Shown here piece after piece: positions 1-64,000 of a DNA stretch of 64,000 bases. The notes beneath the pieces were generated by a model. It ran no database searches. It saw only the letters and a program-made list of their open reading frames with translations, and was not told where the DNA came from. The stretch lies in contig OZ242008.1 in the NCBI GenBank assembly GCA_965204735.1, forward strand, positions 4,064,001 through 4,128,000. The letters are read 5' to 3'. This stretch comes from Longimicrobiales bacterium (GTDB lineage Bacteria > Gemmatimonadota > Gemmatimonadetes > Longimicrobiales > Gaopeijiaceae). Each line of letters starts with the position of its first letter. Position 1 is the first letter of the stretch. The position numbers were made by a program, and so were the translations under genes.

Positions 1-1236
1 CACCTGCTCTGGGCAGCCTGGGCCGGCGTGCTCTCGCTGGGCTTCTTCACCGTGCGCCTGATGGTGTTTCCCGCGGCGATCGTGGCGGCATGGATGCTGT
101 TGACGCGATGGCAGGAGCGCGGGACCGCCGGCCTGGGGTCGTTTGCGGCCAGAACGGGCGCTTGGTCGGCGGTCGCCCTCGCCGCAGGGCTGGCGCTCTA
201 CTTGCCGGCCATGGCGTCCGAAGGTCCCGGCGCTTTCTTCGCCCACCACTCCTTCGACGAACACGCAGTCGGCCGAAACGCGCCCGTCCTCTACGTGCAG
301 AGGCACCTCTGGCAGCAGTGGCACGTGGCCACGCCGCACTGGGCGCAGGCGATCCTTGTCGCCTTGGTGCTGACAGGAGCGGCCGCGCGTTCCCGCGCCG
401 GCCGCCGACCGAGCGCCCCGAAGCCGACGAGGCCCGGGGGAATCCTCTTGTCGGCGACGTACGTCGGCACGATGGCCGTGCTGCTGGCGTTCCCGGTGTC
501 GCTGCAAGGGCGGTTCGCGGTCTGGGCCCTCCTCGCCCTCCTGCTCGTTGCCGGCCACGGCGCCGCGTCCGTCGTGGACGCCCTGCGCGTCGGGCTGGCC
601 GGCAGACGCGGGGCTGTCGCGAGAGCGCCTTCGCTGCGCGCAAGCGTCGCGCAGGGGGGCGCGGTCGTTCTGGTTCTTCTCGCCTTCGCGTCGGTGGCCG
701 GCCTCGCCGTGCCGGCCGGCCCCGCGCCGGTGTGGCCGCTTCGCAGCTTTCCGGCGGCGCCGAAGATTGCCCAGTCGTTGGCGGGAGAGCTGCGGTCGGG
801 CGACTGCCTGGCCTTGCCCCTGAACGCCGACATCTTGCAGTGGTACGTGATGGCGGAGACGAGCCGGGTGTACCTAAGGGCCGACGGAGTCGAGGTGTCC
901 GCGTCGCCCCGAAGCTGTCCGCCGTTCGGCGGCGAGGCGTCGCGGTCGTGCGAGTCCTTCGAGCCGGGCTGGTCTTGGTCGCGCGGAGGCCTTGTCACGA
1001 AGTGCCAGTGGCTGACTCGGCAGGTCGTGGCCGCCTCCGCGCCACCGCCCACGTCCCGCCGACCGCAAGCGGGGGCCCTCGTCGTGCTCGATGCGGGCTT
1101 CAGGTCCAGGGACCGCAACAAGGTGGGCGACTTGGGGGTTCGGGGGTACCTGGAGACGAGCGGCCTGCGCCACTACGAAGTCGTGGTGGACCTTGCCGGC
1201 GGGCGCGCCTATCGACTCCCGGAGTGGACGCACTGA
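1..1236 (+). CDS. Membrane glycosyltransferase-like protein (GT-C/PMT-like), 5'-truncated by window edge; paralog of next gene
   Basis: Frame open from base 1. Multiple TM segments. Blocks such as MxFPAAIVxAWMLLTR, LYVQRHLW, RSGDC, VLDAGFR and GGRxYRL are shared with 1224-2954. Confidence 0.6.
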   Translation, partial: HLLWAAWAGVLSLGFFTVRLMVFPAAIVAAWMLLTRWQERGTAGLGSFAARTGAWSAVALAAGLALYLPAMASEGPGAFFAHHSFDEHAVGRNAPVLYVQRHLWQQWHVATPHWAQAILVALVLTGAAARSRAGRRPSAPKPTRPGGILLSATYVGTMAVLLAFPVSLQGRFAVWALLALLLVAGHGAASVVDALRVGLAGRRGAVARAPSLRASVAQGGAVVLVLLAFASVAGLAVPAGPAPVWPLRSFPAAPKIAQSLAGELRSGDCLALPLNADILQWYVMAETSRVYLRADGVEVSASPRSCPPFGGEASRSCESFEPGWSWSRGGLVTKCQWLTRQVVAASAPPPTSRRPQAGALVVLDAGFRSRDRNKVGDLGVRGYLETSGLRHYEVVVDLAGGRAYRLPEWTH

Positions 1237-2954
1237 GTCTCGGTCGGCGCGCGCCGGCCAAGTCGAGCGCGGCGCTCGGCCGTCGAGAGGCCCTGTGCTG
1301 GGAGGGAGCGCTCTTCGCGGTCGTCGCGTCGACGGGCGCCGTTCTTGCCGGCGCCAAGCTCGCCGACCCCCTGGGAGTGGACGAGGCGTGGACGGCGGGA
1401 CAGTACGTCCTCGAATCTCTTTGGACCGCCCTTGCGAAGTACGACGAGCCCAACAACCACGTGCTGCACACGCTGTTGGCGTGGGGGTCGCATCGGACGG
1501 CCGGGCCGAGCGTCGTCGCGCTTCGGCTGCCGGCGTTTCTCAGCTGGTGCCTTCTCCTTCCGGCGGTGTGGTGGTTCGTCCGACAAGAAGCCGGCTGGCT
1601 GGCGGCGGCGTTCGCGACGACCTTGACTGCCACGTCGCGGTACTTGATGGAGTACGGATCGAGCGCCCGCGGGTACGCCCAGCTTCTGCTGTTGTTCGTG
1701 GCGGCGCTCCTCTTGGGCCGGAGCCTGGTCGCGGCGCCGCGGAACCACGGACGCTGGGCGTTTTGGGCCCTTGCGGTGGCACTGGGCATCTTCACCGTGC
1801 CCGTCATGGCGTTTCCCGCCGCCATCGTCGTCGCTTGGATGCTGCTGACGCGACGGCAGAGGCATGGCGCGCGCGGGACGGTCTCGTTTGCGGCCAGAAC
1901 CGCCGCTTGGTCGGGAGCGGCCGTCGTCGTCGGGCTGGGACTCTACCTGCCGGCCGTCGCGTCGGAGGGAGCGCAGGCTCTCTTCGGCAACGAGTTCGTG
2001 GAAACCGTGCCCCAAGCGCCGATGCTGTACGTCCAGAGACACCTCTGGCCGCGATGGCACCAGAGCATTCCGGTCTGGGGACAGGCCGTTCTGCTGGCGC
2101 TCGTGGCCGTCGGCGCGGTTGCGGCCCGCCCGTCGACGGGAGACGGCCCGGCGCCGCGTCGACGGCCCGGCGGGCGCCTTCTGCTTGCCGCGGGATCGGG
2201 CTCGGCCGCCGTCATGCTGGCGTGGCCGGTGGTTCTCTCCGCCCGGGCCGGGATATGGCTGCTGCTCTGCCTCCTGATCGTCGCCGGAACAGGTGCCGCG
2301 TCGGTCGTGGAGAAAGCGCTGGGCGGCGTGAGCGAACGGGCTGGGAGAGCGGCGCGCGCCGCGGTCGTCCTGCTCTTTCTGGGCGTGTTCGCTTGGCTGT
2401 CCACCCTGCCCGTGCCGAGAGGCGTCTTCCCGCAATGGGACCCCATGCGCTTCCCCGAGACCCCCGCGATGGTCGAAGCAGTCGCCGCCGACGTGCGGTC
2501 GGGGGACTGCATAGCCGTTTCGATGAACGCCGACATAGGGTTCTCGTACATCAACGCCCTGGCCGTCAGGACCTACTTCAAGGCCGCCGGGGTTCGTCTG
2601 TCCAAGAACTACGAAGCGCTGGCCGCGCGCAAGACGAGAACGCCGGCGTACTTCAAGGCCGCTGCGAGACGCGACCTGCGCCGTCGTCCAACCAGCTGCC
2701 CGCCGTTTGCGGCGACGAGCCTCGATTGGATCACGAGCCCGGCGTCCGGCACGTGGCGGGCGTCGCCCGGCCCGCCGGGCAAGGCCGCGGGACAACGCCT
2801 CTTCGTGCTTGACGCCGGCTTTCGGCCGAGGGAGCGGAACCGAGTAGGCGACAGGGAAGTGCGCACGTGGCTGGAAGAGAGCCGCCTCGGGTTCGAGGTT
2901 GCCGCCGACTTCTCCGGCGGTCGCGTCTACCGACTTCGGAAGTGGGCGCAGTGA
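1224..2954 (+). CDS. Glycosyltransferase family 39/ArnT-like (GT-C) membrane protein
   Basis: GTG at 1224 overlaps the upstream stop. DEAWT after TM1, PNNHVLHTLL, LRLPA and ARGY motifs, many TM helices. Confidence 0.7.
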   Translation: MDALSLGRRAPAKSSAALGRREALCWEGALFAVVASTGAVLAGAKLADPLGVDEAWTAGQYVLESLWTALAKYDEPNNHVLHTLLAWGSHRTAGPSVVALRLPAFLSWCLLLPAVWWFVRQEAGWLAAAFATTLTATSRYLMEYGSSARGYAQLLLLFVAALLLGRSLVAAPRNHGRWAFWALAVALGIFTVPVMAFPAAIVVAWMLLTRRQRHGARGTVSFAARTAAWSGAAVVVGLGLYLPAVASEGAQALFGNEFVETVPQAPMLYVQRHLWPRWHQSIPVWGQAVLLALVAVGAVAARPSTGDGPAPRRRPGGRLLLAAGSGSAAVMLAWPVVLSARAGIWLLLCLLIVAGTGAASVVEKALGGVSERAGRAARAAVVLLFLGVFAWLSTLPVPRGVFPQWDPMRFPETPAMVEAVAADVRSGDCIAVSMNADIGFSYINALAVRTYFKAAGVRLSKNYEALAARKTRTPAYFKAAARRDLRRRPTSCPPFAATSLDWITSPASGTWRASPGPPGKAAGQRLFVLDAGFRPRERNRVGDREVRTWLEESRLGFEVAADFSGGRVYRLRKWAQ

Positions 2955-4237
2955 GCGACGGGAGACGAAGTCCTTGGGGCGCCGACGCGCGCGCGTCCGT
3001 CCGAGCGTCGCTGCGGGTCGTCGCGTGGAACGTCCTCCTGCTCGCTGGCGGAGTCGGGACGGCGGCCGCCGCCGGCGAACTCTGGTTGCGGCACCGGGGT
3101 CCGTTCATGACGATCAGCCTGCCCGTCGAGTACGTTCCGAACGTCGGCTACCTCAGGAAGCCGAACACGGAAATGCGCTACACCAATCGGCAGGACTTCT
3201 GGACCGTCGCACGCACCAACGCCCTCGGCTTCGTGGATCGAGAACCCCCGAGCCCCGAGCAAGCCGCGGCCAGCTGCCACGTCGCAGTGATCGGCGACTC
3301 CTTCGTGGAAGCGAACGAGGTTCCGATCGACGCCAAGTTCCATGTCGTGCTCGAGCGGCTGGCGGCAAGCGCGCTGCCTGCTCTGAAGATCACGACTGCG
3401 GCCTACGGGCGAGCCGACACGGGCCAGATGCAGCAGCTGCCGTACTACGACGAATTTGCGCGGCGGCTGCGTCCCAAGCTGCTGGTCTTGGTCTTTGTCG
3501 ACAACGACTTCGTGGACAACGCTCCGGTGTTGCGGGCGCTGGCCGCCGGCCTGGGAGAGAGAGGCTGGGATCCGGAACACCTTCCGGGTGCAAGCGCGGA
3601 GCGGCGCCCCGACGGCACGATGGTTGTGCGCCCTCCGGACCCCGAGCACGAGAAGTTCAGGCTGGCCCGATCCTCCGGTTCCAGGCTGACCCGTGGCGTG
3701 GCCGCCGTCGGCGAAGCTTCGTGGCTAGTGCTGTACCTGCGCGCCAAGGGCTTTCGCCGACTGCTGCGCTTTGATCCGGGGGAAGACTTCCGGAGCTGGG
3801 TGGACGAGCTTCGGCAGCGACCTCGCTACGCTGCGCTGCTCGGGGAGTGGCGCCCGACCAGCTCCCGAGAGCTTGCGCCCACCTTCGGGCAGAGCGAGCT
3901 GCCGCCCGTCTTCGAGGACGCCCTGGAGTACACCGCCTTTGCTCTGGGCGAGTTCAAGGCGCGCGCCGACCGAGACGGCGCGGCGGTCGTCGTTCTGGCG
4001 TCGCACCGGATCAAGAGCTTTGGATCCAGCATGTTCGACAGGACGAGCGAGGTTGCCGCGTCGCTGGGGATCCCCGTCGTCGATCAAGCCGACTACATCG
4101 TTCGCCAGGGGGCGCGGCTCGAGGACGCCCGATGGCCGCGGGACGCCCATTGGAACGTGGACGGCCACCGCTGGGCGGCGGAGGCCTTGCTCGAGTACTT
4201 GACCCAGCACCAGTATCTCTGCGCGCTGGCTGACTGA
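2951..4237 (+). CDS. SGNH/GDSL hydrolase-like (AlgJ/AlgX-type acyltransferase/esterase), N-terminal membrane anchor
   Basis: GTGA overlap with the upstream stop. GDSFVE block I, NDF block III, DAHWN catalytic DxH. Confidence 0.75.
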   Translation: MSDGRRSPWGADARASVRASLRVVAWNVLLLAGGVGTAAAAGELWLRHRGPFMTISLPVEYVPNVGYLRKPNTEMRYTNRQDFWTVARTNALGFVDREPPSPEQAAASCHVAVIGDSFVEANEVPIDAKFHVVLERLAASALPALKITTAAYGRADTGQMQQLPYYDEFARRLRPKLLVLVFVDNDFVDNAPVLRALAAGLGERGWDPEHLPGASAERRPDGTMVVRPPDPEHEKFRLARSSGSRLTRGVAAVGEASWLVLYLRAKGFRRLLRFDPGEDFRSWVDELRQRPRYAALLGEWRPTSSRELAPTFGQSELPPVFEDALEYTAFALGEFKARADRDGAAVVVLASHRIKSFGSSMFDRTSEVAASLGIPVVDQADYIVRQGARLEDARWPRDAHWNVDGHRWAAEALLEYLTQHQYLCALAD

Positions 4238-4251
4238 ATTCGGCCCCGCTG

Positions 4252-5565
4252 ATGGACCCTGCTCACCTCAGGCGAACCATGGGCAACGGAGGCGGCATCG
4301 TTGCGTCGCGGAAGATGAGAGCCCCCTCCCGAGCGCTGTTGCGGGTCGTGGCGTGGAACGCTTTCTGGCTCGTTGCGGGAGCTGGGACGGCAGCTGGCGC
4401 CGCCGAACTCTGGCTCCGCGCCAGAGCGCCGTTCATGACGAGCAGCCTGCCCGTCGAGTACGTTCCCAACGTCGGCTACCTCAGGAAGCCGAACACGGAA
4501 ATGCGCCACACCAATCTGCAGGACTTCTGGACCGTCGCGCACACCAACGCCCTCGGCTTCTTGGATCGAGAACCGCCGAGCCCCGAGCGAGCCGCGCGCG
4601 GCTGCCACGTCGCAGTGTTCGGCGACTCCTACGTAGAAGCGAAAGAGGTTCCGATCGACGCCAAGTTCCACGTCGTGCTCGAGCGGCTGGCGGCAAGCGC
4701 GCTGCCTGCTCTGAAGATCACGACTGCGGCCTACGGGCGATCCGGCACGGGCCAGATCCAGCAGTTGCCGTACTACGACGAGTATGCGCGGCGGCTGCGT
4801 CCCAAGCTGCTGGTCTTGGTCTTTGTCCACAACGACTTCGCGAACAACGCTCCGGTGCTGTGGGCACTGAGGCAAGACTGGGATCCGGAGCACCATCCGG
4901 GTGCAAGCGCGGAGCGGCGCCCCGACGGCACGATGGTTGTGCGCCCTCCGGACCCCGATTACAAGGATTTCATGGCGGTTGGACCTCCGGCCGGTCCGCT
5001 GGCCCGTGGCGCGCTCGCCGTCGGCGAAGCTTCGTGGCTGGTGCTGTACCTGCGCGCCAAGGGCTTTCACCGACTGCTGCGCTTCGATCCGGGGGTCGAC
5101 TTCCGGGGCAGGGTGGAAGAAATCCGCCAGCGGCCTCGCTACGGTGCGCTGCTCAAGGGGTGGTACCCGACCAGCAGGTTCGAAATCGTCCCCACCTTTT
5201 GGACGCTTGGCCCGTCTTCGGCCGAGAGCGAGCTGCCCGCCGTCTTCGAGGACGCCCTGGAGTACACCGCCTTTGCTCTGGGCGAGTTCAAGGCGCGCGC
5301 CGACCGAGACGGCGCGGCAGTCGTCGTTCTGGCGTCGCACCGGATCAAGGCTTCTTGGCCGGGCATGTTCGCCAGGGTGGGCGAGGTCGCCGCGTCGCAG
5401 GGAATCCCTGTCGTCGATCAAGCCGACTACATCGTTCGCCAGGGCGCGCGGCCCGAAGACGCCCATTGGCCGGCGGACGCCCACTGGAACCCGGACGGCC
5501 ACCGCTGGGCGGCGGAGGCCTTGCTCGAGTACTTGGCCCAGCGCCCCCACCTGTGCGACGGCTGA
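4252..5565 (+). CDS. SGNH/GDSL hydrolase-like, tandem paralog of 2951-4237
   Basis: GDSYVE, NDF, DAHWN. Long stretches are nearly identical in DNA to the preceding gene. Confidence 0.75.
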   Translation: MDPAHLRRTMGNGGGIVASRKMRAPSRALLRVVAWNAFWLVAGAGTAAGAAELWLRARAPFMTSSLPVEYVPNVGYLRKPNTEMRHTNLQDFWTVAHTNALGFLDREPPSPERAARGCHVAVFGDSYVEAKEVPIDAKFHVVLERLAASALPALKITTAAYGRSGTGQIQQLPYYDEYARRLRPKLLVLVFVHNDFANNAPVLWALRQDWDPEHHPGASAERRPDGTMVVRPPDPDYKDFMAVGPPAGPLARGALAVGEASWLVLYLRAKGFHRLLRFDPGVDFRGRVEEIRQRPRYGALLKGWYPTSRFEIVPTFWTLGPSSAESELPAVFEDALEYTAFALGEFKARADRDGAAVVVLASHRIKASWPGMFARVGEVAASQGIPVVDQADYIVRQGARPEDAHWPADAHWNPDGHRWAAEALLEYLAQRPHLCDG

Positions 5566-5641
5566 CCGAACTCCGAACTCGGCGTGCCCCTCGCGTGCCG
5601 CTCCCGTGCCCGGCAGGGAGCGGCCAACGTTGCCGGAGACC

Positions 5642-7228
5642 CTAGCTGTCGCGCCCGGGTCCCGGTCGCCGTGCTCCCTCGTACACCGCAATGCCCCTGA
5701 AAGAGGCGACGAGCCCGACTTCGTAGCGGCTCAAGACCCTTTGCAGCGCTGGCGGGTAGCTCGGCGACCTGTACTCCGGGGCTGCAAGGATCCACAGTCG
5801 GCCATGCATCTGGGAGCCAAGCCCCTGCACGACTTCGCTCCTCAGTCGAAGCCGCCGTCGTAGGGGCTCCTTGCGGCTCCAAATCCATACGCTTTCGGGC
5901 GACGCCGGCTCCCCACGGGCGTAGCGGCGCCAGTAGGCGTCCATGTAGCTCCAGTCGCCCAGCACCGGGCCCCCGTCCAGCAGAACGTGGTCGTCCTTCC
6001 GCGCGTCCTCGGCCACGTATGCGATCGCTTCCCTCCACTGCACATGCTGCGGCGTTCGACGATGGTGGAGCGCCGCCGGGACAGCGAGCGCCAGAACGCA
6101 GACGCACGCCGCGTGGGCTCCAAGGCGCCGGGGGAACCCCAGGTACACGCCCGAAACGCCGACGAGGACGACCGCCGGCAAGGCGGCTACGAAGTACCGA
6201 GGAACGTAGATGTTCGAATACAGCAGCGAGACTAGCCCCGGCAGCAGCACCGTGGCGGCCGCGTACACGCCCGTGGCGGCGAGATGCAACGAAGTTCGGC
6301 TCCGGCTCCTGGTGCTTCGCGCGCGAACAAGGAACAAAGCCAACAGCGCCAAGAACAGCAAGCCGGACGCGGCGGCAGCGATCCTGGACCACAGCGTGGG
6401 CGGTCCGAAGGCGAGCCACGGGAAGAGCCCAAGAACGTCCAAGACTTCGGGATCGGTCCACAGCTGGTTGGCTCCAGGGTCGTGCATGAAGCGAGTCATC
6501 CGAGAGCTGCCCTTGGCAAAGCGGCTCGCCAGCGGCCATGCCAAGCACAGGACCGCAAGCCAGGTCGTCGCGAACGCCACTCTCCGTCCGCGTCCGAAGA
6601 GCGCTACCACGAGCGCGTGGGCCGACGCCACAAAGACGGCGTACGGGTGAGTGGCGCACGCCGCAAGCAGAACCGCTCCGTAGGCTGCGTACTTTCGGCG
6701 TTGCGCTCCCGTCGCTTCGTCCGAGGTCAGGATGGAAATCAGCAAGCGAAGCGAAGCCAGGGACAGCAGGCAGTAGAGCGCATAGGGCCGAGCTTCCTGG
6801 GCGAAGCGGATCGCGACCGGCGAGAAGATGAAGAACTGACAAGCGAACAACCCCGCCCAAGGCCCTGCCGCATCCCTTGCCATCTTGTACAGCAACGGTA
6901 TGCATGCCGTCATGAAAAGGGCGGACGGCAGGCGAAGAAGCGCATCGCTTGTGCCCGACAGGGTTCCCCAGACCCACACGAGGGAGTAATAAAGCGGGGG
7001 GTGATTGTGGTGCTCTATGGCAGTCGCAACCGCGCGGGACCACCAGCCGTCCGTGAACGTGAAGACGAGGGTGGCCATCTCGTCGAACCAGACCCCGTCC
7101 CGACCGATTCCGACAAGGAAGAACGCCAGCGCCTGAGCGGTGAGGCCGACGACGATCCAGGGCTGCAAGCGACTTGGCGGGACGGCGGCCGGCGGCGACT
7201 GCCGGCGACCAAGGTCCTGGACGTTCAT
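5642..7228 (-). CDS. Glycosyltransferase family 39/ArnT-like membrane protein
   Basis: WFDE, HPPLYY, LRLPS, EARPYAL and PRY motifs, polytopic. Probable ATG at 7228. Confidence 0.75.
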   Translation of the reverse strand: MNVQDLGRRQSPPAAVPPSRLQPWIVVGLTAQALAFFLVGIGRDGVWFDEMATLVFTFTDGWWSRAVATAIEHHNHPPLYYSLVWVWGTLSGTSDALLRLPSALFMTACIPLLYKMARDAAGPWAGLFACQFFIFSPVAIRFAQEARPYALYCLLSLASLRLLISILTSDEATGAQRRKYAAYGAVLLAACATHPYAVFVASAHALVVALFGRGRRVAFATTWLAVLCLAWPLASRFAKGSSRMTRFMHDPGANQLWTDPEVLDVLGLFPWLAFGPPTLWSRIAAAASGLLFLALLALFLVRARSTRSRSRTSLHLAATGVYAAATVLLPGLVSLLYSNIYVPRYFVAALPAVVLVGVSGVYLGFPRRLGAHAACVCVLALAVPAALHHRRTPQHVQWREAIAYVAEDARKDDHVLLDGGPVLGDWSYMDAYWRRYARGEPASPESVWIWSRKEPLRRRLRLRSEVVQGLGSQMHGRLWILAAPEYRSPSYPPALQRVLSRYEVGLVASFRGIAVYEGARRPGPGRDS

Positions 7229-7441
7229 GTCGGCCGAGCGTGGATTGGAGGGACCGGACAGCACCTGCGAGGATAGGAAGGGACGGAGCGGACGGCAACT
7301 CGCGGACGGCGAGGCCGGGACGGCCTTCCCGGTCGGCGCCGACTGGCGGAGCGCGCAGCGACGCCCTTACATTGAACGAAGCGTCGCACCAGCGGCCCCG
7401 CTGGAGGACGCCACGCCAAGCAAGGGAACGGAGGCAGCACG

Positions 7442-8590
7442 ATGCGTCGGAGGTCGTTCGTCAAAGCAGGAACCCTTTCCGGTCTCGCGGCGGGAGCCGG
7501 CATGGCCGGAGCCGGCGCCCTCGGCGCCAATCCCCTCGCGGCGCTGGCGGCCGGGCCGGGCCGCAGGACGGTCAGCGGGGCAGTCCGCCTGAACTCCAAC
7601 GAGAACCCCTTGGGGATCTCGCCCGCCGCCAAGGACGCGCTGCTGCAGGCCGTCGATCTGGCCAACCGCTACCCGGGCGACCAGCACGCGGCTCTGGTCT
7701 CCAAGCTGGCTGCCGCCCACGGCGTCGCCGACAGCCAAGTCGTGATCGGCGCCGGGTCCGCCGAGGTGCTGCAGATGGCCGTGCAGGCGTTTGCCGCGCC
7801 CCGGGCTCGCTTGGTGATGGCCGACCCGACCTACGAGGCGGTCACCAACTACCAGCGCACCGAGTCCTACGAGGTGGTGAAGGCGCCCCTCGCCGCCAAC
7901 GGCGAGCACGACCTGGACCGGATGCGCGACGCCGCGGAAGACTCGGGCCGCCCCGCCCTGGTCTACCTCTGCAACCCCAACAACCCGACGGCGACGATCA
8001 CTCCCAGCGCCGAGATCGACGCCTGGATCGCCGACGCGCCCGAGCACGTCTTCTTCCTCTCCGACGAAGCGTACGTCGAGTACGTGGAGGACGACCGCAT
8101 GTGGAGCTCGCTCCCCTGGATCGAGAAGAAGCGCAACGTCCTCGTCGTCAAGACCTTCTCCAAGATATACGGGCTCGCCGGGCTTCGGCTGGGGTACGGG
8201 ATCGCCCACCCCGACACGGCGGCGCGGCTCGCCGACTTCGCCTCTCGGAACAACGCGAACCAGCTGGCCCTGGCCGCCGCCGGCGCGTCGTTCCAGGACG
8301 AGGCGCTCATGACCAAGAGCCGGACCGTCAACAAGGAATCCAAGGCGATGGTCCAAGCCACCCTGGACGAGCTGGGTCTGGAGCACATGCCCACCGAGGC
8401 CAACTTCCTCATCCACCGGATCGGCGGCGACTTGGCCACGTACAGGGGCCGAATGGCGGAGGCCGGCTTCCTGGTGGGCCGGGACTTCCCGCCCATGCTG
8501 GAGTGGAACCGCCTCTCCTTCGGCCTCCCCGAGGACATGGGCCGCTTCTGCGACGCCCTGCGCGAGTTCCGACGGAAGGGGTGGGTGTAG
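7442..8590 (+). CDS. HisC-like class I/II PLP aminotransferase with Tat signal peptide
   Basis: RRSFVK twin-arginine leader, LNSNENP, CNPNNPT, DEAY, TFSKIYGLAGLRLGY. Confidence 0.85.
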   Translation: MRRRSFVKAGTLSGLAAGAGMAGAGALGANPLAALAAGPGRRTVSGAVRLNSNENPLGISPAAKDALLQAVDLANRYPGDQHAALVSKLAAAHGVADSQVVIGAGSAEVLQMAVQAFAAPRARLVMADPTYEAVTNYQRTESYEVVKAPLAANGEHDLDRMRDAAEDSGRPALVYLCNPNNPTATITPSAEIDAWIADAPEHVFFLSDEAYVEYVEDDRMWSSLPWIEKKRNVLVVKTFSKIYGLAGLRLGYGIAHPDTAARLADFASRNNANQLALAAAGASFQDEALMTKSRTVNKESKAMVQATLDELGLEHMPTEANFLIHRIGGDLATYRGRMAEAGFLVGRDFPPMLEWNRLSFGLPEDMGRFCDALREFRRKGWV

Positions 8591-8610
8591 GCCCCAAGCC
8601 TTCCCGAGCC

Positions 8611-9255
8611 ATGGCCAGGTACCTCACCGAGTTCATCGGCGCCTTCTTCCTGGTGCTCACCGCGGGCTTGACCACCGTTCACCACCCCGATCTCGCGCCG
8701 CTGGCGGTGGGGTCGGTTCTCATGGTGATGGTCTACATGGGGGCTCACGTCTCGGGGGCCCACTACAACCCCGTCGTGACGATCGCTCTTGTGGCGGTCG
8801 GGAAGCTGGATCGGAAGTACGGAGGAACCTACGCGGCCTGCCAAGTGGCGGGAGCGTTGGTGGCGGCGGCGGCGGTGCGGCTGCTCTCGGGCGAGTTCTT
8901 CCTGGTCGCGCCGGCTGCGGGCGTGCCGTGGTGGATCGCGCTGCTGGCCGAAGCGCTCTTCGCCTTCGCCCTGGTGATCGTCGTGCTGCATGTGGCGGCC
9001 GACCCCCGGACCGAGGGAAACCCCTACTACGGACTCGCCATCGGCTTCACGGTCATGGTGGCCGGCTTCGCCGTGGGCGGCATCTCCGGCGGCGTGCTCA
9101 ACCCGGCCGTCGCCGCCGGTCCGGCGCTGGTCTACCTTGCCGGCGTCGGGTCCCTCGGAGCCATGGCCAGCACGTGGCTCTACTGGGTCGGGCCGGTTGC
9201 GGGAGCCTACTTGGCGCTTGCCGTCTATCGGCGGCAGGGAGAGGAGCGCGGCTAG
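8611..9255 (+). CDS. MIP family aquaporin-like channel
   Basis: EFIG in TM1, SGAHYNPV and GGVLNPA loops, WLYWVGP. Confidence 0.85.
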   Translation: MARYLTEFIGAFFLVLTAGLTTVHHPDLAPLAVGSVLMVMVYMGAHVSGAHYNPVVTIALVAVGKLDRKYGGTYAACQVAGALVAAAAVRLLSGEFFLVAPAAGVPWWIALLAEALFAFALVIVVLHVAADPRTEGNPYYGLAIGFTVMVAGFAVGGISGGVLNPAVAAGPALVYLAGVGSLGAMASTWLYWVGPVAGAYLALAVYRRQGEERG

Positions 9256-10493
9256 CGCGACTGCGCCTCCGGTCCCAACCGGAGCGCGGCCACTTGGGTC
9301 AACGGCAGGGCCGTGATCCTGTCGGCAAGGGCGTACTCGCGGTCGCCGGGGTAGACGACCCAGAGGCGATCGAGCCCCAGGTCGGCGAGAGCCACGTGCA
9401 TGGAGCGGGTGGTTCGGGGCGCGTCGGCGCACTTGAACTCGAAGCCCCAGCGTCGGCCTCGTCGAAGCAGCATCAAGTCCAGTTCGGCCCCGCGCTGAGT
9501 GGCGTAGAAGTAGGCTTCGTGTTCTCCGTGGGCAGCCAAGGTCTGTTCGACGGCGAAGCCCTCCCAGCTGGCACCGTAGCGCGGGTGGGCCGTCAGGTCG
9601 GGCATCGTCTCCACTTCCAGCAGATGATGCAGAATGCCCGAATCGCGGATGTACAGCTTGGGGGACTTGACCAGGCGCTTGCCTACGTTTTCGAACCAAG
9701 GCTGCAGCAGTCGAACCATGAAGGTGCCGGCCAGCAGGTCGCGGTAGCCGGTTGCGGTTCTGGCGGTCGTCCCCATGGAGCGCGCGAGTTCGGTGGCGTT
9801 CCACGTCTGCCCGTGAACATGAGCCAGCATTCGCCAGAACCGGCCGAGCGCGACAGGTGGCACGCGGGAGCCCAGACCAGGGATGTCCCGCTCGAGGAAC
9901 GTGTGGGCGAACGAACGCATCCAGCGTGCCCAAGCGCTAGTGGAGCGCGCCAGGTAGGCGCGGGGGAAGCCGCCGCGCACCCAGAGCTGGTCCAGCTTCT
10001 CCGATCCGACCTCGGCGAGCCCGAAGCCGCCTACGTGCACGAACTGAATCCGTCCAGCCAGGGTCTCCGAAACGCCGCGAATCAAGTCCCAGGACGCGCT
10101 CCCCGTCAGAAGGTAAACGGCCTTTCGGTCCGGTGCGTCGCACAGCGGCCGCAACAGCTCGAACAACGCGGGCATCCGCTGGACCTCGTCGATCACCACC
10201 AGCCCTTCATGCGCGCGAAGCGTCCGCGCCGGCGTCGACGACAGCGCTTGCCGGTCGGCGGGCGCCTCCAGGTCGAAGAATGTGGCCGGACCCGACCACG
10301 CCGCCGTCGCCTGGCGGGCCAGCGTGGTCTTTCCGCTCTGACGTGCTCCGAGAAGCGCGACGACCGGGACTTCTTCCAAACCCCTCAGCGCAGCGGCAAG
10401 GAGACCTTGGCGCGGGATCAGCCCCGTCGTGCTGCCACGCGCGTCCCCATCGTCTTCCAAGCGCTCCCTCATTGCTCCAAGTGCTCCATTCAC
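9252..10493 (-). CDS. AAA_14 ATPase with DUF4143 C-terminal domain
   Basis: GARQSGKTT, IDEVQ, LTGS, ETLAGR, GGFP, KSPKLYIRDSG, ELD/EFK. Start is 10493 or 10472. Confidence 0.85.
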   Translation of the reverse strand: MNGALGAMRERLEDDGDARGSTTGLIPRQGLLAAALRGLEEVPVVALLGARQSGKTTLARQATAAWSGPATFFDLEAPADRQALSSTPARTLRAHEGLVVIDEVQRMPALFELLRPLCDAPDRKAVYLLTGSASWDLIRGVSETLAGRIQFVHVGGFGLAEVGSEKLDQLWVRGGFPRAYLARSTSAWARWMRSFAHTFLERDIPGLGSRVPPVALGRFWRMLAHVHGQTWNATELARSMGTTARTATGYRDLLAGTFMVRLLQPWFENVGKRLVKSPKLYIRDSGILHHLLEVETMPDLTAHPRYGASWEGFAVEQTLAAHGEHEAYFYATQRGAELDLMLLRRGRRWGFEFKCADAPRTTRSMHVALADLGLDRLWVVYPGDREYALADRITALPLTQVAALRLGPEAQSR

Positions 10494-10514
10494 CGGTCCT
10501 GGTCTTGAGATTTT

Positions 10515-10549
10515 GTTGAATATCGTGATGCAGACTCATGATATTCAAC
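10515..10549. promoter_or_regulatory. AT-rich imperfect palindrome (operator-like or hairpin) upstream of the AAA-DUF4143 gene
   Basis: GTTGAATATCgTGA-N7-TCAtGATATTCAAC. Confidence 0.45.
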
Positions 10550-10659
10550 GATATTGAAGCCGCGACACAGTGTCCAGGAGCCCCGACCAGCTTCCGCTCA
10601 GCGATCGAGGGCGAGAGGCGGACCAAGGCGTCTGGTCCTGATCAGCTTCTGGCAGGGTC

Positions 10660-11391
10660 CTACTTCTCGAGCCTCTCCATTGCTTCCCGGGCCTGGACGT
10701 TGCCGGCGGCGGCGGCGCGCATGTACCAGGTCGCCGCGGCTTCGAGGTCGCGGACCACTCCCCGGCCCGCCTCGAAGGCTTGGCCGAGGCGGAGCTGGGT
10801 GATCGCGTCGCCCTCCACGGCCGCCTGGGTCCACCACTTCACGGCCAGCGACGGGTCCTGCGCCACGCCCCGGCCCTCCCAGTAGGCGTTGCCCAGGTTG
10901 TGGGCGCCGAGGACGTGACCCTTCTCCGCTGCGCGCCGGTGCCAGAGGGCGGCGCGGGCCGGGTCTTCCGTCCTGCCCAGCCCTTCGTCGTAGGCCGTGC
11001 CCATGAGGAAGACCGCCTCGAGCACGCCCGATTCGGCGGCGCGCCGGACGGCGCGGATCACCGTGCTGGCCAAGCGCCGAGCCTCTTCCTCGTCGCGCTC
11101 GAACCCCATGCGGCCCCGCGAGCGAACCCGCGCCAGCCACATGACCGAGATCGGGTCGGCGTCCTCGACGGCTCGCTCCAAGAGCCGGCGCGCCCTGGAA
11201 TCGTCCACCCGCCCGGCGACGCCCGTGTACCAGTCGACAGCTTCGAGCAGCGCCGGGTCGGGCTCGGCAGGCATCGCGACGCACGTTGCCACGGCGACTC
11301 CCGCGACGCAGCTCCAGCCAAGGGAGCCGCGCCCGCGCCGAGCCCGGCCGGCCGCGGCGAAGTCTCTCGTCTTCCCCCGCCCCCTCGTCAC
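10660..11391 (-). CDS. Sel1-like repeat (TPR) protein
   Basis: Repeated A..G...A...LG..Y..G.G...D...A..W motifs. GTG start overlaps the upstream stop. Confidence 0.8.
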   Translation of the reverse strand: MTRGRGKTRDFAAAGRARRGRGSLGWSCVAGVAVATCVAMPAEPDPALLEAVDWYTGVAGRVDDSRARRLLERAVEDADPISVMWLARVRSRGRMGFERDEEEARRLASTVIRAVRRAAESGVLEAVFLMGTAYDEGLGRTEDPARAALWHRRAAEKGHVLGAHNLGNAYWEGRGVAQDPSLAVKWWTQAAVEGDAITQLRLGQAFEAGRGVVRDLEAAATWYMRAAAAGNVQAREAMERLEK

Positions 11392-12230
11392 GCCAGGTCG
11401 TCGCCGGAGAGCCCCAGACGCTGAAGCACCTCCGGCGGCGGTCCTTCGAAGCTGGGCAGCGGGACGTTGCCCACGTAGCCCAGGTCGGCCATGCCTTCTT
11501 CGGTGGTCCAGAAGCCCGTGGCGGTCATGTCCCGAAAGAGGTCGAAGAAGCGGGCCTGGACCTTCAGGTCGTCGGGGGCCGCAGCCTCGTAGGCGATCTC
11601 GTCGCAGATCGCCCGGCGCTGGGCGTCGTCGAGTTCCGGGAAGCCGACGGCCCCGAAGCGCTCTCGCGCCGCCCGGTTCAGCCAAGCCAACCCGGCCCGC
11701 ACCAGCAGCAGGTGCTCCTCGTGTCCTGGAGCCGAAACGAACTCGTTCACGTAGGCGGGGACGCCGACGTCGGCGGCGGAAGGGGAGCGTTCGTCCGCCG
11801 GGATGATCACGTCGGCCAGCACTGCCGCCAAGCGCATCTCCTCGTCGGTCAGCGCCATCTCCCAGGGCACGACCGGGGCCAAGAGGTCGGGATCGGCGGG
11901 AGTGCCCGCCGCCAACGGGTTGCTCGGCGGCAGCGGATCGAACCCGGACAACGCCTCGTGAGCCGACCGGGCCGAGTCGTCCGAAGCGCATGAAGGGGCC
12001 GCGCCCAACGCCGCCGCCGACGCGATCACCTTCAACGCGGTCCGGCGCGAAACGGCCTCGGCGCGGGGGGTCGCGTCCGGGCGCGAAACGGTCTCGGCGC
12101 TCGGGACCGCATCCACGCGTGAAGCCGTCTCCAGCGGCGGGGTCGCGTCCGGGCGCGGAGCCGTCTCCAGAGGCGGGACCACCTCCGTGCGTGAAGCCGT
12201 CTCCAGCGGCGGGGCCGCCTCCGGGCTCAT
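11388..12230 (-). CDS. Gluconate 2-dehydrogenase subunit 3 family protein, Tat-type leader preceded by tandem repeats
   Basis: LADVIIP, SAADVGVP, FFDLFRDMTATGFWTT, DLGYVGN, SRRTALK. Translationally coupled to the GMC gene. Confidence 0.8.
   Translation of the reverse strand: MSPEAAPPLETASRTEVVPPLETAPRPDATPPLETASRVDAVPSAETVSRPDATPRAEAVSRRTALKVIASAAALGAAPSCASDDSARSAHEALSGFDPLPPSNPLAAGTPADPDLLAPVVPWEMALTDEEMRLAAVLADVIIPADERSPSAADVGVPAYVNEFVSAPGHEEHLLLVRAGLAWLNRAARERFGAVGFPELDDAQRRAICDEIAYEAAAPDDLKVQARFFDLFRDMTATGFWTTEEGMADLGYVGNVPLPSFEGPPPEVLQRLGLSGDDLA
12035..12215 (-). repeat. ~5 x 36-bp coding tandem repeat (PPLETASRTEVV-like)
   Basis: PPLETASRTEVV / PPLETAPRPDAT / PPLETASRVDAV / PSAETVSRPDAT / PRAEAVSRR. 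Confidence 0.8.
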
Positions 12231-14008
12231 CCGATGCTCCGCCGGGTCAGCTCTTCCACGATGTAGTCGGCGGCGCGCCAAGCGAGCGCCATGATCGAGA
12301 GGGTCGGGTTCTTGTCGGCGTTGGAGACGAAGCAGCCGCCGTCGGTCACGAAGAGGTTGGGCACGTCCCACGACTGGCAGTACTGGTTCAGAGGCGAGTT
12401 CCGGGGAGCGTCGCCCATCCGCGCCCCGCCGACCTCGTGGATGATCTGTCCTCCCTTGGCGATCGCCCTGCGCCCGTCGGCCTGCACCTCGCCCAGGACG
12501 GTCCCGCCCATCTCGTCCACGATCTCGGCGATCGTCTGGTGCATGTGGACGGCTTGCCGCAGCTCGTGGTCCGACCACTTCCAGTGGAAGCGCAGCACCG
12601 GAATGCCGTAGCGGTCCACGCGGTCGGGGTCGATCTCGCACCAGCAATCCTCGTTGGGGATCATCTCCCCTCGTCCGTCGAAGAAGAGGAAGCTCCCGTA
12701 GTAGCGTCGGCAATCCTCCTTGAAGCGTCGGCCGTAGCTCCCGCCGGTCAGGGGCTCGACGCCGGAGAAGGCTCCGAAGCCGGGCATCCGCCGCCCGCCG
12801 CCGAACTCGACGTGGTACCCACGGGGGAAGTCCAGCCGGCCCGCCAGCTGCTCGCCGTAGAGCCACCAGGGCATGTACATGTGCATCGCCGACGCGCCGT
12901 CTTCGTTGTGAGGAGGCAGTCCCTCCAGCGCCGGGACGTGAGCCTGGAGACCCGCGCCCACCGTGTCCATCACGTACTTGCCCACCAGCCCCGAGGAGTT
13001 GGCGAGCCCGTCGGGGAAGAGCCCGCTGGACGAGTTGAGGAGGATGCGGGCCGACTCGCAGGCGCTCGCCGCCAGCACCACGACCCGCGCCCCGACGAAC
13101 TCGTCGGTCAGGGTGGCCTTCTCCACGTAGTGCACGCCGGTGGCCCGGCCCCGACCGTCCACCGCCACTTTCCGCACCATGGCGCCGGTGCGCACCTCCA
13201 GGTTGCCCGTGGCCAGGGCGGGAGGCAGCAGCACCGTGGTGGACTGGAAGTTGGCGCGGATCGAGCAGCCCCGCCCGCACGGGGTCGCCCAGTAGCAGGC
13301 GGCCCGGCCCCGCATCGAGTCGGCCACGACCCTCCGCGCCAGCGCGTTGTCGGGAAAGAGCTCGGCCGGCAGCGCGTCGGCGTCCTGGGTGCGAGTCAGG
13401 ATCGCCAAGTGGGCGGGGACGACCGGGATCCCCAGCCGACGGCAGGCCTTGCGCGTCAGGAGCTCGTAGGCGCGGGGCTTCGGCGGCGGCTGGAGGACGC
13501 CGGGAGAAGAGTCGGGCGTGTTCTCCAGTCCTTCGTTGGAGCCGTAGACGCCGATCAACGCCTCGGTTCTGTCGTAGTACGGCGCCAAGTCCTCGTAGGA
13601 GATGGGCCAGTCGAAGCCGAGTCCGTCGCGGCTCCGCGGCTTGAAGTCGTACTCGCCCATGCGAAGGGAGATGCGGCCCCAGTGGTTGGTCCGCCCCCCG
13701 AGCATCCGCGAGCGCCACCACATGAACTCGGAGCCGTCGGCCACCGAGTAGGGCTCGCCGGGGACCTGCCAGCCCCCGTCCACCGTGGCGTCGTAGAACC
13801 CGAAGGGCTTCTCCGGCGTGCCGGCGCCGCGCAACGGAGCGTCCTTCGGAAGCTGGAACATGGGGGTCTCCCGAAGGGGGTCGTAATGACGGCCCGCCTC
13901 CAGCATGACGACCCGCAGACCGGAGGCAGCAAGAACGAACGCGGCCATTCCGCCGCCGGCGCCCGACCCGACGACGACGGCGTCGTAGCGTTCCTGCCGC
14001 CGCCTCAC
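12227..14008 (-). CDS. GMC family FAD oxidoreductase
   Basis: VVVGSGAGG FAD motif, GGRTNHWG, HEVGGARMG, NLFVTDGG, NPTLSIMALA. Confidence 0.9.
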   Translation of the reverse strand: MRRRQERYDAVVVGSGAGGGMAAFVLAASGLRVVMLEAGRHYDPLRETPMFQLPKDAPLRGAGTPEKPFGFYDATVDGGWQVPGEPYSVADGSEFMWWRSRMLGGRTNHWGRISLRMGEYDFKPRSRDGLGFDWPISYEDLAPYYDRTEALIGVYGSNEGLENTPDSSPGVLQPPPKPRAYELLTRKACRRLGIPVVPAHLAILTRTQDADALPAELFPDNALARRVVADSMRGRAACYWATPCGRGCSIRANFQSTTVLLPPALATGNLEVRTGAMVRKVAVDGRGRATGVHYVEKATLTDEFVGARVVVLAASACESARILLNSSSGLFPDGLANSSGLVGKYVMDTVGAGLQAHVPALEGLPPHNEDGASAMHMYMPWWLYGEQLAGRLDFPRGYHVEFGGGRRMPGFGAFSGVEPLTGGSYGRRFKEDCRRYYGSFLFFDGRGEMIPNEDCWCEIDPDRVDRYGIPVLRFHWKWSDHELRQAVHMHQTIAEIVDEMGGTVLGEVQADGRRAIAKGGQIIHEVGGARMGDAPRNSPLNQYCQSWDVPNLFVTDGGCFVSNADKNPTLSIMALAWRAADYIVEELTRRSIG

Positions 14009-14014
14009 GCGCTT

Positions 14015-14926
14015 CTAGCCGCCCCCGTCGTCGCCCGGCGGGGCAGGCGCCACCCGGTCGGCCCGGTAGGTGGGCACCTCGAAGACGTATGGGCTGGTGG
14101 GAGCGGCGGCCCGGAAGGCGCCCTCGTGCTCCATCAGGAAGAGAGACGCCACCTCGGCGCCGTCCGCGTCCACGGCCCGCACGCTGCGGTCGGCGCTCCC
14201 GTCGCCCGGCGGCTCCGCGTCTTCCGGCGCGAACCCCGTCGCCCGCAGGCCCGACAGCTCCTGCAGGATGTTGCGCACGGTGGTGGCGTCGGCCTCGTCG
14301 CCGCCCACCGTCCAGGTCGAGTCCTGGCCTTGGCGCTCGTACAGCGTCTCGACGCCGTCCCTGGTCACCCGGATGCCGACGACGACGGCGGTGTCGGCCC
14401 GGATCACGATCTTGTTCCGCCAATCCAGCAGGGAGCGCGTCGCCGCGGAGCGCAAGTCGCCGCGGATCAGGCTCGCCACGTCCTCGCCGGGGAGCCGCGC
14501 GTAGAAGGTGCGAAAGCGGGTGCCGGCCTTCCCCAGCAGCACCCGGAAGTCGTCGCCCACCTGGAGCGTCCAGGCGCTGTCCGCCTCCAGCCCCAGCCGC
14601 CGATGAGTCGCCGGGTTGGCGGCTGCCACCGAAGCGACTTCCACCTCGTCCAGCGCCCGCATCAGCCGCTCGACCGCTCCCGAGTCGGCCTCGAAGCCGT
14701 TGACCGTCCACTCGGTCCCTTCCCGGACGAGGCGGATCGTGTCCTGGGGACCGGCGACCTCCACGTCCGACACCAGCACCGGGTCGATCCCATCCAGTGC
14801 CGCCGCCAGGCCCGGGTCGCCGCCGGACGCGCCGCCGCCCCTGCCGCCCAGCACGACGGACAGCCCGTAGAGGACCGCCACCGACGCCAGGAAGTACAGA
14901 GACATCCTCAAGGTCTTCTCGCTCAC
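14015..14926 (-). CDS. DUF4340 domain protein (Gld-type ABC transporter-associated)
   Basis: N-terminal TM helix, DWRNK motif, typical position downstream of GldG. Confidence 0.65.
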   Translation of the reverse strand: MSEKTLRMSLYFLASVAVLYGLSVVLGGRGGGASGGDPGLAAALDGIDPVLVSDVEVAGPQDTIRLVREGTEWTVNGFEADSGAVERLMRALDEVEVASVAAANPATHRRLGLEADSAWTLQVGDDFRVLLGKAGTRFRTFYARLPGEDVASLIRGDLRSAATRSLLDWRNKIVIRADTAVVVGIRVTRDGVETLYERQGQDSTWTVGGDEADATTVRNILQELSGLRATGFAPEDAEPPGDGSADRSVRAVDADGAEVASLFLMEHEGAFRAAAPTSPYVFEVPTYRADRVAPAPPGDDGGG

Positions 14927-17211
14927 GACTCGCCTCCTTCCCGCCACCGACGCTCCGCCCGCGCGCCTCGTCCGGTCACGCGAACGAAGCCGAAGACGAC
15001 GAATGCAAGGGGCACGCCCAGGAGCGAGCCCCACTTCAGGACGCCTTGGCCCAGCTCGGATTGGAAGACCAGGGCCGGAGGCTGCCGGTTCTTGGACCGG
15101 ATCCCGATCAGGGCCTCGTCCTGAGCCAGCCAGTCCACCGCGTTGGCGGCGAAGGCCAAGTTCTGGGGGCTCGACTGGGCAAAGTGGTCCTCCATGAACT
15201 GAGCGTCGCCCACGGCCACGATCCGTCCACCGGGCCTGGGGGCGTCTTCCCCCTCGTCGCCGCCTTCGCCCTCGGCGTCCGCGTTCTCTTCTTCGGCCAA
15301 GCCCGGGTCCACGGCCACCGCCAGGACCTGCACGCCCAGCTCCTCCTCCGTGAAGGGTATCTGAACGCTGGGGTCGATCATCCCTCCGCCAGGGCGCGCT
15401 CCTCCCGCCTCGGTCGTCGTCCACAGGGCGGCGATCGTCGGGTCGTCCTCCTCCCACCGGAAGGGGGCGGCCCACCCCAGCGTCAGGTTCTCAAGGTTTC
15501 GGTTGGTGGCGTGGGGCTCGCCGCGGAACGAGATCGGCCAGAGAGGATATGGCCGGATCACGCTGAACGGTCCCTGCCGTCCCACGGACACGGACTGGGC
15601 CGAGCGCAGGTCGAAGACCATCTGCGACGTGAGCTCGACTCCCCGCGCCGACAGGAGGTCCTCCATGCCCGTCGTCACCGGCACGGCCATCGGACCCTGC
15701 TGCGGGTCGATCGCGTGGCGGTCCAGGAGCATGAACGCCGCTCCCCCCGCGTCCAGGTACTCGCCCACTGCCGCCCCCGCCTCGTCGGAGACCGGCTCGC
15801 TCGGCGCCGCCACCACCAGCACGTCGATCGTGTCCGGCCGCAGGACTCCAGCCGAGTCGTTCTCCACGTCGATCGACGTGACGTGGTACCGGTCCGCGAC
15901 GGCTTGGCGGAACGATCGGAAGTGGAACGACTCCTTGGCGCCGAAGCCCGACATGAACGCCACCGTCGGCGTCCGCTCCGTGGTCATCGCCGCAACCGCC
16001 GACACGAGACGGAACTCCAGGTCGTCGGCCCGGTCCACGACGGGGATCACCTCCTGCTCGTCGGCGTAGGTTACCGCCAGCCCGAAGTACCCCCGCTTGA
16101 CCTGCAGCTCGTCGTCTCGAATGACGTTGAACTCGATCGGCACGATCCCCAGCGACGTGGCTTCCTCGCCTGCCGCCTCGTCGTCGTCGGGGTTGATCTC
16201 CTCGGCAGCCAGCATCCCGTTGGACGCGTTGTCCAGGTCCGCCACCAAGTCCCGCACGTCTCGCAGGATGAGCTGGATCTCCGGCGGCAGGTCGTTGCTG
16301 ACGAAGAGCTTGAGGTTCACCACGTCGTCCAGGGAGCCCATGATCTGCCGGCTGCCGTCGGAGAGGGTGAAGAGGTTGTCTCGGGTCAGGTCCAGCCGGC
16401 CGCGGACGTGGCTCCCCAGAAGGTTCAGGATCAGCACGGCCGCCGTGATCGCCGCCGTGCCCAGCCGCAGCCGCCGGAAGGCGTCGCCCTTGCGGCTCAG
16501 CCGCTCCCGGCCCAGGGCCGCCAAGGCCAGGAGAAGGAAGAGGCCGCAGGTGGAGGCGAAGTAGAGCAGGTCCCGCAGGTCCACCACGCCCCGGGCCACG
16601 TTCTCGAAGTGGCTGATCACCGACAGCTGAACTGCCCACCCGCCGATCAGTCGCGGCAGGCCGATCTGGACGATGGGCGTGCCGATGAGCACCAGCACGA
16701 AGCAGGTGAACGCCCCGAAGATGAAGGCGGTGATCTGGTTGCGGGTCATCGACGACGCCCATATCCCCACGGCGGTCATCTGGGCCGCCAGCAGCAGGGC
16801 GCCGGCGTACTGGGCCGCCATGATCCCGGGGTCGGCCTCGGAGGCCAGGAGAACCCCAATCGCCATGGGAAGGGTCCCGGCCAGGGTGATCGCCACGAAA
16901 GCCAAGTTGCCCAGGAACTTGCCCAGGACGATCTCGACCTCGGTCAGGGGCTGGGCGACCAGCCACTCCAGCGTGCGGCTGCGGCGCTCCTCCGCCAGGC
17001 TCTTCATCGCCACGGCGGGCACGAACACCACGTACAGCCACGGCAGGAGGTCGAAGAAGGGCCGAAGGGTGGCCGCGCTCATGGCGAAGAGCGACCGGAA
17101 CGAGATGTAGAGGCCGAGACCCAGGAAGGCGACGGCCAGGACGTAGGCGGTCGGCTGGTCGAAGAAGCTCCGCACCTCCCGCCGAGCCACGAGAAGGGTC
17201 TGCTTGATCAC
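14923..17211 (-). CDS. Fused ABC permease (GldF-like) plus GldG-like auxiliary domain
   Basis: AEERRSRTLEWL and RNQITA in the permease half; RLDLTRDNLFTLS and NAVDWL in the GldG half. Confidence 0.8.
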   Translation of the reverse strand: MIKQTLLVARREVRSFFDQPTAYVLAVAFLGLGLYISFRSLFAMSAATLRPFFDLLPWLYVVFVPAVAMKSLAEERRSRTLEWLVAQPLTEVEIVLGKFLGNLAFVAITLAGTLPMAIGVLLASEADPGIMAAQYAGALLLAAQMTAVGIWASSMTRNQITAFIFGAFTCFVLVLIGTPIVQIGLPRLIGGWAVQLSVISHFENVARGVVDLRDLLYFASTCGLFLLLALAALGRERLSRKGDAFRRLRLGTAAITAAVLILNLLGSHVRGRLDLTRDNLFTLSDGSRQIMGSLDDVVNLKLFVSNDLPPEIQLILRDVRDLVADLDNASNGMLAAEEINPDDDEAAGEEATSLGIVPIEFNVIRDDELQVKRGYFGLAVTYADEQEVIPVVDRADDLEFRLVSAVAAMTTERTPTVAFMSGFGAKESFHFRSFRQAVADRYHVTSIDVENDSAGVLRPDTIDVLVVAAPSEPVSDEAGAAVGEYLDAGGAAFMLLDRHAIDPQQGPMAVPVTTGMEDLLSARGVELTSQMVFDLRSAQSVSVGRQGPFSVIRPYPLWPISFRGEPHATNRNLENLTLGWAAPFRWEEDDPTIAALWTTTEAGGARPGGGMIDPSVQIPFTEEELGVQVLAVAVDPGLAEEENADAEGEGGDEGEDAPRPGGRIVAVGDAQFMEDHFAQSSPQNLAFAANAVDWLAQDEALIGIRSKNRQPPALVFQSELGQGVLKWGSLLGVPLAFVVFGFVRVTGRGARAERRWREGGES

Positions 17212-18281
17212 GATCCGCCCTCCTCTCGGCTGCCGGCCGAGGCCGTCGAGTGCGTGGAGGCGCCCGAGCCGGCCGAGGCCGCCGTCGCGGGAGCCGCCGT
17301 CGAGCCCGACTCCGCTGGGGCCCCGGACGTGGCGGGAGCGCCCGAAGTCGCGGGAGCCTGCGGAGCCGTGGTCAGGTCGCGGAAGAGCTGCTCCAGGTTG
17401 GCCTTCTCGCGGCGCAGCTCCCAGAGCACCCACCCTCTGGCCGACGCCAGCTTGAAGATCTCGGGGCGAAGCTCGCGGTCGGCGGGGGCTTCCAGGCGCA
17501 CTCGCAGCCGACCGTTCACGGCCTCGGCGGAGTGGCCCGCAACCCCCGGCAGTCCCCGCAGTCCCTCCGCCACGCCGTCGCCCTCGGCCTCCACCACGTA
17601 GCGCGCGCCGCCCTTGCCCGCGTCCAGGAGCTCGGCCACGGTTCCGTCGGCGGCGATTGCGCCGTTGGCGATCACCAGAAGGCGGTCGCAGGTGGCTTCC
17701 ACCTCCTGCATGACGTGAGTGCTGAGGATGACGGTGCGCTCGCTGCCCAGCGAACTCACCAGCTTCCGGATCTCGACGCGCTGGTTGGGGTCGAGCCCCT
17801 CGGTCGGCTCGTCCAGGACCAGGATCTCGGGCTGGTGGAGGATCGCCCCCGCCATGCCGGTCCGCTGTCGGTAGCCCTTCGAGAGCTCGCTGACGGGCCG
17901 GAAGAACACGTCCTCCAGTCCCGTTTCCTCCACCGCGGCGCCGATCCCCGCCCGGGACCCGGCCTCGTCCATGCCCCGGAGGCGCGCCACGAACTCCAGG
18001 AACTCGCAGACGAGCATCTCGTCGTAGAGCGGGTTCGCCTCGGGGAGGTACCCGATCCGGGCCTTCGCCGCGATCAGGTCGTCCGAGATCGGTTCGCCGT
18101 CGAAGCGGATCGTGCCTTCGTCGGGCTGGAGCGTGCCCGTCAGCATCCGCATGGTGGTCGTCTTGCCCGCCCCGTTGGGCCCGAGAAAGCCGACGACCTC
18201 GCCCCGGCTCACCTCGAAGCTGGCCTTGTCGACGGCCACGATCGAGTCGTAGCGCTTGGTCACGCCTTCGACCGAGATCAT
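17208..18281 (-). CDS. ABC transporter ATP-binding protein (GldA-like)
   Basis: GPNGAGKTT, LSKGYRQR, LVLDEPT, STH. Low-complexity APATSG tail. Confidence 0.9.
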   Translation of the reverse strand: MISVEGVTKRYDSIVAVDKASFEVSRGEVVGFLGPNGAGKTTTMRMLTGTLQPDEGTIRFDGEPISDDLIAAKARIGYLPEANPLYDEMLVCEFLEFVARLRGMDEAGSRAGIGAAVEETGLEDVFFRPVSELSKGYRQRTGMAGAILHQPEILVLDEPTEGLDPNQRVEIRKLVSSLGSERTVILSTHVMQEVEATCDRLLVIANGAIAADGTVAELLDAGKGGARYVVEAEGDGVAEGLRGLPGVAGHSAEAVNGRLRVRLEAPADRELRPEIFKLASARGWVLWELRREKANLEQLFRDLTTAPQAPATSGAPATSGAPAESGSTAAPATAASAGSGASTHSTASAGSREEGGS

Positions 18282-18776
18282 ACGTTCCCCTGTTCTCCTT
18301 TCCTGTACCGGCTGTCCCTGTCGTAGGCGCCCCCGAAACGAGGGCGCTCCTGCCAAGACAATGAAACTAATGAACGGAACAAGCTGTCCAGTGGTCAAGC
18401 GGTGTTCCGGGGCCCCACGGACGGAATCCCTGCCCGGCTTCGGCGGCTCGGACGCGGGCGAGCCAGATGGGCGGCGGCGGAGCCCTGGGCCCGAGTCCAC
18501 AAATAGGCGCCGGCAGTCCCGACGGTGAAGTGCTCGTCCAAGATCAGGACCCTGCGCCCTCCAGGACTCGGCTTGCCACCGCCTCCCAGTCGTACGCCCC
18601 AAGTGGCGTCGCGTCCTCTTCGTTCCACCGCGCCTGCCGGTGCCAGTCGGCCCTTGGCCAGAGCCTCGTCACCGTCCGGTCTCGCTCCCCCAGGCTCGCC
18701 TCCATCGCTCCGATGGGGCCCCGAGTAGACACCCAGCACGTTCCATGGTTACCTTGTCGTCCAAGCCTTCCGCTGG

Positions 18777-20828
18777 ATGTCCCTTCTGAACACACTCGCC
18801 GCGATGTCGGCCAAGGAACGACAGCCTGTCGAAACCCTCAATGAGAACCAGCGGAAGGCCGTATCGTGGAACGATGGTCCGCTTCTGGTGCTGGCAGGGC
18901 CGGGCTCCGGCAAGACGCGAGTGCTGACCTGTCGTGTTGCCCGAATACTCGAGGACGATGACGAGTCGTCCGTGCTTGCGCTGACCTTTACAAACAAAGC
19001 CGCGGCGGAAATGCGGAACCGGGTCGAACGGCTTCTCGGTCAGCAGGCAAGTCGTGCTCGTCTGTGCACCTTCCATTCGTTCGCCGCCGACATCCTTCGC
19101 CAGCATGGCAGCCACCTAGGGCTGCGCCCCGACTTCAGCCTGCTCGTTCAGGACGAGGACCGCATAGCCATCCTTGAAGACGTGGCGGCTGACTTGTCCG
19201 GCAACGGCGACCACTTGCCATCGGATCGACGGAACCTCCTCCGTTTCGTCGACCGCCTGTTCGCCGAATCCTACGACGGCGGAGAAATGGCGGCCTCGCT
19301 AGTCCGTTCCCCAACATGGGCGCCCCCACTGTATCGGGGCTACCGCCAAGCTCTCGTTTCCGAAAACCGCCTCGACTTCGGCAGCTTGTTGCACTTTGCC
19401 TGTCGCCTATTGAGGGAGAAGCCGGGGGTTGCCCGCTTGGTGCGGTTGGGCTGGACCCACGTATGCGTCGACGAATTTCAGGACACCAACAAGGCACAGT
19501 ACGACCTTCTTCGGTTGATTGCGCCCCGTAAGATGCACAATCTGTTCGTGGTTGCAGACGACGATCAGGTCATCTACCAGTGGAACGGCGCAAGTCCCGA
19601 ACGACTCGCACATTTGCGGCGCGACTACAGCATGCGTGTCGTTCAGCTCCCGGAGTGCTATCGCTGTCCGCCATCCATCGTCGCAGTCGCCAACCGCCTA
19701 ATCGCCTACAACGTCGAAAGGATGTCGAGCAAGCTGTCCCTGACGGCTTCGGCCAGCATGGAGGACCGCTGCGATGGTGGCATCCGATGTGGGGCGTTCG
19801 AATCACCGGAAGCAGAGGCGGCATTCATTCCAAGAGACATCCGAAGCAGAGGGCTCGCCGCCGCCGAATGTGTCGTGTTGGGGCGTTCTGTAAAGTTGCT
19901 GTCGGACGTCGTCGTTGGTTTGACCAACGAAAGAACCGAAGCCGTCCTGATGCGGCGAAAGGACGATTTCGAGTCGCCTGTGATTCGCGTGTTGGTCGAG
20001 GCGTTGCGCTTGACGAATGCCAGACATGACCGCGAAGTACTGCGGAGACTTTGCGTGGCATGGACGGAGCTGTCCGACCGTGCCCTCGAGTCAGACGCTG
20101 TAGCAGCCGCAGCCGCGCTCTCGGGTGGAGATTTCTTGCGCGCATGGGCGGACGCGGCCTCAGCCTCGGCGACCTTATCCGCCCCTTCCATGGCGATGGT
20201 GGCCCGGATTCGCTCGGAGCTTGTGGATGCTCTGGCGTTTCGTGACATTATCGACTGGTTTCTCGACGAAGGTTGGCGAACTTGGAACGGCAGTGACGGC
20301 CGGGGTGACACGATTGATCAGGAGGCCAATGAGGATCGGGGCGTCGCCGACGAAATGGAAGCGTGGAGGGAGTTGCACGAAGACATGATCCAGGAGTACG
20401 GTGCACGCAAGCTGACTCTGAACGTCTACCTCCAACAGATGGACTTGATGTCCAAGCTGCCCCCTCAGAAACCGGACGCAGTGCGCTGCATGACCGTGCA
20501 TGGCTCGAAGGGACTGGAGTTCAAGCATGTCTACCTGATGGGCATGGCGCAGGAAGTGTTTCCGTCGTTTCAGGCGTTGCGCAACGGATCCCAGAGTCGG
20601 GAAGTGGAGGAGGAGCGCCGGAATTGTTTTGTGGCCATCACTCGCACGGAAGAGACGTTGACCCTTACTCGGTCAAGGATGTACTACGGATACCCGAAGG
20701 AACCATCGCAGTTTCTTGAGGAGATGGGAGTACGCGAACTGCCGCTGGCGGATGTTCGCGGGGGTGACCACAGGCGCCGTTGGTCTCACGAACCGCCGAT
20801 TCCGAGCGACCCGTGCGTCCGCCGATGA
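18777..20828 (+). CDS. UvrD/Rep family SF1 DNA helicase
   Basis: AGPGSGKT, LTFTNKAA, TFHSF, VDEFQD, DDDQVIYQWNGA, MTVHGSKGLEF, EERRNCFVAITR. Confidence 0.9.
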   Translation: MSLLNTLAAMSAKERQPVETLNENQRKAVSWNDGPLLVLAGPGSGKTRVLTCRVARILEDDDESSVLALTFTNKAAAEMRNRVERLLGQQASRARLCTFHSFAADILRQHGSHLGLRPDFSLLVQDEDRIAILEDVAADLSGNGDHLPSDRRNLLRFVDRLFAESYDGGEMAASLVRSPTWAPPLYRGYRQALVSENRLDFGSLLHFACRLLREKPGVARLVRLGWTHVCVDEFQDTNKAQYDLLRLIAPRKMHNLFVVADDDQVIYQWNGASPERLAHLRRDYSMRVVQLPECYRCPPSIVAVANRLIAYNVERMSSKLSLTASASMEDRCDGGIRCGAFESPEAEAAFIPRDIRSRGLAAAECVVLGRSVKLLSDVVVGLTNERTEAVLMRRKDDFESPVIRVLVEALRLTNARHDREVLRRLCVAWTELSDRALESDAVAAAAALSGGDFLRAWADAASASATLSAPSMAMVARIRSELVDALAFRDIIDWFLDEGWRTWNGSDGRGDTIDQEANEDRGVADEMEAWRELHEDMIQEYGARKLTLNVYLQQMDLMSKLPPQKPDAVRCMTVHGSKGLEFKHVYLMGMAQEVFPSFQALRNGSQSREVEEERRNCFVAITRTEETLTLTRSRMYYGYPKEPSQFLEEMGVRELPLADVRGGDHRRRWSHEPPIPSDPCVRR

Positions 20829-21072
20829 CGGCCGGCTTGCCCCGCCTCGTGGGCGGGCTGATCTTACTGGCGAGGGGCTCCGGCCCCGACCGCCGCCCAT
20901 TCCTTCTTCCGCCGGGCTCGGCCCCACCGGGACGGACCCGGCGTTGACCGCTTCGTTACGGGGTCGTCGCCGGAGGGCGCTTCCGGCCCTGCTATCGTGC
21001 GGTGCTCAAGCCATCCATCCCAGGGGGCTCCGGCCCCTTCCGAGACGCAAGCAAAGAGGAGGAACACAGGGA

Positions 21073-23820
21073 ATGAAGCCGTTTCGTCTGATCGTCCCGT
21101 CGCTGCTGCTTCTGGCGGCCCCGCTAGGGGCGCAGGAGAACGGGACCGTGACCGGATCCGTGACGGCCGACGGGTCCGGCGCCGAAAGCGCCCAGATCGT
21201 GCTGTCCCAGACCGAGACCGGGGCGCAGTACGGCGGGCTCGCCAACCAGAGCGGACGCTACAACGTCGTCGCCGTGCCCGCGGGCTCCTACGACGTGTCG
21301 GTCCAGCTGATCGGCTTCACCGCCGAACCCCAGCGGATCGTCCTCGAGGCCGGAGCCACGGCGGTGGTGGACTTCGCCATGGTCTCCTCGGCGGTGTCGC
21401 TGGGCGGCATCGAGGTGCTGGCCGAGCGGGCGGAGGAGCGTCGGACGCCCGTCGCCTTCACCGACGTGTCCAAGGCCCAGATCCAGACCCAGCTGGGCTC
21501 GCGCGACCTGCCGCTCGTCCTGAGCATCACGCCCTCGGTCTACTCCACCGCCCAGGGCGGGGGCGCCGGGGACGCCCGCATCAACGTCAGGGGGTTCAGC
21601 CAGCGCAACACGGCGGTGATGATCAACGGCGTGCCCGTCAACGACATGGAGAACGGGTGGGTCTACTGGTCGAACTGGGACGGCCTGGGCGACGCCGCGA
21701 CGAGCATCCAGCTCCAGCGGGGGCTGAGCGCGGTGAACCTGGCCACGCCCTCGATCGGCGGAACCCTCAACGTCATCACGGACCCGAGCCAGCAGCGACC
21801 GGGCTACAACTTCAAGCAGGAGTTCGGCAGCGGGAACTTCCTGAAGACGACGATGACCGCCTCCACCGGCCCCATCGGCAAGTTCGCCCTGACGGCGTCG
21901 GGCGTGCGCAAGACCGGCGACGGCCTGATCGACGGGACGTGGACCGACGCCTGGTCGTACTACGTGGCGTCCCAGTACAGGGTCAGCGACAACAACCGGC
22001 TGGAGCTCTACGCGGTGGGCGCGCCCCAGCGCCACGGCCAGAACCTGTACAAGCTCAACTTGGCCACGCTGAACCGGGAGTTCGCCGCCGGCCTGACCGA
22101 CTACGATCCCCGGGCGCTGGAGCGCTTCTCCACCGAGGCCGGCCGCTACTGGAGCCCGAACGTGGGCGGGGTGAACCCGGCGTACACCGGTCGCCAGTTC
22201 AACAGCACGGGTCCGGGCGCCGGCGTCTCCAGCCGCCACGCCCGGGACTTCATCAACGAGCGGGAGAACTACTTCCACAAGCCCCAGGTCAACCTGAACT
22301 GGTACTCGTACTTCGGGAACGGCCTCACGATGAACACCGTGGCCTACTACTCCGGCGGCAACGGCGGCGGCACGGGCACCTACGGCTCGCTCCGCTGGGA
22401 CTACACCTACGGCCAGCGCTTCGCCGACTGGAACGCCACGATCGAGCGCAACCGGGGCAACGACGACGGCGGGTCGTCGGGCATCCTGCGCAACTCGGTG
22501 AACAACCAGGACACGTGGGGCGCGATCGCCAAGCTCCAAAAGGACTTCTCCAACGGGTTGGTGACCGAGGTGGGGGTGGACTGGCGAACCGCCACGATCG
22601 AGCACTACCGGGAGGTCCGGGACCTGCTTGGCGGCAGCTTCTACAACGACTGCTTCCGAGGCTGCAGCTCCGACTTCTGGAGCGAGGCCGAAGGCGACCG
22701 CGGCCTGGGCGACAAGATACACTACCACAACGAAAACGACGTCAACTGGGTCGGTGCCCACCTGCAGGCGGAGAAGTCTTCGCAAGCCGGGTCGTTCTAT
22801 GGAATGGCCGGCATTTCGCGGATCTCCTACGACTTCACCGACTTCTTCACGCGGGGTCCCGGCGGCGGCTTTCTGGAGCTGAGCAGCGGCGGGATCAGCG
22901 GATTCCAGTTCAAGGGCGGAGCCGTGCGCAATCTGGGTCCCGAGTGGTCCGTCTACGGCAACGCCGGCTACGTGTCGAAGGTGCCGATCTTCGACGGCGT
23001 GATCGACGACAACAACGGAGAGCTCGTCCAGGACCCCAAGAACGAGAAGTTCGTGTCGTTCGAGGCCGGGACCCGCTTCCGGTCGCTGAACCGCCGCTTC
23101 TCCTTCGACGCCAACGTGTACTTCACCCAGTGGAACGACCGAACCCGCATCGAGCGCGACCGGATCACCGAGGACGTGAACGTGCTGGTCAACCTTCTGG
23201 GAGTGGACGCTCGCCACATGGGGGTGGAGATGGAGGGCGCCTTCCAGCCAGCCGACTACCTGCGCTTCGACGCGGCGATGTCGTGGGGCGACTGGAAGCA
23301 CACCAACAACCCTTCGGGCACTTTCAGGCGGGCGGACCGCCAGGGCGAGACCGAGGTCAGGACGTACTACCTGAACGGGTTGTACGTGGGCGACGCACCC
23401 CAGTTCCAGGTCGCCTACGCGCTGTCGCTCTTCCCGTCGGGCGGGCTCTACGTGCGGGCCGTGGGCAAGACCTTCGGCAAGCACTACGCCAACTACGACC
23501 TCTTCGGGCGGTCCAGCAACATCGACGAGGGCGTCCAGTCCTGGCGCGCGCCGGGGTACACCGTCTTCGACATGCACGCCTCGTACCGCCTCTCGTCCGA
23601 GGTGACGGCGGCGATCGGCGGCAACGTCCGCCTCTTCCTGCACGTGTTCAACATCTTGGACACGATCTACGTGCAGGACGCCTCCGACAACTCCCGCTTC
23701 AACGGCTTCCGCGACGACGCCGAGCGCGAGCGGGGCGCACTCAGCCACAAGGCCGACGACGCCGAGGTCTTCCTGGGCTACCCCAGGTCGCTGAACTTCG
23801 GCTTCCAGATCATGCACTAG
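21073..23820 (+). CDS. TonB-dependent receptor
   Basis: Signal peptide, carboxypeptidase-regulatory-like N domain, plug motifs (INVRGF, INGVPVND, IGGTLNVIT), beta-barrel C-terminus. Confidence 0.9.
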   Translation: MKPFRLIVPSLLLLAAPLGAQENGTVTGSVTADGSGAESAQIVLSQTETGAQYGGLANQSGRYNVVAVPAGSYDVSVQLIGFTAEPQRIVLEAGATAVVDFAMVSSAVSLGGIEVLAERAEERRTPVAFTDVSKAQIQTQLGSRDLPLVLSITPSVYSTAQGGGAGDARINVRGFSQRNTAVMINGVPVNDMENGWVYWSNWDGLGDAATSIQLQRGLSAVNLATPSIGGTLNVITDPSQQRPGYNFKQEFGSGNFLKTTMTASTGPIGKFALTASGVRKTGDGLIDGTWTDAWSYYVASQYRVSDNNRLELYAVGAPQRHGQNLYKLNLATLNREFAAGLTDYDPRALERFSTEAGRYWSPNVGGVNPAYTGRQFNSTGPGAGVSSRHARDFINERENYFHKPQVNLNWYSYFGNGLTMNTVAYYSGGNGGGTGTYGSLRWDYTYGQRFADWNATIERNRGNDDGGSSGILRNSVNNQDTWGAIAKLQKDFSNGLVTEVGVDWRTATIEHYREVRDLLGGSFYNDCFRGCSSDFWSEAEGDRGLGDKIHYHNENDVNWVGAHLQAEKSSQAGSFYGMAGISRISYDFTDFFTRGPGGGFLELSSGGISGFQFKGGAVRNLGPEWSVYGNAGYVSKVPIFDGVIDDNNGELVQDPKNEKFVSFEAGTRFRSLNRRFSFDANVYFTQWNDRTRIERDRITEDVNVLVNLLGVDARHMGVEMEGAFQPADYLRFDAAMSWGDWKHTNNPSGTFRRADRQGETEVRTYYLNGLYVGDAPQFQVAYALSLFPSGGLYVRAVGKTFGKHYANYDLFGRSSNIDEGVQSWRAPGYTVFDMHASYRLSSEVTAAIGGNVRLFLHVFNILDTIYVQDASDNSRFNGFRDDAERERGALSHKADDAEVFLGYPRSLNFGFQIMH

Positions 23821-23828
23821 CGCAGGTT

Positions 23829-23870
23829 CCGGGCGGCGCGGCTCGGCAGGTGGCCGCGCCGCCCGGTTTC
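23829..23870 (+). terminator. Rho-independent terminator-like hairpin
   Basis: CCGGGCGGCGCGGC / GCCGCGCCGCCCGG 14-bp stem followed by TTTC, right after the TBDR stop. Confidence 0.7.
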
Positions 23871-23999
23871 TGCGGGGCTGGGACTTGTCGCGAGGATTCC
23901 GTGGGTTGGGACTTCCGGCCAGTGCCTTCGCGGGGCGGCCGAGCTCTTTTAGGCTGGTTGCGGCTGGGTCACGGGCACCGCAGGGGCGTTGCGACGACT

Positions 24000-24542
24000 C
24001 TATGGTTGCTCAACACGGAGTCGACCTCGATCAGTTCCTCGAGCGTCACGTCGTACCCCGTTGATCTGGGCCGTGGCGAGTCCCGATTCTCTCAGCGACT
24101 CCAGATGGCCTCGAAACATGCACTGGATGGAGTCGGCCCAGGCAGGCGTCCACTCCGGCCGGGCAAGCTCGGCTTCCATTTCCGCCAGGGCCACCCGAAG
24201 CTCGGCGGCGAACGAGTCTGGGTTGGCGATGTTGGCTCGCACCTGCGGGTCGTTCTCCAGGTCATGGATCTCCTGCCGGTGCATCTCGATACTGGCTCGC
24301 AGCGCTTCCCTCTTCGTCAATGGCGTCGCCCTCCTCCCCATCAGGAAATACAGCGAGTCCAAGCCCGGATGGTCGACATAGATTATCGTCGTGTCCGTCC
24401 ACACCGTCGTCGTGTCCAGCGCAGGCTCCAGATCTGACGAAGACTCGGGACCCCGAAGGTCGCCCTGGGAGCACGCCGCAAGGGCGACGGCGAGCAGCCC
24501 GATCGACGCAGCGACCTGTCGCGTGGTTCGTGGCGTGATCAT
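24000..24542 (-). CDS. Hypothetical lipoprotein
   Basis: Signal peptide with lipobox LAAC; GGAG RBS before ATG 24542. Confidence 0.55.
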   Translation of the reverse strand: MITPRTTRQVAASIGLLAVALAACSQGDLRGPESSSDLEPALDTTTVWTDTTIIYVDHPGLDSLYFLMGRRATPLTKREALRASIEMHRQEIHDLENDPQVRANIANPDSFAAELRVALAEMEAELARPEWTPAWADSIQCMFRGHLESLRESGLATAQINGVRRDARGTDRGRLRVEQP

Positions 24543-24752
24543 GGCTCCATTCCTTGTGCTGACGGTGGGGTTTCGGCCTACAATAGATAAGACGCCGCAC
24601 GCCTCCGGCATGGTATATCAAAATTGAACGCGACCCCTCTCCGCGCTCGGACGAGCTGTCCGTCGGGCTGGGGAACGCTCGCCGGGATGGGGGCTGGGGA
24701 ACGCCCGCCATCTGGGACTGGGGAACAGCCCGCCCGCCCACGGACCGGGCCG

Positions 24753-25499
24753 CTACGCCCGGACGGCGGCTCCCGGCTTCAGCCCCACGACCCCGATCCG
24801 GCGACGCAGCAGGGGGACGAACCGCTGGCACAGCCGCTCGACCACGCGGAGGCCGGGCAGGTGGGACTCGGCGAAGCGGGCGGTCTCGATCTCGAAGCCG
24901 GCGTCCGTCAGGAGGCCCTTCATGCGGGCCATGGACTTGTAGTCCACGTGGCTGGGGTCCCGCTTGAGCAGGATGTCGTTGTTCTTGAGGACCTCGAGGA
25001 TGTGACTCCGGCAAGGCGTCCACACAACCACCCGGCCCCCGGGCTTCAGCACCCGGAACGCTTCCGCGGCCACGGCTTCGGAGTCGGCCGGGTAGAGGTG
25101 CTCGAAGAGGTCGGCCGCGACGACCACGTCGAAGCTTGCCGCCTCCAGGCCGGTGTCCCGGGCGTCGGCCACCCGAAACGCCACGTTGTCGAACTCGGTC
25201 TGGGCCAAGTGGGCGTTGCACTCGGCGACGGCCCGCTCGGCGAAGTCCACTCCCACGACTTCCTTGGCCAGGGGGGCGAGGGCGCAGCTGATCGTCCCCC
25301 AGCCGCACCCCAGATCGAGCGCTCGGTCCGCCGGGCCGGGCGAGTGAAGCGCGAGCACCATGCGAACCCGGTAGCGCTGGAAAGGGCTCTGGAAGTCCCG
25401 AAGGTGGGCCGCCCCCTCGAAGTACGTCGTCTCGTCGTAGTACGACTTGTCGATTCGTTCGGCGGCCGCCTCTGGTTCGGCGGCCGCTTCTCCTACCAA
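24753..25499 (-). CDS. Class I SAM-dependent methyltransferase
   Basis: [22 protein letters not shown]. Probable TTG start overlapping the rpsN stop. Confidence 0.85.
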
Positions 25500-25798
25500 G
25501 ACGACTTGCGGACGCCGGGGATCAGGCCGTGGAGCGACATGTCCCGGAACGCGATCCTGGAGAGCCCGAACTTGCCGATGAACCCCCTGGGGCGACCGGT
25601 CATCTGACACCGATTGCGGTGACGCACGGCGGACGAATCCCGGGGAAGGGACTGGAGCTCGGCCATCGCCTTCCGCTTCTCGCCGGGAGTGGCGTCCGGG
25701 TTCTTCACGACGGCGGTGAGCTTCTGGCGGCGCTCGGCGTACTTGGCGACGAGCCGCGCGCGTTGGTCGTTCCTCTGGAGCTTGCCCTTCTTGGCCAT
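25493..25798 (-). CDS. rpsN: 30S ribosomal protein S14, long zinc-independent (C-) form, 101 aa
   Basis: MAKK...[22 protein letters not shown]...GLSRIAFR...IPGVRKSSW. Only one Cys. Confidence 0.95.
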
Positions 25799-26323
25799 GC
25801 TGGATGCTTCTCTCGGGGGGTGGTTCGGGGTCGGGACGGCCGGAGGAGTCCGGGGACGGAAAGATAGGAAGAAAGGCGGTTCGGTCAATGGGGGGCAGCG
25901 CCTGGTGCCGATTTTGATATACCATGACCCCGGCCCAATGGCGTCTACCTAATAGAGCCGCAGGTGGGGGTCCCACGGAACGGCTCCGTGAGCCGACCCA
26001 CCACTGGAAGGGAGAAGCTTCATGAAGATGTTCGAAGGAGCCATCCTGTTCATCTGTCGCATCGCGCCTGACGGAGTCGAGTTCTGATGCCGCTCTGGCT
26101 GTGGCTCGTTCTTCCGCCGTTGCTGGCGTGCTTCGTGGCGGTCATGGCGTTCTTGGCCTGGGGTTGGGGAGAGATCGACCGCATCTGGGACGAGACGTCG
26201 GAGTGGGACGAGAGTCGGTCAGGCTGTCGCTGTTCAGCATGTGGTTGCTCGGAGTCGCCGTCACAAGACGGTCGACCTTCGCCCCCTACAGCTCCGAAAG
26301 TCCGGCGGCGGTGACGCCTGGGC

Positions 26324-26458
26324 TCAGCGGCAGCCGGCCCAGCGCTTGAGAAGCGTGGTCTTGCCCGACTGCCGGGGTCCGGTGAGAACGACCGCCGGGA
26401 ACTCCGAGGCCGCCCGGGCCAGCGTGTGCTCAAGGGCTCGCGTGATGTACTTGGTCAT
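26324..26458 (-). pseudogene. N-terminal fragment of an AAA_14-DUF4143 ATPase
   Basis: MTKYITRALEHTL...FPAVVLTGPRQSGKTTLL, then a stop after 44 codons. Confidence 0.7.
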
Positions 26459-26510
26459 GGTTGGCCTGGAAGAAACGCGCAGATCGGCATTCGGAATGCA
26501 AATATACATG

Positions 26511-27338
26511 TTATCCCCAGAAGAGGTCGCGCTGGCGCCGATGCTTCTTGGCGGGACGGTACTTCTTGAGGGACCGCAGGTCGCCGATGCCCATCTGTCC
26601 CGCCAGGTCCAGGAGCCGCAGGAAGATCCGCGCCGTGGCAAGCGCGTCGCCGTAGGCTCGGTGCCGCTGGTGGACGGGAATGCGGAAGACTTGCGACAGG
26701 GTGCTCAGGTCGTGGCGGGCTACTTCGGGGAAGAGGCGTCGCGACAGGTCCACGGTGCAGAGCCGCTCCACCTTCGGCACGTCCCCCAGCGCGTCGCCCA
26801 GCTGGGCGGCGATCCACCCCCAGTCGAAGGCGGCGCTGTGGGCCACGAACACCCGTCCGTCGAGCCGGCGGAACACCTCTTGGGCGACCTCGTCGAAGGC
26901 CGGCGCGGAGGCGACCATCTCGTCGGTGATGCCGGTCATTCGGACGACTGCCGGATGCAGGCGGCGACCGGGGTTCACAAGGGTGCGGAAGCGGCCGGCG
27001 ACCGCGCCGTCCCGGACCTCCACCACCGCCACGTCGGTGATCCTGTGGCCGTGTTCGTGGCGTCCTCCCGTCGTCTCGACGTCCACCACGGCGTAGGAGA
27101 GGCGGGCGAGGGGCGTGCCGGGGCGAGGCTTGCGGGGCCGGATGCTCCACAGGCCGTCGGCGTCGGCGCGGAAGCGGTCGTCGGGACCCAGCAGCGCGAA
27201 GACGGCGGCGGCCGCCGCGCCGGGGTGGCCGGTGATGCCCATGACCTGCCGGGCGAGGTCGGTCGCGTGCAGGGGGCCGCCTTCCAGCGCGGCCCAGGCC
27301 CGCTGGAGGAGGGAGTCGTCCGCCGCCCGGGGCGTCAT
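26511..27338 (-). CDS. DnaQ-like DEDDh 3'-5' exonuclease
   Basis: DVETTG, AHSAAFD, HRAYGDA. Confidence 0.85.
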   Translation of the reverse strand: MTPRAADDSLLQRAWAALEGGPLHATDLARQVMGITGHPGAAAAAVFALLGPDDRFRADADGLWSIRPRKPRPGTPLARLSYAVVDVETTGGRHEHGHRITDVAVVEVRDGAVAGRFRTLVNPGRRLHPAVVRMTGITDEMVASAPAFDEVAQEVFRRLDGRVFVAHSAAFDWGWIAAQLGDALGDVPKVERLCTVDLSRRLFPEVARHDLSTLSQVFRIPVHQRHRAYGDALATARIFLRLLDLAGQMGIGDLRSLKKYRPAKKHRRQRDLFWG

Positions 27339-27972
27339 CCGCTTCGTCCTCGGGCCAGGGCGTAGGAGAGACCTTCCAGCTCCATCAGCATGCTGACGTT
27401 GCCCAGGGTCACGTCCGGCGGCACCCGCAGCTGGACCGGCGCGAAGTTGAGGATCGCCTTCACGCCCGCCGACACCGCCCGGTCGGCCACCTCCTGCGCG
27501 ACCCGCGCCGGCACCGCCAGGATCACCAGCTCGATCCCGTCTTCCCGCAACGCCTCCTCCATCTCGTCGCCGCTGCGGACCACCACGTCGCCCATCCGAG
27601 CCCCCGCCTTGGCCGGGTCGCTGTCCACCACCGTCGTGATGGCGAAGCCCCGCTTGCGGAACGGCTCGTACTCGAAGAGCGCGGTCCCGATCCGCCCGGC
27701 GCCCACCAGCGCGACCCGCCAAGTGGAGTCGAGCCCCAGCACCCGGCGCAGGACCCGCGTCAGCTCGGGCACGGAGTAGCCCAGTCCCCGCTTCCCGAAC
27801 GACCCCAGGTAGGAGAGGTCCTTCCGCACCTGGGCTGCCGTGGTCCCGCCCCGCTCGGCCAGGGCGGCGCTGGAGACGGTCGCCAGCCCCAGGCGCCCGA
27901 ACTCCTCCAGGAAGCGCAGGTAGAGCGAGAAGCGCCGGACCGTGCCGGCCGGTATCCGCTGGTTCGCCGAGC

Positions 27973-27976
<4 letters not shown>
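27335..27976 (-). CDS. rex: Redox-sensing transcriptional repressor Rex
   Basis: [43 protein letters not shown]. Start codon non-canonical (CTG). Confidence 0.9.
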
Positions 27977-29529
<1,553 letters not shown>

Positions 29530-29745
29530 TGGGGGCGGGTGCTCGCCGGGAGGGGCGGTCGGGGAGACGGGTGGCGGAAGGGTGGTCGGCATCGGTGTTG
29601 GTCCTGGTTGGTCCTGTGTCCGCTGACCGGGTGGTTGGCCAAGGCGGCGCTGGGGCTTCAGGGACACCTGTAAGGTAGCGAGGCCGGGGACGGGCGGGGA
29701 CGGGTGGCAGCCGGAGCTCCAGCCGGCAAATCGGCTCAGCTGGGC

Positions 29746-29925
29746 CTACAGGCGCGCCTTGATCCTCTGCGCCAGTGCATCGAAATCGTCCGGGCATTTC
29801 TGCGGATCACCTGGATGTTTCTCGCAGCTTCTCTGCCCAGGAGCTTGCGCCCGCCCCCTGGGTAGTCGGTCAATGTCGTTCGCGCACCAACGGTACAAAG
29901 TATCTCTCCTTGACGTGGACTTCTG
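29746..29925 (-). pseudogene. C-terminal remnant of the usual partner gene of the ABC/AAA_21 ATPase (deleted and frameshifted)
   Basis: EVHVKERYFVPL / TDYPGGGRKLLGREAARNIQVIR / QKCPDDFDALAQRIKARL* is read across three frames. Confidence 0.55.
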
Positions 29926-31228
29926 TCCCCGCTTCCCGCTCGCTTGCACCTTCCCCCAAGAAGACTGCGTCTTCCATCCATCCAGAAGCGTGTAGCGTGC
30001 CCAGTCCTTGCGATTCTCGAAGCTCTCTTGCGTTGGAAAGCTCTGCGACTTGACGGATGACTGCATCGCCCGTGTCCGGTCGCCGACACACGACGGCAGT
30101 GTTCTTGAACGTCTGATTGTTGACCATGGCCAGCAACTCCGGCGAGTGCGTCGTGGTCACGACCTGGGATTCACTCTCGGCAGTCCAGGTTTCGATGAGC
30201 TCCAGCAGAAGACGCAAGCGGGACGGGTGAACGCCGTTGTCGATCTCCTCAAAGAAATACAGGTCCGCCTGATCCCTCCCGAACAAGGCGGCCAGGATGG
30301 CCAGAAAGCGCAACATCCCGTCTGACGCGGAGTAGGCAGAGATGTGTCGGCCGCTTCGCTCCGTTATGCGCAACTGCACCTTGCCGCTCACGGGGTCCCT
30401 CGGGAACTCGAAGTCAGCCACGTCCATCGGCGTCAATTCTCTGCTCCAGTCGACCAATGCGCCTCGGCGATCGGAGTCGTCGCAGATATCCTTCAGCACA
30501 GTCGGCAAGTTGTCGCCCCGGTCTCCGAGCGTCGTCTGTCCAGGCAAGGATGGTATGCGCATACGAGTCGGCGACGGGTCGAGGAAGCGCATGCTGGCGA
30601 ACGAGTCGGCGACCACTTGCGCTTGTGTCTTGTGCAAGCGCAATGCCTTCTTGTGTTCGTGCATCTGCGTCAAGGCCGGTTGATCCGGCCTGGCTTCGAT
30701 TCGATGCCCATATTTCCTCTGCTTCGCAGTCTTTGCCATGCGCAACAGCAAGTGCATCTCGTCGTCTTGCTTCCGTACCGGGTCGGGAGGGGGCGGATGA
30801 CTGTTGTAGACGAAACGCTTCCTGTGCTGGAGAGATTCCTCTGTGACGCGAAACGACCCGGAAGCCTCTTTGCTGCGTATCTTGTACGTGACCTTGCTCT
30901 GCGTCGAGTTCGCGATGCCTGTCGGCAACTGCATCTCCACTTCGAGGGCGAATCCGTTCTCTCCGGCCTCTCCGTCTTGTTCGATCCGCACGACCTCGCC
31001 TAGCGCGCCTCGAATCCCGTCCCACTGGACTTCGCCGCCAGGACCGTACTTGCCGCCAAGAATCTCCGCCAGCGTGTAGCCCCGTCCGAGGCCGTGGAGG
31101 AAACGCAGTGCTTCGCGGATGTTGCTCTTTCCGCTGCCGTTGGTGCCGGCGATGACGGTGAACGGACCCATGCGCAGCCGCTCGTCGGCAAAGCTCTTGA
31201 AGTCCAACAGCCTGATGGACGTGATCAT
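29870..31228 (-). CDS. ABC-type (AAA_21/SMC-like) ATPase
   Basis: LDFKSF, GTNGSGKSN, SASDGMLRFL signature, FFEEIDNGVHP, TTHSP. Confidence 0.85.
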   Translation of the reverse strand: MITSIRLLDFKSFADERLRMGPFTVIAGTNGSGKSNIREALRFLHGLGRGYTLAEILGGKYGPGGEVQWDGIRGALGEVVRIEQDGEAGENGFALEVEMQLPTGIANSTQSKVTYKIRSKEASGSFRVTEESLQHRKRFVYNSHPPPPDPVRKQDDEMHLLLRMAKTAKQRKYGHRIEARPDQPALTQMHEHKKALRLHKTQAQVVADSFASMRFLDPSPTRMRIPSLPGQTTLGDRGDNLPTVLKDICDDSDRRGALVDWSRELTPMDVADFEFPRDPVSGKVQLRITERSGRHISAYSASDGMLRFLAILAALFGRDQADLYFFEEIDNGVHPSRLRLLLELIETWTAESESQVVTTTHSPELLAMVNNQTFKNTAVVCRRPDTGDAVIRQVAELSNARELRESQGLGTLHASGWMEDAVFLGEGASEREAGTEVHVKERYFVPLVRERH

Positions 31229-31551
31229 GGGGGTGCCGTCTCTGTGCCGATGGACGTCACGTGATCACGGGGCATCTGGGTCCGGGGCCGGATGCCGGGC
31301 CAACGTGGCAAACACCCAGCAGGGACCAGGGCTTGGGCGCAGCAAGTCGTCCATCGGGAGCGGTAGTCATGATGCTCAACAGTAATTGAGCAGTTGCGGG
31401 AAGGCCACCGCCAAGGTTGCCGGCGTCTCCGCGATCGGCGGCGTCTCTGCGATCGGCAGGGGGGAACTTCGGTCAGCTGGCACTGCCCAGTCACCCCAAC
31501 CGGGCCAGTTGCAGCCTCGTCCGGGTCGAACCCTGAAGCCCGAATCGACTG

Positions 31552-33003
31552 TTGTTCTGGCGACTCGAGGAGTGCGGTGTCCAGGCTCTTGACTTGACAG
31601 GACTTGACATTCTGTCGCTGTCCTGCGATACATTAGTATTATGCTCCTTCCTGCCCCCCCCCCCCCCCCCCCCGAGAATTGAGGGAGGCCGTCTTCCGGC
31701 CATAGGGCGTCCGCCCTCCGGTAGCCAAACGGCTGCCCGCAACGAGGTCGGCGTTCGGGAGATATCCGCTCGCGCCGAGGAGCACGAACACCTTCCCCAC
31801 ATCGTCAAGTTCTCCGGGGGACGGTCGTCGGCCGCACTGGCGTTTCTGCTGGCCGAGTCGGGGCTGCTACGGCCCGAGCGGGGCGACGCGATTCTTTTCG
31901 CGAACACGTCAGCGGAGCACCCGGCCACCTACGAGTTCGCCCGGGAGTGCAAGCGCAGCCTCGAGCACGACTTCGGCATCCCGTTCTTCTGGTTCGAGTT
32001 CTGCACGGTGGAGGACGCCTCGCGGGGCGTCTACGTCCGCCGTCCGTCGTACCGACTTGTGCTGCCCGAGCCGGTGGAAGACGATCCCCGTGGCTTCTGC
32101 TCCCGAGGCGAAGTCTTCGAGGAGATGCTTTCCTATCAGGGGATGCTTCCCAACCCTCACAGCCGCTCCTGCACGGCCAAGCTGAAGCTGTATCCGTCGC
32201 ACCAGCTTCTGGCCGAATGGCTGGGGGTCACGGACGGCCCCGCCCACGCCGGCCACTGGGGAAGACGTCGCTTCGTCACCCCCGACACGGCCTTGGTCCA
32301 GTACCGTCGGAACCGGGGCGCGGCTTCTGACGACGTGTACCGGGAGCGGGTGCGCTGCATGACGAATCGTCCGCACGCGCGCTCGGCCCAGCGTTGGGAC
32401 GAGTACACGGAAGCGCCGGTGCTGGCGTTCGGGGAGCGCATTCACGCTGCCGACCGTCCCGCGGGCCCCGCCCCAATGTGGGGACCAGCCGCCGCCGGCC
32501 ACGTCACGCTGCTGGGCCTTCGCGCCGACGAGCAGAAGCGCATCGACAAGATCGAGTCCCGCTCGGTCTTTGCCGAAGGGGCCAGCACATCCTGCTCCAT
32601 CCACACCCAACCGCCGGGCGAGCATCCGATCTTCCCGCTGGCGGAGTGGGGCATCGACGCCACGGACGTTCGCTGCTTCTGGCTGGGACGCGACTTCGAC
32701 CTCCGCATTCCCGAGCACGCGGGCAACTGCGTCTTCTGCTTCATGAAGGGCACCCGGTCGCTGGCGGCTGCGGCGGCTCGGCCCGACCCCGATCGGGAGG
32801 CCGGTGCGCCGTCCGACATCGCCTGGTGGAGCCGGATGGAGGAGCGCTACCGCAGGCAGGTTGCCGCCCGTGACGGCGACGGCACGTCCAGCTTCGGCTT
32901 CTTCGGCCTGAGCGGCCCCACCTTCGCCGAGATCGCCGCGGGCGCCGCGCCGGACCTGGGCCGGTACGCCGTCGGCGCCCCCGCCTGCGACTGCACCGAC
33001 TAA
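31552..33003 (+). CDS. PP-loop (adenine nucleotide alpha-hydrolase) PAPS-reductase-like protein with Cys motifs
   Basis: KFSGGRSS, FANT, SCTAKLK, LGLRADEQKR, FPL, GNCVFCFMKG, C-terminal CDCTD. True start ambiguous (TTG 31552/31594, or ATG 31641 out of frame across the C run). Confidence 0.75.
   Translation: MFWRLEECGVQALDLTGLDILSLSCDTLVLCSFLPPPPPPPRIEGGRLPAIGRPPSGSQTAARNEVGVREISARAEEHEHLPHIVKFSGGRSSAALAFLLAESGLLRPERGDAILFANTSAEHPATYEFARECKRSLEHDFGIPFFWFEFCTVEDASRGVYVRRPSYRLVLPEPVEDDPRGFCSRGEVFEEMLSYQGMLPNPHSRSCTAKLKLYPSHQLLAEWLGVTDGPAHAGHWGRRRFVTPDTALVQYRRNRGAASDDVYRERVRCMTNRPHARSAQRWDEYTEAPVLAFGERIHAADRPAGPAPMWGPAAAGHVTLLGLRADEQKRIDKIESRSVFAEGASTSCSIHTQPPGEHPIFPLAEWGIDATDVRCFWLGRDFDLRIPEHAGNCVFCFMKGTRSLAAAAARPDPDREAGAPSDIAWWSRMEERYRRQVAARDGDGTSSFGFFGLSGPTFAEIAAGAAPDLGRYAVGAPACDCTD
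31591..31642 (+). promoter_or_regulatory. Sigma70-like promoter for the four-gene operon
   Basis: TTGACA at 31594 and 31604 (GACTTGACA direct repeat); TACATT/TATTAT -10-like hexamers at 31629-31642. Confidence 0.5.
31654..31673 (+). repeat. C20 homopolymer in the 5' coding region of the PAPS-reductase-like gene
   Basis: 20 consecutive C. Confidence 0.9.
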
Positions 33004-33032
33004 GAACAAGGACCCGCGCACACGTGAAGACC

Positions 33033-34958
33033 ATGCAAGACGACCTCGTATTCCAGTCCGGCCAGCCCCAAGGATTCTCGACCCTTACCACGACTCAGTG
33101 GGACGGCAAGCCGGAGCCGATCGTCCGCGAACTCCTTCAGAACTGTCTGGACGCCGCCGCAGAGATTGATGTCGAACAGGCGGAGGTGGACTTTGACATT
33201 CGCCAAGTTCCGCTCGACCAACTCCCGGGGATCGGATCGTACCGCAATCACTTCGAAGAAGCGGTAGCCCAACGCCAGGCGGAGACCCAGGGCAGAGCCG
33301 AGAAGAGGGTCATCGATCGCATCCGGCGGATCCTGGACAAGGAAACCGTCCGCTTACTCGTGTGCCGGGACAACGGCGTGGGACTCGATCGCGACCGGAT
33401 GCGGCGCATCCTGACGCAAGGAAACACCAGCAAAGACGAGGGCGGGGCCGGCGCGTTCGGCATCGGCCACCTGACGGCTTTCGCAGGGTCGGACTTGCGG
33501 TACGTGCTTTATGCTGGCCGATGGGGAGACGACGACGGCGAGTTGCACGAGATCGCAAGTGGTCATGCGATCCTGGCCTCGCGCGCTCTCTGCAACGGCG
33601 AAGGTGGTCTCGGGGGCGACGGCTTCTGGTTGCACGGGGAGGAAGCCACGCTCTTCCATCAGTCCCCCTATCCAGACCGGGCGCCGCCCCTGCTGCAAGA
33701 GGAACTGGGGCGGATGACTGACACGGGCAGCGTCGTGTGCATCACCGGATTCAACAACTTTCGGAGCGAGGCCGATCCGGTGCAAGCGATCGCCCAAGTC
33801 GCGGCCAAGAACTTCCTGGTGGCGATCTGGGAAGGGAAGATGGTCGTGCGCGTGCGCGGCGAGAACGAGGCCGAGACCGTAGTAGTGACGCGCGACACGT
33901 TGGGAGATATCCTCGAGCAGGAGAAGAGCAAGAAGCGCGGTGCCCAGACGGGCCGCTGGCTCCCGGGCGCCCAGGCCTACCAAGCGTGGCAGACGTTGAG
34001 AGACGGCGTGCCTTTCAAGCTGCGCGACGGCACGCCAGTCCGCATTCGGCTGCCGGAGGCTCGCAAGCGCAGGCCGGAGTCGCGGGCTCAGATCTTTCGG
34101 AACGGCATGTGGATCACAAACAGCGCCGACGCACTGGAGCCCCGACACTTCAGAACCTGCAAACCTTTTGCCGCGGTCGTCATGGTGGCCGACGGCAGGT
34201 TGGCGGAGCTGGTGCGTGATGCCGAAGGCCCGGAGCACCGCCATCTGGAGCGCAGCCGCCTCTCGCGACAAGACAGTCTCGAGCTGCTGGAGCGGCTCAG
34301 GGAGATCGCGGCCGAGCTGCGACAGCAGGCTGGCGAAGAGGAGGTCGACGACGAGTTCACGCCGGAGGGCTTCGTCATGCTTTCGGGTGATGTGGAACGG
34401 AAGGCGGAGAAGGTGCCCAGCTACCGTCCACGAGAAGGCCCGGGCCAGAACCGTGTCACCGTGTCGAGTCGAAGCAACAAGGAAGAGGACGGAGTGGACC
34501 GCCGGGAAAAGAGCGGCGAGGAGAAAGGCAGGCGCAGGCAGGGGGCGGCGCCCCGGCAGGGCAGAGCCGTTCCGGGCCGGCTGGCGTACCGAGCGTCGCG
34601 GAACGGGGCAGGAACAGTCGATACCGTCAAGGTCGAGTGGAACCATCAGGGGAGCGCCCTGTCGGTAAAGGACCTGCTGGGCGTCCGCGTCAGGGTGCCG
34701 TCCGGTTCCGACCAGACCTGCGAGCAACCTCTGGGGCCCGAGTGGGTCCCCATTCGCGAGGTTCGCTTCGAGGATGGCACAACCCACCTGCCCAAGGACG
34801 ACAACCCGTTCGAAGTGGCGCTGCCCAACACCGCTCGCAAGTTTGTCGTCTTCCTCGACACGAAAAGGCCGCTTGACGATCCCAACGTCGTTGAGGTGGA
34901 CATCGTGCGCCGACGCAGCGACTCGAAGGCACGTTCGGCCGCCTCGTCGGTCGAGTAG
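33033..34958 (+). CDS. GHKL (HSP90/MORC-like) ATPase domain protein
   Basis: RELLQNCLDA (N box), DNGVGL (G1), GAGAFGIG (G2), DTGSVV. Confidence 0.75.
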   Translation: MQDDLVFQSGQPQGFSTLTTTQWDGKPEPIVRELLQNCLDAAAEIDVEQAEVDFDIRQVPLDQLPGIGSYRNHFEEAVAQRQAETQGRAEKRVIDRIRRILDKETVRLLVCRDNGVGLDRDRMRRILTQGNTSKDEGGAGAFGIGHLTAFAGSDLRYVLYAGRWGDDDGELHEIASGHAILASRALCNGEGGLGGDGFWLHGEEATLFHQSPYPDRAPPLLQEELGRMTDTGSVVCITGFNNFRSEADPVQAIAQVAAKNFLVAIWEGKMVVRVRGENEAETVVVTRDTLGDILEQEKSKKRGAQTGRWLPGAQAYQAWQTLRDGVPFKLRDGTPVRIRLPEARKRRPESRAQIFRNGMWITNSADALEPRHFRTCKPFAAVVMVADGRLAELVRDAEGPEHRHLERSRLSRQDSLELLERLREIAAELRQQAGEEEVDDEFTPEGFVMLSGDVERKAEKVPSYRPREGPGQNRVTVSSRSNKEEDGVDRREKSGEEKGRRRQGAAPRQGRAVPGRLAYRASRNGAGTVDTVKVEWNHQGSALSVKDLLGVRVRVPSGSDQTCEQPLGPEWVPIREVRFEDGTTHLPKDDNPFEVALPNTARKFVVFLDTKRPLDDPNVVEVDIVRRRSDSKARSAASSVE

Positions 34959-35800
34959 TGCCCCGCCGCCCCGTGAGCAACGCGACTGCGCACCAGCTGC
35001 CGATCCTCTTGGAAAGCGGGTCCCGGTACGACTGGTCGAGCGCGAGCTACGATCCCGACGTGTCGGTCGGCACCAACCGAGCGACGGTTCAGCACCAAAT
35101 GGACGGGGCACCGGCCTTGCGCAGGCTGATTGAAGACGAAAAGGCGGTTTGGGCCGTTGAATTGCGATGCCCCAAGACCCTCATGGCTCGCGTGGAGACA
35201 TCGTCCGCCGATCGCCAAGTCGTCTCTTGGTCCTCCGAAGAAGTAGACGGCGTGGTTTGGATCGTGCCGGGGCTGATTGCGCTGAACCCCCTCTCGCTCG
35301 ACGGATCGGGCCTGACGTCGCTGTGGGCCGATGCGGGCGACCTCCGGGTACCGGCAGGTTGGTGGCTGGCCAAGGGCGATGCGTACCGTTCCAAGACACT
35401 CACTGAATCTCTGGTCAAGCTTCGTCGCGACAAGGACATGGCCAAGGGCACCATGGAGGTGCGTCCTGACCACAGCGGTGGACGCCTGCGGTTCGCAGTG
35501 CACATGGCGCCGGACGTGTTCGAGAAGGCAAGATCGGACAGGACGTTGCAAGTGGCGGCTCTGGTCGGAGTCTGCGGCTGGTTCCCTCGCGAGTTCGGCA
35601 GGGTCGCAGAGTCGCAGTCCGGTTCCGGCACCAACGATGCACGCGACGACCACCCTGTGGCCCGTGAGCTCAGGGAGCGATTGCGGCGCAAGAACCAAGA
35701 CGTGTCGTTGTGGGACGACGACGAGAGCTACGACCCGGCCTTGGTGGCCACCTTACTGGAGCCCTTCGATTTCAAGGAAGAGCATGACGAAGAAGATTGA
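34958..35800 (+). CDS. Hypothetical protein, third gene of operon
   Basis: Start overlaps the upstream stop; normal globular composition; no motif recognised. Confidence 0.65.
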   Translation: MPRRPVSNATAHQLPILLESGSRYDWSSASYDPDVSVGTNRATVQHQMDGAPALRRLIEDEKAVWAVELRCPKTLMARVETSSADRQVVSWSSEEVDGVVWIVPGLIALNPLSLDGSGLTSLWADAGDLRVPAGWWLAKGDAYRSKTLTESLVKLRRDKDMAKGTMEVRPDHSGGRLRFAVHMAPDVFEKARSDRTLQVAALVGVCGWFPREFGRVAESQSGSGTNDARDDHPVARELRERLRRKNQDVSLWDDDESYDPALVATLLEPFDFKEEHDEED

Positions 35801-36653
35801 CCGACTGGTCGACAAGTGCGGCACGGCCTTCAGCAGGTGGCAGAGCCGAATCATCTTCGACCAAAGGAAGCACGGAAAGCCTACCGAAAGTCGCAACCGC
35901 GAGATCGTCGATAAGGTCAGGGACCGGCAAGAGGCACTGGCATCCGAAGTCGGAAACGGGCCTCAGCAGTTGGGTGCCTACCTTCGTCGTGTCTTGAAGC
36001 TGGGTGTGGGCGACGAGATCGACGCACTTCCCTTTCCACGCGATTGCCTTACCCCCAGCGAATTCGTCAAGCCCCCCGTCGAGCTTGAGGAGGAGCTTGG
36101 CAAGTCATGGCAGAAGTTGCCTCCGCGGCTGGCGTCCCGGCCCGTGTTCTGGCTTCTCTGCCATGTCGCGTGGATCGAGCAGGGTCGTTTAGGCGACTCT
36201 GGCCACTTGGTCCGCGCTGCGTTGATGGACGACCCTCGCGCCAGGGACTCGGAAGCGCGAACCCGCAATCTCCTGCGACGGACCGGGGGCATTTTCGTCC
36301 GAGGCAATGTGTCCGTTTTCTCCAACTGTCCGATGGCCCGGGCGTGGTGGCGCTGGTACTTGGCGCGTCAAGTGGCGGAGGTCACGAAAGGCAGGGTCGG
36401 TCGCGCCGACGCTCATGCAACGTTGCACGCGAGCAATGGGGCATGGGAGGAGCTGGCCATGCTCTCGCTCCGGCGGATCACAGTCGTCAATCAACGTCGG
36501 GCACGGGCGGCCGTGGTGAGCCGGCTGCATGCGCTACTAGGCCAGCACGGGAAGCTGAACAAGAACCACGTAAAGGAGGTCGCGGTCGAGTTCGCCCGTG
36601 TTGGGCTGCGCCGCTCCTTTGAGCATACGTCCTGGGATGAACTGATGGGCTAA
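35784..36653 (+). CDS. Hypothetical protein, possibly DUF6339-like; fourth gene of operon
   Basis: ATG 35784 overlaps the upstream gene. ASRPVFWLLCH and NCPMARAWW resemble DUF6339 motifs from memory. Confidence 0.55.
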   Translation: MTKKIDRLVDKCGTAFSRWQSRIIFDQRKHGKPTESRNREIVDKVRDRQEALASEVGNGPQQLGAYLRRVLKLGVGDEIDALPFPRDCLTPSEFVKPPVELEEELGKSWQKLPPRLASRPVFWLLCHVAWIEQGRLGDSGHLVRAALMDDPRARDSEARTRNLLRRTGGIFVRGNVSVFSNCPMARAWWRWYLARQVAEVTKGRVGRADAHATLHASNGAWEELAMLSLRRITVVNQRRARAAVVSRLHALLGQHGKLNKNHVKEVAVEFARVGLRRSFEHTSWDELMG

Positions 36654-36766
36654 GCCCTAACGACCGGCGTCCATGGGGCGGTCCGGCGTAACGAGCCGCA
36701 CGCCGTGGTGCCAGGCCCGCATTGGTCTGCGGCACGTTGGAGCAGAGCTTCGTATACTGACGGAGT

Positions 36767-38218
36767 TTAGCCCCTCACGGGTTTGACGCCGCCCCGCCGT
36801 CCCAGGCCGTAACCGACTCTGAACACGTCGGGAATGTTGACGCGACCGTCAAGCAATCGCTGAAATATGCTTAACGCCTCCAAATCGTCACGTAGGCCTT
36901 GAGCACCGCGCTCGATCTGACGTGGTGTCGCCTTGACCGCATCCTGTGCCGTGTCGTCGCCCAAACGCGATAGTACGTCTCGCTCCCGCCAGCGCTTCTC
37001 AATCTCCTCGAAAGAACAGGGCACTACCATGCCATCCAAGGTCATCAAGAGGCGGTGCACCCACGGATAGTCCTCCTGGAATTCCTCCACACGAATCCTG
37101 GAAGCCTCCTGAACACCAAGTTTGATGCTGTCAAAATGTAGAGCATAGTCGTGTTCCGGGTGCCTCTCGCGAGTATTGCCGGCTGCGGTCCTTAGGGCGG
37201 CAAGGAACGAACGAGGGCTTACCTTGCCTTCCGCATCTGCCAAGTGATTGGGTATCCACGTGTACGGGAATCCCCGTCGACGGTCTCTGCCCATCCATGG
37301 TCCCGCGAGCTGATGAAAGATGGTGCGCTGTGTCTGCTCGGCAAAGACAAGCTGCCTTGGCACGGCGAAGACGGTTTGCCCCTGCAGATCCAACGACGCC
37401 CAGTGCTCCTTAGTCAGCAGAGGTCGCATCGCGGACCCGGTGGGACCATTGGCCAGCGAGTGCCAGAGGAGCCCGTACAGTTCGTTGGGCGGCCAGTTCA
37501 ATTCCGCACGCGATGACAGTATCTTTGACGCATCTGGGAAGTCGGCGATGCTGGTCTCCTCAACTTGATCCGTCCGCAAGAACGCCTTTACTCTGATTCG
37601 CCTGTACGAACGCATGTCCGACGCAAGCTGCATCAGTCCTCGGATCAACCGGTACATGTCCTGCCAGCTGTCGGCGCATCGATCCAGGGCGTCGAACAGT
37701 ATCAACAGGTATGTCCCGCGACTGTCTAGTTCAACGTCTCGTTTGTCCAACATGACGTCAATCTCTTCGGGTTGTCGCTTAACGTACTCGCATCGTTCCT
37801 GCCAGCTACGTGCTCGTCGCAACGGGTCCGATTCTGCGGACAAGTGCCGTGCAAGCACCGTTCGCCAAACAAGTCGCGGAGCGATGTCGGCCGCCAACAG
37901 GTTCGCCAATACGTCCTTGCTAGGATAATCGTCGGGTGCTGCGCTGACGCCGAATCCCACTGTCACCTCGGTGGCATCAGTTAGGCGCGACTTCTCGCTC
38001 TTTCCCACAAGAAGACGGACACTGCTGTCTTGCAGTGCTTGCCACCAAAACGTCTTGCCCGCGCCCCGCATGCCAACCACAACGGAAACGTCCGGGTCCA
38101 TCGCCTTGAGGTGAGACCGAGGCAGGTAGACGTTGGCGACCGGCAAGGTGGTATCGCCATGAGATGTACCCTCTGGAAGGCCGACAAGGGCCTGGCGCAA
38201 AGCCTGGGCTCGGGTCAT
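36767..38218 (-). CDS. P-loop NTPase (STAND-like/Sll1717-type)
   Basis: VVVGMRGAGKT, LILFDALDR, KAFLRTD, SPRSF. Confidence 0.75.
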   Translation of the reverse strand: MTRAQALRQALVGLPEGTSHGDTTLPVANVYLPRSHLKAMDPDVSVVVGMRGAGKTFWWQALQDSSVRLLVGKSEKSRLTDATEVTVGFGVSAAPDDYPSKDVLANLLAADIAPRLVWRTVLARHLSAESDPLRRARSWQERCEYVKRQPEEIDVMLDKRDVELDSRGTYLLILFDALDRCADSWQDMYRLIRGLMQLASDMRSYRRIRVKAFLRTDQVEETSIADFPDASKILSSRAELNWPPNELYGLLWHSLANGPTGSAMRPLLTKEHWASLDLQGQTVFAVPRQLVFAEQTQRTIFHQLAGPWMGRDRRRGFPYTWIPNHLADAEGKVSPRSFLAALRTAAGNTRERHPEHDYALHFDSIKLGVQEASRIRVEEFQEDYPWVHRLLMTLDGMVVPCSFEEIEKRWRERDVLSRLGDDTAQDAVKATPRQIERGAQGLRDDLEALSIFQRLLDGRVNIPDVFRVGYGLGRRGGVKPVRG

Positions 38219-39483
38219 CGGGTCGCCGCCGGACGAAGATAGCTGTCAAACGATCGCAGGAAGGCGGAGTACGCAAGCGTCACGGGGGCAGCGTCGATCC
38301 TGTGCAGCGAAGAACCGGCGGCCAAGCCTCGATTCCAGTGAATTGCGAGGGGGCTATGAGGGGCAGGAGACTCCCGCAGGTCAAAAGAAAAGGCGTCGTT
38401 AGGAAACGACGGTTCCACCCCGTCGTACAGGTAGTCGCGAAACAAGTGCCAAGAACGCTCAGTAAACCTCGCAAGGTATTGATCTGTGCCGGTCTCTGGC
38501 GTTAGAGCTGACACGATGGACAGTCGGTCTCTCATCTTTTCTGCGAGACGGTGATCGCGCCAATGCGAAAAAACCATCTCGAAGGTGCTCCAAGTGCTTG
38601 CAGAATCGGTGGCGAACAGCATGACATGAGCACCGACGTCGGTGACCGTGGCGGCCGCAAGATCGTGTAGGCCGCTACGGCTCTCGATAACCACGATGCT
38701 TGGTTGCCATGCTTCCTCGAGCGACGTGATCACGCGGTCGAGCCGCTCGGTCCATGGCAACCCCGTGTTGAGATACACTCGGCCGAGCTTTGCCAGGTAT
38801 TCGCCGGGGCGACGTCCGTGGGCGGGCACCACGGCAACCGAGCCTTCAAGGTCTTGGGCCCAGGTCGGCGTTCCCACCATGCGGTCCAAGACATGAGCGG
38901 CCTGGCCAACCAAGTCCTCCACGAACCAGTCTACGATTCCGAACTGGGGATGGGCGCCTTGGTCCAAGACCGTCGAGCCCAAACCCGGCGACTCGACGTC
39001 CGCATCCACGACCAGGACCCGTTCTCCTTGGTGGGCCAAGTGCCAGGCGAGAACCACAGCCGTGGTGCTCCTTCCCACCCCGCCGTTGACCGAGAACAGC
39101 GTGTAGCGGATTCGTCGCGACGCTGGCGCATTGACCGTCTGCCATCCGTTACCAGTGATCATGCGATCAACCCAAAACATGCACCCCGACATCCTCCTCG
39201 CGGAGGAACCAAGCAAGGTGGATGCGGGTGTGTCGAGGATCAGCAAGGAAGCGTCGGGTGGATGACCATGGGCGCCCAGTTCACGACTAAGGCGCGTGGC
39301 CAACTCCGCCAACGCTCCCTGGACCGAGTCGCTGGCCGGTTCGTCAGCGATGATCCGGACCCTGCCATAGAGGTCGCGAACGAGGTAGACGTCGATTCCC
39401 TGAAGTGGAGTCAGGTCCATGGACGCCAGAATCGTTTCGACTCGCTGGTATACGCTGTCGAACCTGATGAAGTCTCCTCTCAT
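38215..39483 (-). CDS. ParA/MinD-like ATPase, GGVGR-variant Walker A, with N-terminal extension
   Basis: FSVNGGVGRSTT, LVVDADVESPG, IESRSG. ATGA-type overlaps on both sides. Confidence 0.75.
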   Translation of the reverse strand: MRGDFIRFDSVYQRVETILASMDLTPLQGIDVYLVRDLYGRVRIIADEPASDSVQGALAELATRLSRELGAHGHPPDASLLILDTPASTLLGSSARRMSGCMFWVDRMITGNGWQTVNAPASRRIRYTLFSVNGGVGRSTTAVVLAWHLAHQGERVLVVDADVESPGLGSTVLDQGAHPQFGIVDWFVEDLVGQAAHVLDRMVGTPTWAQDLEGSVAVVPAHGRRPGEYLAKLGRVYLNTGLPWTERLDRVITSLEEAWQPSIVVIESRSGLHDLAAATVTDVGAHVMLFATDSASTWSTFEMVFSHWRDHRLAEKMRDRLSIVSALTPETGTDQYLARFTERSWHLFRDYLYDGVEPSFPNDAFSFDLRESPAPHSPLAIHWNRGLAAGSSLHRIDAAPVTLAYSAFLRSFDSYLRPAATR

Positions 39484-39923
39484 ACGATGCCGTCCACTTC
39501 CGCGAGGCGCATGATGCGGACGACTTCTCGGGTCGCCTTCTGGTACCGGCTTACCTCCTCTGGGCCGACATGGCCGCGGTTGGCGTAGCGATCATGGTGC
39601 GACCAATCGTGGAACGGATTCCCAGGGGCGAGGCCGTACCTTGCTCCGAACTGGTCGCTGGCAAGGTCCGCAAAGAGTGGCCAGATCGCTTGGATGTGTT
39701 GGCGGTGTTTACGTTCCCGAGGTGTGCCCATGGCATCCAAGGGCATCCACTTGAGCACCTGCATCGCGGCTTTCAGCCCGCACTCCGCGCTGAACCCAAG
39801 GAGATACGCAGCGTTGGCCCACCTGTCGTGGTCGCAGAGAAGGTTGCCGTCTTCCCAATGTCGCTGGTGGGCGTCCACGAAGTCGGCGGGTTGCTCGGCG
39901 CGGTTCGGGTTCGATCTGATCAC
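39480..39923 (-). CDS. HEPN-like domain protein
   Basis: AHQRHWED...ANAAYLLGFSAECGLKA...H...W...DRY. AGGAGG RBS before GTG 39923. Confidence 0.6.
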   Translation of the reverse strand: MIRSNPNRAEQPADFVDAHQRHWEDGNLLCDHDRWANAAYLLGFSAECGLKAAMQVLKWMPLDAMGTPRERKHRQHIQAIWPLFADLASDQFGARYGLAPGNPFHDWSHHDRYANRGHVGPEEVSRYQKATREVVRIMRLAEVDGIV

Positions 39924-40167
39924 TGCGGCCCTCCTGCATCTGTCTGTCGTCTTTGTCTGTCGTCGCCACATGACCGGGCCCGGTCGCAAGCTGCCACCGC
40001 TCTTCCCGCAACTTCGGCCCGTTCGAGCCCCGAGTCAAGAAGTATCCTCCACCACCGTTGTCATCCGCAAGGGGTGGCTCTCGGGGTCGTCGGACACCAA
40101 GCACCAGGTGCCCGCCCATGGTCGTGGGTTGCCAGCCGGCCGCGCCAACTACCGTCGTCGCACTTGA

Positions 40168-40734
40168 TCATTGCGCGTCAAGCTCGGGTATCCAGCGTTT
40201 GTGCACTAGCGTGGTGATTGCGATGCGAATCTGCCGTTCTGTAAACTGGTGCTTGCGTGGACTCCAAGCGTGCGTGCGGCGGAGCGTGTCCACTACCGAT
40301 GTGACACGTTCTCTGTCAACCACCCAGTGCACCGTCGACAACAACTCCAAGCCAAAGGACGATTCGAAACCCTCCACAAGATCGGACACCCGCAAGAAAC
40401 GGGCCTGCGTATCTGGATACTGGCCAAGAAACACACGAGCATCTTCAACCGCACCGGGCACCAAGTCCATTCGCTTGTGCGGGGCATCGCTTCCGTCGGC
40501 ATACCCCGACACAAGATGCTCTTCCACAGCGTTAAGGACATGTCGCAAGTTGTCGGCATATGGTCCATAGTGTCCCTTCCTGAATCTCAAGCGCAGTGGC
40601 TCGCCAGCAATTTGCATAAAATACATCAACTTGTGCACCTCCAACAATGTAATATACGGATCCAATAGCGCTTGATTGTAGCGATGCATCAATTGAACCA
40701 GGACCGCTCTAGATTGGTTGGTTGGCTGGATCAT
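40168..40734 (-). pseudogene. DarG antitoxin C-terminal domain without the macrodomain
   Basis: LLEVHKLMYF, YGPYADNL, VEGFESSFGLELLSTVHW, WSPRK. No macrodomain motifs upstream. Confidence 0.7.
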
Positions 40735-41019
40735 GGACCGGTCCTGGTAGGGGGGCGGATGTCCGAAGGAGCGTCCTGAACGATAGCCTCCGTCGTTCGT
40801 CGGTGCAACCGGGCTTGACCGGGCCTCGCGGATATCCTCTTGGGACGGCCACATCTTCCAGGGCTCGTACGATTCGGTGGACATGTTACCGGGCGTTCCT
40901 GGATGTGTGGTCGCTTCGCACACTTCTGGCTCTTGACGAAGCGGTGGCGCGAGCCCCTTGGGCTGCCGTCCGCATGGATCAAGTACGCTGCGTCTTCATC
41001 CCAAGCCGGAGGAGACGCG

Positions 41020-41172
41020 ATGTTCAGGAGGGGAAGCGAGTGCTGCTGCGACACTATCTCGACCAGGGGTGCCGAAGGCGGAGGTCGCCCGCCGCGTCGG
41101 CGTCAGCCGGAGGACGGTCTACCACTGGATCGAGACAGGCCAGCTCGACCGCGAACTCGACGCCGGGCCCCC
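41020..41172 (+). pseudogene. IS21-family IstA transposase N-terminal HTH relic
   Basis: RBS then MFRR / KRVLLRHYLDQG / VPKAEVARRVGVSRRTVYHWIETGQLDR in three frames. Confidence 0.6.
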
Positions 41173-41356
41173 CTGGTGGTCAGGCCTCCGTCTCATCGCC
41201 CCTCGCGGTGTTCGCGCAGGTACTGGAACCGCCCGTCGCCGAGGTCTTCCGCCGGACACCGGGGAACAGCCTCGACACGCTAATCTTCCGTTCTTCTCTC
41301 CTCGACAGCATTATCTTGGGATTGTTCTCCCCAGCAGCGGTGAGACGACAGCCAAA

Positions 41357-42919
41357 ATGGCCAAAACTCCAGCCAACCAATCGCTAGGGCCTTCGGCTCA
41401 AGAATCGGCTGCCGCGACGCCCGTGAAGGCCGCCGCGACGCTGGCCGCGGCGCCCGAGGCGTTCGTGTCCACGACGGCGATCAGCCGCGCCGTCTCGCGG
41501 GCCGTGCGGGGCGGCAAGCTACGGAAGATCGGCTCCCGCCTCTACACCAGCAACTTGGTGGACCCGGCCGAAGTCGTGGTGCGGCGCAACCTCTGGGGGA
41601 TCGTCGCGGGATACTTCCCAGGCGCAGTGGTGGCCGACCGCACGGCGTTCGAGATCGGCCCAGCCCCGGACGGCTCCGTCTGCATTGCGGCCGCGCGGGG
41701 GCGCGAGATCGAGCTGCCCGGAGTCGTCCTCCGTCCTCGCCGAGGGGCGGGGCCGGTCGAGCTGGACCAGCCGTTCATGACCGGACTTCACCTGAGCTCC
41801 CGGGCGCGGGCGTTCTTGGAGAACATGCGGCCCAGCCGGGCACGGGGCGGGCGCGTGTCGCGAACCCTGTCCCGGCGCGAGATCGAAGAACGCCTGGACG
41901 CCGTGACCTCGTTGTCGGGCGAAGCGGCGGTCAATCGGCTGCGCGAACAAGTGCGGATCGTGGCGACGGCACTGGACATGCGCGACGAGGCGGCAGCGCT
42001 GGACGCCTTGATCGGCGCGCTCCTGGGAACCCGGTCAGCCCGGCTGTCCTCCCCCGCGGCCCAGGCACGCGCGAGAGGTCGTCCTTTCGACTCCGGCCGG
42101 GTCGCCCTCTTCGAGACGCTGGATCGCGCGCTCCGCGACTACCCGCCCCGAACTGTTCCCGCCCCGCCCCGCGACACTGCCGGCCGCAAGACTCTGGCCT
42201 TCTTCGAGGCGTACTTCTCGAACTTCATTGAAGGCACCGAGTTCAGCATCGAAGAAGCCGCCGGAATCGTCTTTGACGGCAATGTCCCAGCGGAGCGACC
42301 GGCGGACGCCCACGACGTGACGGGCACCTGGCGCCTGGTGTCCGACGACGCCGAGATGGCCCGGACCCCGGACAGCTTTCGCGACCTTGAAGCGCTGCTC
42401 CAGTCGCGCCACCGAACGATCATGGGCGGGCGGCCCGACACGCGCCCCGGCGAGTTCAAGTCCGTCTCCAACCGAGCCGGGGCGACGGTGTTCGTGGACC
42501 CCGCATTGGTGCGCGGCACGCTGGAGCAGGGCTTCGGACATTGGCGGAGTCTCGAGACGCCCTTTCAGCGCGCCGTCTTCGCGATGTTCCTCGTGACCGA
42601 GGTCCACCCCTTCGCGGACGGCAACGGACGAGTGGCCCGCATCATGATGAACACGGAGCTGGTGGCCGGCGGCGAACACCGCATCCTGGTGCCCACGGTC
42701 TTCCGCGCCAACTACGTCGCCGCGCTCCGAGCCCTGTCGCGAACGGGACGCCCTGAGCCGCTGGTCCAAGTGATGGACTACGCCCGCCGATGGACCGCCC
42801 AGGTCCCGTGGCGCTCGCTGGACGAAACGCGCCGCGAACTCGAGCAGTGCCACGCATTCCTGGACGCGGAAGACGCCGAAGCCGAGGGGAAGCGCTTGAG
42901 GATGCCTGCGGCTTCTTGA
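41357..42919 (+). CDS. Fic family protein with long N-terminal domain
   Basis: EAYFSNFIEGT and canonical HPFADGNGRVAR. Start uncertain. Confidence 0.85.
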   Translation: MAKTPANQSLGPSAQESAAATPVKAAATLAAAPEAFVSTTAISRAVSRAVRGGKLRKIGSRLYTSNLVDPAEVVVRRNLWGIVAGYFPGAVVADRTAFEIGPAPDGSVCIAAARGREIELPGVVLRPRRGAGPVELDQPFMTGLHLSSRARAFLENMRPSRARGGRVSRTLSRREIEERLDAVTSLSGEAAVNRLREQVRIVATALDMRDEAAALDALIGALLGTRSARLSSPAAQARARGRPFDSGRVALFETLDRALRDYPPRTVPAPPRDTAGRKTLAFFEAYFSNFIEGTEFSIEEAAGIVFDGNVPAERPADAHDVTGTWRLVSDDAEMARTPDSFRDLEALLQSRHRTIMGGRPDTRPGEFKSVSNRAGATVFVDPALVRGTLEQGFGHWRSLETPFQRAVFAMFLVTEVHPFADGNGRVARIMMNTELVAGGEHRILVPTVFRANYVAALRALSRTGRPEPLVQVMDYARRWTAQVPWRSLDETRRELEQCHAFLDAEDAEAEGKRLRMPAAS

Positions 42920-42967
42920 TTTGGTGCCGTCCCCGAGCACCCCGCGGTCTCGGGTCGGGCGGTTCGG

Positions 42968-44713
42968 CTACCGTGAAGGTACGCCCAGCAACTTGGTGAT
43001 TTCGTCTCTCAGGACATCACGGCGAGTATCGTAAAACAACTTGAAGTCGGTCATCTCCCTGGGTACGTCACCAAGTCTGTGAAGATCGCAGTACGACTGG
43101 CGCTGTTCTTCGCTCATCTCTCCGCCCATCCAGTCCGCCGGCAACTTGGTGCCCTTGGTGACGTTCTCCGTGCCGGGGAGCAACTGAAGATTGGCTAGCC
43201 GATCGCGACAGTCAACGACGTCCTCCCACTCGTCTTCTGGCAGCCCAGCCTTCCGTAACTGGGTCCTGGTGAACCCAGCCTTCGGAAAGACATGGTCGAT
43301 GTGGAAGAAAAAGCTGTCGACGTTGACGAACGGAAAGAGGAGTGAGAGCAGAGCAAACGTCCGGGAGTCGCCGTACTTGATATCCGCCAGGTCCTCGATC
43401 TCTTCGGGCTCGAAGGCCAAGGATCGACCATGACGAGTCATCTCCCTTCTTATGTCGATCACAGGGAAAGGTCCGCTACTCTCCCTGATGACACTCCGCA
43501 ATCCTGTGAGCAGGGTATCCAGACCGCTTCCCCATATTCCCGATTTGAGGATGCTTCGCACCAACCAGCCACGGATTTCGTTTCTATCTTCCGCATAATC
43601 CCTGCTCGTCAGAAAAGTATCTGTGTGATCCCTCGTATGAATGTAATAGGCTATCGGCAAGACCGCGCTGTCTGCGCGCAGCGTCCGGCTGCTGAACCCA
43701 AAGCTAGCAATCAAGCGAACAGTCCGTACGAGAGAGTCCTTGATGCTCTGCCACGACTTTTCTAGAGTGGTCATGTTCCGATTGTTGAAATTGCCGACCT
43801 TGAATCTTATGCTCCCAATGTCGCTCATCATTAGACCCGCCTTGAGAACCCAATCCTTTGAGAACGAAAACCGTCCTTGGTGTCGAATGTCTTGTACCAG
43901 ACTGCGAATCTCTTTGCGTGCGTCGTGGTCCTTGAATGCCGCTACGGCGACAGAAAGCAAGAGATCAGAGTAAGACAACGGCGTGCCGCCGCTGTTCATC
44001 CGAATGAAGATCTGGAGCACTTTCTCGAGATCTTGGCTGTCTTCTTCATAGTACGCCACGACTTGGTCCTTATGAGTCACTTGATACAGACGCCACAGTG
44101 CTCCCAGTCCGCCAGTCAGGGCTTTTTGACTTGGGTGCTTGTCCAGCCAGTCCTGCATTTCTACAGGGGAGGTCATGGACAGGATATCCGACACCCTAAA
44201 CCAGCACTCGTCGGAATCGGCGTTGTCAAGGTTGCCCTTGGTCAAGAATGCAAAGCGGTATCTCCTGCCTCCCCCGTCTTCGTGGGGCTCCCACAGCAAG
44301 TCCAGGTGGAGATGCCGAATAGGAAAAGCACTGGGATCATTCCAGCGTCGATAGGGCAGCTTCCAAGCCATGCTTCCTCGGAAGCCAATGTTGAGCGCAG
44401 TTAGACGTTGCTGTCCGTCAAGCACTGCCGTGAGTGGTTGTCCCGGCATCGGCTCGTATGATCTGCCGTAGGGCAGCTTGCTTTGGTGATAGTTTAGTAC
44501 GAAGTCGTAGTAGGTGTAATCGCCGCTGTTCTTGGGCTCTACGTTCCAGTACAGGAAGGTCCCGAACGGATAGCCCTGCATCAGGCTGTCGAACAACCCG
44601 CAGATCTGGCGAGGCCGCCACACGAATTCGCGCTGGATTGCGGGCAGAACCAGCCGATTGCTGTGGACCGCATCAAGTGTCTTCTTGATGGTATGGCCAG
44701 TCTGGTACGACAC
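42968..44713 (-). CDS. GmrSD-like DUF262 plus HNH (DUF1524) protein, type IV restriction-like
   Basis: LPAIQREFVW, LDGQQRLT, FIRMNSGGTPL, IDHVFP...LANLQLL...N. Confidence 0.85.
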   Translation of the reverse strand: MSYQTGHTIKKTLDAVHSNRLVLPAIQREFVWRPRQICGLFDSLMQGYPFGTFLYWNVEPKNSGDYTYYDFVLNYHQSKLPYGRSYEPMPGQPLTAVLDGQQRLTALNIGFRGSMAWKLPYRRWNDPSAFPIRHLHLDLLWEPHEDGGGRRYRFAFLTKGNLDNADSDECWFRVSDILSMTSPVEMQDWLDKHPSQKALTGGLGALWRLYQVTHKDQVVAYYEEDSQDLEKVLQIFIRMNSGGTPLSYSDLLLSVAVAAFKDHDARKEIRSLVQDIRHQGRFSFSKDWVLKAGLMMSDIGSIRFKVGNFNNRNMTTLEKSWQSIKDSLVRTVRLIASFGFSSRTLRADSAVLPIAYYIHTRDHTDTFLTSRDYAEDRNEIRGWLVRSILKSGIWGSGLDTLLTGLRSVIRESSGPFPVIDIRREMTRHGRSLAFEPEEIEDLADIKYGDSRTFALLSLLFPFVNVDSFFFHIDHVFPKAGFTRTQLRKAGLPEDEWEDVVDCRDRLANLQLLPGTENVTKGTKLPADWMGGEMSEEQRQSYCDLHRLGDVPREMTDFKLFYDTRRDVLRDEITKLLGVPSR

Positions 44714-44936
44714 AAGACCTCCTCATGGTCTCTATGGGGCGAGGTGTGGGCGCTGCGGGCTTCCACGTGAGCAGAACTTCATTCAATCAGTCAGAAGTCT
44801 ACAGCACTGAGTGCGCGGTGTCAACGACACGGCATGGCCAGCCTGTCAAGCCAGTGGATACACCTCCTCGTAGCCGAGAGCCGTCCGGGGAGAACGCTCG
44901 ACCCGTCGCTGGACCTCGATTCCGATCCGCCGACCG

Positions 44937-46496
44937 TCACACGTACTCCCGGCGCCACTTGCCGAACTCCCGCTCGAGTTCCTTCATCAGCGACCGACAT
45001 TCGCCTCCCGGTCGCCCGGCCTCCGCGTGGGCGACGACCTGGCAGAGGTCGGTCGGGTCCCACCCCAGCGGCTCGGCCAGATTCCGAAGCTTGACGTCCG
45101 CAATCGCGGATGGACCGTCCGCTGCCCGGTCGTACACGGCTTCCAGGTAGTCCATGCGGTCCGCAAGGTCACCGGCTTCGACGTGCAGCTGATCCGCCGT
45201 CGCTTCCAATCTGCGTCGCAGCAGTCTCCAAACCCAGACGGCCGGTGCGTCGTCGCCGGGAAGGAAGACTACGGTCGCTGTCCGCCGCGCCCTGTCGGCG
45301 ATCTCGGCCTCGACACCGGTGTCGCGCCGGTCGCCGCCCAGAACGAACACGAAGTTGCCGATCTCCCCGAACTTCATGAACGCGGCGGCACGGCCGGGAA
45401 ACTCGGAGGCGTCGGCGTCCCGGCCGATCCTCACGCACTCCCTTCGAGTCCGAAGCCGTGGGAACAGGACATCGAAGACGCCGCGGAGGATCGCTTCCGC
45501 CGTCTCGTCCTCGCACAGCAGGCTGAGCGCGTTCCGGGCGCGACCGTAGAGCGCGTCCTGCACGATGTCGCGATAGGGCGCGACGGCCTCGACGCGCCCC
45601 TGCGCATCGCGCTCGAGGAATACCCGGCCAAGGGGGTGAATGGACTCCAGCACGACAGGGCTGTGAGTCGTCACGATGATCTGGAGGCCATTCAGCACGG
45701 ACAACTCCTGCAATTGAAGCATGAGAAGCTGCTGCACCCAAGGATGCAATCCAGCTTCGACCTGGTCGATCAGAACCAGCGCGTCGCGCAGATGCGCAAT
45801 CTCTTGGGACAAGCGCAGTATGGCCCGCTCGCCGGCGGCCATGTGGAGCTCCGAGTACGCCGCGCCTCCCTTCTGTCTGGCGAACAACAGGCTGTGGCCG
45901 TCTCGCGCAAGGTTGGTCACTCCCGAGTACTTGAACGGCAACATCTTCTCGGCAAAGTCCGTCTCCCAGAGCGTCAACGGTCTCTCCTTCGTCGCAGACC
46001 GTCCCCGGGTCATGCCGGCGACCGAGTCGCGAACCTCCGCCGGGTCGTCGAGGTTCCTCGTCACGTGCACGTGGACGGGCCGCTCGGGCTGGGACGCGTT
46101 CCACCGACCGTAGAACGTCTGCCGCCAACCACTGGTGCGGCGCCACCGCATGGCCCGTCCCCCGTTCGGGGTGGAGTACTCGAACTCGATGGCGGCGGGC
46201 CCCCGAACATCCCTGTACGTCCCCCGCCTGGGCCGATAGTCCGCGAACAGCGTGGCCGGCAGAAAGTCTCCGTGGCGCGCTCCGGGCACTCGGTAGGCGC
46301 AGGCTACCGCGGCCAGGACCGTGGACTTGCCGGTGGCGTTGCCGCCGCCGACCGCGACGACCGGCGAGATGAACCCCACAGCCAAGTCGTCGATTCCCCG
46401 AATGCCTTGCAGGCGAACCTGCGTCAAGAAGTGGGGCAGATCGGCCCTCTTTGCCAGCACACGGTCCCAGAGGCTCCGGAGGCGTCTCTCGATCAC
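44937..46496 (-). CDS. OLD-like ABC ATPase with C-terminal TOPRIM-like region, degenerate motifs
   Basis: GGNATGKST, HMAAGE, LIDQVEAGLHP, TTHSP, LLCED, FVLGGD. Confidence 0.7.
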   Translation of the reverse strand: MIERRLRSLWDRVLAKRADLPHFLTQVRLQGIRGIDDLAVGFISPVVAVGGGNATGKSTVLAAVACAYRVPGARHGDFLPATLFADYRPRRGTYRDVRGPAAIEFEYSTPNGGRAMRWRRTSGWRQTFYGRWNASQPERPVHVHVTRNLDDPAEVRDSVAGMTRGRSATKERPLTLWETDFAEKMLPFKYSGVTNLARDGHSLLFARQKGGAAYSELHMAAGERAILRLSQEIAHLRDALVLIDQVEAGLHPWVQQLLMLQLQELSVLNGLQIIVTTHSPVVLESIHPLGRVFLERDAQGRVEAVAPYRDIVQDALYGRARNALSLLCEDETAEAILRGVFDVLFPRLRTRRECVRIGRDADASEFPGRAAAFMKFGEIGNFVFVLGGDRRDTGVEAEIADRARRTATVVFLPGDDAPAVWVWRLLRRRLEATADQLHVEAGDLADRMDYLEAVYDRAADGPSAIADVKLRNLAEPLGWDPTDLCQVVAHAEAGRPGGECRSLMKELEREFGKWRREYV

Positions 46497-46749
46497 CAGG
46501 TCGTCCGTAGCCGCTGGCTGGCCGGCGTCACTTCAGGACCTCCCAGCGCCCAGCCTTCGTCGGACCAACGTGCCGAATGATCCCGGCTTTCCGCAGCTTG
46601 GCCAGATGGTACTTGACGCCACTCGGCGTGATGCCGATGCGTTCGGCCAGAAGGCGTCGCGTGATGCGCGGTTCGGCTTCAAGGAGCGTCAGGATGCGCT
46701 CTCGCGTAGTCGTCGGCAGGGGCTCGGCTTCTTGCTCTTGGACACGAGG

Positions 46750-46915
46750 GCACGGTTCTTGGGTAGTCGCGGTCGGTTCTTGGGTAGTCCAGGCCGGTTC
46801 TTGGGCAGTTTCTTGGGCAGTCGTAGCTGTTTCTTGGGTAGTTTCTTGGGTAGTCGCCTCCAGTTCTTGGGCAGTCGTGGTCGTGGCCGTGCCGTTCTGG
46901 GCCGTGGTTTCCCTC
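46750..46915 (-). repeat. Degenerate 12/21-bp coding tandem repeats (TTQE/TAQE)
   Basis: Repeated TTCTTGGG(T/C)AGT units. Confidence 0.8.
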
Positions 46916-47830
46916 GAGCCGGCCCCCACGTCGGCCATCCGATAGGAAGCCGAGAACGGGAACTCCACCCACAACCCGTCCGGCTCGACTCGCCACTGCG
47001 GCAGTGGACAACCGGCCGCCTCGCAGCTCTCGACGACTCGCTGGACGCCTCGGCCCCAAGCTTCGATCAGCCCCGCCCGGAAGAACGCATTGGCAATCAC
47101 GGGGTTGTACGGCTGGGAAGGGTGGCTCCCCATCAGCTTCTCCAGCGACCATCCCTCCGGCAGACGGCCTGGATTCCAAAGCACGATCCGGTCGTCGTAG
47201 ACTCGAATTTGACTGGGCGTCGGACGAGCGTAGTCCCTGTGAATCACGGCGTTGACGACCGCCTCGCGCATCGCGTCCGCCGGTACGGGGAACGTCTCGA
47301 CCCGCTTCACGCCCCGGTACGACACCAATGCTCTTGTGTACTTCGTGAAGAGAAGGTCCACGGTGCGGTCCACTTGCGTGAACAGGGTGCCTTCAATCAC
47401 GTCCTGAAACACCAGTTCCGAGCCATGGAAGTACCCGATCTTTACATATGCTTCGCCCCAGAAGCGATGCGGCGCCGGATGGAAGAGCAATACCGCCGCC
47501 CGCTTGAGGTGCCTGCCTTCCCGCAGGTTGAGCTTGTCGACCACTCCAGCATCCGATTCGTCCGCGACGGCCGGGGACAACCGTTCGCTGGTCGCTGCTA
47601 GACGCCGAAAGTTCTCGATCGCCCGTCCGTCCAAGTCGTTGATGCCGACTTCCGGCATCGCCACGTCGTCCCATGTCTTGCCGTGCTTCCGCATCAGGAA
47701 CCGGCTCAAGGCAGCGCCGTGAAGCACCTGTTTCGTTGATCCGCTCCGGTAGTGAAACTCTCCCTTGTAGCTGATCGGATTCGGGTAGGGACCAACCACG
47801 ATCTGCAGGTACTCGGCGCCGTCCTTGGAC

Positions 47831-49629
47831 CCCGCCTTATTCACCAGAGGTGCGGTGAGAGGGATGGCGTGCGGCGGCGAGGCCGATAGGTTCAAGGTGT
47901 CCGGCCAAGAACTGGCGACCTGCCGCTCGCAACGCCGAGGTGAAGATAGTGAGTGCTCCGTTTCGATTCAACAAGTCGGTGCGCGTCGAGGTCCGTCCCG
48001 ACAAGGTGACGGGCGACGCGGGAGCCCTGCTGTGCCGCGAGGTGCTGAGCGCCAGCGGCGTGGACCGCTGGATGAGCGAGCGCATCGACGACGCACGGGA
48101 CCCGCGCCGGATTCGCCATTCGATGGCGGACCTGGTGCGGACGGCGTGCCTGCTGGCCGCCCAGGGCCGGCGAGACCACGACGACGCGACGGTGTTGCGC
48201 GACGATCCCGCGTTCCGGTTGGCAACCAGCGGGCGGGCAGGCACGACGCCGTTGGCCGACGGGCATGGCCTGGCGTCGCAGCCGACGCTGTCGCGGCTGG
48301 TGGCGACGCTGACACGGGGCGCCAACCCGGAGGTGCTGCGGGAGGGGCTGGTGCGGCTGGCGGGCTGGCGGCTGCGGGCGCGCAACGGAGGCTGCCGATC
48401 GCCGCAGATGGTGGTGGACCTGGACAGCCTGCCGATCAAGGTGCACGGCCGGCAGCCGGGCAGCAAGTGGAACGGCTACTTCAAGGCGACGGGGTACCAT
48501 CCGCTGGTGGCGTCGTCGGGCGAGACGGGCGACTTGCTGGACGCTCGCCTGCGGGAGGGCTCGGCCCACACGGCTGAGGGCGGGATGGAGTTCGTGCTGG
48601 CGGTGCTGGACCGAGTGGAGCGGCACTGCTGCCGCAAGGCGGTGGTGCGGATGGACGCGGGCTACCCGGCCGAACCTCTGATGCGGGCGCTCGAGGACCG
48701 GCGCACGCCGTACGTGGCGCGGATCAAGGCCAACTCGGTGCTGGACGAGTTGGCGGAGCCGGGCGTGGACGAGGCGGTGCTGGCGGCTTGGGACGACGAG
48801 GGGGAAGAGGGGGACGAGCGGGAAGAGGCGCGGATGTGGACCTGGGAGCCCGAGTACTACCGAGCCGCTTCGTGGTCGCGGGCGCGGCGCGTCGTGTGCG
48901 TGATCAAGGAGCGGCCCGGCGAGTTCTTCCCGGAGAAGTTCTGGCTGATCACGTCGATGTCGGCCGACGAGATGCCCGCCGCCGCGCTGCTGGCGCTCTA
49001 CCGGAAGCGGGGCAAGGCCGAGGGCCACATGGGGGAGCTGAAGAGCGTCGTGGACCCGGCGTTGTCGTCGTCGCCGCGGCCCAAGCGCTGCTACCGGGGC
49101 CGACCGGTCGCGACGCGCGGCCCGAGCGTCGACGCGTTCGCCTGCAACGAGGTGCGCCTGCTCGTCGCGCTCTTCGGCTACCAGATCATGCACGTGCTGC
49201 GCACCTCGCTGGAACGGGCCACCAAGACCGGCTGGAGCCTGCGCCGGCTGCTGGAGCGCGTCTTGCGCGCGCCGGCCCGGTTCACCGTGTCGGGCCGGCG
49301 CGTGACGACGATCGTGGGCCGCTCCGCGCAACACTGGGCGCTGGCCGTCCGGCAGCTGTCCTTGTTGCCGGACCCGGGCGGCTAGCCACGAAGAACCGAC
49401 TGCCAACCGCCCTCCTGTTCGACGATCCCGGGTCGCCCCGACGCCCCCGTGCGTCCAAGTGCGCTCCGACCGGCCAGGAACGCCTGCCCAAGTCTCGCTC
49501 CGCCCGCCCCATGCTCCCGAATTGGCCCCATTCACGCCGAATTGGCCCCCATTCACGCACTGTCCGCGCCTCGCCGCCGCCCAACCTCCACAAATCCCGT
49601 CCGCACGCCCACTTCATGAATAAGGCGGG
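47831..49629 (+). mobile_element. IS1380-family insertion sequence, 1799 bp
   Basis: Perfect 13-bp TIRs CCCGCCTTATTCA (47831-47843) and TGAATAAGGCGGG (49617-49629); flanking TTGGAC duplication. Confidence 0.95.
47940..49385 (+). CDS. IS1380 family DDE transposase
   Basis: TGDAGALL, LRDDP, ASQPTLSR, DLDS, GYHPL, RMDAGY, YRKRGKAE. Confidence 0.9.
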   Translation: MKIVSAPFRFNKSVRVEVRPDKVTGDAGALLCREVLSASGVDRWMSERIDDARDPRRIRHSMADLVRTACLLAAQGRRDHDDATVLRDDPAFRLATSGRAGTTPLADGHGLASQPTLSRLVATLTRGANPEVLREGLVRLAGWRLRARNGGCRSPQMVVDLDSLPIKVHGRQPGSKWNGYFKATGYHPLVASSGETGDLLDARLREGSAHTAEGGMEFVLAVLDRVERHCCRKAVVRMDAGYPAEPLMRALEDRRTPYVARIKANSVLDELAEPGVDEAVLAAWDDEGEEGDEREEARMWTWEPEYYRAASWSRARRVVCVIKERPGEFFPEKFWLITSMSADEMPAAALLALYRKRGKAEGHMGELKSVVDPALSSSPRPKRCYRGRPVATRGPSVDAFACNEVRLLVALFGYQIMHVLRTSLERATKTGWSLRRLLERVLRAPARFTVSGRRVTTIVGRSAQHWALAVRQLSLLPDPGG

Positions 49630-49914
49630 TTGGACTTGAGGTTCACGTCCACGATGATGCCCAGCAACGACTGAATCTTGTTGGGGATCTCCTCCAGGAG
49701 TCGGACAATGTCCTTCACGCCCACGACCTTGCCCCGATCGTCCCTTCCGACTTCCAGCACGCCGCCGTGCGCGTTTGCAAAGCCGCACACCCACTTCAGA
49801 TGCTCGTCCCGCCAAGACGTCTTCCATTCCAGGTTTTGGCTCTCGGCCATGACGCCCTTCCGAGACAGCGTTATCGGCTTGACGAGTCCAGCGCGGTCTA
49901 GTCGGTTCCCTCTG

Positions 49915-50934
49915 CTACGCGCCCGGCACGTAAGCCACGATCCTCAACGGCCCACCGCTCCCGTTCTCGATCTTCATCGGCAGCGCGACCACCGCCGCTC
50001 CCACAGCTGGCAACTCGTCCAGGTTCGTGACGTTCTCGAAGCCGGCAATCTCCTGGGCGTACAGGATCACGTGGGACTCGAAGTTGACGGACTGGCCGTA
50101 GTCGATGCTGGGCGTGTCAATGCCCACGGCGGCCACGGCCCGGTTGTCCACCAGCCACTGGGCCGCGTCGGGGCCGATCCCGGGGAAGTGCAGCTCGGGC
50201 ACGGCGGCGGGACCGGTGGCCGAAGTCCCCAGGTAGGCCGCGCGGTCGCTCCATCGCTCCGACCAGCCCGTCCGCACCAGCAGGATCGAGCCGTCGGCGA
50301 TGCGCCCGTGCTCGGCCTCCCACGCTTCCAGATCGGCGGCGGAGAGTTGGTAGTCGGGCGTCGCCTGGGCCGACACGTCCACGACCGACGCGGGCGCGAT
50401 CAGGCTCGACAGCGGCACTTGGTCGGCCGTCCGCCGGCCCTCGGCGAAGTGGCTGGGGGCGTCCAGGTGGGTCCCCCCGTGCTCGGCGGAGGCGAAGGCG
50501 TAGGAGGAGTAGAACCAGCCGGCCTCGGTCGTGCCGTAGGCGAGCTCGGTGTGCTGGAAGCCGGCGGTGTCGGTAGGCCAGTAGATCGTCGAAGGGCCGA
50601 AGGAGTGGGAAAGGTCCACCCAGCGTCCGGCGCTGCCGTCGAAGGCGGCCAGAGGGTTGTCGGGCGGGGACGCGGCGGGCTGGCAACCGGTCAAGAGAAG
50701 TACGGCCAGAGTGCCGACGAAGCTTGGGAACACCGACGGCCTGGACACCGACGCCCCGGACACCAACCGCCCCGACGCCGACGGCCCCGATGCCGACCGC
50801 CCGGACACCAACCGCCCCGACACCGACGCCCCCGACGCCGACCGCCCAGACGCCAACGGCCGGAAACCGCCGGAAGGTCGCGGGCCGACCGCAGCGACCC
50901 GCCGACGAGGCACCCGCGGCGCCGCAATCGCCAT
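49915..50934 (-). CDS. Cyclase family (kynurenine formamidase-like) metal hydrolase, probable lipoprotein
   Basis: EHGGTHLDAPSHF, GIDTPSID, EN, PMKI..GSGGPLR; LTGC lipobox. Confidence 0.85.
   Translation of the reverse strand: MAIAAPRVPRRRVAAVGPRPSGGFRPLASGRSASGASVSGRLVSGRSASGPSASGRLVSGASVSRPSVFPSFVGTLAVLLLTGCQPAASPPDNPLAAFDGSAGRWVDLSHSFGPSTIYWPTDTAGFQHTELAYGTTEAGWFYSSYAFASAEHGGTHLDAPSHFAEGRRTADQVPLSSLIAPASVVDVSAQATPDYQLSAADLEAWEAEHGRIADGSILLVRTGWSERWSDRAAYLGTSATGPAAVPELHFPGIGPDAAQWLVDNRAVAAVGIDTPSIDYGQSVNFESHVILYAQEIAGFENVTNLDELPAVGAAVVALPMKIENGSGGPLRIVAYVPGA
50728..50860 (-). repeat. ~9 x 15-bp coding tandem repeat (SGRSA/SGASV/SGRLV)
   Basis: Repeated ccc(c/g)gac(a/g)cc(g/a)ac units. Confidence 0.75.
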
Positions 50935-52952
50935 CACTCCTCCGGCAGCCGCAGCGCCACCAGCGCGCCCGCCATCCCCCGTCCGCCCACGGCCATCACC
51001 ACGTACTGGACGCCTTCGTGCATGTAGGTCATCGGCGCGGTCAACGTCGAACCCGGCAGCTCGACCGCCCCCAGCTCCTCGCCCGTCGCCTTGTCCACGG
51101 CCCGGAAGACCGGCGCCGCGCCCCGGCCCTCGCCGTACATCAGGAGCGTCTTGGTCACCAGCTTGGTGGCGTGGGAGCGGGCACCGGTGTTGCCCACCTC
51201 CACGCCTTGGAGCCGCGGGTGGTTCTTCACCGACTCGGGCGTGGTGCCGTTGGGTATCTGCCATAGATGGTCGCCCGTGTTCAGGTCGATCGCGGTGATC
51301 GTCCCGTACGGCGGCTTGAAGATCGGCAGGCCCTCGGGGCCGCGCACGCCGCCCGGTCCCACCGACACCCACTCCACGTTCGACTCCGGGTCCACGTCGG
51401 TTCCGGGGACCAGCCGGGGCGCACTGCAACCCCTCGTGGACGCCACGTAGAGGACGCCCGTCTCCGGGTCCGCCGCCGCGCCGCCGGGGATGTTGGCGCC
51501 CCCGTTCGCGCCGGGACAGTGGATCGCGGCTTGCGTGCCGTCGGGCGCGTTCTCGCGCGAAGGCGGGTTGAAGAGCGGCCCCAGCCGAAAGTCCTTCACG
51601 ATCTCCAGGGCCATGGCGCGCAGCTCGGGCGTGAAGTCGATCAGGTCGTCCTCGGCCAGCCCCTGCATCTCGAAGGGAGCGGGGCGCGTCACGAACGGCT
51701 GCGTGGGCGACAGCTGCTCCCCGGGCACGTCGGACCGGGGAACCGGGCGCTCCTCGATCGGCCACACCGGTTCGCCCGTGGCACGGTCCAGGACGTAGGC
51801 CCAGCCCTGCTTGGTGACCTGCGCCAGCACGGGCACCTCTCGGCCGTCCACCGTGACGTCCACCAAGTTGGGCGCCGTCGGGTTGTCGTAGTTCCACACG
51901 TCGTGGTGCACGGTCTGGAAGTGCCAGCGCCGCTCGCCGGTGGCCACGTCGATCGCCAGGATCGTGTTGGCGAAGAGGTTGTCGCCCGGGTGGAAGCCGC
52001 CGAAGTAGTCGATCGTGGGCGGGTCGGTGACGACGTAGACCAGCCCCAGCTCCGGGTCCGCCGAGAGGGGCGCCCACGCCGACACGTTGCCGGTTCGCTT
52101 CCAGGCGTCGTTCTCCCAGGTGTCGTTGCCGAACTCGCCCTCCTGCGGGATCACGTTGAAGGTCCAGAGGTGCTCGCCGGTGACGGCGTCGTAGCCCAGG
52201 ATGTTGCCGGGGACGTTCTCCTGGCGCGTCTGGTAGTAGCCCTGCTCGTGCGAGTTGCCGACCACGACCACGCCGTTCACGACGATCGGCGGCGACGAGT
52301 TGGTGATGTAGCCGGTGGCGGGGTCGAGTCCCTTGTCCCGGTCGTGGGGCCAGGGACCCAGACTGTCCAGAAGGTCCACCACGCCCCCTTCGCCGAACGA
52401 CTCGACGGGGTAGCCGGTGTCGGGGTCCAGGGCGTGAAGGAAGAACGCCGGGGTGACCAGGTAGATTACGCCCCGGCCGTCCACCTCGGCGTAGGCGACG
52501 CCCTTGCCGTAGTTCTTCCGCATCGAGTCCTCCCAGCGCTTGGTGGGCGGCTCGCGGAAGGTCCAGAGCGTCTCGCCGGTGGCGGGGTCGATCGCGACGG
52601 CGGTGCGGCGCGAGCCGGCCACCGAGTACAGCGTGCCGTCCACGTAGATCGGCGTGGCCCGGAGCAAGGGGTCCGCCTCGGGGCCGAAGTTGTCGCCCCG
52701 CCACGTCCACGCCACCTCCAAGTCGCCGAAGTTGGAGGCGTCGATCTGGTCCAGGGGCGAGTACCGCGTGCTGGCGGCGTCGCTGCCCCAGTACCGCCAC
52801 TCGCCGTCCTGGGCTTGCAGGGCTTTCGGGACGGCCGACAGGGGACCGGCCGCGAGGATGCCGGCCCAGGCCACGGCCACGGCTGCGCTTCGGCGCCGGC
52901 CTCCTGCCAGACGCTGGAGACGGGGGAGTCCGAACTCGGCGGCATGGGGCAT
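50934..52952 (-). CDS. PQQ-dependent (quinoprotein glucose dehydrogenase-like) beta-propeller enzyme
   Basis: RYSPLDQI, ATPIYVDG, WHFQTVHHDVWNYD, LDRATGEPVWPIEE, KPPYG, APMTY. Confidence 0.85.
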   Translation of the reverse strand: MPHAAEFGLPRLQRLAGGRRRSAAVAVAWAGILAAGPLSAVPKALQAQDGEWRYWGSDAASTRYSPLDQIDASNFGDLEVAWTWRGDNFGPEADPLLRATPIYVDGTLYSVAGSRRTAVAIDPATGETLWTFREPPTKRWEDSMRKNYGKGVAYAEVDGRGVIYLVTPAFFLHALDPDTGYPVESFGEGGVVDLLDSLGPWPHDRDKGLDPATGYITNSSPPIVVNGVVVVGNSHEQGYYQTRQENVPGNILGYDAVTGEHLWTFNVIPQEGEFGNDTWENDAWKRTGNVSAWAPLSADPELGLVYVVTDPPTIDYFGGFHPGDNLFANTILAIDVATGERRWHFQTVHHDVWNYDNPTAPNLVDVTVDGREVPVLAQVTKQGWAYVLDRATGEPVWPIEERPVPRSDVPGEQLSPTQPFVTRPAPFEMQGLAEDDLIDFTPELRAMALEIVKDFRLGPLFNPPSRENAPDGTQAAIHCPGANGGANIPGGAAADPETGVLYVASTRGCSAPRLVPGTDVDPESNVEWVSVGPGGVRGPEGLPIFKPPYGTITAIDLNTGDHLWQIPNGTTPESVKNHPRLQGVEVGNTGARSHATKLVTKTLLMYGEGRGAAPVFRAVDKATGEELGAVELPGSTLTAPMTYMHEGVQYVVMAVGGRGMAGALVALRLPEE

Positions 52953-53172
52953 CGCGGCTCTTTCCTTCGGCTGGGGATCTACCGGCGGCTGGGGGATATA
53001 CCGGCGCTGCCAGCCCTGACGGCCGGAGCGCTCTTCGCAGCATACTACTTCCCGGCGGCAACGCTGGCCAGCGGAACCAGGGGCGCGCTTTGGCGGCTGC
53101 TTGGCTCGCCGCTCCTCACGCCAGGAGGCGGCCCGCCGCCCCTCACGCCCAGGAGGCGCGCGCTTCACAGCG

Positions 53173-54207
53173 TCACGGCGGCGGAAGCTCGCCGTCCAGC
53201 TCCATGTAGACGCGTGCTATCGCCCGAGCGGCTTGGCTGGAGCGCAGCGACCACTCCTCCAGCTCCCCGAAGTCGGCGTGCTCGACCGCTTCTTCCAAGG
53301 TCAGCCCCGCGGTGTGGAGCCGCGTCGCCTCGTCCACCACCTGCGCGACCGCCCGGCGGAAGACCTCCAGCTCCGCCTCGAGCACGGGGGGCGAGTCCAC
53401 GAAGCCGTGGCCGGGGACGTACACATCCGCGTCCATCGCCTGGGCCGCCTTGATCATAGCGACCCACTCCGACGGGAAGGCCGACCGCATCGCCGGGAAG
53501 ATCCGGTGCAGGTACGCCTCGCTCATGAAGAGCACCCCTTCCCGGGGCAGGTGGACGACCAGGTCGCCGCCCGTGTGAGCCCGTCCCAGGAAGAGGATGC
53601 GCACTTCCGTGCCGCCCAAGTTCAGGGTCCGGCTCGTCTCCACGATCTCGTTGGGGAGGACGACGGGAGGCGCGTCGGCAGGTCGTCCGGCCCGGCCGGC
53701 CGCCGCCTCCAGCGCCGCCGCCGAAGTCGGATGAGCGTAGAAGCGGGCGTCGGGCGGGAACTCGCTGTTGCCGGCGGTGTGGTCGCCGTGGTCCGAGCAG
53801 ATCACCACGTGGGCGATGGGCTGGTCGGTGATGCCGGCAATCGTCTCCACCAGCCGTCGCGTCTCCTCCGGGCTCCCCTGCCCGTCGGCCACGAGGACGC
53901 CTTCGTCGGTCGTCACGAACATGCTGACGGTGGTGAAGAGCTCGTCGCCGGCGGAACGAAGCTGCTCGTAGGAGTAGACCCCTGGCGCCAGCTCCTGGAC
54001 CCGCGGAAAGTCGTGCACCGAGTAGCCTCGGGCGACGGGGTCGGCCGTGCGGACGGCCTCGGGCGGCTGGACGTGCGCCGACTGGCCTTCGGCCGATCCG
54101 CCGGAGGAAGGCTCGCCGGAGGGTTGGCCGCAGGCGGTCACGGCGGCCGCGGCCGCAAGGCACGTCGCGAAGACGGCTTCCATGGATCGGGCGACTCGTC
54201 GGGGCAT
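53173..54207 (-). CDS. MBL-fold metallo-hydrolase, probable lipoprotein, atypical SDHGDH motif
   Basis: ICSDHGDHTAGN, AHTGGD, VPGHG; VTAC lipobox. Confidence 0.8.
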   Translation of the reverse strand: MPRRVARSMEAVFATCLAAAAAVTACGQPSGEPSSGGSAEGQSAHVQPPEAVRTADPVARGYSVHDFPRVQELAPGVYSYEQLRSAGDELFTTVSMFVTTDEGVLVADGQGSPEETRRLVETIAGITDQPIAHVVICSDHGDHTAGNSEFPPDARFYAHPTSAAALEAAAGRAGRPADAPPVVLPNEIVETSRTLNLGGTEVRILFLGRAHTGGDLVVHLPREGVLFMSEAYLHRIFPAMRSAFPSEWVAMIKAAQAMDADVYVPGHGFVDSPPVLEAELEVFRRAVAQVVDEATRLHTAGLTLEEAVEHADFGELEEWSLRSSQAARAIARVYMELDGELPPP

Positions 54208-54364
54208 GGTCCTAATCTTTGCTTCAAAGCTCGGTTCGCGCCACAAAGAGCGCCCCTGGCGTCCGCTGCGTCCGCTCGGAGACCTCGCTCGGTTCGCCGG
54301 GAGGGGTCGTCCGCGCTAGAATAGGGTTCGCCAAACAGCCCCGAGACTCCAAGGAGGCGTCAAG

Positions 54365-55309
54365 ATGAAGAACGGACGGTGGTTCCCTTCGGCGACCGCA
54401 TGGCGGGCAACGGTTTCTGCGCTGGCGCTCGCGGCGTGGTTGCCGCCGGTCGCCGGGCACGCCCAGCAGCGCGGCAGAGACCTGACCCCGGAGCAGCGCG
54501 CCGCCCGCGCCGCCGAGATGGAAGCGGCGTTCCAGGCCGACATGGCGATGGAGCGGCCCATCGAGGCGCTGAACACGGTGTGGATCGAGGAGATGACCTG
54601 GATGGAGGTCCGGGACGCCCTTCGAGACGGCAAGACCACCGCCATCGTCTCCACCGGCGGGATCGAGCAGAACGGTCCCTACCTGGCGACGGGGAAGCAC
54701 AACTACGTGCTGGCGGGCGCGTGCGAGGGGATCGCGAGGAAGCTGGGGAACGCGCTGTGCGCACCGGTGCTCAAGCTGGTGCCGGAAGGCGCCATCGAGC
54801 CGGAGAAGACGGGCCACATGCGCTATCCGGGCACGATCAGCCTGCAAGAGGAGACCTATCGCGCCGTGCTGGACGACGTGGCGAGCAGCCTCCGCGCCCA
54901 CGGCTTCACCGACGTCGTCTTCATCGGCGACAGCGGGGGCAACCAGCGGGGAATGGAGGCGGTGGCGGCGACGCTGAACGAGCGCTGGGACGGCGAGGGC
55001 CGGGCCCACTTCGTGCCCGAGTTCTACCGCTACGCCGACGTCCGGAGCTGGATGAACGAGGAGCTGGGCATCGAGCAGCCGACCGACGACGGCTTCCACG
55101 ACGACTTCGTGATCACGGCGATCATGATGGTGGAGGACCCGGCGATGGTGCGCCACGCCCAGCGGGTGGCGGCGGGGAAGGCGTCGATCAACGGCGTCAG
55201 CATCGCCGACAAGGAGGACGCGATCGAGACGGGCCGGAAGCTGCTGGGCTTCCGCGTGGACCAGACGGTCAAGGCGATCCGGGCGGCAGTCGCGGGATCG
55301 ATGCAGTAG
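54365..55309 (+). CDS. Creatininase family protein (secreted)
   Basis: EEMTWMEV, GGIEQNGP, PGTISL, DSGGN. Confidence 0.8.
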   Translation: MKNGRWFPSATAWRATVSALALAAWLPPVAGHAQQRGRDLTPEQRAARAAEMEAAFQADMAMERPIEALNTVWIEEMTWMEVRDALRDGKTTAIVSTGGIEQNGPYLATGKHNYVLAGACEGIARKLGNALCAPVLKLVPEGAIEPEKTGHMRYPGTISLQEETYRAVLDDVASSLRAHGFTDVVFIGDSGGNQRGMEAVAATLNERWDGEGRAHFVPEFYRYADVRSWMNEELGIEQPTDDGFHDDFVITAIMMVEDPAMVRHAQRVAAGKASINGVSIADKEDAIETGRKLLGFRVDQTVKAIRAAVAGSMQ

Positions 55310-55362
55310 CCGAGCAAGGACGAACACGAGCACGGAACCAGGAACCAAAGGAGACGGATCGA

Positions 55363-55956
55363 ATGCGCGGACTCATCCTGCCGGCCTTGGCGCTCGCCGC
55401 GATCGTTGCGGCCGCGCCGGGGGACGCGAAGGCGCAGGAAGCGGGGGCGGGCCTCGTCGAAGTGGGCGCGATGGCGCCGGAGATCGAGATGACGGGCGCG
55501 ACGCGCCACGGCGTCCTGCGGGACAAGATCAAGCTCAGCGACTACCGCGGGGAGACGGTGGTGCTGGCGTTCTTCTTTCGAGTAAGGACGCGTGGCTGAA
55601 CGGTCCAGATGAGAGCGTACCGTGATCAGTACGCAGAGCTTTTCAACGAGGGCCGGAACGTGGTGCTGCTGGGCGTGTCCAACGACTCGCCCGAGGAGCT
55701 TGCCTCCTGGCTGAAGGACGAGGACTTCCCCTTCGTCTTCGGAAGCGACGCCGAGAACGACGGGGCGTCCTACGCGGCGTTCGGCGGCGGTCTGCGGGAC
55801 AACGGGATGGTGGACAGCCGAGCCGTGATCGTGGTAGGTCCCGACGGCCGGGTCGCCAAGGTGATTCCCCAGTTCAACCAAGTGGACCCTGCGGCGTACG
55901 ACGAGCTGGCGGCAGCGATCGACGAGGTGACCCCCGAACCGGAGGGAGCGGGCTAG
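55363..55956 (+). CDS. Peroxiredoxin (AhpC/TSA, BCP-like), probable selenoprotein with in-frame UGA at 55597
   Basis: Signal peptide, KLSDYRGETVVLAFF..TRG[TGA]TVQM, continuing in frame through GVSND...R...VGPDG. Hairpin 15 nt after the TGA. Confidence 0.85.
55615..55634 (+). promoter_or_regulatory. Candidate bacterial SECIS hairpin
   Basis: GCGTAC-CGTGATCA-GTACGC stem-loop downstream of the in-frame TGA. Confidence 0.55.
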
Positions 55957-56049
55957 TCCCCAGGCGGCCGAGCTGGGCGGGCGCGACTAGGCGGGCGCGA
56001 CGTGCTTCGCTACGCTCCGCCGGAGAAGGCTAGTCCCACAGGTGCCGGG

Positions 56050-56730
56050 CTAGGCGCCGCCGATCATCGCTTCCACGGCTCCGACCAAGTCCTGCTCCGG
56101 GCCGGTGCCTGCATAGGCGACCCGGCCGTCGCCGTCCACCAGCACGACGATCGAGGTGGTGAGGGCTTGGTAGGCCCGCACCGCTTCTCCCGAGGCGTCG
56201 TAGACGTACGGGTAGCCGGGCGAGTGCCGCTCCACGTGGCGACGCACCCGGCGACGGGACTGGGCCACGGCCACGGCCACGGCCACTACGCCGACCTGAC
56301 CGGCCCACCGTTCCCGCACTGCGTCCAGCTGAGGCTGCAGGGCCTCGCACTGCTCGCACCAGGAGGCCCAGAACTCGATCAAGGCCGGCCGTCCGCCGGT
56401 CACGCCCGCCATGTCCAAAAGGGATACGGCGGCGCCCTCCAGGTCTTCGACCGTGGCATCGGGCGCGGGCGTGCCGACGGGAAGGGCGACTCCCTCTTGG
56501 GCGGCCAAGGGCCAAGCCGTCGCCGCCGTCGAGACGAGGGCGCCGGAGAGGAGGCCGCCGCCGACGGCCACGGCGAAGGCGGCTCGGGTTGCCAGCGAGA
56601 CGGCTCGGGTCGCCAAGACGGTTCGGGGCGCCAGCGGGCCGGTTCGGGGCGCCAACGACACGACTCGCGCCGCCAGCGAGACGGCTCGCGGCGCCCCCGC
56701 GGTGGAGTTGCTCGGATCGGGTCTGGTCAC
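56050..56730 (-). CDS. TlpA-like thiol:disulfide oxidoreductase
   Basis: FWASWCEQC, VLVDGDG. N-terminal 21-bp repeats; start uncertain. Confidence 0.8.
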   Translation of the reverse strand: MTRPDPSNSTAGAPRAVSLAARVVSLAPRTGPLAPRTVLATRAVSLATRAAFAVAVGGGLLSGALVSTAATAWPLAAQEGVALPVGTPAPDATVEDLEGAAVSLLDMAGVTGGRPALIEFWASWCEQCEALQPQLDAVRERWAGQVGVVAVAVAVAQSRRRVRRHVERHSPGYPYVYDASGEAVRAYQALTTSIVVLVDGDGRVAYAGTGPEQDLVGAVEAMIGGA

Positions 56731-56792
56731 GGTGACCTCGGAAGATCGAGAACGGGGGAAAGCGCCGGAGAAGTTGCGGACGAAGCGCCGAA

Positions 56793-57512
56793 TCAAAGGT
56801 TGAAGCCGGCCTGGATGAAGTAGTACTCCGCGACGCCCAGCATGACGACCGCCGCGACCTTCTTCACCGCCGCCATCCACCTTCCCGAACGCGGCAGCGC
56901 GGCCACGGCGCCCGAGAAGAGGCCCACCACCACCAGCAGCGCGGTCATTCCCAGCGAGAAGACGAAGAGGTAGGCGAAGCCCATCAGCCCGGCCCCCGTG
57001 GCGGCGACCCACGCCAGCACGGCCCCGAAGGCCGGGGCGCCGCAGGGGGCGGCCACGACCCCGGAGGTCGCGCCCAGCACGAACACGGCGCCGTAGGAGC
57101 CCCCTTCCCGGCTTGCGGCCCACGCCAGCAGCCGCTTCGGCACGGGCACGGGCAGGACGTCGAGCATGGCCAGGGCGAACACCAGCAGGAGGTTGCCGAT
57201 GGCGAAGAGGGCCCACGGGCTGGCGCTCACGGTGCCGAAGAGGGTTCCCGTGAGCCCCGCGACGGTGCCCAGGACGGCGTAGAGCAAGGCCAAGCCGGCC
57301 GCGTAGGTCGCGGTGAGCCCCGCCGTGCGCCAGGGGCGGCCCTCCTGGGCGGTGCCCGAGATCACCGACGCGGTGATCGGGATCATGGGGTAGACGCACG
57401 GCGTGAGGCTGGTCAGCACGCCGGCGCCGAAGAGCACGGCCAGGGCCAGCAGGGGACTCGAGCCCAGGGCGGCGGAGAGGCCGCCCGCGGGCTCGAGCTG
57501 AAGAACGGTCAC
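56793..57512 (-). CDS. CcdA/DsbD transmembrane disulfide-interchange protein
   Basis: TSLTPCVYPMIP and AAPCGAP in TM helices. Confidence 0.85.
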   Translation of the reverse strand: MTVLQLEPAGGLSAALGSSPLLALAVLFGAGVLTSLTPCVYPMIPITASVISGTAQEGRPWRTAGLTATYAAGLALLYAVLGTVAGLTGTLFGTVSASPWALFAIGNLLLVFALAMLDVLPVPVPKRLLAWAASREGGSYGAVFVLGATSGVVAAPCGAPAFGAVLAWVAATGAGLMGFAYLFVFSLGMTALLVVVGLFSGAVAALPRSGRWMAAVKKVAAVVMLGVAEYYFIQAGFNL

Positions 57513-57543
57513 CGTGCCGGGACGTCCGCTCCCGGCGCCAAGG

Positions 57544-58716
57544 TCACTTCCCCCGCCTCTTGGCCTTTCGGCCCGAGCTTCCGCTGCGGGCGGGAGGCGG
57601 CGAAGTGCGGCTCCCCCCGCTGCTGCCGATCGTGGAGCGGCCCGAGCCCGAACCGAACGGCTGGCTGGAAGGCGCCACGGCGGCGGCCCCGCCTCGCCGG
57701 TACCCCTTGCCCGCGACCACTCGGCCCCCCGCCGCCGGCAGCTTGCGGTCCACGTTCACCACGACCGGCGTGTAGCCGTAGCCGTAGCCCCAGTTCCGCC
57801 AGCCCCCGTAGCCGTAGCCCCCGTAGCCGAACCTGCTGTAGCGGGAGTAGCCATAGCCGTAGCCGTAGTAGGGGTCGTAGTAGCCTGTCGGGTCGAGCCA
57901 GATCGGCCGGCCGGCGCGTCGCGCCCCGGCGTATTCGTCGGGCGCCGGGCGACCGCGGTTCAGGGCGAAGCGCTCGGGAAACGAGACCGCCACCACCACG
58001 TCCACCACGTCTTCGGGGACCCCGGCGTCGGCCATGCGGATCAGGTCGTCGGCGTCCAGTCCCCGGAACTCCTGGCCCAGCTCGGCCACCCACGCCTCGA
58101 CCGCCTTGCCGTCCACGTTGCGCGCCGCGTCGATCACGTCCGCCACGTCGATCGGCGCCGTGGCGCGGGCCGCGGCGGCGCCCCCGGCGAAGGGACGCGC
58201 TCCGGTGCGGATTCCGAGCTCCGCCAGCACGTCGTCGTCGGCCCGCTGGTACCACCGGGACCAAGCCGTGGTCCCGCCGTTCGCCTCCATCGCGCGCACG
58301 TCCACCCACTCGTCGAGCGCGGGCATGGAGATGATCCCCGTGCTCCGCCGAAGCGACCCGCCCTGGCAGGTGACGGCAGAGGCCGTGTAGATGCGCTGCC
58401 CGTCCGACGACGCCCGAGCCGTCTCCGTCCCGCGGCACTCGTCCTGCTCGACGGAGCGCTCCCTGCCGTCCACCGAGAAGGGTTCCCGGTACTCGACGGC
58501 GCCGTCCACCACCGTCAGCATCTCGACCCGGCCGTCGGTCGGGACGAAGCAGAGCACGCCCTCGCCGGGGACCACGTCCAGAGCTTCCCAGCAGCCGATG
58601 TAGGGCTGTAGCGCCAGCGCCTCCTGAGCCTGCGCCCGGTGGTCCGCCGGAGCGGCCAGCGTCGCGGCGGCGACCAGGGCCGCCAAGCTTGCCGTTGTCG
58701 TCTTCGTCTTCCTCAT
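57544..58716 (-). CDS. Hypothetical secreted protein with Tyr/Gly-rich segment
   Basis: Signal peptide, YGYGY repeats, Ser/Gly tail. Confidence 0.6.
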   Translation of the reverse strand: MRKTKTTTASLAALVAAATLAAPADHRAQAQEALALQPYIGCWEALDVVPGEGVLCFVPTDGRVEMLTVVDGAVEYREPFSVDGRERSVEQDECRGTETARASSDGQRIYTASAVTCQGGSLRRSTGIISMPALDEWVDVRAMEANGGTTAWSRWYQRADDDVLAELGIRTGARPFAGGAAAARATAPIDVADVIDAARNVDGKAVEAWVAELGQEFRGLDADDLIRMADAGVPEDVVDVVVAVSFPERFALNRGRPAPDEYAGARRAGRPIWLDPTGYYDPYYGYGYGYSRYSRFGYGGYGYGGWRNWGYGYGYTPVVVNVDRKLPAAGGRVVAGKGYRRGGAAAVAPSSQPFGSGSGRSTIGSSGGSRTSPPPARSGSSGRKAKRRGK

Positions 58717-58745
58717 CGTCGTTCTCCTTTCGGCTGGAACCGGGA

Positions 58746-59552
58746 TCATAGCCTGATGGACACGCCGGCCGTCGCCAGGAAGCCTGCCAAGTCCAGGTCG
58801 GCAAACCCCACGAAGTCGGCTTCAAGAGGCGCCTTGGCGAATCCGTAGCGGGCCTCTCCGGTCAGGGCCACGCGGGGTCCCAGGCTCACTTCCGCGCCAC
58901 CCATCAAATGTACGGTCGGCGCCCGTCCGTCGGAAACAAAGCTGTCCTCGAAGATCTCTTCGGTCTCGTAGTCGACGAACTCGCCGAACTGGCTGAAGCG
59001 GTACCACACGAAGCCGCCCGCCGCCCCGACGTAGGCGTTCCACTTCCGCGGAATCCAGGCGAAGCGACCGACGGAGCGCCCCCGCTCCCACAGGTACGCC
59101 TTCACGCCGGCGGTCGCGGGGATGGTCCTGAACTCGGTGTTCTGGACGATGGGCAGGTCGTCCACGCCCACCCAGTCCCGGAACTCGGACTCGGTCCTGG
59201 ACCGGGAGAACCCGACGCCGACCACGACGTCCAGGCGCTCGCCGACCCGCACCCCCAGGTCTCCGGCGAAGTGCAGTCCTCCGAAGTCGCTCGTCTCCGT
59301 CGTGAGCTCCTTCCTGGTGAAGTCCCACAGGCTCTCTCCACCGTTGCCTCCCCCGGCGCGCGGCATGTGGTACCCCGCCCTCACCGTCAGCGAAGCGTAG
59401 GGCGCGCCCAGCAGGAAGCCCCGGGCCGACTGGGCCGCAGCCTCGGGCGTCGCCAGCCCCGACGCCGCCCCGCCGATCGCCAGCGCTACGGCTGCGGTTG
59501 CAGCGCCGGCGAGTCTTCCCCACCCCTTCCGTTGCCTCGTCCTGCAAGTCAT
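58746..59552 (-). CDS. Outer-membrane beta-barrel protein
   Basis: Signal peptide, alternating beta strands, GEARY, terminal AGVSIRL. Confidence 0.65.
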   Translation of the reverse strand: MTCRTRQRKGWGRLAGAATAAVALAIGGAASGLATPEAAAQSARGFLLGAPYASLTVRAGYHMPRAGGGNGGESLWDFTRKELTTETSDFGGLHFAGDLGVRVGERLDVVVGVGFSRSRTESEFRDWVGVDDLPIVQNTEFRTIPATAGVKAYLWERGRSVGRFAWIPRKWNAYVGAAGGFVWYRFSQFGEFVDYETEEIFEDSFVSDGRAPTVHLMGGAEVSLGPRVALTGEARYGFAKAPLEADFVGFADLDLAGFLATAGVSIRL

Positions 59553-59798
59553 TTCATGCCTCCCGCTGCGGTGGTCGATCATGCGCCGACACCAAATGTG
59601 AAGCAAGAATCATGCCAGCGTTCCGGAGCGGATCGACGCGGCGAGCGGATTCTTCGTCTGCTGCGGGCTGCACGCCCTTGGGGGGCGGATCGACGCGACG
59701 AGCCAGCCCGTCGCGGAACTCTCGGCGGAACCGGCGCCGTCCACCATTTGCGACACCAGCCGTCACGTTTTCGCGACACGAGGCTTGCCGGACCGGCG

Positions 59799-60722
59799 TC
59801 AGCCCTCGTCGCCCGCCCGCAGCGTCCGGTCCAGGTAGGACTTGAGGCGCGTCCATGCGTCGGCGGCGGGCGCGGCGCGAACGTCCGGGTCCTCGTCCAC
59901 CCGGAGCCAGAAGCCGTGGTTCACGTCGTCGTAGACGTGCAGGTCGTGCTCGACGCCGGCGGCCCGCAGCGCGCTCTCGAAGGCCGCGACCGACTCGGGG
60001 GAAGGTCCGTTGTCCAGGGCAGCGAACGTTCCGTAGACCTCGTGGTCGAGCCGGGCCAGCGCTTCGGGGTCGTCCACCAGTCGGCCGTAGAAGATCGCCG
60101 TGGCCTCGTGGTTCTCTCCGTCCAGTCCGAAGGAAAGCGCCACGCCTCCGCCGAAGCACCAGCCCATGGCGCCGACGCGGCCGGTCACGTCGGTGCGGCC
60201 CTTCAGGTAGGCGACGGCGGCGTTCAGGTTCGCGATCATCTTGGCGGGGTCGGACTGGGCTTCCCGCACCAGTGCCATGTTCTCGTCCCGGTTCGAGCCG
60301 GTGCGGCCTTGAAACAGGTCGGCCGCCAGGGTCACGTAGCCCTCGTCGGCGAAGTCGTCGGCCAGCTGCCGGACCCGGTCCTGCAGCCCGTTCCACTCGT
60401 GGATGATCACCAGCGCCGGGAACGGTCCGTCGCCGGCGGGGACGGCCAGGTAGCCCGTGGTCAGGGCGTCGCCGTCCACGTAGGAGAGGTCTGCGCCTTC
60501 CAGCGCGCCGCCTTGGCCGGTGATGGCGGGGGGCAGCTGGGCGACGGACTCGGCGGAGGCAGCGGCGGAAGCGCCGGCGGACTCGGCGCCTTGGCCAGCG
60601 TCCTCTTCGGGAGGGGCGCCGGTGCAGGCGGCGAGGGTCAGGGCGACGGCGAGCGGCCTGGCGACGGCGAACGGGACGCTGCAGCGGGAGGCGCGGCGGC
60701 GGGCTTCGGCAAGAGGATTCAT
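59799..60722 (-). CDS. Dienelactone hydrolase family lipoprotein
   Basis: HEWNG, GWCFGG, HGF; LAAC lipobox. Confidence 0.85.
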   Translation of the reverse strand: MNPLAEARRRASRCSVPFAVARPLAVALTLAACTGAPPEEDAGQGAESAGASAAASAESVAQLPPAITGQGGALEGADLSYVDGDALTTGYLAVPAGDGPFPALVIIHEWNGLQDRVRQLADDFADEGYVTLAADLFQGRTGSNRDENMALVREAQSDPAKMIANLNAAVAYLKGRTDVTGRVGAMGWCFGGGVALSFGLDGENHEATAIFYGRLVDDPEALARLDHEVYGTFAALDNGPSPESVAAFESALRAAGVEHDLHVYDDVNHGFWLRVDEDPDVRAAPAADAWTRLKSYLDRTLRAGDEG

Positions 60723-60821
60723 GGCGTGCGACCTCGGCTGTTGGGGCGTGCCCGCTGGTCGACTTCTCCGTATAGTGTCCAAGGCGGGCCGAGACCCACC
60801 ATTAACCTGGAGGAGCACGAA

Positions 60822-61784
60822 GTGGCAAGGATCGGGAGGATCGGAAGGCTGATCGGTCGAGGGTTGGCCGTCGGGTTCGCGGCAGGGTTCGGGACGCTCG
60901 GGAGCGGGCTGGCGGGAGCTTTGGCGGGGGCGACGACTTCCACGGGGGCGACGGCGTTCCAGCAGGAGATGGCGGACGTCGAGATCGAGACCATTCGGCT
61001 GGAGGACGACCTGTTCATGCTGGTGGGGCGGGGTGGCAACATCGGCCTGTCGGTGGGCAGCGACGGGGCGTTCTTGGTGGACGACCAGTACGCGCCGCTG
61101 ACCGAGAAGATCCTGGCTGCGGTGGCCGCGGTGACCGACCAGCCCGTCCGCTGGGTCTTGAACACGCACTGGCACGGCGACCACACCGGCGGCAACGAGA
61201 ACCTGGGCGAGGCCGGCGCCATGATCGTGGCCCACGAGAACGTCTACCGCCGCATGAACCCGGCCGAGTTCGCCGAGCTGGTCGGGCGTTCGCAGCAGGC
61301 CCCGCGCGCCGCGCTGCCCGTGGTGACCTTCGACGACGGCGTGCGCTTCCACTGGAACGGCCGCCACGTCCGAGTCACGCACGTCGGTCGCGCCCACACC
61401 GACGGCGACGCCATCGTGCACTTCCCTGCCGCCAACGTCTTCCACATGGGCGACACCTTCTTCCTGGGACGCTACCCTTTCGTGGACGTGGACAGCGGCG
61501 GCGGCATCGACGGCGTGATTGCGGCCGCCAACTTCGTGCTGGCGCGCTCCGACGAAGCCACGCGCATCATCCCCGGCCACGGTCCCCTGGCCACGCCCGT
61601 CGACCTGCGCGGCTACCGCGACATGCTGGAGACGGTTCGACTCCGGGTGGCGCGCCTGCTGGCCGACGGCCGCACCGAGGACGAGGTGGTGGCGGCCGCG
61701 CCCACGGCGGACCTGGACGCCCAGTGGGGCGAGAACCCGGAGGGCTTCGTGCGGGCCGTGCATCGGAGCCTGGCGGGAAGGTGA
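60822..61784 (+). CDS. MBL-fold metallo-hydrolase (cyclase-like)
   Basis: NTHWHGDHTGGN, AHTDGD, HMGD, IPGHG. Confidence 0.88.
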   Translation: MARIGRIGRLIGRGLAVGFAAGFGTLGSGLAGALAGATTSTGATAFQQEMADVEIETIRLEDDLFMLVGRGGNIGLSVGSDGAFLVDDQYAPLTEKILAAVAAVTDQPVRWVLNTHWHGDHTGGNENLGEAGAMIVAHENVYRRMNPAEFAELVGRSQQAPRAALPVVTFDDGVRFHWNGRHVRVTHVGRAHTDGDAIVHFPAANVFHMGDTFFLGRYPFVDVDSGGGIDGVIAAANFVLARSDEATRIIPGHGPLATPVDLRGYRDMLETVRLRVARLLADGRTEDEVVAAAPTADLDAQWGENPEGFVRAVHRSLAGR

Positions 61785-61798
61785 GGGAGGCGAACGAC

Positions 61799-61996
61799 AT
61801 GTCGCGAGAGGTTGCTGACACGGAGGTGTCTGTGCCGGAGTCCAAGACAGCGGCTGCACTGGACGGCGTCCCGTTCCCGGACAAGGACTGGCGCGAGCGA
61901 ATCGCACGTGCGAAACAGGCTCGGCAAGAAGGCAGAGAGGCACGCCGAGGCAAGCCGTTGACCTTCCGCACCAAATACAAGATCGAGATCGAGTAG
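61799..61996 (+). CDS. Small hypothetical protein (65 aa)
   Basis: GGAGG RBS; fills the gap between two co-oriented genes. Confidence 0.45.
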   Translation: MSREVADTEVSVPESKTAAALDGVPFPDKDWRERIARAKQARQEGREARRGKPLTFRTKYKIEIE

Positions 61997-61999
61997 GCT

Positions 62000-62704
62000 T
62001 TGCGAGTCAAGGACGTCTTCGACTTCGAGGGCGAATACGGCGAAGGGTACGAGGAGTTGGCCCGGCGGGTCATTCCGGGGTACGAAACGCTGTTTCCCAT
62101 GCTCGCGGCGCTCCTCGACCCCGATCTCCCCGCAGGAGGCCGTGTTCTGGTGGTCGGCGCGGGCACCGGCATCGAGCTCGTCACGCTCAAGTGGGCGCGA
62201 CCGGACCTGGCCCTCCACGGCGTCGATCCGTCTCGACAGATGCTGGACCTGGCCCGCCGCCGCGTCGAGGAGGCCGGAAACGTCAACGGGATCACCTACC
62301 AGCTCGGCTATGCGGAAGACGTGGTCGCGCCGCCACTGTTCGACGCCGCCACGCTTGTCAACGTGCTCCACTTCGTCCCGGACGACGGTGGCAAGGCGTC
62401 GCTGCTCCAGTCGATCGCTGAGCGGGTCAGACCAGGAGGAACCTTCGCCCTCTTCGACCTTCAAGGCGACCCCGATTCCGCCGAGTACGCCCGCAGCATG
62501 CCTGCCTGGCGGCGCTACTGGACGCTCATGGGCATGAACGCCAAGGACAAGCCGCACTTCGACGAAATGATTCGCACCGGCATCCACTTCGCGTCGCCGG
62601 AACGCACAATCGCACTGGCCCTGGAGGCGGGCTTCGACAAGCCGCGCCGCTTCTACAAGAGTCTCCTCTACGGCGGCTGGACGTTCAGGAGGTTGCCGGC
62701 CTAG
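62000..62704 (+). CDS. Class I SAM-dependent methyltransferase (CmoA-like)
   Basis: IPGY, LVVGAGTG, GVDPS, VLHF, RPGG. Confidence 0.8.
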   Translation: MRVKDVFDFEGEYGEGYEELARRVIPGYETLFPMLAALLDPDLPAGGRVLVVGAGTGIELVTLKWARPDLALHGVDPSRQMLDLARRRVEEAGNVNGITYQLGYAEDVVAPPLFDAATLVNVLHFVPDDGGKASLLQSIAERVRPGGTFALFDLQGDPDSAEYARSMPAWRRYWTLMGMNAKDKPHFDEMIRTGIHFASPERTIALALEAGFDKPRRFYKSLLYGGWTFRRLPA

Positions 62705-64000
62705 TTGGCGATCCAGCCCAGCTCTTCCACGACCGTGCGAAACGTCAAGTCCATGTCGCGGTAGGTCTCCGCGATCGCGGCTTCCTTCGCCGCCCTCGGG
62801 AGCGTCGGCGACTGTCGCGTCTCTTCGGCCTGCCGACGCATTGCCGTGGCTCTTGAAGCCACGCGGTTCGTTGCCCGGTCCAGGGCGCACACGGGCGGTC
62901 CTCCGGCAAAGGCGGAAGTGCGCGAGGGGCGAGGACACCGGATGCCGCCGCGTTTCTCGTCGTCGGCCCACTTCGCCAAGCGGTAGAACTCGTCGGGCCA
63001 GCGGGTGCGCCGGGGCCGGGGAGACTGGATGCCGTAGACGCCGATCAGCATCCGCCCGGCACGCGGGAAGGGCAGCGCGCCGTCGTTCCACGCGGCTTCG
63101 TCGAGCGCGGTGGCGATCAGCGTGCCCAAGTGGCCGGTGTAGCCGCGCCAAATCGTCTGCACGTGAAGGGGCGACACGTTGAGCGCCTCTCCGAGGGCGA
63201 CGTAGGGAGCGGCCGTCGAGCGGAACTTCTGCTGTTCCGGGCGCCAGTTCGTCATGTAGCCCGGAACGATCTCGCCGCCGAAGTAGTTGCGGTTGGTGTA
63301 GATGTCGATCAGAGGCGCGACGACTGCCGGCTTCCAGCCCATCCACAAGTTGCCGTGCACGATCTCCCACGCGAAGCGGGACCCGGCGACCGTGCCGATC
63401 CCGCCCATCAGGTCCAGCGCGGCTTCGGGGAGCTTGATGAACGCGGCGCCGATCTGGAACGGCACTGGAAGCCGCACGTCGGTGCCGCCCACGTCGTACA
63501 GCGTGACCCACGCGGCCTTGCTCCATTCGGCTTCTCCCTCGTAGGCGGCGCGGCGCTCCGGGTCCGACGTGTTCCATGCCCAGACGAAGGTGCTGGCGGC
63601 GGCCATGAGCGCCCCGGCGGCAAGGGTCTTGCGCACGTGCTGCCGCTGGTCCGGGCTGCGCTTGCCGCTGGCGGGCCGCCGGGCGATCTGGTACAGCTGG
63701 TCCAGCCCTTGCAGCGCCGCGTTCAGGAAGGGCACGGTGTGCACGTACATGCGCCATGGCCGCGCCGACCCGATGTTGGCGAAGTCGCTCGACACCATCC
63801 GGGCCGCTCGGCTCGCCTCGTAGCCCAGCGCGCCCGCGGCCTTCGCCTTCTGGAACTGGTCCAGCCGCGTTCCCGCCTCCGCGATCCATGCCGGGCGCGT
63901 CGCCCAGTGCACTGCCAGCGACCACCAGCGGCGCGGCGTTGCCCAGCGGTGGGGACCTGCGCGCGCCGGCGCGAAGTCGGTCTCGGCCTCGACGAGTCCC
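62701..64000 (-). CDS. LPD38-like C-terminal region of a large polyvalent protein (5' end beyond window)
   Basis: PFLNAALQG, RLPVPFQIG, NRNYFGGEIVP, SP motifs. Frame open to the window edge. Confidence 0.65.
   Translation of the reverse strand, partial: GLVEAETDFAPARAGPHRWATPRRWWSLAVHWATRPAWIAEAGTRLDQFQKAKAAGALGYEASRAARMVSSDFANIGSARPWRMYVHTVPFLNAALQGLDQLYQIARRPASGKRSPDQRQHVRKTLAAGALMAAASTFVWAWNTSDPERRAAYEGEAEWSKAAWVTLYDVGGTDVRLPVPFQIGAAFIKLPEAALDLMGGIGTVAGSRFAWEIVHGNLWMGWKPAVVAPLIDIYTNRNYFGGEIVPGYMTNWRPEQQKFRSTAAPYVALGEALNVSPLHVQTIWRGYTGHLGTLIATALDEAAWNDGALPFPRAGRMLIGVYGIQSPRPRRTRWPDEFYRLAKWADDEKRGGIRCPRPSRTSAFAGGPPVCALDRATNRVASRATAMRRQAEETRQSPTLPRAAKEAAIAETYRDMDLTFRTVVEELGWIAN

Follow-up and report, generated by a model that had tools for sequence, protein, structure and literature searches.

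Among the phage defence candidates of PADLOC, PDC-M33 (Payne et al., bioRxiv 10.1101/2024.01.29.577857) consists of a GHKL ATPase (A), an unknown protein (B), and a DUF6339-type protein (C); canonical trios abut a cytosine methylase (Dcm), sit among restriction–modification (RM) genes, or stand alone. In DndABCDE and its CxC/Pbe variants, an ABC ATPase and DndE form a core recruiting a phosphorothioate (PT) writer or a cytosine methylase (PMC10853773). In BREX type 4, a PAPS-reductase-domain protein (BrxP) takes the methyltransferase's place, and a desulfurase is present in part of the loci only (PMC12914056, PMC12839542). The SspABCD-SspE system includes the PP-loop/Cys enzyme SspD, SspB (DUF4007), and the SspC-type P-loop ATPase. 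According to PMC12914056 (section 6), published PT writers all combine a PAPS-reductase domain with a P-loop NTPase; the same paper mentions Tdp, a further PT system with the writer TdpC and TdpAB, and no Tdp-named model came up in the scans made here. The operon described here lies in a Longimicrobiales bacterium (contig OZ242008.1; the window is the whole 64,000-nucleotide stretch that was analysed). It follows the PDC-M33 order with a GHKL ATPase, an unknown protein, and a probable distant relative of DUF6339, but it belongs to a divergent clade and has an additional gene, which encodes a PP-loop enzyme (Table 1).

Table 1. Features of the operon, with positions given in the window.
Feature	Position	Strand	Description
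Gene 1	31641..33003	+	SspD-like PP-loop enzyme, likely sulfur-inserting DNA modifier
Gene 2	33033..34958	+	GHKL (MutL/MORC/Hsp90-type) ATPase, divergent PDC-M33A
Gene 3	34958..35800	+	Divergent PDC-M33B
Gene 4	35784..36653	+	All-alpha, probable distant relative of DUF6339 / PDC-M33C
Promoter-like element	31604..31634	+	TTGACA, 19 nt, TACATT; inferred from sequence
C20 homopolymer	31654..31673	+	Candidate phase-variation switch of gene 1

The four co-oriented, packed genes of the earlier note, with one gap followed by two overlaps, are present; genes 1 and 2 are separated by 29 nt, and the overlaps are 1 nt (genes 2 and 3) and 17 nt (genes 3 and 4). The flanks carry PDC-M07A, PDC-M28ABC, DarG-like, Fic, HEC-05, and HEC-04 genes, so the observation of a four-gene operon in a defence island stands. 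No tRNA was found in the window. The start of gene 1, placed before at 31552, is unlikely to be correct, as this site is upstream of the promoter-like element; ATG 31641, as indicated by P0007, L001, and L002, is likelier. The start at 31552 and a TTG within the -35 region were both discarded: in L001, a stop codon lies 14 nt ahead of the equivalent ATG, and P0007 opens with the same residues. In the present assembly, the C20 run puts ATG 31641 out of frame. The TTGACA (31604-31609) and TACATT (31629-31634) hexamers end 6 nt ahead of the likely ATG, and the transcript is, judging from the sequence, possibly leaderless. A similar element lies upstream in L002; a consensus promoter scan at 16-18 nt spacing gave 0 sites.

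The motifs reported before for gene 1, the PP-loop SGGRSS and the Cys motifs CTAKLK, GNCVFC, and CDCTD, are present and show little or no variation among 60 homologues; the conserved cysteines are Cys144, Cys330-x2-Cys333, and the terminal Cys416-x-Cys418 (P0001 numbering). Gene 1 matches PADLOC SspD at E 8e-11, while true SspD scores 1e-85 or better, and a true SspD by HHalign at 96.6%, with every core motif matching column by column; it differs from SspD in being ~130 aa longer and distant (38% over 109 columns). It also matches PHROG 424 (1.5e-28), weakly Pfam PAPS_reduct (0.0079), and BrxP at E 0.07 only. There is no DndC-level match (TIGR03183 gave 0 in the operon's own genome and was found in 2 of 50 others). 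The structural model (pLDDT 83.6) has a PP-loop/PAPS-reductase fold (Z 10-10.7), with values of 10.1-10.7 tied so that gene 1 is not told apart from other PP-loop enzymes; the top Foldseek matches are TtuA, LarE, MnmA, and NcsA, at E above 0.01. The phage PAPS-reductase-like proteins of PHROG 424 share the motif set and, in some cases, a terminal CxCxD-like end, but they have ~280 aa and no trio adjoins them in 13 viral loci; no gene 1 matches were found in annotated phage records. Gene 1 thus resembles SspD as a PP-loop/Cys enzyme. Most likely, it inserts sulfur into the backbone of the cell's DNA.

The GHKL boxes in gene 2 were confirmed, with residues E33/N37, D113-N114-G115-G117, G143/G145, and T231-G232 conserved in 65 homologues. 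Gene 2 matches PADLOC PDC-M33A (E 6.9e-32, residues 28-504) and, weakly, sacsin/HSP90 models. Directly downstream, gene 3 matches PDC-M33B at E 1.6e-4 and a canonical PDC-M33B protein by HHalign (97.8%); its profile gave no match against the PDB. The claim that gene 4 is DUF6339-like holds through its relatives, since 11 of 77 orthologues match DUF6339 (best 2.3e-9), but gene 4 itself has no Pfam DUF6339 match and no direct PDC-M33C match, and its HHalign value with one canonical PDC-M33C protein is only 1.3%. In the ESM Atlas, its best match is DUF6339 at 0.86, a lead only. The all-alpha model of gene 4 (pLDDT 95.8) revealed no clear relative among solved folds (best Z 5.0), and three runs of complex prediction for genes 1 and 4 gave 0.00, 0.68, and 0.00. 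Genes 2-4 are assigned to the already catalogued candidate PDC-M33, as a divergent form of it and not as a new trio, and the GHKL clade is divergent from canonical PDC-M33 in a quick tree (SH-aLRT 98). With genes 2 and 3 matching PDC-M33A and PDC-M33B, the view that the operon fits no named system is not supported. Unlike Ssp, the operon shows no match to the SspC P-loop ATPase among its four genes (Pfam, PADLOC, NCBIfam) and lacks SspB, for which DUF4007 gave 0 in the operon's genome (98% complete) and, with the same model, was positive in 22 of 50 related genomes. With Dnd, the operon shares the notion of an ATPase core that takes up a PT writer or a cytosine methylase, but its ATPase is of the GHKL type and is accompanied by two unrelated proteins, with no match to DndD or DndE (PADLOC, NCBIfam) among the four genes. 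BREX type 4 is similar in that a PAPS-reductase-domain protein stands in for a methyltransferase and a desulfurase accompanies only some loci, but PglZ, BrxC, and BrxL (PADLOC) as well as DUF4007 are missing from the four genes.

The survey of neighbourhoods in the best 80 of 180 relatives showed the complete four-gene set in 69 of 80 loci and gene 1 upstream of gene 2 in 72, across five phyla; Dcm was found in the flanks of 0 of these 80. In L041, the gene order is rearranged and gene 1 is still with the trio. Housekeeping genes surround many of the four-gene loci, and no nuclease adjoins these. The modifier swap put forward in the earlier note is borne out: the PP-loop gene belongs to this clade, while related trios adjoin Dcm upstream (L116, L123, L130) or downstream (L121), and the genome of this operon has another related GHKL trio abutting a cytosine methylase. 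Trios of another GHKL clade are found with a second PP-loop lineage, fused to DUF6339 or encoded as a separate gene, and this enzyme was gained independently of gene 1. In L083, L115, and L126-L129, trios have no adjacent modifier.

Sulfur chemistry is indicated by desulfurase genes in or after the operon and by full-length SspE beside it in genomes in which no Dnd/Ssp writer was found. A cysteine desulfurase gene lies between genes 1 and 2 in five genomes and directly after gene 1 in one; these proteins reach no NCBIfam cut-off, not even that for DndA. SspE, strictly PT-dependent according to PMC13251355, is present in 6 of 50 operon-bearing genomes, in a single copy each and within 7 kb of the operon. 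These six were chosen for adjacency and represent ~2-3 independent events, and in three of them the neighbour is the fused second PP-loop lineage, not gene 1. DUF4007, DndC, or a strong SspD match was found in 0 of the 6, compared with DUF4007 in 22 of 44 others; a DndD search in five SspE genomes was blank, and the control likewise gave no match anywhere. The L067 SspE matches a solved SspE at 2.5e-181 and keeps equivalents of Y63, R133, and N724. In some genomes, the PT-reading SspE and Pbe, and also DUF262 proteins, repeatedly adjoin the operon; most loci, this one included, have neither desulfurase nor SspE. The earlier prediction that gene 1 writes a self mark, in its sulfur version, is backed by the SspD likeness and by the desulfurase and SspE seen beside the operon in other genomes. 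The adjacency of the PT-cleaving SBD-HNH is weak evidence: 23 of 50 genomes gave 29 matches, of which 8 lie near the operon (7 being selected) and 6 near Ssp genes. Frameshifted operons were linked with SBD-HNH in the genome in a first set (11/22 vs 1/20, p 0.0017; 11/22 vs 2/22 with two loci that the motif had missed), but the link was not replicated in the remaining genomes (4/9 vs 5/16, p 0.67) and was therefore dropped.

The earlier note did not mention a phase-variation tract. The C20 run is the only C/G run of at least 9 in the window and one of 27 of at least 12 in the genome; most of the 27 are ahead of very long surface-protein-like ORFs, and others precede the two operons with GHKL trios and a gene resembling a methylase. 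In 81 loci, 26 of 49 C/G runs fall in gene 1 (9% of bases), 7 in gene 2, and 0 in genes 3 and 4. This enrichment in genes 1 and 2 extends across phyla, which argues for phase variation, and C20 probably switches gene 1 on and off by slippage. The phase read from a single assembly is unsure because long homopolymers are often miscalled. Of 67 scored loci, 18 have a frameshifted or broken gene 1, often beside an intact trio.

We somewhat favour the view that the operon is a phase-variable module writing PT in DNA, in which a GHKL ATPase takes the place that P-loop ATPases have in Dnd, Ssp, and BREX type 4. Its observed basis is the unity of the operon, homology, the modifier swap, the co-location of desulfurase and SspE, and the enrichment of tracts; from these, we infer the following steps. 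The PP-loop of gene 1 would use ATP to adenylate a backbone phosphate, and Cys144, Cys330, and Cys333 would hold an Fe-S cluster. Persulfide sulfur, probably received at the terminal CxC of gene 1, would be delivered by a desulfurase of the IscS/DndA type, encoded in the operon in one subclade and presumably a housekeeping enzyme here. The GHKL ATPase with genes 3 and 4 would serve as the DNA-loading, site-selecting core, a role played by DndDE or SspBC. Effectors that read PT and can be exchanged (SspE, Pbe, DUF262 proteins), encoded beside the operon or at another site, would provide defence, and slippage in the C-run would toggle marking in subpopulations. It is more likely that the trio helps to write the mark than that it cuts unmarked DNA, since gene 1 is so often frameshifted beside an intact trio. 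Against PT writing count the lack of a P-loop NTPase in this operon and the report, in PMC12914056, of one PAPS-reductase-plus-ATPase strain that had no PT. Phage-borne relatives of gene 1 without the trio also count against it, as do the limits given above for the SspE, desulfurase, fold, and homopolymer results.

It is unlikely, though the Foldseek list might suggest it, that gene 1 places sulfur, or another group after adenylation, in a DNA base or RNA, like TtuA, NcsA, or MnmA, with the trio as targeting core. The same slot is used by a base modifier, Dcm, and a desulfurase is compatible with any thiolation; however, the neighbours SspE and Pbe read backbone PT, and the motifs of gene 1 align with SspD. 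We also find it improbable that gene 1 makes a protective mark and genes 2-4 attack unmarked DNA, as in RM, or that a BREX-like trio needs the mark to act. This would suit the cataloguing of PDC-M33 as a stand-alone defence candidate, the trios without adjacent modifier, and the many four-gene loci among housekeeping genes with no nuclease adjoining. However, no nuclease domain was detected in genes 2-4 by Pfam, PADLOC, NCBIfam, the fold searches of gene 4, or the profile search of gene 3, and the broken gene 1 would be lethal under classical restriction unless it reflects assembly errors or polar effects. In addition, tracts in gene 1 or gene 2 seem interchangeable, as one pathway predicts. 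Synteny, the sulfur-type writer, and the modifier swap therefore survive from the earlier interpretation; the absence of a named match does not, and neither, probably, does the classical sensor/effector trio.

The idea of an orphan epigenetic switch (phasevarion-like), in which the mark alters gene expression or redox protection within subpopulations of the symbiont but plays no part in defence at most loci, has little probability. It would agree with the genes ahead of which the long C/G runs stand and with the lack of an effector at most loci, but not with the defence-island setting here or the recurrent pairing with SspE, Pbe, and DUF262; such a switch is compatible with the PT-writer explanation. 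That gene 1 acts in metabolism as a PAPS/APS reductase or came to lie in the island by chance, as the weak PAPS_reduct match could hint, is hardly tenable and already largely refuted by the synteny across phyla in the best 80 of 180 relatives, the fusion of a PP-loop domain to DUF6339 in a sister clade, and the persistence of gene 1 with the trio in L041.

According to PMC12914056, PT gene surveys demand a PAPS-reductase domain together with a P-loop NTPase, so a GHKL-based PT writer would escape them. More tentatively, with the balance slightly against it, the operon may represent a further class of PT writers in sponge symbionts, built on a GHKL clamp of the MutL/MORC type where others use a P-loop ATPase, and made phase-variable by homopolymer slippage; in this class, the PDC-M33 trio would have gained its writer twice and would license SspE where a genome has no known writer. 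If the PT-writer explanation is true, PDC-M33 and DUF6339 would gain a function, seemingly orphan SspE genes would be explained, and one core would be seen to exchange methyl for sulfur chemistry. Four or five genes would make up a compact system for studying PT site choice, and with phase variation of PT, the phasevarion concept would no longer be confined to methylases but would include the DNA backbone.

The four co-oriented, tightly packed genes described in the earlier note (g1–g4) are arranged as stated there, with one 29-nt gap (g1/g2) and overlaps of 1 nt (g2/g3) and 17 nt (g3/g4). The whole stretch is covered, unbroken, by a single contig of an independent run. The closest homologues are found in Longimicrobiales genome bins, and several of the holders are sponge metagenomes. 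Since the neighbours match PDC-M07A, PDC-M28ABC, DarG, Fic, HEC-05, and HEC-04, the surroundings are a defence island, as had been proposed.

Operon genes and neighbouring features, in window positions
Feature	Position	Strand	Basis or remark
g1 (SspD-like PP-loop/Cys enzyme)	ends 33003	+	sequence
g2 (GHKL ATPase)	33033-34958	+	sequence
g3 (function unassigned)	34958-35800	+	sequence
g4 (probably distantly DUF6339-related)	35784-36653	+	sequence
PDC-M07A-type ABC ATPase	29870-31228	-	divergent from operon
PDC-M28ABC candidate system	36767-39989	-	complete; convergent on g4
DarG, C-terminal part alone	40168-40923	-	macro domain without match; probably a fragment
HEC-05 (GmrSD/BrxU-type, E 1.9e-207) and HEC-04-like ATPase	42968-46496	-	
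IS1380-like transposase	47940-49385		

The claim that the operon matches no named system is not supported, as g2 matches PADLOC PDC-M33A (6.9e-32) and g3 matches PDC-M33B (1.6e-4; HHalign to canonical B, 97.8%). For g4, called DUF6339-like, the family search gave no direct match, although 11 of 77 orthologues match DUF6339; its structural model is confident and all-helical, and fold searches returned no clear solved relative. In distant plasmid relatives (3 of 17 matches inspected), GHKL, hypothetical, and DUF6339 genes form a trio with no further partner, surrounded by RM genes. Judged by these sequence matches, the DUF6339 orthologues, and the plain plasmid trios, g2–g4 is a divergent PDC-M33, which its source lists as one among 145 untested candidates (10.1101/2024.01.29.577857).

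The expected synteny is found in other genomes. A GTDB genome scan gave 180 relatives of g2, and among the best 80 of these 180, fetched from 79 genomes, g1 lies upstream of g2 in 72 loci (abutting in 70) and all four genes occur together in 69; contig ends cut 3 of the 80. Eight loci have no upstream g1: in five, the locus also contains a second trio whose DUF6339 gene is fused to a PP-loop enzyme (DUF6339::PP-loop), one carries a second copy in the order g2-g3-g4-g1-desulfurase, one has an N4/N6 methylase and a nuclease-like gene, and one stops at a contig edge. No cytosine methylase was found in the flanks of any of the 80 loci (up to 7 kb searched). One genome (G015, L017/L102) carries a tandem array of g1, desulfurase, trio, g1, trio, an additional g4, and an ORF resembling a g3/g4 fusion. 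Two small Pseudomonadota genomes (L118, L119) have the four genes by themselves in a housekeeping neighbourhood, with no C/G tract or effector.

Alignments with 60 and 65 homologues, respectively, show conservation of the g1 motifs and of the g2 GHKL boxes pointed out earlier. The predicted model of g1 has a PP-loop/PAPS-reductase fold, and g1 matches SspD and PHROG 424. With a true SspD it shares the PP-loop, F-x-[ND]-T-x-A-E-x-P, LPNP-x-x-R-x-CT-x-x-LK, G-[IL]-R-x-DE, CxxC, and a cysteine-bearing tail. Two viral contigs (L090, L093) carry PAPS-reductase-like genes of the phage type not far from a cytosine methylase. By analogy with TdpC, and with DndC as described in PMC10853773, g1 would most likely adenylate the backbone phosphate, and its Fe-S site and terminal cysteines would pass desulfurase sulfur into the DNA backbone. 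In 5 genomes (L102/L017, L131-L134) g1 and g2 are separated by a class-V PLP desulfurase gene, and in L041 one follows immediately 3' of g1; operon desulfurases score 357-416 bits on IscS, NifS, and DndA models, under each cut-off. Because the six desulfurase-bearing genomes form one subclade, the association represents about one event. In known systems, housekeeping desulfurases stand in for DndA (PMC10853773, PMC12839542), and the own genome encodes several.

Of the best 80 of 180 relatives, 6 have a full-length SspE gene flanking the operon. In 50 profiled operon-bearing genomes, selected to include these six, SspE is confined to them, in single copy. The six yielded no DUF4007 (SspB), DndC, or strong SspD match, and DUF4007 occurs in 22 of the 44 remaining operon genomes versus 0/6 (p 0.028, kin not independent). 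A random draw of 300 Chloroflexota yielded two SspE copies, more or less independent of each other, one beside a four-gene operon and one 5 kb from DUF4007, with 0 orphans. SspE action requires DNA phosphorothioate (PT; PMC13251355). The operon-flanking SspE proteins keep the key residues (in L067, the equivalents of Y63, R133, and N724), the first two within motifs that DUF262 proteins share; genes for DUF262 proteins occur in the vicinity of 12 loci. Six Acidobacteriota loci have PbeA/PbeC 3' of g4, and L134 has PbeA; however, methylases also pair with Pbe/CxC systems (PMC10853773). PT-binding restriction endonuclease genes were seen away from the operon in the own genome (two, SBD-HNH-like; G000:C1:670502-671671 and 1592087-1593088) and four in tandem at G1418:C286:6101-10056.

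The suggested exchange of Dcm (cytosine methylase) and PP-loop enzymes beside the trio proved right. Phylum samples of 401, 351, 301, and 301 genomes yielded additional PDC-M33A matches, and 26 regions were fetched, most previously collected matches being left out. Dcm adjoins the trio upstream (L116, L123, L130) or downstream (L121), or is convergent with it (L117); elsewhere the modifier is g1 (L118, L119), g1 with desulfurase (L131-L134), or the DUF6339::PP-loop fusion (L124, L125), and regions L115, L126-L129, L138, and L140 have no recognised modifier. The own genome holds a second, distant trio of GHKL, unknown, and DUF6339 genes, then Dcm (G000:C1:90278-95598; L142:4279-9599, minus strand). 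It also has a third distant PDC-M33A-like GHKL gene (G000:C1:3070847-3073294, L140), without recognised modifier and with an apparently interrupted frame. A quick GHKL tree (69 of 114 rows, after thinning of the g1-type rows and removal of six duplicate or partial loci) separates a g1-bearing clade (SH-aLRT 98) from one with Dcm and with fused and separate second-type PP-loop enzymes. The second type differs in its PP-loop and scores just 16 bits with the g1 profile; with the separate clades, this suggests that PP-loop enzymes most likely joined the trio on at least two occasions.

A C20 run begins 13 nt after ATG 31641 and sets this ATG out of frame; it is the sole C/G run of 9 or more within the window. 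In the 80 loci plus the window, the operon makes up 34% of the bases and contains 33/49 such runs; g1, with 9% of the bases, accounts for 26 of these and g2 for 7, and g3-g4 have none. Two further 5-prime runs lie just beyond the mask. Runs sit at the g1 start, middle, or end, or inside g2, and these differing positions indicate that tracts arose repeatedly. Frames are broken in 19/33 tract-bearing versus 2/34 tract-free loci, g2 being unscorable in many. In the Dcm-type trio of the own genome, the start codon of the GHKL gene is directly followed by a C18 run. Assembly error can account for the phase in any single record, but not for run placement. The Streptomyces Pgl system has a G tract in pglX. 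Slippage-driven phase variation of methylases is established (PMC12707154). Genome-wide, 27 C/G runs in the own genome reach a length of at least 12; the majority precede very long surface-protein-like ORFs and one lies inside a methylase-like gene (C1:2687460), a set of candidate contingency loci.

The earlier note regarded the trio as sensor/effector. A trio that cuts unmarked DNA is disfavoured because g1 is off in 18/67 scored loci, a tract in g1 or in g2 seems to serve equally, and g2-g4 contain no recognisable nuclease; where no modifier gene lies beside the trio, it may nevertheless have an effector role. Most likely, the GHKL ATPase, together with g3 and g4, would instead load on DNA and choose sites. 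In the main texts of freely accessible papers, nothing was found on PDC-M33 or DUF6339, or on a defence operon combining PAPS reductase, GHKL, and phosphorothioation, and further papers, judged by title and opening of the abstract, included none on this operon; neither GHKL nor MORC is mentioned in the main text of PMC10853773, PMC12839542, or PMC12707154. The operon is thus a real, conserved, and apparently so far undescribed variant, in which a catalogued trio is coupled to a probable PT writer.
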